A program made the position numbers and the translations under genes. The notes beneath the pieces are model-generated. The model was not told the origin of the DNA. It saw only the letters and a list, made by a program, of their open reading frames with translations, and made no database searches. A stretch of 62,463 bases of DNA, filler included, from Circinaria calcarea (taxonomy: Eukaryota): assembly GCA_051942165.1 (NCBI GenBank). It is 7 parts of 7 records of this genome, joined end to end, with 100 filler letters (N's around TTAATTAATTAA, not from the genome) between each part and the next. Parts side by side here need not be neighbours in the genome. Positions count along the whole stretch, not along the records: positions 53,650 to 62,463 come from JAVECS010001044.1; 6 more parts are not named here. The stretch is one strand, 5' to 3'. Shown here piece after piece: positions 1 to 62,463 of the stretch. How positions within the stretch are numbered: position 1 is the first letter of the stretch; each line of letters begins with the position of its first letter.

Positions 1-20
1 AACTAATCGCTCTTCCCCAG

Positions 21-3000
21 ATGCCAATTCACAAACGCAATATTTCGACGTCGATAGAAATGATTCTTTACTTAGGCACCTCGGCGAGAACGAGATTACT
101 GACTGGGACTACCTTGAGAAGTGGAGGTTTCAGCAGAGCCCCGCGGATATTTTGCCTTTGTATGGTGATTCGGGTTCGGAAAATGAGTATGACCTCGATA
201 CCTGGAGAGAAATTGAGGAGGAGAAGGGAGACCCTGACCTGCCGTTGGCGAAACCAAAGCGCCAGAAGCTCAGTCCAGAGGATGTGTTGCAGACAATTGA
301 AGAGGCGATTGCCGCAATAATTCAGGATTGGAGAGATAAGAAGTTGCCACAACTGGAAAAGAAGCGGTGGTCAATTTGGACTAAATCAAGACGTGACAAA
401 AACAGACGAGAACAAATACAACATCTATCGTATGCCATTGAGTGTCTTAACGCTCGCCTTGGAAAGATTAGAAAAGAGCTTTTGGATGAGTTGTGGTCTA
501 CCAGTGAACAGCTTAGAAAGCAATGTAGGTGCATGCAAGAGTCGATTTTTGATCGAGAAGAACATGAATGGAGAATCCGAATTTTGGAGATGAGATCTAC
601 GCCGAAGAAACCGCCAAAGTCTGAAAAGATACCCAGAACGAATCGACCACAAAGTGTTCCAGAGTCGCTGGAAGAAGGTGAAGAAGATCTTGGTACCGAG
701 GAGAGTGCTCCCGATAGTTCCGAAGATGACGGCTTGGAGAACTTCGTGGTAGATGATGATGAATTTGACGCTCTCTCTGCTCCTGAAGCAATCGATATTG
801 ACTCTGCGGATGCGGGCGATGAAGTGGAGATGCTCTCTAGCAGTCCCAAGGACTGCACACCATCTTTCATTCAGGAGAATACTTACGATGACGATGAGCA
901 TGGAAAGACCACACCCATTGGAGAACAAGAATCTAGTGACGATGAGCATGGAAAGACCACACCCGTTGCAGAACAAGAAGATAGTGACGATAAGATAGTC
1001 ACGCCATCGAAGTGCCGCAGTGGCCGGCGTAGGGTCTCTAGCCTCAGCGAAGTTTCCTCATCGCTATCGCCTCTCGAAAACATCGAACCTCGGAAGGATA
1101 ATATCTCCTCGCCAGAACTAATGTCAGATCAGCCAAGCGTAGCTCAAGAAGAGTTGGAACTGGAGTTGCCTTTAATACCTAGAGCTGTCACGCGAGCCCC
1201 GGAATATCCCGAAATCATTGACCTGACACAGCAATCCGACCCGGTGCAGCCAGAACTACCGTCTCTCAAGGTAGAACAGTACAGAATCAAAACGCCACCC
1301 GTACTCCGGGAAGACGAAGATCCGTTTTTCCGCGACCGTAGAATCAAAGCTGAATTTGTGCCTCCGTCAACGATCTCGACCATTGTTGACTTGGAGAATG
1401 ATGCTGGTAGTCTGGAGGAGGATAACCTTCCCCCGACTCCAAAAACGCTGCCCGGTCTATTGGAGGTTGATAAAATCGCTTTGTTGGATCCTAAATACCT
1501 GCAGGAGAGGCAGGATCGGAAACGTCTATTGATATGGATCATCAAACGTGCGCCATCCAAAGACCGGACACTTGCAATTAAGCTAACTACCGGCGTCACA
1601 TCTGCAACTAACCAAGCTTACATCTGGGAGTGCTTGAGATCCATACAGGCCGACGAGCATATACCTAAAACTCACAAGCTGCAAGGATACAACGAAGAAG
1701 AGAAGCAAGTTTTGATGCGTATGGCCACATGGTACGTTAGCTGGTCTCAGTGTGTTGCCTTTTCGCCAAAGATCGGAATTCCCTTGATGCACCTTGATAG
1801 TGCACTGAAGGACATAGAGGGTTTCGTACCATTCTACGACTTCTTGCTTGAATGTCTAAGGTATTACAAGGATGGTTCTAAGGCGAAACAGGCCTTCTTC
1901 GGGAAAAAGGGCAAAATAGCGACAGTACAAAAGCGCCAGAAGATCCAAGATAGTTCCGATGATGCTTCGGATCGCCTACGCTCAACCCCCTACAAAAAGC
2001 GAAAGTACGTTGTTCAAGAAAGCCAGGACGGTGTGGCACTTCGCAAAAACGCACTTGAGCGGATCCAGCAACGCGAGTCGCATTCGAAGAAAATGCAGTC
2101 TCGATTGCGGAACCTGGGGGTCAATACCGAGGATCTCTCGATGATGGCTGTCAATCTTGGCGTCGCTGAAAGTCAAGAACCCATTCTACTGAATCCATCC
2201 ATCGGTAGCCGCATCCAGCCTCACCAACTTGAAGGTGTGCAGTTCATGTGGAGTGAATTGACGACAGAGAGTCAAGGTTGTCTTCTGGCACACACGATGG
2301 GTCTTGGGAAGACCATGCAGGTGTAAGTACAACTATCCACGATTAGGCTCAACAAGCTCATCACCATAGGATCACATTGCTGGTAACGATTGCGGAAGCA
2401 TCCAATTCTCCGCATGAGAAAACTCGCACCCAGATTCCTCTCAGCCTTCGTGAATCGCGAACTCTTGTCTTGTGTCCAGCTTCTCTGGTAGACAATTGGT
2501 TCGATGAGTTCCTCATGTGGACACCTCAGCCCTCATCTAGAAATATTGGTGATATTAGAAAACTTACATCCACTCTAAAGTTGCCTGAGCGGCTATACGA
2601 AATTCAGGAATGGAGCGAGAAAGGAGGAATCCTAATTCTTGCGTACACCTTGTTCTCACACTTAATAACTAACAAAGTTAAGGGAAAGGAGAAAAAGCCC
2701 TTACTGACAGATGAACAGCACACCCGAGCGCTCCATAGTCTCCTGGAGCTTCCGAACATCGTGGTAGCAGACGAAGCACATGCCATGAAAACGCCAAAGT
2801 CCGAAACTCATAAAACGGCCAAGAGATTCCGAACTCAAAGCCGGATAGCATTGACGGGGTCACCACTCGCTAACAATCTCGATGAATACTTTTCCATCAT
2901 AGATTGGATTGCACCCGGCTATCTTGGTGATCGTGAAGAATTCAGCTACAAGTACAAACAGCCTATAGAGGCGGGTCTATATCAAGATAGCTCAGCAAAC

Positions 3001-5253
3001 GAACGGCGGAAAGGCCTGAAAATGCTACAGGTACTGAAGGCTGAGTTGGAACCCAAAGTCCACCGTGCAGATATCTCCGCTCTTAAGGGGCGGTTGCCAG
3101 GCAAAACCGAATTTGTAATTCGAGTTCCACTTACAGATCTTCAGGAGCAAGCATATAGCCTATATGTAAAGAGCATGCTAGCAGCAAACGAAGCTACTGA
3201 CCCGGGGGCAGCAACTCTTTGGGCTTGGCTAGCAACTCTTCGGCTCCTTTGTAATCACCCAAAGTGCTTTTGGGACAAACTTCGGGAAAGGAAGAACGGA
3301 CCAAAGGAAGGGTTAAAAAAGGAAGCGAAGAAAGAAGGCCTCACAAAAGGAGGAAGGCCGAGGAACAAGACTAAGGATCGCCAAGTGGAGCAATTTGAAG
3401 TGGCCGTATCTCCAACAACTAAGCTTGTCGAGATAGAAACTCAAGCTGATTCTTTGCTGGAGGCTTCAGTCACAGAACTAGGTCTATCGGAGAAGATGTT
3501 TGATGAGCAAATGACGCTCTTCTCCGGTCTCACCGAGCCACTTGAGTCGATTAACCTTGCACACAAAATGCAAGTGCTGATGCAGATACTAGATTTCTCC
3601 GAGGAGGCTGGCGACAAGGTACTAGTGTTTTCACACAGTCTGAACACTTTGGATTTCGTCGAAGACTTCCTGAAGAAATCGAAACGTCCTTTCATGCGAC
3701 TGGATGGGAAAACGAAGATGCCCTTCAGAAACGAGATGACCAAGGAATTCAACGATGACAGTACAATGATCTGTTTGATATCTACTAGAGCCGGTGGGCA
3801 GGGAATCAATCTCTATGGCGCCAACCGTGTTGTCCTTATCGACGATCACTTCAACCCTATGCATGAGGAACAAGCAATTGGGAGAGCATATCGATTTGGT
3901 CAGCGTAAGCACGTTTATGTATACCGCCTGACTGTTGGTGGCACATTCGAGGAAGCCCTGCAGAACCAATCACTGTTCAAACTGCAGCTCGCGACCCGTG
4001 TTGTGGACAAGAAAAACCCCATGAGGCATGCTGTGAGAGGATTTGGTCAATATCTGTTTATGCCAAAGACCGTAGAGCAGAAGGATATCATGCAATATTC
4101 AGAGAAAGACGAGCTGGTGCTAGCCAGAATCTTAGCAAGCCAAGAAGAGTGTGTAGTTTCAGCAACTACTTCCGAAGGATTCGCTGACTGCTTTAGACTT
4201 CCCATCATTTGTTCTATCGACCTATCGGAAACATTTCTCCAGGAAGACTTTGAAGAGTTAACCGCAGAAGAGGAACGCGAGGCCCAAGAAATGGTAGAAG
4301 ATGCGAACTTGCGGAGAACGGATCCGAAGGCATACGAGGCACGGCAAGCTCAGCGAGAGCAAGAAGAACGCAAGAAGCGGCCAAAGTTCTTGGAGCCTTT
4401 GACTGCAGAGGCAGCGGAAGCTCCTGGCATGATGACGCCACCAATTGGTGTGGATTTGATTGATGCATATGGCAATAATTTAGGAGGACTTATGCCTGTA
4501 TATGCTGGTGGAGGATACTTCTCGCCCCCGCTTCATAATGCATCAACTCTTCCCGGCATAACTTCTGACGCCTTGAGTGGTAGATCCAGCCATGGCCTCC
4601 CATCACTCGATCCGGTCTTGCCGCATGATAGCAATGGTGAGGCTGCAAACCTTACTCCGCCCGAGTTATCTTCCTTCCAACCTCAGACAGCATACAGCCA
4701 GGCTCACAGAACAGATGTCGATGAGTCTGGGCATGACGGACAAGATCAGAGGACCCTGTCTAGTGGAATTCCCCAAACGGACAAGCCCTCAGCGCTACCA
4801 GAGAAGTCCAGTACTAGTACTCCCTCCATTGCGAGCTCCAGCAGGACGAATGAACGTACTCTTGAATTACCCTTCGATATAAAGAAAGGAGCAAGAGAGG
4901 AGATTAGGATGGCACTACTAGCCCAGTTGCCACTTCTGGCTAACCAGAGTCTGTTCTCTTCACCCCGTGACAAAGACACCGCTCGCGCAACAGCGTTGAA
5001 GTTGGAGCGTAATACAAACAAGCATGCAAAGGATGAAGCAGACTACAAGTGCCTGATAGAGAATCACATCAACACGATCAATACTGATGTGAAACATGTG
5101 GCCAAGGTTTTGGAGGCAATGGAAGAAAAGCTTGTTACTGGAAAGATCACTTCACTCCGATCTGAGACGCCGTCTGGTGCACTTAATACACCTCATGTAG
5201 GCCATTCTCCTCGTCGCAGTCCTCATGATGGAGCAACCATTTTTTCTATCTAA
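21..5253 (+). CDS. SNF2-family chromatin-remodelling ATPase/helicase, ATRX/Rad54-like (resembles fungal SAD-6 type); 5' end lies outside the window
   Basis: Exon starts after an intron 3' end (ctaat...ccccag, 3-20) and reads DWDYLEKW...LPLYGDSGSENEYD. Intron 2323-2369 joins GCLLAHTMGLGKTMQV|ITLLVTIAEA (Walker A). Also DEAH (VVADEAH), LTGSPLANNL, KVLVFS, STRAGGQGINLYGANRVV and QAIGRAYRFGQ. Probable in-frame 48-nt intron 4149-4196. Stop 5251-5253. Subfamily assignment is inferred from the motifs. Confidence 0.9.
890..991 (+). repeat. 48-bp in-frame tandem duplication inside the SNF2 gene
   Basis: gacgatgagcatggaaagaccacaccc... starts at 890 and 938, with a partial third unit at 986. Encodes DDEHGKTTPIGEQESS / DDEHGKTTPVAEQEDS. 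Confidence 0.9.
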
Positions 5254-5775
5254 ATTTGAGGGGCTTGCTCAACCGTGAAGCTGCGAGGAAGAGCTTAGAC
5301 TAACTCTTTCGTGGCAATAAGATTAACCTTACTCACAAAGAGGACGAGAAATGCATCTTGTCATGATGCTAGAGGAGGACTAGAGTGTCGTTGAAAGAAT
5401 TGACTATTTTGTGTTGTAACTGCGTGTCTGCCCTGGTTTGGGATTGCGCATGGAGTTGGAAATGTTTCTTTGCTACTGCAATTCATTGATACCGTGGGCA
5501 TGAGATATGCGAGCGTGATTTGGAGTTCTTTGTCCTGATGGACTTGCTTTGTAACTTGATACCCCTGAAGAGCATTGTTTCGCTGAGCGATTTGAGGGCG
5601 GCGTGGATATGTTACATAGCTTTTATCTACACGATCCAAGCAGAAGAGCTACCTAGAAAGCTAGAAAGGACACCATTAGACCATATCCAGGCTCTTCTTT
5701 GTTGAGCTGTGATTTGCATGTTGTTTCAGCGCAAAGTAACCACATGTAACCACAAGTCACTGGCTAAATAACTCA

Positions 5776-5782
5776 GCCAATC
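5776..5782 (+). promoter_or_regulatory. CCAAT box upstream of hemA (putative CBC/Hap complex site)
   Basis: agCCAATca about 170 nt upstream of the ATG. Function is inferred from known CCAAT-complex control of fungal heme genes. Confidence 0.35.
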
Positions 5783-5950
5783 ATATGCCGTCGATTCCTC
5801 ATCGCCGTCATCTGTAGTCATCCTTAAAATAATAATCGGTCCTCCCACCGTCTTTTGTCAGCCCACTATTACTCTTCCTATATATCACCTTTCGCAATCA
5901 ATCGAACAGTTGAGAAATATTTAGGTAATTGTTCCACTTTCGCAAGCAAT

Positions 5951-7862
5951 ATGGAGGCTCTCCTTCGCCAGTCTCGTTCAATGTGCCCGTTTCTCCAAAA
6001 GACATCACCGGCCACTCTCCGTTCCCTCTCCACGACTACCCGTCATGCCTCGCCCGGAGGTGGAACCATGTCGAACTTGCAGGTACTCGCTCGCCGATGT
6101 CCAGTCATGGGCAAGGCAATGGCCGTGCAGACTGCTCGAACTGGTTCAGCTGGACTCGGTGGCGTTTTCGGTGGCACCAGGGCATACAGGTCAAAGGCCC
6201 AATTGCATACTACGAGAGCTAAGCAAGCTACTGTGGGTGAAGATGTCTTGAGAAGACGAAACAATGGTTAGTGATGTTATCGATCCAATTCAGCAGTATG
6301 ACTAACTTGGGCTTTCGGTAGCACCCCCGCCTCAGATGTCGAAGGCACCATCAACCAATGCAGGTGACTTTGGGACACCTGGCCCGAAGCCTGCTCCTCC
6401 CACAGTGGCCAAGTTCAATTACGAAGGCTTCTACAATGCAGAGCTGGACAAGAAGCACAAGGACAAGTCCTATCGCTACTTTAATAATATCAATCGCTTG
6501 GCCCAGGAGTTCCCTCGGGCACACATGTCAGCTCGCGACGAGAAAGTCACGGTATGGTGCTCGAATGACTACCTTGGGATGGGACGTAATCCTCAGGTGT
6601 TGAAAACCATGCATGAAACACTCGATATGTATGGGTCTGGTGCAGGTGGGACAAGGAATATTTCGGGCCATAATCAACATGCTGTCGGCCTTGAGTTGAC
6701 CATTGCCGAGTTGCACGCCAAAGAAGCCGCTCTCGTCTTCTCTTCCTGTTATGTGGCAAACGATGCAACTCTTGCGACTTTGGGCAGCAAACTGCCAAAC
6801 TGTGTCATCTTATCTGATAGCTCCAACCATGCGTCGATGATTCAAGGAATCCGTCATTCCGGTGCTAAGAAGATGGTGTTCAAGCACAACGATGTCGCCG
6901 ATTTGGAAGCGAAGCTTGCCTCATTACCCACGGATGTACCGAAGATCATTGCTTTCGAAAGTGTCTATAGCATGTGTGGCTCAATTGGACCAATCGGGGA
7001 GATTTGCGATTTAGCTGAGAAATATGGTGCCATCACCTTTCTCGATGAAGTTCATGCCGTTGGCATGTACGGACCACGTGGCGCAGGCGTCGCAGAACAC
7101 CTTGACTACGAGGCTCATCTTGCTGGAAAACCACAAGGCACTGTCATGGATCGTATTGATATTATCACGGGAACGCTTGGTAAAGCGTATGGATGTGTAG
7201 GAGGTTACATTGCCGGATCCGCGAAGATGGTTGACACTATCCGCTCATTGGCTCCAGGCTTTATCTTCACGACATCGTTGCCCCCTGCTACTATGGCTGG
7301 TGCAAAGACGGCAATTGAGTACCAAATGGGATACCAGGGCGATCGAAGACTGCAGCAACTACACACCCGAGCAGTCAAGGATGCCCTCGTAGAGAAGGAT
7401 ATTCCGGTGATGCCGAATCCTTCCCATATCATCCCGGTTTTGGTTGGCAACGCCGAAGTCGCCAGAAAGGCCAGCGACTTGTTGTTGGAAGACCACAGCA
7501 TCTACGTCCAGGCAATCAACTACCCAACCGTACCGGTCGGCCAGGAGCGCTTGAGAATCACACCCACACCCGGCCATGTTCGTGAATACAGAGAAGAACT
7601 CGTGCGGGCCCTCGATGCGGTCTGGACTCGGCTCGGCATCAAGCGGACCAGCGACTGGGCCGCCGAAGGTGGTTTCGTCGGCGTTGGTGTCGAGGGTAAG
7701 ACGGCCGAGCAGCCTCTCTGGACGGATGAGCAGCTGGGCTTGCAGGAGGTGGAGAGGGAACTGAAGGCTGGTGGCGGTGCTCTCGGGGCGATGGAAGCGG
7801 TGCTGGAGAGGGAGGTGAAGCAAGCTGCTTCGGCTGTTGTTGCGGCGGCGGCGGCCGCTTGA
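5951..7862 (+). CDS. hemA: 5-aminolevulinate synthase, mitochondrial precursor
   Basis: Exon 1 5951-6266 ([15 protein letters not shown]...RRCPVM: presequence with CP heme-regulatory motifs). Intron 6267-6321. Exon 2 has [40 protein letters not shown], the PLP lysine in GTLGKAYG and [10 protein letters not shown]. Confidence 0.98.
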
Positions 7863-7975
7863 TTTTAAATCTATGGATGAAAATGGTTAATGGTTATGAT
7901 GTGGGTTCGGGACGGTCTTTACTGGGGGTTTCTAGGGGCATGTGTTTCACGAGTCCTCCTGTTATTATTATTCTT

Positions 7976-7976
<1 letters not shown>

Positions 7977-8008
<32 letters not shown>

Positions 8009-8015
8009 GCTGTTG
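7977..8015. repeat. (TTG)n microsatellite between convergent hemA and RPF1 3' ends
   Basis: About 13 TTG units with one interruption. Confidence 0.95.
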
Positions 8016-8212
8016 TAAGAGATGGGAAGTATCATCCATCTGATAGATTAGAAAAAGTAATTGGATCTTTTGATTTTTGGTAGAGATTATATTTACTTGG
8101 CTCATGCCTCCCTCCTATTGTATGTGACAGCCATGCAAACAAAATTCATCCCATACCTCCCACTCAGCCCCATTCACTACCCAACACTCAACACCCACAC
8201 CTACACCTTTAC

Positions 8213-8871
8213 CTACAACTGAAATTTCGTCCGTTCCTTCTCCATGCCCCCCTTCCACTCCCACTCCTGCCCACTCGCCCTCTGCACCCCGCGATCCACC
8301 CTTCGCAACTTCATCGTGAACCTCGGCCCTAGCTCCTGCAAGCCCGCCCGGATGCCCTCCACTCCTTTCACTTCTTTCCCATCCGGGCCCACCACGTTCT
8401 TCTCCGTCGTCCTCTTCTCCCGGAAAACGTACCGGTGGCGCCGGAGGAAGATGTAGTCGCGCTGGTTGTGCAAGGTGACGACCTGGCGGCCGATGAAATC
8501 GGGTTGCGGGGGGAAGAGGGTGCGGAAGAGGGCGGCGGTCAGCAGGCCGAGGGGGGTGCGGAAGTTGTTGAGGATGAGTTCGGGGAAATGGCCCGTCGGG
8601 TTGCCGTGCCCGGGGAGCTTGCGGCCTTCGACCCAGTTGGAGATGGAGAAGTGGAAGGTGGGTCCCTGTGGTAAATGGACGATGTCGATGCCCGAGGGCT
8701 TCTTGGCGTCTTCGTTGAGGATCACGAGGGCGGTGTAGTTTCGGTGGGAGGCGAAGGAGGCGATTTCGCGCACGGAGAATTTGCGGGCGTAGCGGTGGGC
8801 GGAACGGGGGATGTAGGTGCTGTTGGGGAATAAGGTTGTGAGGAGTGTAGCTTGGGCGTGTAGAGTGGAAT
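8213..8871 (-). CDS. RPF1: Brix-domain ribosome biogenesis protein Rpf1 (3' part; truncated at contig end)
   Basis: Open frame from the gap: ...PRSAHRYARKFSVREIA...HLPQGPTFHFSISN...ELILNNFRTPLG...VVTLHNQRDYIFLRRHRY...LQELGPRFTMKL (Brix sigma70-like motif)...RTKFQL*. Confidence 0.93.
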
Positions 8872-8971
8872 NNNNNNNNNNNNNNNNNNNNNNNNNNNNN
8901 NNNNNNNNNNNNNNNTTAATTAATTAANNNNNNNNNNNNNNNNNNNNNNNNNNNNNNNNNNNNNNNNNNNN
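8872..8971. other. Artificial contig-joining spacer
   Basis: N44-TTAATTAATTAA-N44 (stops in all six frames). Confidence 0.99.
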
Positions 8972-9116
8972 CCTTCTCGCCCGCCTCCAACTCCTAACTC
9001 CTAACTACCAAAAAACTCCTCGGACTGATTAAAAGCACGAAGGACAGGCACGCAAATACGGCCAAATACCGCGAGGTAGGAGTAAGGAATAAATGAATTT
9101 AAGAAAAAGGGGGCAA

Positions 9117-9378
9117 CTGGGATACGGGATACGGGATATGGGATACGCGAACACTGGGATACGCGGACACTAGTACCTAGCCTAGCCTAGCCTAGCATAG
9201 GTTAAGTTAAGTTAAGTTAAGTTACAAATAACCGTGCCCAAGGGTAAACTCCGAAACGCATCAGCACATCGAGATATAAACCTTTTTAGAATAAAATACG
9301 GCTCGGAACCTAGGTACTTGCCTACCCTACCTTACCTTACTTGACCTATACGTAATCGAGATCGAGATCGAGATCGAG
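9117..9378. repeat. Mosaic of short tandem repeats near contig start
   Basis: (GGGATAC)-like units, (CCTAG)x4, (GTTAA)x4-5, CCTAC/CTTAC units and (ATCGAG)x4 in succession. Confidence 0.85.
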
Positions 9379-9529
9379 TAAAAAAAACAGCCGTAAGGAC
9401 AAGGGCGGTTATTGTCCGGTTCTTGGGGGTTCTGGAATTTGGGTGTACGTGGAGTAAAGATTACTTATATACGATGTTTTACTACTACTTGATCTTCTTC
9501 TATCAAAAGCAGTGGTGCGCTCGTTAATA

Positions 9530-9614
9530 TGTATGGCTCCCTCAATGTATGCCCCCAAATGTATGGCCACCCAATGTATGGCACCCCAACCTATGGCACC
9601 CCAATGTATTTCCC
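9530..9614. repeat. Degenerate 14-16-bp minisatellite, about 6 units
   Basis: tgtatggctccctcaa / tgtatgcccccaaa / tgtatggccacccaa / tgtatggcaccccaa / cctatggcaccccaa / tgtatttcccc. Confidence 0.85.
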
Positions 9615-9666
9615 CTTCCCCGAAAAACCCTACCCTCAAAACTCCCTCTAGCCCCTTGTAAATTCA

Positions 9667-10950
9667 TCAATTCAGATAATTCGCATTCAAGCATGGCCCA
9701 ATCGCCAACTGAGGCTGCCCATAAGGAGTAAGCTGCCTCGTGCCGTTAAAGATGCCCAAGGGGCACTGCGCATTATACCCCACCAGCGGCGGGCGTGGGT
9801 ATGGGTTACCCAGGGCCCCATTGCCAGGCAGAACGTACAGTTTGCAATCGGCGTAGGGAGTATAGGTATAGGTGATACAATTGGGCGTAGTGTAGCATAA
9901 GTTGCAGCAACCAATCAGAGAGATTGGGGACCTGAATATCGTGCTCCAGGTGTTGGTGTCAGTGGGACTGAGGTAGGAGTATTGGGCGTTAAACGGGGTG
10001 TTTTGGTAGTCGTAGCATGTGTAAGAAGTTGGCCGGGGCCCCTCAACGGTGACGGTTACGGTGGTAGTGGTGGTGGTTACGGTGGCACTGAGAGTTGCTG
10101 TGATGGTCTAGGTACATTCACAGGGATTAGGATCAATAAAGGCGGACATATATTGGCCAACGACCTAGGATCGAGGCGTCGAAGGGAAGCAATGCTAGAT
10201 AGGGTAACACTTACAGGCGTTGGAGCGACTGTGATGGAGGTTGATGTCACGGTGGTTGTTGAGGGCGTGATTGAAAGACATGAACAAGCGCTCGAGACTT
10301 GCTCGGCAGCGTATTGACCGAGCCACGGCGGAAGGTCTCGCCTGTTTAAAGATTCTGGCAGGGCAGATCTTGTGGCGGGGGGAGGCGTGGATAAGATTAT
10401 CTTGGTTTCAGAAGGATAAGGCGCATTGTAGTAGCGGGTGATTGGTGAACCTGGGGTGGTGACCGTGCTGGTCTCCGTACTTAGGAGAAACCACCGCGAT
10501 TAGTATATAAACTCTTCCTAAACTCTTCTGGAACCTGCATTTGGGATGTATCCATAGAAGACTGAAACTTACACTGTAGCTGTCAGAGGTACCGTTATCG
10601 TGATTTGCGTTGGTGGTGTGGGTATGCTCGTCGAGACCTAGAGCGAAACAATGGTAAGCACAGGTTGGAAGCACATGGACGTTCAGGCAGTAGTTCAAAG
10701 CCTCCATCTTGGATCCATGTTTCTGGAATTGACTTACAACGACAGTAGTAGTGGTCCGGACCGGAACGTAAGAGCTACAGACTGACGATGCGATCGAGGA
10801 GAATCTGGAGAAGACTGAAACCACAAGTTTATTGTTACAGTTAAGGTTTCTCTCTTCAAGAGCTTCAGCGCTCTCCGCTACGGGGATAGCAAGTACTGGC
10901 GTAGTAATGGCTGCCAGTAATGCTCCGGCAATATATACCACGGTCCTCAT
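9667..10950 (-). CDS. Secreted Ser/Thr-rich protein with Cys motifs and C-terminal Cys-rich (PAN/Apple-like) domain, 327 aa
   Basis: Manually spliced exons 10950-10738, 10637-10573, 10479-10215 and 10107-9667 (all GTAAGT donors, phases consistent, 984 nt). Signal peptide MRTVVYIAGALLAAITTPVLA. Motifs ASSVCSSYV and VSSACSCL, Thr-rich linkers, C-terminal GCCNLCYTTPNC...CKL...CPLG...GPC. Confidence 0.85.
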
Positions 10951-13900
10951 CGTTGGTTGAGACATGATGCAATCCAAAGGAAGAAAAGAAAGACGGAGAT
11001 GAAAGAGATTTACAGGTTGAAGATCTGGAGAGTGAACTTGCTTTATATAGAGACAGGACCTCCCTTGCTATAGAGTAGCCATGGTCCATGACTGGGTCCC
11101 GCTAGGGCTTAGGTATCATGACATGGTCGAGGTTTTGCTCTATTCTTTCCGAATAGGAACCGACCTTGGCAAACAGTGGTCACCTCGTGTATCCCGTATG
11201 TCTGTGTGCAATGGTCATGATTGCCAAGATGCCTCGTTCCTCCATATTGATTCTTGGATTCAATGTTCCTTTGCTTGTTGTTGCTGCGATGAAATTCCTC
11301 CTAGGCCAGCGTGATCGCTTAAACGTCTCCAAACGGGACAAGTGAGAATGACGGAAACTGTTGCCAAGAGAAGCGTGGCGTTTAATTTGAAGTCCAAACG
11401 TGCAAATTTACGCGAATACGGAGGGAAGTTTATTCGGGTGATACACTCCGTATACAATTGCAACCGCTGCTAGACATACGAGCGGGAGGTCGACTAGACG
11501 GCCGCCGTGGTCTCGACCTTGTGATGGTTACCAGTAGCTACAGTTAGCTAGCTCAGTTCTCCAAAAGCGGGCGGAGGCTCCAGGGACCAGGACAGAAGAA
11601 GGCCTAGCGAACAATGGCGAAGGACTGTCCAAGATCTAGACCCATCCCGAGTCTATCGTTTACTACTAAACGCCGTCGCGCTTGAGTCCTACTTCTATTC
11701 AGCCACCAGCCAAAGCGCCCAGAGTAGACGGCTCGTACGAGAGAATAACGTCATTCTGGACAATTGTCACGGAGCCACGGATTTAGTGGCCCCGTAATCA
11801 TGGCGGGATAGCAATGTTCTTACGGACAGCATGTCGAGGTAGTGACCGCGGAGCCGACACTGTCAATGGTGTTGGATTCTTCGGAGCTTCACATGAGGGT
11901 GATGCTCGTGGTTCCGTGTTGACAAGCGCCTCCTCGATCTCGTATCGGCTGCAGACTGATCGTAATTGCATCTCGGATAGTTGCCTCCTTGACGAGTCAC
12001 TAGCATTTAGTGTAGACTCCCATCCACTTCGTATCTGTTACATTCATCTAACGGATCCAGTCCCTGGCTGGGGAATAAATTACGGGCAGTATATCGATGG
12101 GAGCCGTAGTGCCATGGTACAACAACAAGAAGGGAGACATGCTCATCTCAATACGATTCGAGCAACATGCTGCGCAAATCGCTGCGCTACAGGCCCCCTT
12201 GCCACTGGCATATCGGACTTGAACTTCTTAAAGGCCCGTCCAAAGGCGAAGAAGTTAGTTATGATTTTACCCCCACCCCAGTTATGACGGTCAGGATTGC
12301 GAGAGGCAATAGATGAAATAGAGGTCCTTGTTGGGTGGTTGCCTTGTCCTAAATGGCCAAGAGGCTGTGTTGCAGACGCTATCATCGTCACGATCAGCTG
12401 ACGCTGACGGGAAAATGTAGTGATACAAGCCAGTTTAGGAGGTCGAGAGAGTAAGCAGCAAGGCAAAGGGGTTAGGGAGAGCCTACCTCGGAAACGAGCG
12501 GACCTTCCATACATTAAGCAATGATTTGCTAACCCCCAGAAGAGCCCGGGTATGATATGCCTACTCATGCTCGTTGCATTGTGTTCGAGAGTTAGACATG
12601 GCCTTAATATGGGGCACGAGATACCCTGCAAAGGGTGCTCTTACAATAAGGAGGCTCGCAGTACACGTAGTGTGAAAAGACTTTGAACTGACGTCAAGGA
12701 CCGATTCATACATCGAAAAGACACAAGATAATCGGAAAGGCGGATGGGCTCGCATTCGGCAGAAGCACCGCAGCACATGCCACCGTTTGGCAATAAAGAG
12801 TTAACCATGTCGACGAACTCATCATGGCCTATCCCGACCAGGCCTTTCTGACATGAGAGGGATGTGTCTTGGCCCACCAGACCGTGAAGCTGTGACGGCA
12901 TGCCCTAGAATGGTTCCTGCTGCGAAGTAGGTCTCCAGTAACGGACCCCCCACAGCTAGCTGGCTGGCGACTCGACACGCTTCATCCAACAAGTGCCAAT
13001 AACTTCAGTCGAGGCTTACTCTGTCGAATCTTTACCGCAAATCAAAATGTTCCTGGGTATTCGCAAATCCGTTATCAGGGTCCGTCGTGTCAGACGTCTA
13101 TGCGTAGGACGATTCGTTTGATAAGATTGGCGAACATTCAGTGGCTCAGGTTAAGGGGTATGTTCTGGGGTAGAGCTTGTTGAGTCGCCAGACAGTAAGC
13201 AGTTGAGGATTCATACAATGCAGACCACTTCGATGTTGCCCTTTCGACATGCATTCGTAAGATTGGAACAGGAACTGTTGGCAGAAGAATATTTCCACCA
13301 TTAACCGTGCTCCGTTAGGTTCATTCTCCATGTTGGGGCCGAGAAGGAGATCCTATACTGGGCTTTTAAGCTGTCATTAATCATGCGGGCTCGAGGCCTG
13401 CCGCTTTCTCATGTTCACGTGGCAAAATACCAGTAGCGAGATAGACCCTCTACCAATCAGGTGTAATCATGGTTGATACCATATGAATCTATGCTTTTTA
13501 CCTTCTGTATTGAACAGGCGGCGGCTTGCGGAGAGTTTGTGAGATCGTCATGAGACCAAAGCCTGCATGTATGTCCCAGCGGATGTGGCTGCCTATTATT
13601 AGCTGTAAGGGTTATGGTTGCCGATTTCAAGGAGGATCTTGAATGACTCCTCCAACCACCATCGAGACAGAAATCTCGGCTGTACAAATGGATATAATAA
13701 GTTCCCAGTCAATCCTATTTTCACCCACCCTTGTCAAGGTCCAGCAAGCAAGGATTCGACCTGCTACCTTTCCCTCAACCTCAATTGTCAAATGCAAAGC
13801 ACAGCCTCGGGGTTCTATCAATCTCAAGCGTATCGAAGCTGCAAGGCCGCGAGAGGATGTCTCGAGGAACTCGTCAGTGCGGTCAACAAGGACCAGGTTT

Positions 13901-15461
13901 CTAAGATTCGCCATCTGGAAGCTCCGCCTTCGGCCATGGGATCAACGGAATCTCCACGAAGAAGGTAGCCAAGAAGAAGCCTAATACAATCTTGGCCACT
14001 GGGGGAGGCTCGCATGGACACGGCATGGGAAAAGGGCGTCATCAGTGTACACTGCAAGAGATTCAAACGAGCCTATGCCCGCAGATCAAGCAAGGTCCAA
14101 TCGCCACGCGTGCAGAGAGTGTGGCGAATCAAAGTATCTGCAGCCGGTAGAATAGGGCTTCACCCAAACCTTCTTGGGCAAGAGTGAACAACCTCCGTAT
14201 GCCGGCAGCGAGAAAGGCAGCAGGATGGACAAGGGATCACCGTCTCTGAGGAGAAACCCCAATCCGTGACACACTCGGGCGCGTCATGGGATGGACGTGT
14301 AGATCTGTCGCGCTTCTTTAGAGACTGATTAGCCCAATGCAGCTACCTACCTGCCTTAGTACCGGCCGGCTATAACGGCACATGCATCACCGTTTCGATC
14401 GTCCATTGGTCGCCAAAACTTCGAGAGAATTCTTTCAGGTTGACTAGGGTACCTTATGGGGTATCGCTCCAAAGTCAGGCGTCCAGAACGGGTATGCGCT
14501 GCGCTCCCCGATTGGATCCTCCACTGTTTGCTTCTCCAAATGAGGGGTTCTGTTTCCCACTGCGACTGTTTGCATCCTCTGCACGACCAACGTAGTGGGT
14601 AGATCCAGCAGTTCGCTGCAATCTTGCTTCGCCCTTCGTATTCGACCAGTCATCTGAGACATGTGTGCACCGTCCTTCTGTTCGTTGGTACGTACTTCTG
14701 ACCACCAGTAGATGATGATCGATGGTTACGGAGTACACACTGAAGTTGGAGCTTGTGCGTACTCTGTACGCTAACCTTATTCCTAAATAATTGATTGTCA
14801 CGGAGCGCTGTCGATTTGCACTCTCGGCTTTGGCCAGAGACAAACCAAGACACAGTATTTACAGTCATGGTGGTGGTACTCTCCAAGTTTGGAACCGATT
14901 GAACCAATCAAACGACTGCATACAAGAGTGACTACCTTATAGGTATCTCGAATTTTGAAGGTGTGACAGCCGTGATTCCGTGACCGCGTCAATCCCAGCA
15001 TCGTTGTTTGAGAAGGGTGGTGGAATGTTGGCTCGTTCGGCATGCCGATGCAAAGGCAGTGGATCCCCTGCTTCAGCCCTGCGTGTGAAATGCAAGCGGG
15101 GATGTGTGGTTGTTGGGAGGCTGACAGAGGATTGGCCATCTACTGTATTGAAAAGGCAACCGAAACATCTTCATGACCATCCGGTAGAATCGCTATCCCC
15201 CACCCCGTCGTCGATCATGCGACCTTCGCGTCCTCGGAACCACTCCGACCGTTGAGACCGTTTGTTAGCCTTGGGAGCCATTTGCCGGTCAGCCCCAAGC
15301 TACAAAGGAGAGGGCGTGTCACCGAGTCCACAGCCGGGCCCCCCAAGTGGCGGTTTGTTCCGGGTATCATTGGTGATGTTGTACTAACGTGGAGAACTTG
15401 AAATCAATTAGCTCGAAAAGGTAAGGCAGAGCCACGACCGTCATGGCTGGAGTTCGACGCT

Positions 15462-15497
15462 ATCACCGCCATCACCGCCATCACCGCCATCACCGCC
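15462..15497. repeat. (ATCACCGCC)x4 perfect 9-bp tandem repeat in the veA upstream region
   Basis: Four exact copies. Confidence 0.95.
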
Positions 15498-16815
15498 GGT
15501 AGAGTTGTGGATTGGCGCGAATATGGAAAAAGCCCTGCTTAACCTTCGATTCTTGAATCTGGGACATTGTGAATCTTTACCACAGTACATGCTCAGCTTC
15601 TTGCAGGGACTCCCGGCGTACTGGTGGATTGGTAGCGACCGGGCGCTGTCGAGAAGGGATTGCATGCATCATCGTCTTCTCTGCATGTGTACCGACAACC
15701 TGAACTTGATTCCGTCCGTATTCCACCTATCACAGACGATTTCACTGCTGCACCGGAACGACACCCATGTTTCCCCCATCTGCTTCTGGATGCCGGCCTA
15801 CCTCTCAGGGCGTCTCGGCTACAGTAGTACTCTTACCCTCGTCGCCCCTTATTTAAACCACCCAATCACCGCACCACTTTCCAACCGTCGTAACGCTTGT
15901 TCCTTTTGGCTGAAATTGAGTTGCTGGAAAATTGCGACAAAGACCCATTCCCCGGGGTCAGGCGGCTGCGGGTCAGCTGTAGGGCCGAACGGACGGGGAG
16001 GAAAGAGGAGCGGTTGATTGGACGCCTCTCGGCGATCATCCCGTCCAAAAAGGTTGGACCTTTGGCTGGTCCCACACCCACTGGTGACTGATCCAGTAGC
16101 TTAGCATCGGCATGCCGAACTCCTGGACCAACAGCCTAAAGACCCGAGTTTGCGGCTGCATCAATCGGCATGGTCCCCTAGATCGTGGCCCGAAACTGTC
16201 ACATTTCGGATTTCACCCCCATCCTTGGCCCCCAATCCCTGGCCCACCAATCCGAAGATGGTGGGCGGGGGAAATCGAGGATTGGGTAAACGGCCGCCTG
16301 CTGCGATTCTGCCTGCCATCCTTCCCGTTCCTTCGGAGACTATTCTTCCTTGATGGAACTTGGGGATTAGTTGTCGTGGAATTTTCTTCAGCTGAGACCT
16401 TGCGTCAGCTCACCACACACACACACGCATCCACACTCTTGCTCGACCTTGAAGGATAAAGTAAACGCAAAGACCCGTAACCTTTTTCCCACGACAACCG
16501 CTCTTCGCGACAACAGACATGGCCCGTGTTCTTCGCGACCGAGAGACCGTTCCAAAGTCCAGTTAGCGTCCTTATCTTCCGAACCATTCCAAAAGCTACG
16601 CCGCTAGACCCGAGTCAGCCCATCGATTGAAAGCTAAAGCTTAGTCTGTGGCCGCCAAGGTACTGGCTATCTCGCTTGGGCCTGCGCAGCCGATCCAACT
16701 CGACCGAGCTTGGACTCCCACACTGACTCCGTCGGCCCAGTACCACCTGTACGCGCCCGACCAGACCCATGCCCGTAATCACTTGTACTCGCATCTCTCC
16801 TCCATTGCTCGACGT

Positions 16816-16841
16816 TTTCTCCTCTACCTACTACTCCTCCT

Positions 16842-16870
<29 letters not shown>
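16816..16870 (+). promoter_or_regulatory. Pyrimidine-rich (CTC)n tract, probable core-promoter/TSS region of veA
   Basis: CT-rich tract about 530 nt upstream of the veA ATG. Such tracts commonly flank fungal transcription starts; the role here is inferred. Confidence 0.45.
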
Positions 16871-16872
<2 letters not shown>

Positions 16873-17397
16873 GACCTCATCCATTCACAGTGACGCCGGT
16901 ATTGATTAGCAGAGTGTTAATTTGTTCATGTACGCGGTCGGAGGCTATCTGCTCTTGTGCTTTACCCAGGTCGTCTGAGCCGGCTTCCGTCGATTTAATT
17001 CGTCGCGATCGGTATGTGCTCCATTTTCTACCCAATTCCTGCGGGTTGCATTGCCAACGTCATATTCAACATCGCTGTGCCAAGTCCATGGTCCTGTTGT
17101 TACATGATCGCAATTGGAGCGAGAGGGCCTGACTTCATTGATAGATACTTGAACATATGCCACATTTTTTCCCGCACTTATTTCCATATATCCTCACGGG
17201 CCGTCGGAGTAAGCGCGCAGTAATCTAATTATTTTTGTACCTACATACAACGAAGCTCCTATTGTATCGAGTCCATCTGCCGAAACCATTGTCACTCCAA
17301 CCGAACCTTTTCGTTCCGATATCCACCAAATTTATCCTCCGAGTCTCGTATTACTTCGACTCCCCGCGAGTCTGTCGCGGCTCAGCGATATTCGGCA

Positions 17398-17822
17398 ATG
17401 GCGAACGTAATACCTGTCAGCAACGAGACGGAGAGCTTCATGACGCGCGTTACGAGAGATGGCAGGAAGTTGACATATGAGATGAAAGTACTCCAGCAGC
17501 CTCAACGGGCGAGAGCTTGCGGATCGGGTGCAAAATGTAGGGTCTCGGATACGCTGTCGTACTTGGTACGATGACGACTCTCAGCGCTGAACGTATTGTA
17601 GCTTCCGCAGATCGCCGACCAGTTGATCCACCACCCGTGGTCGAGCTCCGTATCCTTGAGGGAGATGCGAGGAACGACGTTACCTTCTCCCACAATGCCA
17701 ATTTCTTCCTCTACACAACATTGGAATCAGCGCGACCAATTGCCCAAGGCCGTGCCAATGCACTTCCTGCACCGTTCCCGGTTCTGACCGGCATGCCAGT
17801 AGCTGGTATGGCTTACCTTGAT
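17398..17822 (+). CDS. veA: Velvet complex regulator VeA (N-terminal part; truncated at contig end)
   Basis: [46 protein letters not shown], intron 17537-17601, then [18 protein letters not shown]...[11 protein letters not shown]...[15 protein letters not shown]. This is a diagnostic velvet-domain N-terminus. Confidence 0.96.
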
Positions 17823-17922
17823 NNNNNNNNNNNNNNNNNNNNNNNNNNNNNNNNNNNNNNNNNNNNTTAATTAATTAANNNNNNNNNNNNNNNNNNNNNN
17901 NNNNNNNNNNNNNNNNNNNNNN
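17823..17922. other. Artificial contig-joining spacer
   Basis: N44-TTAATTAATTAA-N44. Confidence 0.99.
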
Positions 17923-18120
17923 TTAAATATTATTCGAATTAAATAAAATAAATAATAATAATAAAATAATTAAAGCTAGGGATTTTATATAATAATACGC
18001 GGTAATAAAATTTATTTCCCGAACGAGTATTAACGAGAGAGGGAAACGTTTAATTAATAAAAAAAATATTAAAGTAATAATTGGGAGATATTAAAAATGT
18101 TTAAATAAACCTTTTCGATT
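17923..18120. repeat. Very AT-rich, TpA-rich segment, probable RIP-degraded repeat edge
   Basis: Abrupt AT-rich block at the contig start that switches to normal GC at the AKR gene. Confidence 0.55.
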
Positions 18121-18146
18121 TTGTTTCACTTCGTTTCAAAACAAAT

Positions 18147-19240
18147 ATGTGTACGCCCATACTTCTTTTCGGTGCTGGCGGCATTGGTACAACCGCCAAC
18201 TCGTTTACATTCACCTGGGACACGCCTGAGACGGTCGCCTCGCTACTCGATACACTTCAGAATCTAGATATTACTCAACTCGATTCGGCTGCCTCCTATC
18301 CGCCAGGGAACCCGTGGAACACAGAGACACTTCTTGGTCAGGCCAAAGCAGCAGAGAAGGGGTTCATTATCGACACCAAGGTTGCAGTTCATGACGGCAC
18401 TCTGTTAAACGAGCAGGGCATCTCCTCCAGTATCGACAAGAGCTTGGCCCTCCTCGGTGTGAGCAGCATTCATGGGCTTTACTCTCACCAGCCAGATTCG
18501 AAGACGCCCATCGAGGAAACGGCCGCGGCATACCACAAGCAGTACCTTGCCGGTAAATTCGAGAAGGTATGAGCTGTTCCGTCCTCGGGAACGGTATTAA
18601 TCAAGCCTCTTAGCTCGGGATCTGCAATTACTCAACCGCGCAAGTTGTCGAGTTTCTCCACGTTTGTGATGCCAAAGGTTACGTCAAGCCCTCCATCTAC
18701 CAGGGACATTACAATGCGCTCGTGCGTGGCCACGAGGAAACACTGATTCCCCTCCTCCGCAAACATGGCATAGCCTACTATGCCTTTAGGTAAGCTGCTG
18801 CTCCTTGGATTGAAACGAGTGTAAAGCTAAGACGGTTGCTCTTGCATAGCCCTTTGGGAGGTGGCTTTCTCACTGGTAAAGTGACCTTTGCCTCCTCCGG
18901 CAGTAGTACGCTTGCACGCACGCGGTGGGCTGGCGAAAGTGCCATGGCGTACTACCCGAATACCTTCGACAAGCCATCTATCCACGATGCGCTGCGTACG
19001 CTACACTCAATTTGCGTAGCGCACGGTCTGGAGTTGAGCGAGGTCAGCCTTAGGTGGATAATGCACCATTCGGCGCTGGGGCCGGGCGACGGAGTGGTTC
19101 TGGGAGCAAAGCGGGTCGACCAGTTGGAAGACAATGTGCGGCATTGTAGAAAAGAGCCGCTATCGAAGCAGTTGGTTGAGGCAGTCGAGACGATGTGGGA
19201 AAGGGTGAAGGGGGAGATGATGGAGAGCCAGCAGTTGTAG
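18147..19240 (+). CDS. Aldo-keto reductase, aflatoxin B1 aldehyde reductase (AKR7)-like
   Basis: Exons 18147-18566, 18614-18789 and 18850-19240. Motifs LDSAASY, IDTK, YSHQPD, LGICNY, KPSIYQGHYNAL, YAFSPLGGGFLTGK, LRWIMHHSAL and VVLGA. Confidence 0.92.
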
Positions 19241-20078
19241 GGATGTAAAGTACTTGCTGGGGACGTCACTCGACGCTATCAGAAAACGCGTCTACCAGGC
19301 TCCTTCGGCGACATCCTTGATGGTTCGAAAGATTAGAACGTATAACTGGACCTCCACCGGATGATTCTACTCTCGTGCCTGTTTCAGGTCAATCACTGGT
19401 GTGCGGCTCGAATTGCACCTCACTAGTCAGCCAAATTCAGCCGTCTCGTTAAGCTTCACATGCCGTGACCTGACTCGACAGGACAAAACCATATGTGGAA
19501 GTCGGTCAGATAATATCGGAGTGGCATTTGGTCAAATTGAAGCTTGCCATTGTAAGCTCGCCATTGAGTCTATCGTACGTTTGAGGCAAGCCTGGCATCG
19601 ATGTGCACATTTCGAGCCAGAACCCACATTACCTTTGCAAAAGCCCACCATCGACAGCCCGCTCGAATCGCTACAAATCACCCATTCTTGGGAAACCACC
19701 CATCAACGGAAGCACTCCGACGGCACTAAGGATCGCATAGGTCCTGGGTTACGCTATCGCCATTGGTATGATATCTTACATTCGGCAGCTTGAACTCGAT
19801 ATACCAATCGGTGACCGGCACTAGGTCGGCCACCGACAGCCTCAATAGCAATGGATTTTCAACCATTGCTCATAGTCATGACGACCCTTTCATTAGAAGT
19901 AGGGGAGTCCTAATACATTCTCGACGTTCAACCTTTCAAAGGAAAATGGCACCTCCCTTTGACTTTTCAACTTGGCCATCTCGCTACCACGCTCGCTAAG
20001 GTGCATTCACTGCCATTGCCGGCGTGTTCAAAAGTTCTACATCATAATAACCTTCTCGTCTTCAGAAAGCCCTCGACA

Positions 20079-20363
20079 ATGAAAGATCAAAACAAGTTTT
20101 ACTCCGTATCCCTTACCTCCAGCCTCTCTAGCTTATCGTCGTACGACGAGCCACTCATCAAGAAAGAGCTTCCACCACGCCCGCCTCCGTCAAGAGCGTC
20201 ACGGAAGTGGAGATCGTTCAAGAGGATAAAGTTCGTCATCTCTCGGAATGTACGAAACTTGGATGGAAGGTTCCGGGCGCCGGTGTGTCGGGCGGCAAGG
20301 GGAACGCTTCTCGCCTTGTCGTTTCTGTGTCCATCCGGGGAAGCGGCGGTACGGAGGGAGTAA
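20079..20363 (+). CDS. Hypothetical 94-aa basic protein
   Basis: ATG in good context (gacaATG) and a protein-like composition (SLSSYDEPLIKKELPPRPPP...). No recognisable domain. Confidence 0.3.
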   Translation: MKDQNKFYSVSLTSSLSSLSSYDEPLIKKELPPRPPPSRASRKWRSFKRIKFVISRNVRNLDGRFRAPVCRAARGTLLALSFLCPSGEAAVRRE

Positions 20364-21500
20364 GCTAGGGTGATGTGAGGAGGGTGTTGATGCCATCTCC
20401 TGTCCTGACCTGGCTCTGGAAGATTGTGTGGGAAGCCTCATCGACCTGTCGGGGATGGATGGAGCCGGTAATTCGCGAGAGTCGCAGACCTGGAACATGA
20501 GTTTTTGGCTTGTGAATTTGGGAGCGAGTTTGCTCGATTAATGTCATTGATTTTACGGTCACCTTCGATGGATACCGTGTCAGTTGGCGGGTTTAATGGT
20601 ATATGGACAGGCGGACCCAGGAAGTCGTTTTGAGCTCTGTAATTCAACCTGAGGTTGAATCGACGTCTCCGTGGCGCGAGGGAAAGGGTGACGAGAGACG
20701 AACGAATGTAATTAGGGTTGCGGGTACTTCAAAGGGGTTCTGGGGGTTTGGAGCTCCTAGCTTTCTCGCTGTACTATTATTGAGACGCAGTCCCCTAGCA
20801 ATTGAGCATCTCGCACCTTTCCAATTGACATTCCATTTGCACATCTGGTTATTGGGGTCCTCGGGGAAACAATCGCAGGTTGATAGCAGGGTCTATTACC
20901 AGCCTGTTGTTTATCGGCTTCGGTCATACCAGCCTGGGTTTGCATTGGGTTTTCTTTGCGGTATCCCGGGGTGTAGGCCCTCGCCTTCTCATTCCCCGAA
21001 GATGGTGAATATCGTCTCCGCTGGAAAGTACATCTTCCCTTCTACTAACGATTTCTTGGTATATAACCTCCATTTATTGGTACTCGTTTCCGACCTTAGT
21101 TTTGTGTACAATATGAATTCCCCGAGGAAGGCCGGGGGGTTTATAAGGCCTACTTCCTGAGGATCCAGTCGATAAAGGGAACCTCGGGAGTTGAGACGGT
21201 GATGCGGGTGGAAGGTGGGTGGCCGGGAAGTGGAAGCGGGGGAAGGTGACGACTACAAAATGGCTGCAGGATGCGCTAGGCAGTACTTGCTCTCGCTTCG
21301 AGCTGCCTTGTCTGAACAGCAGGCGGGTCGGAGATGGGATTCTCCGAGTAGCATCTAAACTGGCAATCCACTAGAGCTGACTGACATTTGTATAATTGAA
21401 AAGTCATCTCGATGCTGACCTTCATACGAGTAGGGAATGTCGCTCCTCTTCGGCCCACTTCAGTATGGTCTCCCTACCCCATTCTAATTACAAATTTCAA

Positions 21501-22553
21501 ATGGACCGCGCAAAGATAACAGCCTTGACTTATCGTCCCCAAGATGAGAACAGAGATCGAATGCTGTCCAGTCCGCTTCAGCGCGCCATGAAGGAATCGA
21601 AGAAAAGCAGCGCGTATCCGATACCAATCCGTTCTTCTCCTCAGGCGAGCGCTACTTGTCCGCTTTCCTGTCCACCTAATAGCCACCTCCTTGCCCTCCC
21701 TCTCGAACTCATCCACCAAATCTGCCGTCACCTTTCGCTCGAAACGCTCTCACATTTCCTCACTCTCTCCCGGCGCACTTCCTTGGCTGTAACCACCCAT
21801 GGGGCCTACTCCACCATCCAGACCCACCTTCGACCCCTCATATCTGTCCTCCGCTTGACTCATTTGCTGTCGTTCTTTAGCTTCTCCCATCTTCTCTCCG
21901 CCCTCTACACTTCGGAATGCGTCCATTGCGGCCATGCCACTGAGTCCCTCTTTCTCCCATCTCTTAAGCGCAGCTGCTACGCATGCATTGCAGGTGCTAT
22001 ACGTCTTATGCCGATGAAGCCCGCCGGAGTAAAGAAGTGGTATGGGTTACGGCGGAAAGATCTAATTGGAGTTCCCCAGATGCGAACCCTTGTAGGAACG
22101 TACCACTGGGATCATAATGGATTGGACGAATGGGTGTTTAATAGGGCGATTCTCATGGATCAAGACCTAGTACACCGAAGAGCTCTAGAGCTAGGTAAGT
22201 TCAGAGATGTGTCCTCGGTAAGCACGCTACCCTACACTTGTTCACCAAGACGTTCATTGTCCTCGATGCTCTTTCCCAGCGTGGACCAGCAGACGGGAGA
22301 GGAGAACATCTGTGTTCGGTGTGCCGGATGTCGGGAAGTGCAGAAAGAGGCTGTGGATGACATGCTCGACCGAGGGGTCGAGTCTGGCTATCTAAACTTC
22401 CGAGGGGAAGCCGAGGACGATATATGGGCACTATACGTACCACTATCGTGGTACTATACGGAAAAAGGTTGGCTCGCTCATTTCGAGGAGTGTAAGAAGT
22501 CTCAGGAGATGTGGGGGAAGATCAATGAGTCAGGGGTAAGCTGTAAAGCCTGA
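21501..22553 (+). CDS. F-box domain protein with Cys-rich (CxxC) C-terminal region
   Basis: F-box LLALPLELIHQICRHLSLETL, then CVHCG...LFLPSLKRSCYAC, VRCAGC and GWLAHFEEC. Intronless ORF; exact start ATG uncertain (21465/21501/21561). Confidence 0.8.
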   Translation: MDRAKITALTYRPQDENRDRMLSSPLQRAMKESKKSSAYPIPIRSSPQASATCPLSCPPNSHLLALPLELIHQICRHLSLETLSHFLTLSRRTSLAVTTHGAYSTIQTHLRPLISVLRLTHLLSFFSFSHLLSALYTSECVHCGHATESLFLPSLKRSCYACIAGAIRLMPMKPAGVKKWYGLRRKDLIGVPQMRTLVGTYHWDHNGLDEWVFNRAILMDQDLVHRRALELGKFRDVSSVSTLPYTCSPRRSLSSMLFPSVDQQTGEENICVRCAGCREVQKEAVDDMLDRGVESGYLNFRGEAEDDIWALYVPLSWYYTEKGWLAHFEECKKSQEMWGKINESGVSCKA

Positions 22554-22928
22554 TTAAAGTACTCATGCCGACTTTGAGAAGAGTTCTTCGTACATTCCAA
22601 CGTATCCAGATATCTTATACGAGGCTTAGAGACTTGTCAGCAAATGTGCTACCAGTGGAGTTACTTCATATTCTCTCCTTTCTATTTTAAATATTTCTTT
22701 CGAGTTCAGCCGCTCTTCCATAGAGCTCTTGTAAAGTCCCATCCGCTGCCTTCGAAGATTACGGCGGGTCGCGACAGAAAAGGGCAGTCTCGCCTTTCCT
22801 CCAACATACCTGCATTATAGGTCTGAACTTGCATAGGTTATCCACTATAGAACGCTATGAAGGAAGCGATGATGCAGTCGCAAGCTTCTACGGCATGGCT
22901 AAGAATGCTCTTTCATTTACTATAGCGC

Positions 22929-23580
22929 TCAGGTACCCCTTGTCAAAATATATAATTCGGCAAAAGGACCCACCTTCCTGTCCACATGGTGCTCATATTC
23001 CATCCCATTCCTAATATCGGTCGCCATACTGTTTCTGTACACAGACTCAATCAACTCCACTATCACGTCTATCCATGTGCTGAACCCACTCGAGGTCCAG
23101 ATACTCCCATCTCTCACCCATCGGGCACGGGCGATCCACTCTACCTTCGGCCCTAGTACCGTTGTTCGCGCCCACGCTTTCTCGTTCGAAGTTGCATGTC
23201 GACCGTCCACGATTATCTGTTCGGGCAAAAATCCCTACACCCGTGCGTACACTAATGAGGGGTTTGGCGTCGGACTCCTCTTGGTAATTAAGGAGTATGT
23301 CACTTGATATCAAGGGCTCGTGTTCCCAGGCTCCGGGAGCAAGTATTATATCCGGTCGACCTGTTGTCTCGAAGGAATGTGTGCGAAGGATACTCTCCAA
23401 ACGACGAGTTGAGTAAACATTTATGGCTGCTGAATGTAGTTTGGAGGATACGGGATTCAAGGTGGCCGCGATGAAAAAAAGACCCATTATGTGGGTGACT
23501 GAGAGAAGGCTCAGAGATCTGAGGGCCCGAAACCGCCGAAAGCGTCAAGACAAGGATAGAGGACCATTCCGAAGGTTCCT
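22929..23580 (-). pseudogene. DJ-1/PfpI (ThiJ) family pseudogene
   Basis: Three reading frames piece together FGMVLYP..FGP / LSLLS..IAATLNPVSSK..ESILRTHSF..DIILAPG..LISVRTG / DGRHATSNEKAW..VEWIARARWVRDGSIWTSSG..IDV..GMEY. Frameshifts near 23520 and 23220. The nucleophile-elbow SVCTG reads SVRTG. Confidence 0.8.
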
Positions 23581-24420
23581 GGCACTGGATAGGAAAGAAT
23601 GCTGTTAGGGTGAACGACTAAACAAGGTTTGGGATGAGGAGTACGAGAGCCAATCTCAACAGGGATTAAAATGACGCCTGGTAGAAGAGAAGAATGCTAG
23701 AACTGGTGGGATTCACATGGTCCATAGAAGGTTATGGCAGTCAATTTTGCTAATCAAATACGGGAAACGAATCGAACCGATGATGTATATATACCTGGAT
23801 AATGGCAAACTAGATCGGACGACTTTGACTCCACGCTTCTTGCTAAGGGGCTTCACGGCACGCAAGTAATACTCACACCTGGTACACGGGTACTGATCTG
23901 GGTTCCGAGATCCTTCAATGGCGCCTGTCTCCGCTTGGAAGTGAAACTGCCGCATTTGCTCAATCAACTGCCATACACTACCATTGTGCTGGAGGAGACG
24001 GAAATTTGTTACTAGGGGTGTCTGCTATCCGTGGAGGAGCCTTGGTCGCCCATCTTTTTGACGAGCTGCGAGCAAGACAATCAATACCCTACCAAAGGCA
24101 GCAATATCTAGATTTTGCATCAGGCTTTATCAACTAACAACCGTAGCAACAGACAAAGTCTCATTCGCTATGATTCAAACAATAACTTATACTCGTCTTG
24201 TGAGCAGAGACAAATGGACATTGAACTCTGGCTCGCATATACAGTTACAACAGGGCTGAAACTAATCTCGTTACACGCATATAGTGTTTCATTGCTTTAG
24301 CCGTCGTCTCTACTAGCCCAGAATGCCCGAGTACCCATTGCTTAGCTACAAAGACAGCTACATGGTGCTTGAAAAGATGTTGGTTTCTCCTCTTCATTAG
24401 TTCTTTACTAGTATAGAAAA

Positions 24421-25750
24421 ATGGCTGCGTTGGGGAGTCAACCTGGCATGCCAATTCTCGCTCCGACTCCTCCTGACTTCCACTTCTGTAATCCTTCATA
24501 TGGAAGTGACCTTGACATTTATGATTGCCTTCGTGCGATGGAACAGCTTCCGAGGGGGAGCAGACCGATGCCGTATCGAGAGGGCTCAATCAATTCACCG
24601 TATGGGCTACCATTGTTAAAATCTGCAGGTTAGTAAAACGGAAAGGTGAGGGTACGTTGATGTCCTGAAAACTAATGTAGGACTTAGATGAATGCGAAGT
24701 CGCTCTCGAGCTCGCTGGGCCTGGCAAGATAGAAGGCCAGACCGTCATGTTGATACCAGATGTTATTCGGGGACTGGCTGCGTTGGTTATTCAAAATTGT
24801 CTTGTCGAGTGGGGTGGTGTTGGAGGGTTTGTTACAGAAGGGTTTGCCAACATGGTTAACCATGTAACCGCCCCTGATGCCAATCTGAATTCACCCTATC
24901 GTAAGCTTGTCCACCTACCCTGGTTTTCAGTGGATCGAGCTAACGTCCTATATTCACCTTCTAGCCCCGTCTAGCTCGTTCGTCACGCTTACAGTGAGCA
25001 ATATAGCTGGCGACCCCAGTCCCGGTGGATATGATTCTCAAATTCCAATCAAACTCGGTCAGCACCTACGGGATAAGCTCGTGAACTCCAAGGGAAAGTC
25101 CAGCACTGCACCTTCGTATGAGGAATTCTTTATGAGGGCCGCTATCATGGAACAAGAGGGTGGTGGCGGCCAAGAGCCGTGGTGGACTTCTCGCCAACAT
25201 ACGGATGACATGACGTATGAATGTGATGCCCATCTCGGATCACCCCGCGTAGTTGATTGCGGCAAGCTGGAATTTTCTCAACTCGGAGCTTCCTCAGACA
25301 CGGTTAGGATAAGCGCAGGTGCACCAAAGGTCCTCGCAACAGGTATGGAGAAGGTAGAAATGTTACCCATGGCATTCCTCGCTGACACTTGTAGGTGGCT
25401 GCCACATCGCCATTTCCGCTTCCATTGCCGCTGTCATCACGTGGGGAGGGATCAAAGCTGCCTTAGAGATGCTGATTGGTCTCTGTGTCGCCAATCCACG
25501 GCAATCCTCGGTTGGGGGAAAAGCTTACTATGGACACCATATTGTGCCTGGTGCAAGGAGCAAGAGAGCGAGTGCTATTTCTGGTAAGCCTGCATACCTT
25601 TTTCGTTTGCACAGACAGCAGCTCCTCGCTCTGAACTCGGTTGACAATCCAAATTGCATATACTGACTTGCATACTTTGATATAGGACTCAATGCGCTCC
25701 CCAAACACGTAAACGTTACGGTGTATGAGCAAGGCCGTTTCACTCCCTAA
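24421..25750 (+). CDS. Cys-rich protein with two tandem small alpha/beta modules (effector/KP4-like by pattern)
   Basis: Five exons with introns 24629-24687, 24901-24964, 25343-25394 and 25584-25685, all phases consistent. Module 1: FCNPSYG..DC..LP...C...VIQNC...GGVGGF. Module 2: YECDAHLGSP..DC...CHIAI...TW..I..L.GLC...GGKAY. True start may lie upstream. Confidence 0.75.
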
Positions 25751-26395
25751 AAGTTTCGGCAATCCTGCCAGCGCGCTTAGAGGCTCGATCCCGCATAACT
25801 ATTACAAGTCTACGGAAAAATCGTACCTTAATACTCCTTATTTACGTACGAGCCGTGAGATCTCTATTATTATAGAGATACGTTCAGGTGTTTACAAACA
25901 AGGTCTCGCCATTAAAAATGACACGATGTTATGGGATGGAAGGTTTGGGTAAGATTCGGTGGAAAGGAAAAATAACCAGCAGCAAACCGTGGTGCTTTCA
26001 ACTGGATATTCAGTTCGCTATACTAATATTCGTAATTGTTATATCAGATGTGACATTCTGCATACGCACCCAAGCAAAGAGTATTTTTTCGAGTCTTTGT
26101 TCCAATACATTTGGAATTTCCCCACCTCTTCGATTACCTATTTCTTCCTTTAATGAATACGGCTTGGTAGTATCTCATTCCTTATATATAGTTGCTATCG
26201 CTGCTTCTTCTAGCTATTACTCTCGTTATCCTACCATTCTAAGCTAGAGCTCCGTACGCTTCTTCGTCAAGTTCGCATTCAGTGACTTTCATGAAAAAAA
26301 GCTATCCCAATATGTTGGCACCAAACCCCATCTATCTTACATTGGCTTGATAGACCCGCGAACCCCCTCGCTGAGAGAGAGGTATCGTTTTCTGA

Positions 26396-26771
26396 TTAGA
26401 CTCGAACATACTTCTGTTCCCTCAGGTCCTCAGCTAAAAACTCGGCCGTTATCCCAGGCTGGATAGCCTCCAGCTTCTCTGCCAGTTCACCCCATACTTT
26501 CTTCTGCGTCTCTCGGCCATCAGGACTGGTAACGAACTTGGACAACCCGTTACTACCAGGCTATTAGCATTCGGCCCTTATCAACTCCGACATGGGATAC
26601 ACTTACTTCTCGAGCTTGCTGTCGTGTAAATAAATTCCATGGGATTCTGGCCCGGCTGTGGTGGCGTGGACAAGCGTCCGGCTACCCTCCTCGGCTGTCC
26701 GTGCCAATAGAAGTTTCATCACCTTCAATCGCAACGAGGTACTACCCGTTGCGTTACGACTTAATTCAGTC
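26396..26771 (-). CDS. Short-chain dehydrogenase/reductase (retinol-DH/WWOX-like), 3' end only
   Basis: TELSRNA...KLLLARTAEEGSRTLVHATTAGPESHGIYL, a GTAAGT...ctaat..tag intron, then FVTSPDGRETQKKVWGELAEKLEAIQPG...*. Absent from the ORF track. Confidence 0.82.
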
Positions 26772-26871
26772 NNNNNNNNNNNNNNNNNNNNNNNNNNNNN
26801 NNNNNNNNNNNNNNNTTAATTAATTAANNNNNNNNNNNNNNNNNNNNNNNNNNNNNNNNNNNNNNNNNNNN
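26772..26871. other. Artificial contig-joining spacer
   Basis: N44-TTAATTAATTAA-N44. Confidence 0.99.
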
Positions 26872-27847
26872 AGGCACCGTCGAAGGCTGAATCGTCGACT
26901 CCATCGAGGCCGGTATCTGCTGCCGCAAGCCTGCATAGGTGTCATAGTTTGAAAACCCGTCGACCTGCATGAGATCTACATCTTCATCATAAGCCATCGG
27001 AGAATCCAGCCAGCTTTGCTGATCGATTGCTATCGTGCTCATGCTCACTTGGCCAGCTGAGCATCCCGGATGTATTTCAGTTAACTGAGGTCGGACTTGA
27101 GACGCCTTGCTCCCGGGTACGCCATTCCATGTTGGCATGGTAAAGGGAGCTTGGGTGAGGGGCGGTGTCGGTAGTTGTGAGGTTGTAAAAGTGCCTTTCG
27201 CGAAGGATTGCTGCGGAGTAACTTCAAAGAACGATGTCCGGACAGAACTCTGCTCGTTCTCGGAATCAGACGACCCTCGACGTTTGACCGAGTCGGAGCC
27301 GTCCCTAATCAGACGATGTTGCATGATGTCCAGATCGTCCTCAAGATTACCGCAGCCGTTTATATTTTCATGATGTAGTACCCCTAGGCTATCCAGAATA
27401 TCATGAGTCAGGGGCCGCCCATGACCACCGTCGCTCAGCAAAGGTCCATCCCAGCCTTGACTGGCCGTTGCCCTTTTGTATAGCTCGTGAAGACCATTGA
27501 CCAGTTGTATTTGTTGCTGCTCGAGCATCTCCACATATCTGATTAAGTAAATCCCGTCAGCACGCATAGAGTATGCGCGATTGGGCATGCCCACCCTTTG
27601 GGATAGACTTTGTCATGCGACTTTTTCCTTTCGCCAAAGACGCATATAGCGTTGTCAGACCTGCACCGGCTACATGGCGTCGTCCCATCACACTGTGTAT
27701 GGATCAGTCCTGTGGTGACGGCAGCCAGCTGTGCAGCTTTCTTACCTTGGATTTCTTCAGCCTGCACCGGTCACAAGCTTTGCACACCCGCTTCCGAGCA
27801 TTGGAGTCGTGGTCGAGTGGAGGGGTGAAGAGTTGCGACGACGGCAT
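26872..27847 (-). CDS. Zn(II)2Cys6 transcription factor, Fcr1-like family (3' end truncated)
   Basis: ATG 27847; RKRVCKACDRCRLKKSK | intron 27745-27693 | CDGTTPCSRCRSDNAICVFGERKKSHDKVYPKG | intron 27594-27539 | YVEMLEQQQ..LVNGLHELY..PLTHDIL. Confidence 0.92.
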
Positions 27848-30800
27848 GGTGACTGGAAGCTCGAGGGGAAGATGAGGAGAGAGAGGGGAGCTCGATCGAA
27901 GGCACGAATGTCACCAGAGATCCCGTGTGAATTGGATTGGTAAGCAGGCAAAGAAAAAACCAAAGAGGCAGTGACAAAAAGTAATCATGTATTAGGGCGC
28001 AGCAGGGCCAATCGACGAAATGATAGCATCAACGCTTCTGAGGGATTTCAAGTAAGCCCGCAGCGCGCGATGCTGTGCCAGAGTGTGTTAAGGCTCTCTG
28101 TAAGCGGTAGCAGAATGGTTGATCAAGGCCAACCAATCCCATACCAGTGCATTCGTGAGGGAAGGTGGAGAAGAATGGGAACAATATATCTCGGGGCAGC
28201 AGATAAGACGGTTGATGCGTAGGCGACGACATGGCTGCTGGTTCGATGCGACGTATGAGAAGTAAAAGCAGCTACCGACAGGATCAATGTAATGGTGACG
28301 GAATGAAGGTGACTGGACTCGGCATGTCGAGTCCCCAGCGACCAACTTCTTCTCCTCGTCCTCCTCTTCCTCTTCCACTTCCCCTCGCTCCAGGCACGAT
28401 GTCAGCAAAACGGGCACTCTAGTCATTAGGGTCTGGTAGGCATCAAAGGGATGGAGGCAGATCCTTGCGCGTGCATGGCAATATTGAGGTTCGATAGTAG
28501 CTTGGGACCCTACGGGCTCTCCTCACCTGAGCTCCGCACTCGTATCTTCCACGGATGACGCTTGCGCTCTCTCGCGTTCTCGGCATCGCATTCATAATCC
28601 GTTCCTCCTTCTAACGGCGGGTGGTGCGAGGAAGAGAAACATCAGGAAAGCAAAAATGGCGTGCAGGATGCAAGGCAGGGGGGTACCTTTACGGAGTACG
28701 GAGACACAGAATACCCTGCTTTCCTTTGTGCCACCATGACTGCCGCAACTGTATGGAACACAAGAAAATAAGGGCGACAGACACCGGGTGCGGAGATCAA
28801 ATCAATCGAGGGTACTTGCATAATCCTTATGCATTTCATTATTCGTCACGACCATATGGTACGGAGCACGTACCTTCGCACTCCGGACTCCGGACTGCGA
28901 AGGTACATGCACATGACGGAGGCCCCCCGCAGCTCACATGGCCGAGGTACATGTAAGCAATATATCGGACTTCATTCGATAGTCGCGCCATAGAGGCCGT
29001 GCTTCAAACATTTGCCTTTGGTCCAACAGTCGTCGTTCGGGGCCGGACCATCGGCAGCGATGACCCTCGGCGAGTACCAACGGTGGGCCCGACCAAATGC
29101 CGGAGAATTCGTGGCCAAGTCCGTCACCCCGACCGCTGACTAAACCAGAACTCAACTGTCAGCACTCCCCTCCATGTGCACTCTGATGATTAATCCAATC
29201 CAAAAGGCTTGGTTCCACCGGTATGGTCGAAGGATGCGTGCCATCCTGTGTTACCGGAACTCGGCCACAGTACCAATCCTACACATACCTCTTTACCGCC
29301 TTACTGCAGCATGGGTCATCCGATCCCAGTATTCCAACCGTCGCGCATAGTCCATCCTTCCAAGCCGCGTTGAAAATTGAAAAGAGAATACTGCGTGAGC
29401 AAAAGGCTCATACCCCAGTCTAGAATGTCAGACCAGGGACAGAGGATGGTTAGCGTGGGCAAATTCAGACTCTCAAACCGGCTCTCCTTCCACACCAAAT
29501 CCCAAGCTTACCTCAAATCTCCTCTCTAACCTCTTGTTATCAAGATATATAAAGGAGGCGAAAATCCATATTACAAGGAGTTTGGGCTATGCAAGCCCTG
29601 CGGGTTACTGCATACGTTCAATCACGTCGAATTCCCTCTTGCCATACACCCTTGCTAGACTTGTCTGCTGGCCATGAAGGCTGCCAGCTTTGCAGTATTC
29701 TTCAAATCAATTATTGGGTGACCTCGCAGCCCCCAATCTCAGAACTCAGCCAATGGCAAACCACTTCTCGACTGGTAAGATTTGGAAGGGCCGCACGTTG
29801 TGCCGGATTACCCTAGCCTTGTCCTGTTTGTGCTTTCGCACCTTACCTTTATTGCCAATGTCGTTTAGTCCAGATTTTACTAGAACTATTCAGGAGCTAA
29901 ATCTATTTCTTTTAATACGGCATAATTGGATCCTACAGGTTAAGCATATTCTCCTCTCGTTCTTTGTAGCTTTACGGTCGACAGTGATGATTACGTTGAA
30001 GTTACTTGCAGTTTCAAAACCAACTTATTGGTACGCTCTATTACTAATTTTAATTGCTGATTGGACCCGAGACGTATTTTGCACTTCTGTAGAATTTGAA
30101 TTGCTTGATTTAGGGGATTTGTATATATGATCTTATATTTTCAACTCGTTGCTTTTTGGTGAAGGAGTCAACTCGTCAAGAGGCTTTTCCGCGCAATATT
30201 TGAATGAATTCTAGGTGAAAGTCGGAGGATTCGAAATATATGAAAAAGATAACAGTGATAATAGAAAGCATACGTCTTCACTCACACTTGGAACGAGGTA
30301 ATTGACAGCTTATGCTGCCGGCAAACAAAGTTTGGGAAAAGTTTAACGTTTTCGTGCGAGCTTTATAAAGAGACGAAATTCCGTCAAGTCTGAATCAAGC
30401 TCTGCTTGGTCATCATCACCATCATATGTGCCTTTTCGAGCTTTTTCCAAACCTGGAGATCGCTCCCAGCTGTCGTGATATCTGAATCGATGGAAGCAAG
30501 TTAGAGATTCTCGCGAAGACTTTATCAACATTAAAATGCCTGCAGTATATTGACATACGAAGAATTTCCTCGGCCTAGGATCTCAGAAACTCCAAATTTA
30601 GGGGTTAAATACTTTGGTTATATAATTTGCGCATATTTTTGCACAAGAAAAGTTATCTTGATACACCCCATTACGACTAATAATTACTACGCGGAGGAGG
30701 CAAATTAAACCCGAGATGGATTTGACTAGCAAAATCATCAAGCCGAGTATACCGATCTTACTTCCAGTAATCTATCACAAGCCTGAACGAACCAAGGATA

Positions 30801-32940
30801 AATGGTAAGAACCCGTCGGGGTGGTGGAAGCAGTAACGGCAGGGTTTCGGGTAGTAGGGACCAAAATCAATCAACGGGAAATCCAGCACGAAAAGATCTC
30901 GCGAAGAGATCATAGATAGCACACTACAACTCCATACCAGCTGCTGGTATAAGAGCCTCCAGTAATTTGAGCGCCCATACTGCCTCCTACGAGTATGCCA
31001 CGCACCAGGCCGAGTACAGCTCTCCCGCAGTGGACCAGAGTGGAGGCGGGCGCTGGATACAACTTGGCTGCGTGATCTGGAAATGGAAGTTCGTACATGG
31101 GCAGTTCTAATGGTTGGGCGGGACAGAACGGAATAAACAGGTCTATTTTTTATTTATTTAGACTAATCGAATGATGGCGAGGAAAACCACGGCACAGAGG
31201 ACGGCCAAGAGGAAAGAGGAGGGTTCGGATGTGGTAAATTTTCCCTGAATTCTCAGCCAAAACCCCAACTAATAAGATCTAGAGATACAAAACGAGGCCG
31301 AATAAGAAAAGACGAATGGCGATAGCAAAGAGAGCCCAAGAGGAGGCAGCATCTGGTTAATAGGCAATATATATACACTCCAATAGAACAATTTCTCACC
31401 ATTTTTAAATAATAGTGACTGAACCTCCCGCGCCTCAAAATACCTCCATTGCATCGATTATAGGATCATCTGGGGAATGCAGTTGCCAGAAAGCTCCAGC
31501 GAGGTTTCAATTTTGAATTGTAAGCTCTATTCTATTGATCCTCCCCCTGCGCTGATTAAGCTCATTATTTGACGACTAGCTTACACAGCATTTCACCCTC
31601 ACGACAAACCTCAACCTAATCAAACCTTGATTCTGACCTCCAATCAAGCTCATCACTTGACGACTTGCCCAAATGACGTCTCCTTTTATAATTTCCTCTA
31701 ATTCGGACTCAGAGGTTAAACCCGCAGAGCATTGAAAGTATAAAGCTTTTTTATAGTTTTTTGTTGTATTTCCATTGCATTTCCGTATAACTGCAGAGAA
31801 AATTACGATATCGATGGCAAGTTCAATTTATTATTCGGTCGGAATAAATTCGAAGTTCTAGATTTCTAAACAGTGCGGTCGGTGTCATGTGGTGGAGGTG
31901 AGATGTCCTCGATTTCTGCTCTCTTCTTACTACTTATATGCAGAATGCCTTCCGCAAGGAAGGTCTGGGGGACCTCCGTAACATTTGGAGGATGCAATCA
32001 TTATATTTTGCGGTTTTCTCGAAACCTGCACTTCCTATCGCGACAAATGTGTGTAGAATCGAGGGGAGCCTACAGGGAGATATTCCTGTGAAGCTCGCAG
32101 GAGTATTCGATCATGACAGCCGACTTAAGGCGGTGCAAATTAGAATAAGAGAATGATGGTAGTCTCTATTAAAATAGCTTGATTGCTGCTGGGATTAAAG
32201 AAAGGAGCTTCAACTTCTCAGTTCCGGTCTGCCACCGACGAAAAGAGAAACATACTAAGACAGGAGACGGTTTCCTATCCTTTTAGCGTCTCGCCTCACC
32301 TACGGGGATCCGAAGGCAAAGCGTCCTTATGGAGTCCTAGGTGAAGGAACGCAGTCGCGGGCCATTGCAGGTTTGGAGTAGTATGACCGTTGGCCTTGCT
32401 GGACAGCTTGGCTCATTAGAAAAGGACGGGTTTGGAAAAAGGTAAATTTATTACAAATCATTCCATAAAAATATTAGTGCTTAGGTTTGCTGCAGACGAT
32501 TAAAGCCCTCAAGAAATTTGGAAAGCTGGCTACTTTGCAAGGTCGAGAGAAAAACCATAACGGGTAATATAACCATGCGCGTCCATAAGGCATTCAACCC
32601 AGACGCCAAATGGATGGGAGGGGAAATCTATGCAAGAAAAACTAAAACATCTCGCAAAACACATACTAACACACGTGCGGAAAAAGGAGTGGGCACTATC
32701 AGGGGGACATATAAATACGTTAATATCGAGCAATATATTCTCCGTATGTAATGGCGCTCGAATCCTTGGAGCACAATTAGAAATATTGTTATATCCCGAC
32801 CCGCTGACTACACGATTACGTAGAACGTAGTTACAGAGCTGTTCTAGGTTTTAAAGAATACTCGACTATGAACTTGGTTTTAAGCATGCTGCTCTAAACA
32901 ACAAGGAATTGCATGTTTATATAGTAGTTTTGCTTATGTG

Positions 32941-33064
32941 CGAGCATCCTGTGAAAGCGCGTATGGCGCTTTGCAGTGTTCGGGCGGGAAATATCACCAG
33001 AATTGGGTTCAAATCCCATCGAGCTTACCTTTTGGCTGGCTTGATGGTATCCCCGTCCTATTTT
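32941..33064 (+). ncRNA. Putative structured Pol III-type RNA / tRNA-related SINE head, copy 1
   Basis: Shares GTGAAAGC and an identical 27-nt core ATATCACCAGAATTGGGTTCAAATCCC (32991-33017) with 59262-59288. GGGCGGG pairs with CCCGTCC, followed by TTTT. The homology is seen directly; RNA function is inferred. Confidence 0.5.
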
Positions 33065-33385
33065 ATGCTCAGGTTGCCCCCCCCAGCATCCTAAGCATCT
33101 CGGCGGTACTATTCCTCCGCCTCCGATAATCACATGGCGCCCTAAAACTGGGGTGTGGCATCCGCGGCCGGGGATTAGGTTTCTCCGGCTTCTTCCCAAC
33201 ACTGAGTCTCCAGCTGTGAAATACTCAACAGAAGGTTTTCAAGGGTGTCCCTTCAACGTCATCACGGGCAAAAGACGGTCCTTACACCGGTCGTCGTAAT
33301 GTGCCCACCATCGCGCACAGAGTCAACAGCACCTCTGCCGGTAATTTCAACCGCCTTTACCTCTTGTTAATGAATATTGAGCGAT

Positions 33386-34393
33386 ATGCTAAGATCATCA
33401 CATAAACAGATAATTCAATCACAACCATCTGAAAGCCCTCCTGGCTTTTCCAGTGCCCACGCTCTGGAGTTCTCAGGCTCAAGTGCCTCCATCACTGGCG
33501 GGACATCACAAGTAAACGATATTCTCGATACTACATCGAGAACTTGGACTGAGACACCACCCACGAGCGAAAATGTGGATTTAGGTATTGTTCCTGACAC
33601 AATGAGTTTGTGTCACGAACAAACGTCAGTCCAGCTATTGCCTTTCACTGGTAAATATTCGTTTTAATACAAGCTACTTACCTTGGAATATCTATTTACA
33701 TAAATTTAGATGCTGATCTCGAAAACCAAACCCAACCTGATCTAAATCCTGAATCAACAAACCCACGGGACTTTCAACGATGGCTTATTATTACATTAAG
33801 AAATCAAGGATACATTCTTGGATCTGAGCAATCAAACGCTATTGCTATACTTCCATTCTGGCCTCGCGGAATATTTTCGCTTTCCCATATGTCTATAGAA
33901 CAGATAGTAAATGCGGTTCTCGATGAAATATCTTCACGCGGCGATTATCGACCATTGCAAGGGCAAGATCTTATGAGGGGAATAGAAATAACTTTACATA
34001 ATGCATTGAACAGCAATGTAAGTATTTCAGAATCTCCTCAAAACAATGAAAAATTATCTCCGAACTTTTGTACAACAAGCGGAATCTAATAATATGCAGA
34101 CTGACACACTCGTAGCGCCAGAAACGAGAATGTGGAAATGGCCGTGGAAGTGGGATTCCCTTCTTAGGGGTTTTACGCTCAGTGGCTTCCTCGTGTCTAT
34201 CTACTCTATTCTCGTCTCCCAGGGGGGATGGAAATTCTCCTACGAGTTCCTTGTATTCGTCATCTTTACACCCCCGGTCTCCGATATCATCTGTCGGACG
34301 ATCAACAACAACCGGCAGTATATCAGAGAAAGCTGGCACAGATTCATTCGGGAAGTTATCTATCCCCTGCTCCACACCTGCATCATGCCATAG
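33386..34393 (+). CDS. Orphan protein with C-terminal hydrophobic (about 2 TM) segments
   Basis: Three ORF pieces join in frame through canonical introns 33651-33709 and 34018-34099 (GTAAGT...ctaat...cag). C-terminal GFTLSGFLVSIYSILV and FSYEFLVFVIF. Confidence 0.55.
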
Positions 34394-34619
34394 TTCGGGA
34401 AGCTCTACGATTACAGCGCTGCCACAAGATAGGAAAGAAGGGAAAAACCAATAGTTAACACACCGAGTATGGCTGGGCACCACCATTCATAAAGAGTGGC
34501 CTGCATCTTTTTGATGGCGGTGCGTATGGCATAAGGGTGGTACAATTTTCTACTCTTGGATTTTCTCGCTGGTATTCTACAAAGTTGTGCCTACGTCTAG
34601 GGCATCCTTCTGCGCTGGA

Positions 34620-34890
34620 AACATGCAAAGCTCAAGCCTCCTCCGCCGTGATTCTTTCCTCCTACCCATAAGCCATCATTTCCTTGACGAGGTCAACAAG
34701 TGCCATGTGGTCCTTCGCAAAGAACTCTATATCGTCGCCGTAGTAACCCTTTAGCTCCTCCACGAAGGCCCGGAACACTGCATCCTCCTTGTAGTCTCTC
34801 CTATCCACGCCTGCTACATTGATACCATCCAGCTGCTTGAACTTGTTCAAGTATTTCGGGGGGAAGCTCGCCCGAGTACTTGCGATTGCT
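34620..34890 (-). pseudogene. Protein kinase C-terminal remnant
   Basis: ALVDLVKEMMAYG*EERITAEEA* resembles kinase subdomain XI (DLL..ML..DP..RITAEEAL) with in-frame stops. No upstream catalytic motifs were found. Confidence 0.4.
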
Positions 34891-35101
34891 CAGCAGCTGC
34901 GTCGCAGGCGTTGGCAGATGCTCAAAGGTCGAGACCGCTCAGGCTAGACCCCGGTCTTGGTGAACTGCGGTTGGTTATTTCGTAACCTTTACTTAGCGGT
35001 AAGCGTGGAAGAATTATTCCCCAAAGTGCATCTCCACCCCGAGTGACTATGAATTCCTTTACCCCGCGGTAGTGAATAAGATTTTAATTATGTCCAAAGT
35101 A

Positions 35102-35127
35102 CCCGTGCCTTGACGTCAAGGTACGGG
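35102..35127. repeat. 26-bp near-perfect palindrome centred on TGACGTCA
   Basis: CCCGTGCCTTGAC|GTCAAGGTACGGG, with one G-T mismatch. Confidence 0.85.
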
Positions 35128-35190
35128 GGTAACTTGCTTTCCTACTTGTCAATGCCACCTGTGTGTCACCTCAGATCATATTCAGTCACA

Positions 35191-35715
35191 ATGGGAACCT
35201 ATTCCATCATCGACCACTACTTCTTTTAAATCAGCAGGTGGCCTTCAGTACCAATTCGAGTCTTTTCGACATCCGAATCCAAAGTCATTGGCTGTGGTAT
35301 ACATCATGGTATTAGAAGACAAAGACCGGAATCGGTTTGCAGCCTTTGATAAGGAGTATAAATATCGGGGTTTTAGATGTAAGTACCTTTACAGTGGACT
35401 ACGGTGATACTCTGGACTGATTCGAAGAAGCTATCCCAGAGTTTTCTGACCGTATCGAAGTAGAATTTGGGGATGAGCTTCCAAAGTACTATGAGTGGGT
35501 TCGCGAAAATCGACGGCGCAAGCTTCGGGAGTACGACGACAAGATGTCGATAGTGCATACACCGTCTGGAATGATAGACCGCACACTCAATACCGACTTT
35601 ACAATAATGAAGGAGGTTTTAGATTTCACCAGCTACCTGGGAGAATCTCTGTTTGAGCCTCTACACCTCGGTCGTAACGGCGACTACCAGTTTCTTTTGA
35701 AGCCATCTACTGACC
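35191..35715 (+). pseudogene. Decayed coding sequence of unknown family, running into the gap
   Basis: Protein-like frame (EEAIPEFSDRIEVEFGDELPKYYEWVRENRRRKLREYDDK...) preceded by in-frame TGA/TAA stops and a possible intron. Confidence 0.35.
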
Positions 35716-35815
35716 NNNNNNNNNNNNNNNNNNNNNNNNNNNNNNNNNNNNNNNNNNNNTTAATTAATTAANNNNNNNNNNNNNNNNNNNNNNNNNNNNN
35801 NNNNNNNNNNNNNNN
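35716..35815. other. Artificial contig-joining spacer
   Basis: N44-TTAATTAATTAA-N44. Confidence 0.99.
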
Positions 35816-36837
35816 GTAATCGTCCTTAACCGATCTCTTACACTCTCAACTGCGTAACTCCCCAACAGCAGCCGGAGAGGCGGAAAACTACAGTGCCCGA
35901 GTTGCCAGACAAGCTCTGCCGCTTTGACAGCACTGGTCGGCTGCTTATCTCCCAGCCACTGCACCATTCTCTTCGCATGTCCAGCTGGAGCCGTAGGTCC
36001 AGAGTATGGCTCGCTCGCTGGTTTGATGAAGAAATGTCCGAACATCGGTAACGGGTTCGTCTGGCTGTCCGGCTCGTCTCTCCTAACGTGCCCCGGCTCA
36101 ACGAGTGTAGCTTTGATGTTGAAAGGGTCAATCTCATATAGCATGCTCTCAATCAGACCCTCGACGGCATACTTGGTTGCGCAGTACGGCCCCAAGCCAG
36201 GTACACCCAATGCCCCACTAGTACTGCTGAATATCAGATACCGTCCTCCCTCACCTCCAGGCCGCGTCCTAAAGTACGGCAGGCTGAGCTGGATGATATT
36301 CAGGGTTCCCCAGAAGTTTGTTTCAAATTGATTTCTGATTTCGTACTCATCCTGATCCTCGCAAGCGCCCATAACGCCATATCCAGAACAATTGGCTATG
36401 ATGTCAATACGTCCCCAGTGCGCGATAGACTTCTTGATGGTGGCATCGACGGTCTCGCGGACTCGAACGTCACACAGAAGACCGAGACAATGGGTCGATG
36501 GGGATTGGGAGGAAGTGGGAGACCAGTTTTGAGAAGGGGAATCCTCAAAGGCACGACCAATCGTAGTAACCAGGTCACCATGGCTCAGAGCGGCTTTGAC
36601 AACCGATCGACCCATATGGCCGGTGGCACCAAAGACCTGGACTCGAGTCAACGGACTGTATCCATTAAGCTGAGGTGGACACAGTTGCCAGAAGCATAAA
36701 GAGGAGTTACTCACCACCCATACCAACTGCTTAGGTTGATTATTAGGTCCTGGAGGATCGCAAGAGACTGGCAACTGTAGCTTGGGGTTTTGCGAGGCCG
36801 ATGTAGGCGACAACTCAGGGTTTGCCTCATTCTCCAT
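35816..36837 (-). CDS. Short-chain dehydrogenase/reductase (3' end truncated)
   Basis: Removing in-frame intron 36714-36637 gives LVWVVFGATGHMG (Rossmann fold). Also CDVR, IDIIANCSGYG, ETNFWG, catalytic YCATK and TLVEPG. Confidence 0.92.
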
Positions 36838-37255
36838 CGTAGCCGCCCTTCATGGTTGACATGGGATGGGTTGAGGTTTTAAGGATTCAAACCTTCGCGG
36901 GTATCTATCCACTGTAGATGATCACAATAATGCATACACCTAATCGTCGGATGCACTGCTTACTTTCATGTTACACAAGATTAATGATGCTTTCATCAAT
37001 ATAGACCCACAAGGCAAGAGCCATGGTCTGCTGGTCTCCTACCATTACCTGCGTACCTTCACCGCATGCTACGCATATTCGCAGGTCTGATCATGATTGG
37101 ACCTAGGGTTTGCTATTACGGCTTGCCGCGATCCTTACAAGAACCTCTGTGAGATGTGTGGTCGATGCGAGTTTTGTTACATGATATAGCCCATAGAGTG
37201 ATACCCAACCATATAATTAACATTCGAGTTTCGTAATAAGCCTAACCGCAAGCCC

Positions 37256-39257
37256 CTATCTTTTCCAACTGACCGGCAATGTCCCCCTTGCCTCGCTTTC
37301 CCCTATCAAGACCGCGGCCACTGCTTCCAAGGCAGATTTGGTATATTCCCAGCACTCTATGCCCCACCAACCTTTCTCTAAGATGCCACTTCGAGTCAAG
37401 TCTCTCACATCGCCCGCACCTACCACAATCCTCACAGCTCTGTTGCTACCCTGATTTTCGGAATCAGCCAATATACTCTCAGCAGCCTTCCAGAATTCTT
37501 CTTGAGCCTCAGTTAAGACACTGCTTGTAGAAGCTAGAACCATCACGACCACGCTTGCTCGACGTAAAAATGCCACGTGTGTCGTAGTGAGACCTACGGA
37601 TAGTGAATAAGGTACATGGCGTGTCAGAGGCCGTAGACGAGATATAGTACGACCAAGGACTTCGAACGGATCAGAACTCTGAGCTTGATTATCTAATGGA
37701 GGAACGGTCGGCGTCAAAAGCAGTAAGACGGATGTTGTAGGAGTCAATATCAGAGGAGATCTGGTATGTTGAAATGTCGTAATCGAAGCGCGATAGGCGG
37801 CATCAGCGAGTGGCCTGTGCATGAGCTGAGGGGAAAGTGAAGGAGTAGGTGTGCCGTTATATACCGTATTCCAGGAGAAATAGCGGGATTTTAAAGCGAG
37901 GATGCGATCCGAATAGGTGCTGACGGTTGAGGCTGGCAGGATAGAGTTTTCAAAGGCGGCGTAAATGGCATCGACGCTGGCGTTCCGAGTATGAGGGTCT
38001 AGGGGAAGACGAACCATATCGCTACCGCACAAAAGTGCTCTTAGAGGCTCGTGGATAAGACAACGACCAGTTGCTGAAGGAAATGATGAGCAGTTCGATA
38101 TGACAAGTCCTCGAAAGCCAAGTTGTCCTCGAAGGACATTATGAGTTACGGATTTGATGGATTCACTTGCTCGAATGGTGTCGTCGAAGTCGTATGTCGA
38201 TGATGAAAGCATAACGCTATCAAGAATACGACTTTCGAAGAGTTGTTGAAGATGGCGCACTTCATCGTTGTTTATCGCATCCATATTGAGATCCTCGCTG
38301 GCAACTATTTGTTGATAAGCCTCGTTTAATGTAGCCGACAGAGCTTCCGTTGCAATCGTCGTAAGCCCAGCACCGTGCAAACCATTCATGAAGGCTGACG
38401 TGTAGCCAACAGCTGTCGCGTGATTGTCGCCAAACATACGTGAGGTATCCAAAGGTTCTGTTAGATCCGTAAGGATATCTATGACTGGGGCAATATTCCA
38501 GTTGAAGCCCGTAGCTACCAACTCCCTCCCTATGGCTTCTCCCACTTGTTGTACCATGGTTGAGGACCGAGTAGCTGCAAGGCCCATCGGGCTCGGAAAC
38601 TGGGTAACTTGTTCGAGGCTCGAAAGATGGCTGACCTAGACTATCTCAGCCTGATTTACTCCCAAAGTCGACAGAATAACTGCACAGTCCAACTAGAGCC
38701 AAAGTTGCCCACTTTCACAGATATTCGTGGTTCTGTAGTATTGTAGATAATCTTCTGGTGTTTGATTGCACCCACCTTACTCGCACAGAAAACCTTCTAA
38801 ATTCTCAGATGTTCGACAAACATGACGGGAGCGGGCACAAGATGGCCTACTCATGATTCCAAAAGTGAAGATACCACTCCCTTCAAACGATGATAAAAAA
38901 TCATTCAGAGGAGACTGCATCCTCACCAGGCCGCCTTCTTGCTCAATGCCTATTAGCAATGGAGCGGGATTACGCAACGATCGTGCAAATTCTTGCAGTG
39001 TCCGATTCAAGTGTAATACTTGAGGTCCATCTGCTCAATCAGCAAGTGGGTTCAGGGAGTAATCCAACTTCTCGGCTGTACCTTGTATATTTTTTGTGGT
39101 CAGTAGGATATTTCCGATCGCATAGCGCTCCAGCAGCGTTCGAATATCTGTAGAAGGAGTGAAACCCTCGAATGAGGCAATCAAGGTCTGGCCAACTTGT
39201 CTGGAGGACCATGAGCGAAAAATACGGCAACGCAATTCTGGCCTCATACCGCTTCAT
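37256..39257 (-). CDS. GH3 beta-N-acetylglucosaminidase (NagZ)-like protein lacking canonical catalytic motifs
   Basis: Spliced N-terminus RQVGQTLIASFEG..IGNILLTTKNIQ|D..PLLIGIEQEGGL|VS..QFPSPMGLAAT..GFNWNIAPVIDI..RMFGD (introns include 38926-38636). The KHFPGHG position reads TEALSAT and the nucleophile region reads LVISNC. Start codon uncertain. Confidence 0.8.
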
Positions 39258-41509
39258 CTCATCTTCCAGACGTTGACGAGGCGTTGTGTAAGCAGCCAAT
39301 TCACAACAACAACCCTGTACTCGACATGGTCAGAACGGTCGCATAATCCAAGGACGACTATATCTCACTGATGCCATTACTGGATTGCACACTTCATCGA
39401 GACTGAAAAGTATCCCTCATGACACTTTCATCAGGAAAGCATATAGGATGAAATCCTGAACTCCCTCACAGGTGGGAATTGTCAGGTCATAGGACTCCTC
39501 CGTCCCCGACAAGCGATCCGACAGGCTGCAAGAAAGTAGCAGAGGCTAAGGATCTTGCAGCAAGATTATTTGACGAAAGTAGTAGTGCCGGTAGTTGGAC
39601 CAGTAGTGGACCACCGAAGGAGGAGAAGGTTTCTAGGCGCATGACGGGGGATGACTGTAACGACCAATGGGCAGTGTTGGGGTGACCGCTTCTCCTCTCT
39701 CCCGCATACCTGTAGGCGGAGGCTGCCCCCATTTCCGTAACCGAGAGGCCACTTTGATTGTTACCGCTCGCTATGAGATCTTTGCTTAGGCTATGCCAGA
39801 TCTATGCTTTTCCCGGCCGTACATCAAAGTGGTGCCCCCGAGATCCGACCTCAGTCAGGCAAATCTAGGACGGCCAAAGGATTATACAAAGACGACATTG
39901 ACAGCTCGGACGAAAATTCGATTCGCTAGAAGCCTAAAGACATGGGTAGTAGGAAATATTTCGAAGTGGAAGACACAACCTTTACTTGCAAAAGGCCTTC
40001 TCTGCGGGCGAGTCTTGGTGAGGTGCCTGACCAGAATGGTGTTCTGAAGGAGGATTGGTAGCAGAAGGAGATGCATGTGGTCAACTGTCTATTCATGTGG
40101 ATCACGAGGTTTGGTGCAGGTGGACGCTTAATGTGAGTGACAGCGAAGATAGTCTGCAGTAGAGGGATCCTTTCCTCATGGATCGATAACAGGCCGCCTC
40201 CAACTGGCGAACCGTCAACTCAAAGGCTAACGCTAGGCTTCCCGTCTCAATGGACGGATGGGGCTTGGTGGAAGGAACCTGAGAACGAACATGGCCACGG
40301 CGAGGCTTGATCGTTCGCCGCCTCCACATCGCACCGCCTTCGATTGACCACATTCGGCCACTGGAGCTCGAGATTGGTCCATCAACCGGGAGCAAGAAGG
40401 GTACCTAGGTAGTCTGGCGTATGTCGTACCTGACCTTGAGACGCGTGGTTTGCAGGATAGATTGTTTATACATGCAGGCAACGATGAAGAAGGTGTTGCG
40501 GAAACTACAGATGTCTCACGGCAGCGCGAATGGAACAAAAGAGGGAGAGAATGGGGTTTCAGAGCAGTAGAAGGTTGATTCCTTAATCCTCTAAGAGATA
40601 CTGAACTACCGCCCCAGAGACCATGCTAGGGAAGCCTGCTTTGCTTCTCCTTCCACAGCGTCCGTGATGGGAAAAGCCAAAGACCAAAGAGATCTAGAGA
40701 AGCCTCCTACATACCGCTTTGAGCCACGCTTGATCGATTGCCCATTTTCCTCCCCGGTGTCCAAAATACCTTAGTCCCCGGCTCGAATGATGCTGGTCGC
40801 TACGTGCATGAAGTCGATCACCTAATACCAGTAATCTTGTGTAACCTGTTCGAAACCCCCGGCTCAACATGAACTCGTGCAGGGGTCGGTGCAGATCTTT
40901 TCCCAACTAGTTCCGTCCATCCCTTCCTCTGACCGGACTCGCCGACGATAAAAAGGCCTGGCACGTCATAATACGGCCGACGGTGATTGGTCGCCTAATC
41001 ATGATCACTAAGTTGGTGAAGACCTTCTAGAGTTGGAGGCCAGGACGGCCTATCACCAGGGACTTGACTGAGGCCGAAATACAGTACAGTACAGTAATAT
41101 CAGCGTGCCCCAGCATCTTGGTCAAGCGCGAGCCTGACGGAGCCAAGGCTTTCTTCGAGCAAGCGCGTCGGCAATCTCAAGCGAGATCCGACTCGATATA
41201 TAAACAGGAGTCCCGAGTGCGTGAGTGCCTTTAGGAAAGTATCTCGAGGCATTCCATCGGATTTACTACTCGTACCGTGTTCGGCTCCGAGGTCAACTGA
41301 CAGGATGATGACCCAGTGTCAGCACTTGGGTGATTGCGTAGAGTTATAGTCCAACCCCAAAGAGGAGACGGCCGGCTTCTGCTGAGTCAAACCCGTACAG
41401 CTTTCATGCACGCATGAGCTTGCAAGTAAGCATGCCAGCAAGAATAGAAGTCGAGACTGGGACTGGTAGGACATGTGACGCGAGCGGGCACGTCATTGAC
41501 CAGAAGCTG

Positions 41510-44016
41510 ATGTTGATCAACCAAGATGCCGTATCGACAGCCGATTTCGAACAAGCGGTTGAGAGTCTCGTCGTAGGCGAGTCCTGATAGACCGCTTTGA
41601 TGGTGCGGTTCGAGTGACTGATATTACGCGATAGCATCAAAACAGCCGGCAAAACACCGAACATGTCAAGTACCGGCTCTCCTGAACTCCATCATCACCT
41701 ACGCCTATCACCATGGAATCCCTGCCCGAGCCCTAACCGTGATCCTTGGCACCGTCTCGAGACCCAGTCACCTTGACCAAAGTAGCCTGACGACGCTCAT
41801 CAAAGGCTTATACCCGCACAGCAGGGTGGCCGCCAACGATATTTACATCGTCGTTAACTCGCTAGGCCAAGGGAAGGAGAAGCCATCGCCAGCAACTCAG
41901 AACCTCCTGCTAAGATGGGTGATTCTGGTGATCGAGGTCCTAGAGGATCCTTCGATCCTAGAGAGGACTTACAGTATTCTCTTCAATCTACTTGACATGA
42001 TCAGTCTACGGTACTGGAACCCCTCGGAATTCCCGGAGTGGTACTAACAGGTCAGGCCGAACTTATGCCATATTCTTGCTCTCATCACACGAAGGAAGCA
42101 TGTCAAGCCATTCCGGATCCAGAGATTGTCTGTGTCACTGCATTTGCTGTCCATTCTCCTGCTTATAAGGTTTTCTTAGGCTTGAGCTCTCCACAATGGT
42201 CGGTAACGAACCCGCTCTTCTAGGACTTTTGCGCACCTACAAGGAATTCTACCCGGACGTCATCGTCGGTCAAGCAACTGGAAAGATAGCTCGGTTCACT
42301 GTCAGTATCTAGTCCGGGTTCCAATATGCGGCTGGAGCTAAAAGTCTTTAGCACCCTGATACGGAATGGCAGGATAGACTTAGGATCATTCAGGACTCTA
42401 ATCTACGTCTATTCCAAGAGATACGGTCACAGACATCCACTTTCAAGGTCGTTCGACGAGGCGTTAAGAGAAGTCGAGTGGCTGTTGTGCCGGAAGTGCA
42501 TACCTACCGTGCTGAGGAGGTGAGTGACCTTTAATAAGACCTATGACGTGACTCACTGGTCTTGATAGTCATCTACGACACTCGAAGAAGTCAGTGGTGT
42601 CCATGACTTTGTTGAAAGGCTGGATAGATTTCAGTTGCCAAATCAGATGGTCTCAGTACTCGATGATCCCTTGTTGCAGCATTTTGTTCTGCTCAGAAGC
42701 AATGATATCTCTGAAGCTCGCATCGGCCAGTGGTTGACCGTGTTCTTCGATACCCAACTTCAACTAGTGGAAGAGAGCGGACAAGCCAACGAAACCTTGG
42801 TGGAGGTTTTGGAAAAGGTGCTTAGATATACACGTCGCATTAAGGTATAAGAATGCAGATTTGCTGCTTGGAAAGTAGAGGCTCATTACTACAGGTCTTA
42901 CCAAGATTTGCCGAGGCTTTTATGACCAAATATCTTCTGCTTTGGAATGGTCAGGAAAATAGAACCTTGATCCTCAACATGCTAGCATATTTGCCCCTTA
43001 CATCTTTCCAAGGTCTATTAGCTGCACTGCTTTTCATGTACCATTGCTGACAGCACGCAGATTTACAAACTCGACTGTTCAATTACCTTGAAGATGCAAT
43101 CCTAGATAATACCGAACAATCCGCAATGGACCTGCTGGAGTACTATACCAGCCTCCTCCGCAACTGGACCACCCGGCTTCTTGCCCTCCCTCAACCTACC
43201 CCTCCTTCAAGTTCCAGTCAAACTACTTCTCTTGCTGCTTTGGTCTCCCACGCCTCCCTTCTTTCCCTTACCCTCCTCACCTCCTATCCTCCAAATCAAT
43301 ACACCCTCTCGGCTACCCTCTCCTACCACGAAACCCTCGCTCATACAATATCCCACGCCCCCAGCCATGCTCAGATTCATATCCTTACTCCAATCCCCCA
43401 AACAATCTATCTCTTGACTTTCCTCTCCCCTACTCTCAGTACTCTCTCTCGACTCTGCTCCATCCTCGCTACTTACAAGCGCGCCTTCGAAGCGACGATG
43501 ACCAGTCCGCCTCCTGGTTCTACGCATGAATATCCAAGAGAATTTGTGAACAGCTTCAATGGCTTCTTGATGGACATCTGTAATCTTCTCTGGCGCTCCA
43601 GGGCTTTCAATACCACGGATACGAATGCCTTGGGCTGCCTCCTCCCACCTTCCACTCTCCAGCACCTCCGCACTTACGTCGAAAAGCTCACGCCTCCGCA
43701 GACCCTATCAACGCTTTTTTCCCTCTCCCATAATCCAACTCTCTGCGCCGTGTCGATTACCGCATTTCGCGATCTCGAAACCAAGGCCATCGAAGACAGC
43801 AATGGAGAGGCAATAGAGACCCGGCATGCAGGCCCTGTAACACAGAGGAGTCTGGCGGTTTTGGCTGTGGAAGGGGGAATCAAGTTAGGGTGGGCGGAGT
43901 ATAGACTTGAGGTTTTGAAATGGCTGGGAGATAGGGGGGTAGGAGGTGTGGGGGACCTGATGTTTTGTACCATGAAGCATCTCATGCAAGGCCAGGGCTC
44001 GGCGAAAGCGGGATGA
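41510..44016 (+). CDS. mis6: Centromere protein CENP-I / Mis6
   Basis: Multi-exon gene. LDQSSLTTLIKGLYP, SLGQGKEKPSPATQNLLLRW, LFNLLDMISLRPNLCHILALITRRKHVKPFRIQ, LPNQMVSVLDDPLLQ, FNGFLMDICNLLWRSRAF, RHAGPVTQRSL and LMFCTMKHL are all typical of fungal Mis6. Confidence 0.9.
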
Positions 44017-44634
44017 AGGGGTTAAAGGGGCGAGATGTTGCAAGCAGAGCAGAAGCGGAACGGAAGAGAGAAATCCTCGAGGTCCTGATTAAATTGAGGG
44101 GAATTTTAAGACAATGCCGAACTAGACTGTTGGTAGAAAGAACATTAAAACTTCTAAAGGGATTGACTGATTGGGTTTGTATGCCAAAAAGCCCAAAAAA
44201 AAAAGGTTTCTCTTGCTCCAAACACGCACTTTTGCAGCTGGAACACCAAAGCTTTCACTGTTCCTCCTCCCCTGTCGCTGTATTTAGTCTCATACAATCC
44301 AAGTCCCCCAAATCGTATTACTTACTACCCGCCATCTAAAATCCCAAGCCCAAGCCCCCTCAAAGCGTGCCCACTCATGCGAATATCATACATCCCCGAC
44401 CCTCCCTTTCAGTTCTCCCTCTTTATATCGTGTGAAACCAAACAACCTCTTTCAAACCCCCCTCCCCGGATTCCAACCCTCCCGATACTGGAGAAACCGC
44501 TCGAGCACTCTACTCCCGCTCTCAGGCTTATCTCCTCTTCTTTTATTTACCGTCTTGTCCCCTTTCCCCCCACGCATCCTATCAAACCCCAAAACTCTTG
44601 AAAGAAAACCCCTTACAGCTCCCATGTGCCATTT

Positions 44635-44734
44635 NNNNNNNNNNNNNNNNNNNNNNNNNNNNNNNNNNNNNNNNNNNNTTAATTAATTAANNNNNNNNNN
44701 NNNNNNNNNNNNNNNNNNNNNNNNNNNNNNNNNN
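44635..44734. other. Artificial contig-joining spacer
   Basis: N44-TTAATTAATTAA-N44. Confidence 0.99.
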
Positions 44735-45808
44735 ACTGCGGTCTTTGTACACGAGCTGAACACTGGCGATTTGGCTAGCCGCGCGGACGGTGGTCCTAAC
44801 GCGAATCTCACCCGTGAACAGGATCGTGCTTCCCCCGTCGAGCAAAGTCAGCTGGATTGCACTTGGTTTGATCTCGTAAGGCGTAATTGGATCCGTGAGG
44901 ACAGTACCCGCTGGCACGACCTCGATCATCTTCTGCAGCACTGTTGAGCACGTGCTAGCAAACGTTGCCGGGTCCGCCATCGATCTGATGGTTACATTCC
45001 CATCGGCCGCAAAAACTCGGGCGTCTGAATTCCGGCCAGCAAATACGGAGGGTCCCACAACCAGAGGATCCGTGGAGACGCCAGCAATATATTCTGAAGC
45101 AATCTTCTCGTCAAAGGCGGTTGTCGAATCAAAATGCTGATAGTTATTCGGCACAGTCCCGGCTACGACAACCTGCGGAAAGTTCTCGGCATGCACTCCG
45201 CCCACCGTATGTCCGCACGCAGTCACGGCGATCATCTCGGTTGTGCTGAAGCCGGTCCTTGCAAATTGATTCTGAAATGTGAATAGCGAGTTTTGCGGGA
45301 GCGGAACGCCGTTGGGCCCCGCCGCCGTTGCATCGATTCTTCCGGACCTGATGCGTACCACTGGGCCTCCGCAAGAGCGCACAGCCGTATAAACCCCCAG
45401 CGCAATTATATCTGCCATTGAGGATTGACTCGACAAGAAAGGCGTGTAGGTAGTCAGCGTTGTGGGGAAAGCTGCGCCAATGTTGTCGCCTCCCAGCTCG
45501 AAAACGATCGAGGCGTCCAAACCGCCGATGCCGGTGAAGACGCTGCCTGTAGCCATATCGTGAAAGGCCGTCCGGATCCACTCAGCCGCGGCGATGCGTC
45601 CATTTCCTTCGGGGGAGAAAGAGCAAGGGGTGACTGCGAATGCGAAGCCTCTTGCCCGGTAGCCTGTGTTGAGCATCATGATATCTTCCAGCTCGTCCAC
45701 CGACGACGGCCATGTCGGCGCTGCTGCTGCTCCATGTTGTAAGACCGCGACGATCCATACGAGAATCGTCCAAGAGAGACCGGCCATAACTGGAGGCAGC
45801 ATCAGCAT
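44735..45808 (-). CDS. Secreted heme peroxidase of the peroxidase-catalase superfamily, hybrid-B (WSC-associated) type; 3' end truncated
   Basis: Signal peptide. Distal AAEWIRTAFHDMAT, GGLDASI, SMADIIALG, CGGP..RSGRIDAT, proximal ACGHTVGGVH and FDST. C-terminal extension (GEIRVRTT) is cut by the gap. Confidence 0.88.
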
Positions 45809-46770
45809 TGTGCAACAAACGACACTGCAAGCGGACCGTAAGGCACGACCATTAAGAAGAGAGTAAAAGGGCAGAGGGGACTACAATCAAGTCGGCTTAC
45901 AATGGCGGGTCAGCTGAGGTCACTTCGATGGACACCCAAGCCCTCGGAGTGCTCCACGGCGTCGAGTTGGCGCACATTGGGAGGTTCGAGATGGGGACCA
46001 TATTCTCAGCGGGGTCCCATAGGAGTGGCAGAGCAGCAGGCCGAGTGAGCTAAAGATAGAAAAGCAGCAAGAAAAGGCTGTGTGTGCCCCTCGTATTTTA
46101 TCGGCCGAATACCACGACCCCACTGGCCGCCGAATCAGTTTCGTAGTGGAGCGAGATAAGGGCGGCTAACGTCGAACGAACGGTGGTCTTGGGAGGGGCT
46201 ATGTGGCTACTACGTCGTGTGTGCTTCAGCTTGCTGTAGCGTTATGTAAGCCGGAGGACGCCGGATCGGTGTTCGAAGTACCTACTGGACACCTCACTGT
46301 CGTCGATCTACTACCATGTGTATACCTGCGACCACAGGATACAGTCGGCGGTGGATTTGCTCAGCGCCTCCCCCTCTGAGGTTTAGCCTCACCTGCAGCT
46401 GGCTCTCCGGGCGGTGTTCGATGACCTTCCGGAGACTGTCGGAGGCGTTAGAGTTTCCAATGAGAATCAGTCATGCGTCTCTGGTGATCAACAAGTCTAT
46501 CATCGATGGCTCGTATCATTCGCCGGAGCTATGAGGCTTTTAAAAATGAGCTACGGTAGTATTCACTCGTACAGAGTAAGATCCAAAGGTAGCAACCGGC
46601 AAGCGGGCTAATCAATTTTCCGCGATTCTCGACCTCGTAAGGCTTCCAAGAGAGACTACTTAAACCTGGTCATTCCGGGTCTTCAAGCCACGACGATACA
46701 ATAAAATACACTTGAATGCTCCGTGCGGACAACGAGAATCAACTGACCAAGCCGCTGACATCAAGCTACC

Positions 46771-47142
46771 ATGCGTCCAACCCTCCTCTCAAGAGCAGCC
46801 ATGTCAGTCCCGCAGCTAACACTGAGATCTCATCATCGTTCCATTCGATTACTAGACACGCGATCCGCCATTCTCTTTCGAAGAGCTAGCTTCAGCACCA
46901 GTAGACAGAACAGGTCTCAGAATGTATCGCCGCAGAAGCCAGGCTATAATGCGCCGGCCCCGCCAAACCCATCTTATCCGGCCTTCAGCTTCGAAGGTTT
47001 AGGCGCAAAGCGCACCGTCAGAGTCGTTGTCATTGCATGCCTGACCGTCTTTGGCACATTGGAGTCGATATTCTGGGCCCAAGTCTTATGGGCCAGATTC
47101 TCACCGTCGCCGGAGAATGAAATCAAGCCAGAAGCAAAATGA
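46771..47142 (+). CDS. Small hypothetical protein, probable mitochondrial single-pass membrane protein
   Basis: Arg/Ser-rich presequence-like N-terminus (RRASFSTSRQNR) and a C-terminal hydrophobic helix VVVIACLTVFGTLESIFW. ATG in accATG context. Confidence 0.65.
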   Translation: MRPTLLSRAAMSVPQLTLRSHHRSIRLLDTRSAILFRRASFSTSRQNRSQNVSPQKPGYNAPAPPNPSYPAFSFEGLGAKRTVRVVVIACLTVFGTLESIFWAQVLWARFSPSPENEIKPEAK

Positions 47143-49621
47143 GTACACGACGTTCGATCAGGCCGCTTGAAATGCAGGACATCTTAGCTTTAGGGACAGG
47201 GTACTCTAGACGATAGAGATAGACGAGAGTGGGCAGTAGCTCCGATATGCAAAAGGTGAAAAGGGAAATATACAGCGTGGGAAGACAGGAATGGAGTTGG
47301 TGGTAAATGGAGTAGTCGAAGTATAGAGCTCCCGAAATAAGGGTCAGAGGAGAGGGGAGATATAGAGCCAGTCAACTTGAATTATCTCGTCGTGTCTCTG
47401 CTATCAATGAGTCATGTAAGCCACCCAGAGTCAGACTATCAGTGGCATGAATGTAGAATCGACAGTAAGAGTACTCGAGGCAGGTGAGTAGAAACCGTTG
47501 CGGAAAATGGTAATATGGCACTGGAGGATCCTTCACTCCGACATCATAGCCTGACAATAAAATAAAACCTCGAACGTCAGTCCCACTCCAAAGACTCGAT
47601 CGATATGTAGAGGAAATGGGGCACCTTTTATGGAATGGTTCTATGCAAACGGAGCGGCGCACTCCACCCCCCGCTTCGCCAAAGCGGGGTAAGAAGAATG
47701 AATAGCAGACGGAGGCCCCCCAATTCTTCTGCTTCCTACATTGCTATTATTCTTCACATGTGCTCGCCGCTGCCAAACTACGTCACCCACCCTCCACTCC
47801 CTATGTACATAGTCACTTTAACGTGTACGTAACGGCCATTTAGTAAGAAATCCCTTCTGTACACGGGCCGAACCCCTATCAGAACCCTCCCGGGGGCCTC
47901 CATTTTCTATGAAAATCGACAGGTGGCGATTCCTTGTTAATATGCCTATGACCCCCTCACTAGTCTACGAACGTAATAGTGAAAGTGCATAGATACACTG
48001 ATCATCTATACATCGGCAACGACTTGTGCACACTGACCTTCGACTGCAAGTTCTCCCGAAACCCGTCTACACTCCATGGGGCTAGCGTCGGATTATGGTA
48101 AAACGGCACCCGTTTTCACCTTTCCCTTGCTGTGCTGGAGTGTTGCTGCATTCACGGCTTTAAATTATGCTTTGCCATAAGTCAATGTTGTGCCCTATAA
48201 CAAGATGACTCTGTCCTCGCAGCTGTAAACTTCATCTTTGCTGGGTCAAGTATCCAGTTGCATACCTCTAGTCTTATCACCAAAGGCAGTGCATTGCTGG
48301 TCTTTCACTATCTTGGCATCGTTGTAGGTATGACCGTTTATACCCCTTCATCGCCCAGATTCCACAGCTCATGCTCCAAGCACGTAGTGGTTAGCGCCCT
48401 GAGGCAGTATTGTCTCGTTTGATGGTTTTGTTACTTCGAATATTCCTCTGGCTTGGATGGATAGTCCTTTCTTATAACACTCTGTATTCTCTAGCCACTC
48501 CTTTGATAATGGCCTTCTTAATGTTGGCTTCGAAATAATTTGCGTTTCTAGCCTTGTTTTCCATGCTCTTCGGCTGCGAATGCAGTGTCGATCTTATGCT
48601 TTGGCACGATCATTTGCTGTTCTTTGCTAAAATCTCGATGGTCTTTGTGGAAGCTCTGTGTGTAACCAGGTATGCCTAGTCGTGGGGCTGTTCTGATGGC
48701 ATAACTTCCATGACCTTCTTTCGATCTGACTTCTGGCCTCAGTATTTCATGCAAGTATTGTCTGTAGAATTAGGCGCCATGAACAAAAGATCCTGCCATA
48801 GTAGGTACATGGTCCCGGTTATTGAAGCCTTTCAATAGGCGCTTGATGTTACATTCGTTAAGTGGTATCATGGTGGTGTCTTGTCCCGAGATCTCACTTA
48901 GAGCCACCACAATCAAGCTCTCATCTCGATGCTTTTGCAGAAGTTTCCAAGTTTCCCTGAGTGCTATATTTAATAACCCTCAGCGAATGGGGTCTATTTA
49001 TTCAATTCGGGGACCATAGCAACATTCCAAACTACCCCTTGTTAGCAAATTAAGTTAATACGACTTGCAATACAGGACTTAGCGAAGCCTCTCCTTGATG
49101 TGTAGGTTCCTTGGGCTCAAATATTCAGACACGAAGACATCATGTCGACAAAGGTTGTGCATGCCTCGATGAATTTCACGCTTTCGCTTAGTGCAGAGCC
49201 GCACCGCCAAAGTAGGCCAAGTGGCGAACATCACCAGCTATATATGACTGAATTTCCTCGGTTTCATTTCCTTGTAAGTGCCCACAAACTCCGATTTCGC
49301 GTTCTACTCAAACACAAATTTCCAAACTTGAAAAATTGCGCAACCACAGCAGAAGCAAGGCCTTACATTTAGAGTTTACATATTTGGTTCGCATATTCGT
49401 CCAGATTAGAAGGCGTACATGCTTCTAACGGTTTCTGCTGCTGATCGCTGACAGCTTGTCTCCTGTGAGGGTCTCGCTGCTGCTCCTGGCCAAAGTACAA
49501 CTTCCCAAGTCTAACACCGCGTTTGTTTGCTAAAGGTTATTAACCAGTTCTAATCTAACTTAGCTACCGTCCTCCGTTCTCATCACAACCACCAAGAGCG
49601 TAACTTCCCCAAAAGCTCAAA

Positions 49622-50556
49622 ATGTACGTAACCCCTTTGCTCTTTCAGCCTCCCAAGACCTACTAAGCAACCGACCAAGGTCCCAACGCCCCCGCGCCAC
49701 TTCCAGCTCCTCCTATGAGGAAACTCTCGCCATTCGCGGCGATCGCGTCACCACTCCTCCTTTATCATTCCCATTCCCTCCACTTGGCGCAGGCAAACCC
49801 TTCGCCTTCCTTACCCTTCCTGCTGAGGTCAGGAACATGATCTACCGTCTCCTGGTCACGCCGCAGTCTTCTGAGCCCCCGCATTACCATACTCCTCTCG
49901 AAGTAAAGCCTTACAACAAGAAACAGCCCCGTGGAGTACAATACCCTACTGCACCCATGTATGTCAACTGGCAGATGCACAACGAGTATGCGGCTGTCTT
50001 GTACAATCTATCGACGGTGAAGATCGAACCTGGGAAGATGACTGGAAGACATGTTCCAGATGGCGACATTCTCCGCACAGATCTGGTAAGAGGAGGCATG
50101 AGAGCACTTCGCAGCCGAGGTTACGTCGCCGAGACCAAGTTCAAAGGCTGTATCTACTCGCACATCCTCATGCGATTTGAGAAGATCCATCTCGTCCTCA
50201 GAGTAACCACCCCTAATCCTCGACTTGGGATCGCCAATCTCGCCGTCCCTAATCTAATACTGTGCGAAGCATCCCAAATGCTTGCCATCTTCACGGCTCT
50301 GTCCTCTTCTGCCTCAACTCTTCTCAACGGTCCAGCTTCACAGAGACGCAAGGGCTTTGTGCTGCGGGTATACACGATTTTCCGTGGAGGTCATCTTCCA
50401 GCCAATAGGGATGCGGTAGCTGAGTTCCTTGCAAGGGAGTTCAACCGATTGGGATGCGAGAGACTACTGATGAACGTATTGGAGGGAAGTCGTAATGTAC
50501 AGATTGAGGGGCTGAGCGACATGCAGATCGGTGCATTGCTCGACGGGTTGAATTGA
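49622..50556 (+). CDS. Hypothetical protein with N-terminal F-box-like motif
   Basis: AT|gtacgt...ctaag...aag|G intron (49624-49679) creates the ATG. The frame then reads SQRPRAT...KPFAFLTLPAEVRNMIYRLLV (fungal F-box-like FLxLPxEIRxxIY) through to stop 50556. Confidence 0.72.
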
Positions 50557-53385
50557 ATGTGAGGTGAAGAGTGGTTGGTGAGTGGCAAGCGACCAGGAAT
50601 TTGAGGTGATTAGAAAATAGTGTACTAGGTTTACCGGGTGCTTGCTGAGGGCTGAATTCGGTAATGTGCGTTTTTCAAATTTCTTCGACATGAACAAAAA
50701 CTGTTCAACCTGTATAATCTCTCAATACCCATAACCGATTGCTCTAGATTCACACTATTTGGAGGTAACAAGTAGTATGCTTGCACCAAGAGTCATGGGA
50801 GGTGCACGCATCTAATGATGTGAATAAAATTAGTTAATTCTATCTATGCCTCAAGGCAGGCTTCAAAGCCCAAAGGCCTTGGTTAGCCAGCTAACCTGCT
50901 CTTCCCTTCGTATATCACCAAGTCTGGTACTATGTTACCACGTCTCTTCTCCTATTACCGTACCTGTTCTCATTCCTACCCATCCTCATACCATCCCTAC
51001 CTCATATACGGACATCACTGGCTCTGAACTAACATTTCTCAACCAATAATTTACATCAGTAATATGTAGCCATCCTCCGTACCACTATTATGAAAACTTT
51101 TCAAGTCAGTCTAGTCCAATCCACTAACTCCGTCCTACTCGGGCTTACGAAGGAGTCTTCTTTACTAATGTTCAAATTATTTATAGTTCCGCCACTTTCA
51201 GTTCGAGAGTACTTCAATTCTGAAACTACCACATTTTGAGGGCAATAATTCATCATCCTAAGAAAGCAACATACTGCCATGATGCGGAGCAACGGATTAC
51301 CATGCCATGAGAGAAAATACTACCACACCTATACTTATACCGTACATCTTCTTATAGTACCACACCCGCCTCTGACACACCTCTACTTCGTACTTCAATA
51401 AGTGCCTTTGCTGACTACGTCTAGGCTTCTCTGCCGCAACACCCGGTTACAAATCCTTTTGCCTTTCTCAACAAGCTGTAGTTACACGGACCTATAGGGA
51501 TCTTGGGTTCTTTCAACACTGAGCAGTGTGGCCTGAGTTTCTCATCTCCAAAAAAGGGAATTAGCCGCCTCTCCCAATAACATGTACAGCAAGATATCAC
51601 TACATAAAGGCTTTTCACAGCAATCATCGCGTATCGATTACTAGCTTGGCCTCCATAGTATCAACTAAACGCACGTCTGCAGAATCTCATGGAAGATCTT
51701 CATGTCGACCTTCAAGCTCATTCTACATACGCCTATTAAGATCTCACTTAATCTCAACACAAATGGCACCATCTAGTTAGATATAAATCTGTTCCGGCAG
51801 GTAGGATTCTCCTCGATATAGAAGCCTATCATTGGAGGTGAGATATTTATGCACTCGTTTTATCTAGCTGGTTTGAGTTTGCTCCCTGTGGCAACGTATG
51901 TCTAATATGATATTCTATCCAATTCCTCAACCATTCGTTGTTCAAAGTAGCTTAGTCTCTTCAGATCTGCCCTTCGAATTGGGTCTCTACATGTGCCTAC
52001 AACGGCACAATCTCCTTCAATGACGATCAAGACACGTTGAGCTTCATCACCTCTACAACTGAGGAATCCACATTGAACGATTACGACTCCCGTTCAACAG
52101 AATCCACCATACCTATACTCTCACTATCATGTCTATCACATATAGACTATCAATTCTTGTTCAAAAAGTCCATGCGTCCCCTATCACTATGCTGAATTGC
52201 CTTAACTCAACTTACTTTCACCCCCTCCCTTCAACTCCCTTAAATCGGTCCTTCCAAACTCTCCTCACTTGGTTTCGACAAACGAAGAACACATTCCGCC
52301 AGCTCAAGCAATATACATATCACGATTCTATTTTACACGGGGAACTTATCAGTACCATAGAAGCTCCTTCGATGTTCGGCTTATAGTGTCGCCATTTATA
52401 AGCGGATTTCCCCGGACCGAACCCTCCCAACCCACATCACACTCCCCACCGAACAACAAACCGTTCCTCCATAGAGCTTTACCATGCCTACCCTTCTACT
52501 ACCACGCCAACCCCGTATACCCCAGCAAAAACCTCCGTCAAAGCCGGCTACCATCAACCTCAACTCCCACGCTTGCTTTACCTAGCGCTCTCAGCCCACT
52601 ACCATAACAGAAGGATTTAATCACAAGTACTGGGACTTTCCAGTCACTTCGAAACGGTCCTATCCCCGAACCCCAATCGACTCACCCGAAACTACTCGAT
52701 ATTCAAGCGACCAAATACCTTCTCATCTTTCTTAATCTCCCCCAAGACGTCATAGGTATGAACCCCTAGCACTGCGGGCATAGTATATTAGCAGCGCCCG
52801 ATCTCCCATTTCCGCAATCCCAGTTTCTGAACCCTCTAAAACAGCGTTGGGTTTACATCTCAATATGGAGGTCACGCAGCTAGACACTACTGACTGGAAT
52901 ATATCACACCGTTAAACTCTCCCCCTTCAACCACCCTAAACCCTGGCTTCTGGTGTTTTGGTAATGGCTTTTAGAGTCATCTGGACAAGCCCTTTTTTCT
53001 TTGGAAACAGGAAATAACAGGTTATTAGAAGTAAAATCTATAATTAAAGTGTGGCTAGACCTGGCTTGTTGGAATCTAGTGGAAAGTACCGGGTTTATGC
53101 AGAAGCTCTGAGAATCAGCGTCTTCTATGCAGAGCAACTCCGGCGGGTTTCTTTGAAGCCTTTATTTATTCGTTTATTGTTCTGCATGAAGTGGGTAAGT
53201 TGTAAGATTATAATTATCATAGATAAAGCTATAAGCCCATGGTAAATCGATAGCTTCAACCCATTCAAAATCCCATTCCGATGCTTAGGTACAACGTGAC
53301 CCTAAACGTTTTATTGCTATTAAATTTCAATTAAGAGCTTAGGAAAAAGGAGAAAAGGTAAAGAAATAATATTTGAGCGATACTA

Positions 53386-53531
53386 TCTCCTTTTCCCCTC
53401 CCCCCTCCCCTTTTTCCTTTTTCCTTTTTCCTTTTTCCTTTCCTCCCCCCCCTTTCCCCTTTCCCCTTTCCCCTCCCCTCCTTCCTTGGTCTCTTTCCCT
53501 CCCCCTCTTTTCTATCTTTCTTCTCTTTTCC
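53386..53531. repeat. Polypyrimidine low-complexity tract at contig end
   Basis: About 145 nt of almost only C/T. Confidence 0.9.
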
Positions 53532-53549
53532 ACTCTAACCTCCCATTAC

Positions 53550-53649
53550 NNNNNNNNNNNNNNNNNNNNNNNNNNNNNNNNNNNNNNNNNNNNTTAATTA
53601 ATTAANNNNNNNNNNNNNNNNNNNNNNNNNNNNNNNNNNNNNNNNNNNN
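53550..53649. other. Artificial contig-joining spacer
   Basis: N44-TTAATTAATTAA-N44. Confidence 0.99.
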
Positions 53650-56600
53650 AAGGGAATTTCGTCGGAGGTGAGTTTGGAGTCAATGATGGCGGGTCATTCC
53701 AAGTCGGAGGTGACTTTGGAGAAGGTCAGAGGCGTGCCTGAAAGGTTAAGGGAGAGACAGATTATGGTAATTGCGTAAATGAAGATGGAAGAGGTGGAAA
53801 GATGAGGCTTCGTAGACGACTTCCATCCGTGGCCTTGGAGAATTCGCGAGTAATCAGTCCGCAGCTGCAACTTTCTCACCTGCGGTACCACGGACTTACG
53901 GGACCATTCCAACACGCATTGTGATGCAGGCCCGCCCAATTATCCAAGCCAGCTGATCAGAACAGTACCTGAGTCCGAGGGGTTAACGCTATAGAATCCC
54001 CCGATATCGAGAAAAGAAATTTGCTTCCTTTACCTTATCCATCCTCTCGACCATAGATTGATAGTGCACTCATTATCTGCTACTGTGGTGTAATCTACCT
54101 CGACCGAACGTCGGGGCGATTTCAATTCTCCTTTGGGTGATGAGCTAAAGCAGGTGATTTTGCATTAGATATGGTGGCACACTGCACATATCTCCACATG
54201 CTATCTCAATCCAAGAATTGGGTCGGGAAGTACCGTGTATGGGTTTGGGAATCGCCCGGTACCTGGGACTTGCTGAACCAAGATGTAGGCCACCATTGCT
54301 GGTACGTACCGTTGAAGACCATTCCGTCTCCTCAGACATTGCCGGACTGTGTGCCGGGTGAACATAGTATCCGTTAATCTATTTACTCAACCTTATATCC
54401 AAGCAACGCACGGTTTGTGCTGCTTGAGCAACAGCTTAAGCAATAGTTTTTAGAGCATATTAGGGTTTCCGCTAGACTATAGTTTAATATGGATGGAAGT
54501 CCCCTAGTTCGCGGCTTATTCTTTACTACTCTTTGTATCGTCATTGGCAAATACTTAATAGTGTACAGCTATGTGTATGAAGGGGTAGCGCCCGAAGAAG
54601 TGGTGCAGTGTGACGTTTTCCAAGTCGGACCTTATCACCATCCTCATGAGATCTGGTATATCAGACTCCCATAGTCGTCATTTTTAAAGGTTTGATCTGG
54701 TTTGTTGCCCTGGGTCTATCTTTTGCAAATCACTTCTCGCTATGATCTTCCCACCGTGTGAATGGCAGATTCCGTAATACCGCAACAATGAGACCTTGCA
54801 GATGACTTGTGAGACAGATCTAAACCAGGGATTAGACTCAAGTATCCGTCGCTTTACTAAACAGACGGGCCAAGCCAAAGCAATTATCAAAGCACAAAGG
54901 TTCCCAATTTTACTTCCTGACGGCAATAATCTCTACCGTTTGGTATCCTTCTCCCCATCCGAAACTATCCTGTTTCTTTCCTTCACCCAGAAAACCATCT
55001 CTCAATCTCTTCTTCAGCAATGTCCCTCCCTCCGCCAATCACTCTCCTTCCCGCAAATAACCTACTGTCTCCCCGCCTCCCCGCCAACATATTCTTTGCC
55101 ACGTTCACGATAATCCCGACTTACACCAGCACCATCGCAGACTAGCGAATCCGGTATTGGCCAATTGCGCCAGTTGACGAGATTGGAGTAAGTTTCTTCC
55201 TCTCTACCCATCATATTCGCAAGAGCGTATACGCCGGAGGCGGCGTTTGGGGAAAGAGAAAGGGGGGAGAGAGCAAATGGTACCGTTCCTTGACAGCTTG
55301 GGTTGACCCTAGCGTATGTAGAACACGTGTTGACAGAGCAATAGCCGTTCTAGTTAAAGTCAAGTCATATATTGCTGCTATGCTCTAAGAATTTCAGCTC
55401 TGGTGCAGATCGTAAAAATTTTCAATTTGGGAATGTACAGAACCGTATGAAACGCTGTATATATGCTAGACGACCTATGCCTGTGACGGAACGCGAGTAC
55501 TTACGGCACGACTTCGAGTTTGAGGAGCAGCTATGGGTGGCAGACTATTTGGAAAGATTCATGAGCATGCTGTACCATATATAGGCTGGTGATATAGGCT
55601 AGGGCAAGGCGTACAAGGTATTAGAGGTAGTACATGTGTTGAATGGAGCTCTGAAAAGCTTTTTATAGTGTAGAAATATTACTGTCATCATAACTTTCTT
55701 GCACCGATTCGGAACTTCCAAATTCATATTGTTGTAATATAAAATAGCTAAACTTGCCACCTAAAAAGCCGCCAGAAAACATACAAAGTATATTGATTAC
55801 TTACATATACGCCAGGGTCGACCCGAGTTGTCAAGGAACTGTATATGTTTCGTCCTTGGAGAACCCCTATTCCTTTTCTTCGATTACAAATGAGAACCGC
55901 TGATGGGTGTCTGTCGAATGAGTGAGGTCAATCTTGAATGCTCTCTCGGAGATGGCCATTTCCAGTTGTAGTTAATTTGCAGCAGTATGCTACCGGCATC
56001 TTTCTAAATCGAAGGGAAAAAACCTCATGTCAATGCACTTAAAAACACGACCAAGGCAGCTTAATGCATATGAAAGATGTAGAACTGGTAGAGGCAGACA
56101 CAATGGCATGGTGGAAGGGCGTGAGTGTGAATGGTAAGGAAAGGCAGGAAGCAGAGAAAGGCAGGATGCCAGTATTGCTGTAAGGGACCAAGCCGGTCCC
56201 CGTTAAAGCCGGTCCCTGTTACATGAAGCATCCCTTCCCAACCAAAGGTTCATCGTAAGCATCGAACGCCTTCTTGATAACGGGACAGTTGTGATGATAG
56301 GAATAAGTAAAGGACCACACATGTCCAAGGATCGTGCCGTAGTGGGGGTTCCCGCCGGGTGGAGCTTGGAATTAGCGCTGCATGGCACAGAAGGAAAGGA
56401 GATGATTGGCGCACTTATCGGTAGAGAGTACATGGTACATATACGCGATCGCTGTCCCACATTATTACTGGGAGTCCCCATTCGCCCTGCAGATTCTAGA
56501 CTCAAACAAACGAGCGCCGAAGATTCTTATTGGACTTGCCCTTCACCAAGGTTCAGCCACTTTGGGATGATCACGCATGATGCACGAGATTCCAATATGA

Positions 56601-56740
56601 CGGGATTTGAGGTACTTGTTAACTGACATATCAATCTGCCGGAACCTACCGTGGGGATCCCGAGGCTCATCAACGCGCTGACAGTCTACCAGGAACGGTG
56701 AGTCCAACCGTCCTACAGAGTACGGACTCCGCCGGCTAGT

Positions 56741-56894
56741 ATACACAGGGGCTGTATTATGAATGATACAGACCCTGAACCTATTTCGTACACAAAAAGG
56801 GTCCGTGCAATAGAATATACAGGGGCCATATTATGATAAATACTGACCTTGATCCCTGTTTTCCCACATAAAAACGACCCGTGCAGTAAAATAT
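56741..56894. repeat. Diverged two-unit tandem repeat, period about 74 bp
   Basis: acaggggc..tattatga..atac.gacc.tga..cct.ttt..cac.aaaa..ccgtgca.ta.aatat occurs twice (acagggg at 56745 and 56819). Confidence 0.8.
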
Positions 56895-57471
56895 CACCCT
56901 GGTGTATTCTATCTTAAGCGAAGCCGAATTGCTTTTTCCGACTATCATCTGCCCCGGTGATGCCGTCGTCCCTGGTACTTGTCATTAAAGTTTCAGGACC
57001 AAGAAACTGGCCTAATCCAATCAAGCGGCTGGAGTCATGATCGACTAGAAAGTACCGGCGGCTGGCATCTAACCCGGACAGGAAGAGGTCGCTCCCTGGA
57101 AGCTGGATCGATCCTTTTAATTCGACTGCTATAGATAATGTCCGACATCCCCAGGCCCTGGCCTCTAACGAGCACCTGAACCAGGATACACCTCGGAGTC
57201 CCATTTCCAAGTCTGCGCCTCGGGGCCGTCGCGTATCGTATCCTTTCAGTTGTAAGAAAAAGGAAAAGCGCATCTCCCAAGACAAATCCGGCATGGCGCC
57301 AGATTTGTTTTCCACAGTACAACCTCTCCGAGTCTCCAGATCGATTTGCACACAGTGGTTGTCCAACAATGCTGGCTGGGAGAGTCCATGATATGTCTGC
57401 ATGGTTTTGGCCGTCCTGTGCCCTCACGGTCTCTTTATATATATGACTGGCTTTCCGATTGATTTCCTGCA

Positions 57472-58850
57472 ATGTCAACGAGTAACCGTCATCCCAAGGC
57501 CACTCCCGATGACTATGGACCGGTGATCAATATCATTACCTGGTTTCTTCTGGTGACGACTACTCTTGCAGTTATCGTTCGAATCGCAACCAAACTAGCA
57601 ATATCCCGCAGGACCGACGCAGATGATTACGTTACGTTTGTTGCTCTTGTAAGGATTTTGCTGTCTTTACGAACCAGGACGTACTGAGCGTTTTACCAGT
57701 TCTTCAGCATTGCACAGGTGGTTGCAGTATCCTTACAGACCGCAGCTGGACTTGGTCAGCATGCTGATACCCTGAGCCCTTTGAACTTGGAGAGATTCCA
57801 ACAGGTGAATCTGGATCCTGTCCACGGAAATCGTTGTCTATACGCATACTGACCACATACAGACCGGGTACGCTGCGAGTCTACTTTATATCGCCACGCT
57901 CTGTTTTTCCAAAATCTCAGTAGCCTTGCTCCTTCAAACCATTACACCGGTGCAGCTACACAAGCAGATGACTCTGGCTGTGGGTGCGGTGACCGTTCTT
58001 TGGACCGTTATAGCGATGTTTGGGCTTGCCTTTCAATGTCATCTACCCTACCCGTGGAGGTTCATTGATAACGCATGCTTCAATCAGGTAGGTAGCAATT
58101 CTCTGACGCGCAGACTGTACCTCTCGAGCAGATACTCATGGAATCCAGACTGTGTTTTGGAACTTCGTCCAGGCTTTCAATATGCTCATTGATGTAGCTC
58201 TTGTACTGCTACCGTTGTTTATCGTCTGGCGAGTTCAGGTTGGAGCAGGCAAGAAAGTCGTTGTCTTTGCATGTTTTGCAATTCGCATCGTGTAAGGGAT
58301 TCTCGCTGCTTTTTCGTTATTGGCTGATGATTTCAAAAGGGTGATAGCCGCTGTTGCTGCCCAGCTTGCCTTTTTCAACCGCGCTACGAGCTCGAATGAT
58401 CCTACGTTCACCATCTGGCCCATGGTTATCTGCGCTCAGCTAGTGCAAAGTCTGAGCATTGTCACCGCTTGTATTCCCTATCTCAAACCCTTCCTTCAAA
58501 GCCTTGAGTCGGGTATGATCAGGAGCGATGATCTTCGACGGCGCGGTATGAACGGCACTCCCCAATACGGTACCGCGCACTCACAGCGGTCCGTCGATCA
58601 TACACAGTCCAAGAGTTCCTCCAAGCCTGCCAGAATACTTCAGGAAAAATCCCTCGAGCTGAATCAAATCTCCCGCGGCTATGTTCCTCCCTTCAAAGGC
58701 CAGAATTCCACTACGGTTACGACGGCGGGCAAGGACGGCCACGAGTGGGACGCGGATAGCCAAACGAGTCAATCCAAGATTATCAAGCAGACCACGACAT
58801 GGCAGGTCGATACCGAGTCTCAAGTCGTGGGGGCAGGGCACGCCAGATAG
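57472..58850 (+). CDS. PTH11-like (fungal rhodopsin-domain) integral membrane protein without CFEM
   Basis: Five exons. AVIVRIATK..DDYVTFVAL|..GLGQH..|GYAASLLYIATLCFSKIS..AFQCHLPYPW..C..|..DVALVLLP..|..IVTACIPYLKPFLQSLESG. Confidence 0.88.
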
Positions 58851-59209
58851 CCCGACACCAACGGAGAATTGTACAATCGGGGGAATATGGGATGACAGGA
58901 TTGGGGCGTCCGGTAGTGTCAATAGAGCGAGGATAGATTTTCACCTTTGTAGGCATAGAATTTAGAGCCGGCGCCCTGAGCCGCGGCCGGTGGTGTCTGT
59001 GCTCCACAAAGTTAGCGTGTAAACCATGTACGGAAATTTTACATACCTAATGTATGAAAATACTTAAGGGTCTCGAGATCGACCAATCAAACGTCCTTGA
59101 AGGTCCTCGTGGAATCATCCGCCCTTAACGCCGCTTAGCTTATCCTAGCCTCATATCGGGGAAGGTACCCAATCGAAAAAGACCAAGTCTGGACCCCGGT
59201 AATCTTTTC

Positions 59210-59333
59210 CGAGTTTATCCCCGGTGAAAGCCGCGGGAGCGCAATCAAAAATATGGAGGGGATATCACCAGAATTGGGTTCAAATCCCGGTAGCGCTACT
59301 CTTTGGTGGTTGGTGGTTCCCCCCTCCAGTTTT
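59210..59333 (+). ncRNA. Putative structured Pol III-type RNA / tRNA-related SINE head, copy 2
   Basis: CCCCGGT-GAAA-GCCGCGGG hairpin. TGGAGGGG (59254-59261) pairs with CCCCTCCA (59321-59328). Internal GGG-TTCAAAT-CCC, then TTTT at 59330-59333. Homologous to 32941-33064. Confidence 0.5.
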
Positions 59334-59828
59334 CTCCTGGGATACTGGGCGATCGCACCAGCGGCAATCGCATTTCTTTTTTCACGTTATCGTGTCGTTA
59401 CCATTACTCCGTACCAAGCATTTTTAGCCTTGGCCCGCGGCGATAATACTACCCTGATGCCGCGAACCCTCGATCCGTTGCTCCAGGCACCATTTCCCCA
59501 GAGTCTTGGACTAAAGTGGGTATACCGTCCGTCGCTCGGATATGATTTCATTTCACTTGCCTCTGCCAGAGTCGCTTGAACCACTAAACGGTTGCGTTAA
59601 CATGCCGGCGATGGCGTAGCTCGCACTGGCCTGAGGCATGGAAGACCCACCAGGCCCATGTCGGTTAGACGCAGGGGAAATACCCAGGCTATTGTCCTTC
59701 AGCATGGTGACAGTGGACATGGTTTCCCTCCCGCCATCTATCATCCTCAACAACTGCTTATGTGGGGGGAGCCCCCTCTCTCCTTTCCCATCAGCGCATT
59801 CCTGCCGCACTGAAGACTTTCGGCCATC

Positions 59829-61940
59829 ATGTACGAGGCGCAAGAGCTGGAGATGATGGACAACGTCCAGATGAGAAAGGCCCCGCAGACGAGTCAGATC
59901 GAGGCCGGTGTTTCTTATGACCGGGACAGAGATGAATTGGCTCGCCTGGGCAAGAAACAGGTGCTCAAGGTCTGTATCAGAACTCCGAGGGAGACTGTTA
60001 TGTGCTAATTCTTTACAGCGTCAATTCGGGTTCATGAGGTAAGGTTCGGACGCTTCAATGCTCCAAGGCGCGAGATTAACTCTGGCGCAAACAGTATACT
60101 GGGGTTCAGCTGCACAATCATGGTCACCTGGGAGGGCATGCTGGTGTGAGTGTTGCCTGCAATTAGGTATTGGACTTGGCTGATGAATGGCGCAGGATCT
60201 TTTTGTCCGGATTCACCAAGTGAGTTGGTACCAGACATAAAAGTTCAGTTGGCCTTGACTTATGTACATTCTAGTGGAGGACCAGCAGGGTTGGTTTATG
60301 GTTATATCGTTGTCTGGATTGGCACCGCAGCCATCTTCGTCACGTTGGCAGAGCTAGCGTCAATGTACGTGTCGACACATTTGGTGCCATTCCTGGGCTA
60401 ATTGAGATAAACAAAGGGCTCCAACCTCCGGCGGTCAATATCACTGGGTTTATATGCTTGCGCCTCCTTCTTCGCGAAAGTTTCTTAGCTATGTTACAGG
60501 TTCGCAGTGGTCTCTACTACGGAGCGATATGAGCTGAGAAAATCAGGCTGGCAGACGGTTGCTGGTTGGCAAGCATTCGTTGCTTCCGGTGGCTACCTCA
60601 GCGGTACAATCATCCAAGGCATCATTGCCTTGAATCGTCCGGATTACAACTTCCAGCGCTGGCATGGAACTCTGCTCTTCTGGGCAGTGGTTTTTATCGC
60701 AGTACTCGTCAATACAGTCGTCATTAGCGCGTTACCAAAAATCGAAGGTTTCATTCTAGTTATTCACATCTTAGGCTTTTTCGCTCTTCTGATCCCCTTG
60801 GTATACCTGGGTCCACATGGGACTGCTGCGGACGTCTTTACTGTGTTTCTCAACGAAGGCGGTTGGCCTACCCAAGGGCTTTCATTCTGCGTCGGGATTA
60901 TCGGGAATGTGTTTGCTTTTCTTGGTTGGTTCTGCATCCACTGCAATGCTTATCCAGCCTTTGCTAATAGCTTTCGCTAGGTGCCGACGGCGCTATTCAT
61001 GTATGGCCCTACACAGTGATTTTGGGACTTGACTTATCCAATTCTAGATGTCCGAAGAGATTCAGAATGCCTCGACAGTCGTCCCCCGCTCGATGATGAC
61101 AAGTATCATGTTAAACGGCACCTTGGGTTTCGGCATGCTCATCGCGACTCTGTTCTGTCTTGTGGACATTCAAGCCGTGCTTGAAACCAGAACCGGATAT
61201 CCTTTTATCGAAATCTTCTACCTAGCCACGGGTTCCATAGGTGGAAGTACCGCCATGGCTTCTGTTATTAGTCTCCTTGGCCTTTGCTCTACCATTGGGC
61301 TTCTAGCTTCTTCCTCTAGACTTACATGGGCATTTGCTCGGGATCGCGGTCTTCCAGGTTGGCGAATTTTAAGCAAAGTATGTCAAGACCAATTGGTTTT
61401 GATATCGCAAGTCTACATATTAACTCGTAATGGCAGGTCGAACCTCGCAGCTCTCTTCCTCTGTGGTCAGTAGGGGTCACGACCGCGATTGCCTGTCTCT
61501 TAGGCCTCATCAGCATTGGCTCCAGCACCGCCTTTAATCAAGTCATCTCCCTAACGATCAACGGTACCTTCGCCTCCTATCTCATCGCCTGTGCTCTTCT
61601 CCTCTGGCGACGCATCAGGGGCGATATCAAAATGGTCCACGATGGACCCCATGCCTTCTCCACCACCACCAATTCTCCAACCACCGATGTCCAGCTCACC
61701 TGGGGTCCGTGGCGGGTTCCAGGGGCATTGGGAACGGTGGTGAATGCGATCGGCTGCGCCTTTATGCTCTTCGTCCTCTTCTTCAGCTTCTGGCCGCCCG
61801 TGACGCCGACGACGGCGCCGACAATGAATTTCAGCGTCTTGGTCGGCGGGGCCGTGTTTGTCTTTAGTGTGGTGTATTACTTTGTCTGGGCGCGCAAGTT
61901 TTATACGGGACCGGTTGTGGAGATTGAGATGGGGAAGTAG
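59829..61940 (+). CDS. Amino acid/choline transporter (ACT family; Hnm1/GABA permease-like)
   Basis: DRDELARLGKKQVLK|RQFGFMS|ILGFSCTIMVTWEG..|..TN|GGPAGLVYG..LAELASM|APTSGGQYHWV..|..HMSEEIQNAS..SRLTWAFARDRGLP..WGPW..YTGPVVE*. Many short exons. Confidence 0.95.
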
Positions 61941-62463
61941 GGGGCCTTGGATGCGAGATGAGGGTATGAAAGATATGCTTTATTTTTTGAGGGAAGGTAG
62001 GGGAATGGGGGGAGGAAAGGGGATGGATTCTATATGTAGCATTGGATAAACTGCTGGTTTCTCTTGTAAATATACAAGAACAAAAAAGGGTCCGGTTCAC
62101 TTCCGGAAAAACAACACGGGTATCTGTAACAAGTTCATGTATGTTTTTAGGCTTTGGCTTGTTCAGTTTCCGTTTCTCTCCCCGTTGCCTCTTTTCCTGC
62201 TAGAGAGCCCTGGCTTTTATTTTTAATTATTTTCCCTCACGCACCAGGGAGCCCGAGCAATCCGAACGAGCAGTTTTGTTTTGTTTGGCAATCACATTAT
62301 ATCGCTCCCTCGTTCTGGTACTGGTAAAATAGTTAAATCTCCCGATCCCACTCCAATTCCCGGTCCCCACCTCCGTTACCATTTCATTTCGGATATCATT
62401 CCTCCCCCTCCTTTTTTTTCTCTTCTTTCCCCTTTCTTTCCCCTTCATAGCATAGTCATGCCC

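Follow-up and report, generated by a model that had tools for sequence, protein, structure and literature searches.

A candidate minimal SINE-like Pol III unit dispersed in Circinaria calcarea

The SINEs described from fungi are 140-900 bp long, and Aspergillus fumigatus harbours tRNA-derived SINEs with heads that fail to form a cloverleaf (PMC5063351). AfuSINE2, MgSINE and Foxy are presented in the same source as short, dispersed and non-coding elements in which an internal tRNA-type box B is accompanied by a more degenerate box A; a unit of Circinaria calcarea that is described here shares these properties, its box A being a candidate only. With AfuSINE2 the unit further has in common a head without cloverleaf fold and a low to moderate copy number. 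However, AfuSINE2, MgSINE and Foxy possess a body unrelated to tRNA and a tail within their 140-900 bp (PMC5063351), whereas the unit presented here has a length of about 125 nt without either, ends with a GC-rich stem followed by a run of four T (T4) and is flanked by non-significant 5-mers. A second group for comparison is formed by the miniature LTR retrotransposons of the TRIMp3/Helenus type, which have a tRNA-like Pol III promoter in the LTR. Helenus LTRs have tRNA-like boxes A and B, go down to 120 bp in length and are often preserved as solo LTRs, and fungal Helenus elements generate 5-bp target duplications (PMC10886601). The likeness to our unit comprises a tRNA-like box B with a candidate box A in a short repeat, the solo copies and the 5-bp repeats on the flanks.

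In the unit, as in tRNA (RF00005) and mascRNA (RF01684), a T-arm has TTCAAAT as its loop, the closing stem measures 7 bp and a T-run comes shortly after it, and the unit's span of about 73-77 nt from stem to stem is that of a tRNA. Unlike in tRNA and mascRNA, 32 nt separate the T hairpin from the 3' strand of the closing stem, and there is no D or anticodon arm. Vault and Y RNAs are small Pol III RNAs of about 100 nt with paired ends, and vault RNA has an internal type 2 promoter; by this description the unit is alike in its size near 100 nt and in its paired 5' and 3' regions. Neither vault nor Y RNAs are known from fungi. The proposal of a vault or Y RNA architecture, made in an earlier sequence-only reading of this DNA, gained no support from sequence or models, as no Rfam match to such RNAs appeared up to E 10, and unlike these RNAs the unit is present or absent between close relatives.

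The window analysed in this study, a stretch of 62,463 nt, consists of seven segments of about 8.85 kb each with N spacers between them. Copy 1 of the unit (32941-33064, plus strand, about 124 nt) is located in segment 4 and was delimited by alignment and nhmmer (E 3e-41). Copy 2 (59210-59333, plus strand, about 124 nt) is located in segment 7; its limits are given by the points where the likeness to copy 1 stops and by an orthologous contig of a relative which skips 59207-59356. Our preferred explanation, to which we attribute an even chance of being correct, is a SINE-like Pol III unit of tRNA origin that is very short (about 125 nt), has no tail and carries a closing stem that aids termination at the weak T4. 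Most likely, the family spreads through the genome like SINEs, copied via RNA, which we consider more probable than a new cellular RNA gene.

The relationship of the two copies is evident from their comparison. A shared order of motifs with an identical 27-mer at both loci had been claimed by the sequence-only reading and was confirmed: the 27-mer (59262-59288 in copy 2, 32991-33017 in copy 1) has exactly two matches in the window, both on the plus strand, still two if up to three mismatches are allowed, with zero matches expected by chance (100 shuffles). The pair is also the sole inter-segment blastn match at E<0.01 (65 nt, 83%, E 1.9e-8). Within the whole unit 75 of 124 positions are identical, and outside the 27-mer 48 of 97 (about 49%), with indels. 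In a test for uneven conservation, a matching run of at least 27 positions was reached in only 2 of 200,000 column shuffles, and this degree of preservation exceeds what neutral decay of the 27-mer would allow; box B accounts for just 11 of the 27 bases. Because conservation of the 27-mer exceeds that of the remaining unit by far, a functional small-RNA family retains some probability and is weighed below.

The second zone of likeness is a U/G-rich block in the 3' part (59301-59329, plus strand), which follows the pattern TTTGG.TGG.TTG.TGGT..CCCC.TCC and has a local alignment score of 24 as against an average of 12.3 for shuffles, 6 of 5000 of which came up to it. The 5' block CCGGTGAAAGCCGCG (59220-59234, copy 1: 32947-32960, plus strand) is marginal (78 of 5000 shuffles), and in its pattern CC.GTGAAAG(C)CGCG the words are kept, whereas the hairpin is not. 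The 60-nt flanks of the two copies are unrelated, their likeness being reached by 4638 and 4844 of 5000 shuffles, in agreement with the divergence of the flanks noted before. Given the 27-mer and the 3' block between unrelated flanks, the two loci are one homologous unit of about 115-125 nt and not two separate captures of one tRNA fragment. The high divergence would fit old copies or subfamilies. Further copies in the window were not found by nhmmer with a two-copy profile (next match E 3.1), and neither blastn nor nhmmer revealed sequence related to the 3' end elsewhere in the window.

Further copies were detected in X1, a biocrust metagenome DNA run that contains 0.06 of the sampled words and whose contigs were placed on 56500-62463 at a likeness of at least 80%. 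X1 holds a relative that is about 90% identical across nearly the whole of segment 7. An orthologous contig of 2850 nt (about 90% identical) covers 57118-59154 and 59357-60044, which includes both flanks of copy 2, and skips 59207-59356, where 35 other letters are found instead. Part of these letters aligns by eye with 59335-59356, so that the missing stretch equals the unit to within a few bases at each end. Because the site holds 35 other letters and is not clean, a deletion in the relative is a possible alternative to an insertion. The core is also present, in paralogous copies, on at least six further contigs of X1, which have about single-copy depth each and a total depth of 39.6. With AA at positions 59289-59290, five of them have a perfect 5-bp T stem, and a contig of 2396 nt is aligned to 59249-59325 with 2 gaps and 7 differing letters. 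For the 27-mer among the X1 copies, no substitution with a summed depth of at least 7.4 is listed. On the basis of the skipped site and the paralogous contigs, the unit can be regarded as discrete, multi-copy in a second genome and present or absent at an orthologous site between relatives, and such presence and absence makes a mobile element likelier than a cellular RNA gene that is fixed. The earlier idea of a multicopy family is therefore retained, with two copies here and at least six paralogous contigs in X1; a large family, also proposed, is not demonstrated by about six X1 copies at a likeness of at least 80%.

A MITE-like repeat at 56737-56912 is made up of a tandem pair of units, each about 75 nt long, with 71-77% likeness and inverted ends, and its arms (56810-56832 and 56890-56912) are 78% complementary. 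This repeat is multi-copy in the relative, with 6-7 X1 contigs that pile up to a depth of up to 90. In one X1 contig a copy of the element (to 59300) is joined to MITE-like sequence (from 56860), which points to an insertion of one within or beside the other in the relative. The word AATATCACC is common to the element and the MITE-like repeat, which may be chance.

As a dispersed and discrete unit that is present or absent between relatives and has tRNA-type promoter signals, the element behaves, by its DNA, like a SINE. As is characteristic of SINE2 elements, it is short and multi-copy with unrelated flanks. The SINE2 3' tail, whether A-rich, simple-repeat or LINE-derived, is absent from the unit, which ends with ...CCCC(G/C)TCC, two bases and TTTT. 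The flanking 5-mers TTATG and TTTTC are candidate target-site duplications, and a shared 5-mer was obtained in 35% and 47% of the shuffles. The missing tail and body, these non-significant 5-mers, the unclean empty site, the overly kept 27-mer and the size are reasons against a canonical SINE. In the sequence-only reading the element had also been considered the conserved head of an old tRNA-derived SINE. The tRNA-derived, SINE-type part of this view is partly supported; the head of a longer SINE is not, since the likeness stops at the ends of the unit and the stretch missing in the relative matches these ends to within a few bases, so that the unit of about 125 nt represents the whole element. 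Its limits, approximately from where Pol III would start to the T-run, fit the retroposition of a complete Pol III transcript.

Box B GGTTCAAATCC (59277-59287, plus strand) is an exact match to the consensus in both copies. By itself, it is not significant (two in the window vs 1.07 expected, at least two in 29 of 100 shuffles). It is located in a T-arm-like hairpin, TTGGG/TTCAAAT/CCCGG (59274-59290, plus strand), that is present in the MFE fold of copy 2, and the outer stem proposed earlier to enclose this T-arm and its B box was recovered in the MFE folds of both copies. Weak box-A-like words were recognized by eye only, namely GAGCGCAATCA (59237-59247, plus strand) and, in copy 1, TGGCGCTTTGC (32963-32973, plus strand). 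The Rfam tRNA model takes AGCGCAA as acceptor strand, with 13.8 bits and thus below the gathering score of 29. The unit starts about 28 nt ahead of the weak box A, which is further upstream than expected for a tRNA-type start site.

The T4 run (59330-59333, copy 1: 33061-33064, plus strand) is a putative stem-assisted Pol III terminator with the same offset in both copies. It was previously placed directly after the stem; the run itself exists in both copies, and the actual spacing is 2 nt. In budding yeast, T4 was reported to require a neighbouring RNA stem in order to work in vitro; for yeast Pol III it is nearly inert in vitro and becomes moderately efficient once an RNA stem forms just upstream, as with tRNA acceptor stems (PMC9278858). 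By analogy, this rescue would provide a concrete role for the GC-rich stem 2 nt ahead of T4. About 45 nt downstream of copy 2, a T3CT6 run (59373-59382) could act as a reserve terminator for Pol III; no T3CT6-like run is present within the approximately 335 nt read downstream of copy 1.

For the SINE-like unit we infer transcription, termination, an RNA intermediate and a copying enzyme, which may act together as follows. The exactly kept box B/T-arm would recruit TFIIIC, possibly aided by the degenerate box A about 40 nt upstream, and Pol III would initiate near the 5' limit of the unit. The transcript is predicted to fold as a stem-closed three-way junction of an outer stem P1, an inner stem P2, the T hairpin and a third hairpin P3, and the GC-rich P1, closing 2 nt ahead of T4, could turn the weak T-run into an effective terminator. 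The whole transcript, from the start site to the U-run, would then be reverse-transcribed into DNA by an enzyme acting in trans.

Another explanation we consider unlikely: the copies could be functional small Pol III RNA genes, derived from a tRNA, about 75-115 nt long and stem-closed, with the 27-mer as binding or recognition site and a turnover between species like that of tRNA genes. The MFE folds of both copies contain the GC-rich 7-bp stem P1 on the plus strand, with GGAGGGG as 5' strand (59255-59261; copy 1: 32982-32988, GGGCGGG) and CCCCTCC as 3' strand (59321-59327; copy 1: 33052-33058, CCCGTCC). It differs by one two-sided change, C-G to G-C, and one single-sided change, G-U to A-U; the compensatory swap described earlier is thus real, in two sequences only. 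The survival of the stem through this double change is what would be expected of RNA genes, and the limitation of the covariation to two sequences weakens the point. The 5' strands of P1 are offset by 2 nt relative to the 27-mer, and MAFFT gives no column-for-column alignment there. P2 is formed by ATCACCA with TGGTGGT (59264-59270/59311-59317, plus strand), with 7 bp in the MFE fold of copy 2; in copy 1, six of the seven pair (C.A mismatch), with a shifted 6-bp alternative at 1.7 kcal/mol above the MFE. Inside P1, the MFE fold of copy 2 comprises P2, the T hairpin and the U/G-rich hairpin P3. The MFE fold of copy 1 differs inside P1, and a comparable three-way junction, with P2 moved by two bases, is 1.7 kcal/mol higher. 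The availability of a similar junction in both copies favours small-RNA genes; against them count the different MFE folds, the C.A mismatch in P2 and inner helices that are out of register between the copies.

Folding of the plus strand gave -34.0 kcal/mol (z -3.04) for copy 2 and -32.6 kcal/mol (z -3.60) for copy 1, compared with -25.4 (z -1.57) and -25.9 (z -1.76) for the minus strand. The stronger fold of the plus strand is consistent with how box B and the T-run are oriented, and that both copies beat the shuffles on this strand only is a further point for RNA genes, together with the exact 27-mer in an otherwise 49% identical unit, the change of GG to AA in five X1 copies, which leaves the T stem paired, and the stem adjoining T4, which is the layout of a gene end. 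A GAAA hairpin upstream, part of the original description, turned out not to be conserved: it forms in copy 2 only, the bases are paired otherwise in copy 1, and the upstream consensus of two X1 copies, read by eye, contains none. This loss, the absence of the unit at the orthologous site of a relative that is about 90% identical, and the lack of an Rfam family up to E 10 argue against small-RNA genes. As a model from two sequences, the shared structure is suggestive only. An RNAalifold fold of the two sequences, with a different inner structure and a misaligned outer stem, was set aside. It is likewise unlikely that the copies are genes of an undescribed ascomycete family of small Pol III RNAs with a tRNA as ancestor, in which a stem-closed domain of tRNA size holds a T hairpin and an invariant 14-nt functional recognition site, single-stranded or part of P2, and new genes arise by retroposition of the complete transcription unit.

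The search for known RNAs at Rfam gathering thresholds yielded no match in the whole window. Up to E 10, copy 2 showed only sub-threshold matches to mascRNA (15.8 bits, gathering 42.5) and tRNA (13.8 bits, gathering 29), and copy 1 only the bare T hairpin as a tmRNA fragment of 6.7 bits, with no tRNA match. ARAGORN detected no tRNA in the window, with or without introns, and this is in line with the early observation that the element does not fold as a cloverleaf. A tRNA gene was rejected; lowered ARAGORN thresholds gave contradictory calls (Leu-caa, Cys-gca and Lys-ctt). The 91-nt class II 'tRNA-Leu(caa)' at 59247-59337 (95% threshold), which uses the TTCAAAT hairpin as anticodon arm and an A-run/T-run as acceptor stem, is taken as spurious because copy 1 does not reproduce it. 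A coding function was rejected too, on account of the indels between the copies and the lack of a Pfam match above cut-off: a 146-aa ORF across copy 2 uses a frame with stops in copy 1, and one plus-strand frame is open for about 41 codons in both copies.

Word searches of prokaryote genome and metagenome contigs provided no additional copies. A 21-mer was found in none of these contigs of either kind. An 18-mer occurred at 119 or more metagenome loci; among the matches listed, 0 of 119 had the T-loop continuation and 101 of 119 shared one continuation, apparently of a bacterial coding gene. A literature search by sequence string with three core substrings found no paper, and terminal inverted repeats of the unit were not seen by eye.

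Quite unlikely, in our estimation, is a repeat that acts at the DNA level without an RNA product of its own, either as TFIIIC site or boundary element or as decayed fragment of a tRNA pseudogene. Box B and its surroundings are indeed the best-kept part, box A is weak, termination at T4 alone is poor in yeast (PMC9278858), and the sub-threshold matches to tRNA (13.8 bits) and mascRNA (15.8 bits) are tRNA-like. However, this would leave unexplained the conservation of the 3' block, reached by 6 of 5000 shuffles, the compensatory outer stem with the strand-specific fold and the equal offset of the T-run in both copies, and the ARAGORN calls at lowered thresholds are mutually inconsistent. Solo LTRs of the TRIMp3/Helenus type are very improbable: a 5-base direct repeat does flank both copies, but such 5-mers also occur in 35% and 47% of the shuffles and are non-significant; instead of TG...CA, copy 2 has CG...AG as its ends and copy 1 TG...TT, with ATT as its last bases if its limits are set by the 5-mers; neither a second copy nor a primer-binding site or polypurine tract is present nearby; nhmmer finds only two copies; and fungal Helenus elements are reported only from Pucciniales and a few Agaricomycetes (PMC10886601), whereas the window looks ascomycete.

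If the SINE-like nature is correct, the unit would be among the shortest fungal retroposon-like elements, consisting of a Pol III transcription unit alone, in which a stem would assist the T4 terminator. As tRNA and Rfam scans miss it, the annotation of repeats would then profit from it, and it could serve as an insertion marker among related fungi. Should the 27-mer instead be kept for a cellular function, fungi would possess a family of small Pol III RNAs of a type undescribed in them.

Regarding the genomic surroundings, no RIP signature was found near either copy. Around copy 1 (29.4-35.7 kb) no ORF of at least 70 aa has a Pfam match, and G+C varies from 0.36 to 0.51 per 500 bases. Segments 4 and 7 encode a fungal Zn2Cys6 domain, a membrane protein with fungal rhodopsin domain and an amino-acid permease, the last divided among exon-like ORFs. 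The large ORFs of the window correspond to an SNF2 helicase with DUF7607, a 5-aminolevulinate-synthase-like aminotransferase, for which the Atlas match with most features in common is an ascomycete cluster, and a GH3 enzyme. At 889-991, a stretch of 55 nt recurs at an offset of 48 nt with 93% identity, and this repeat falls within a long ORF with DUF7607 and the beginning of the SNF2 domain. In segment 4, a 45-nt palindrome with a self-complementarity of 89% is located at 28866-28910.
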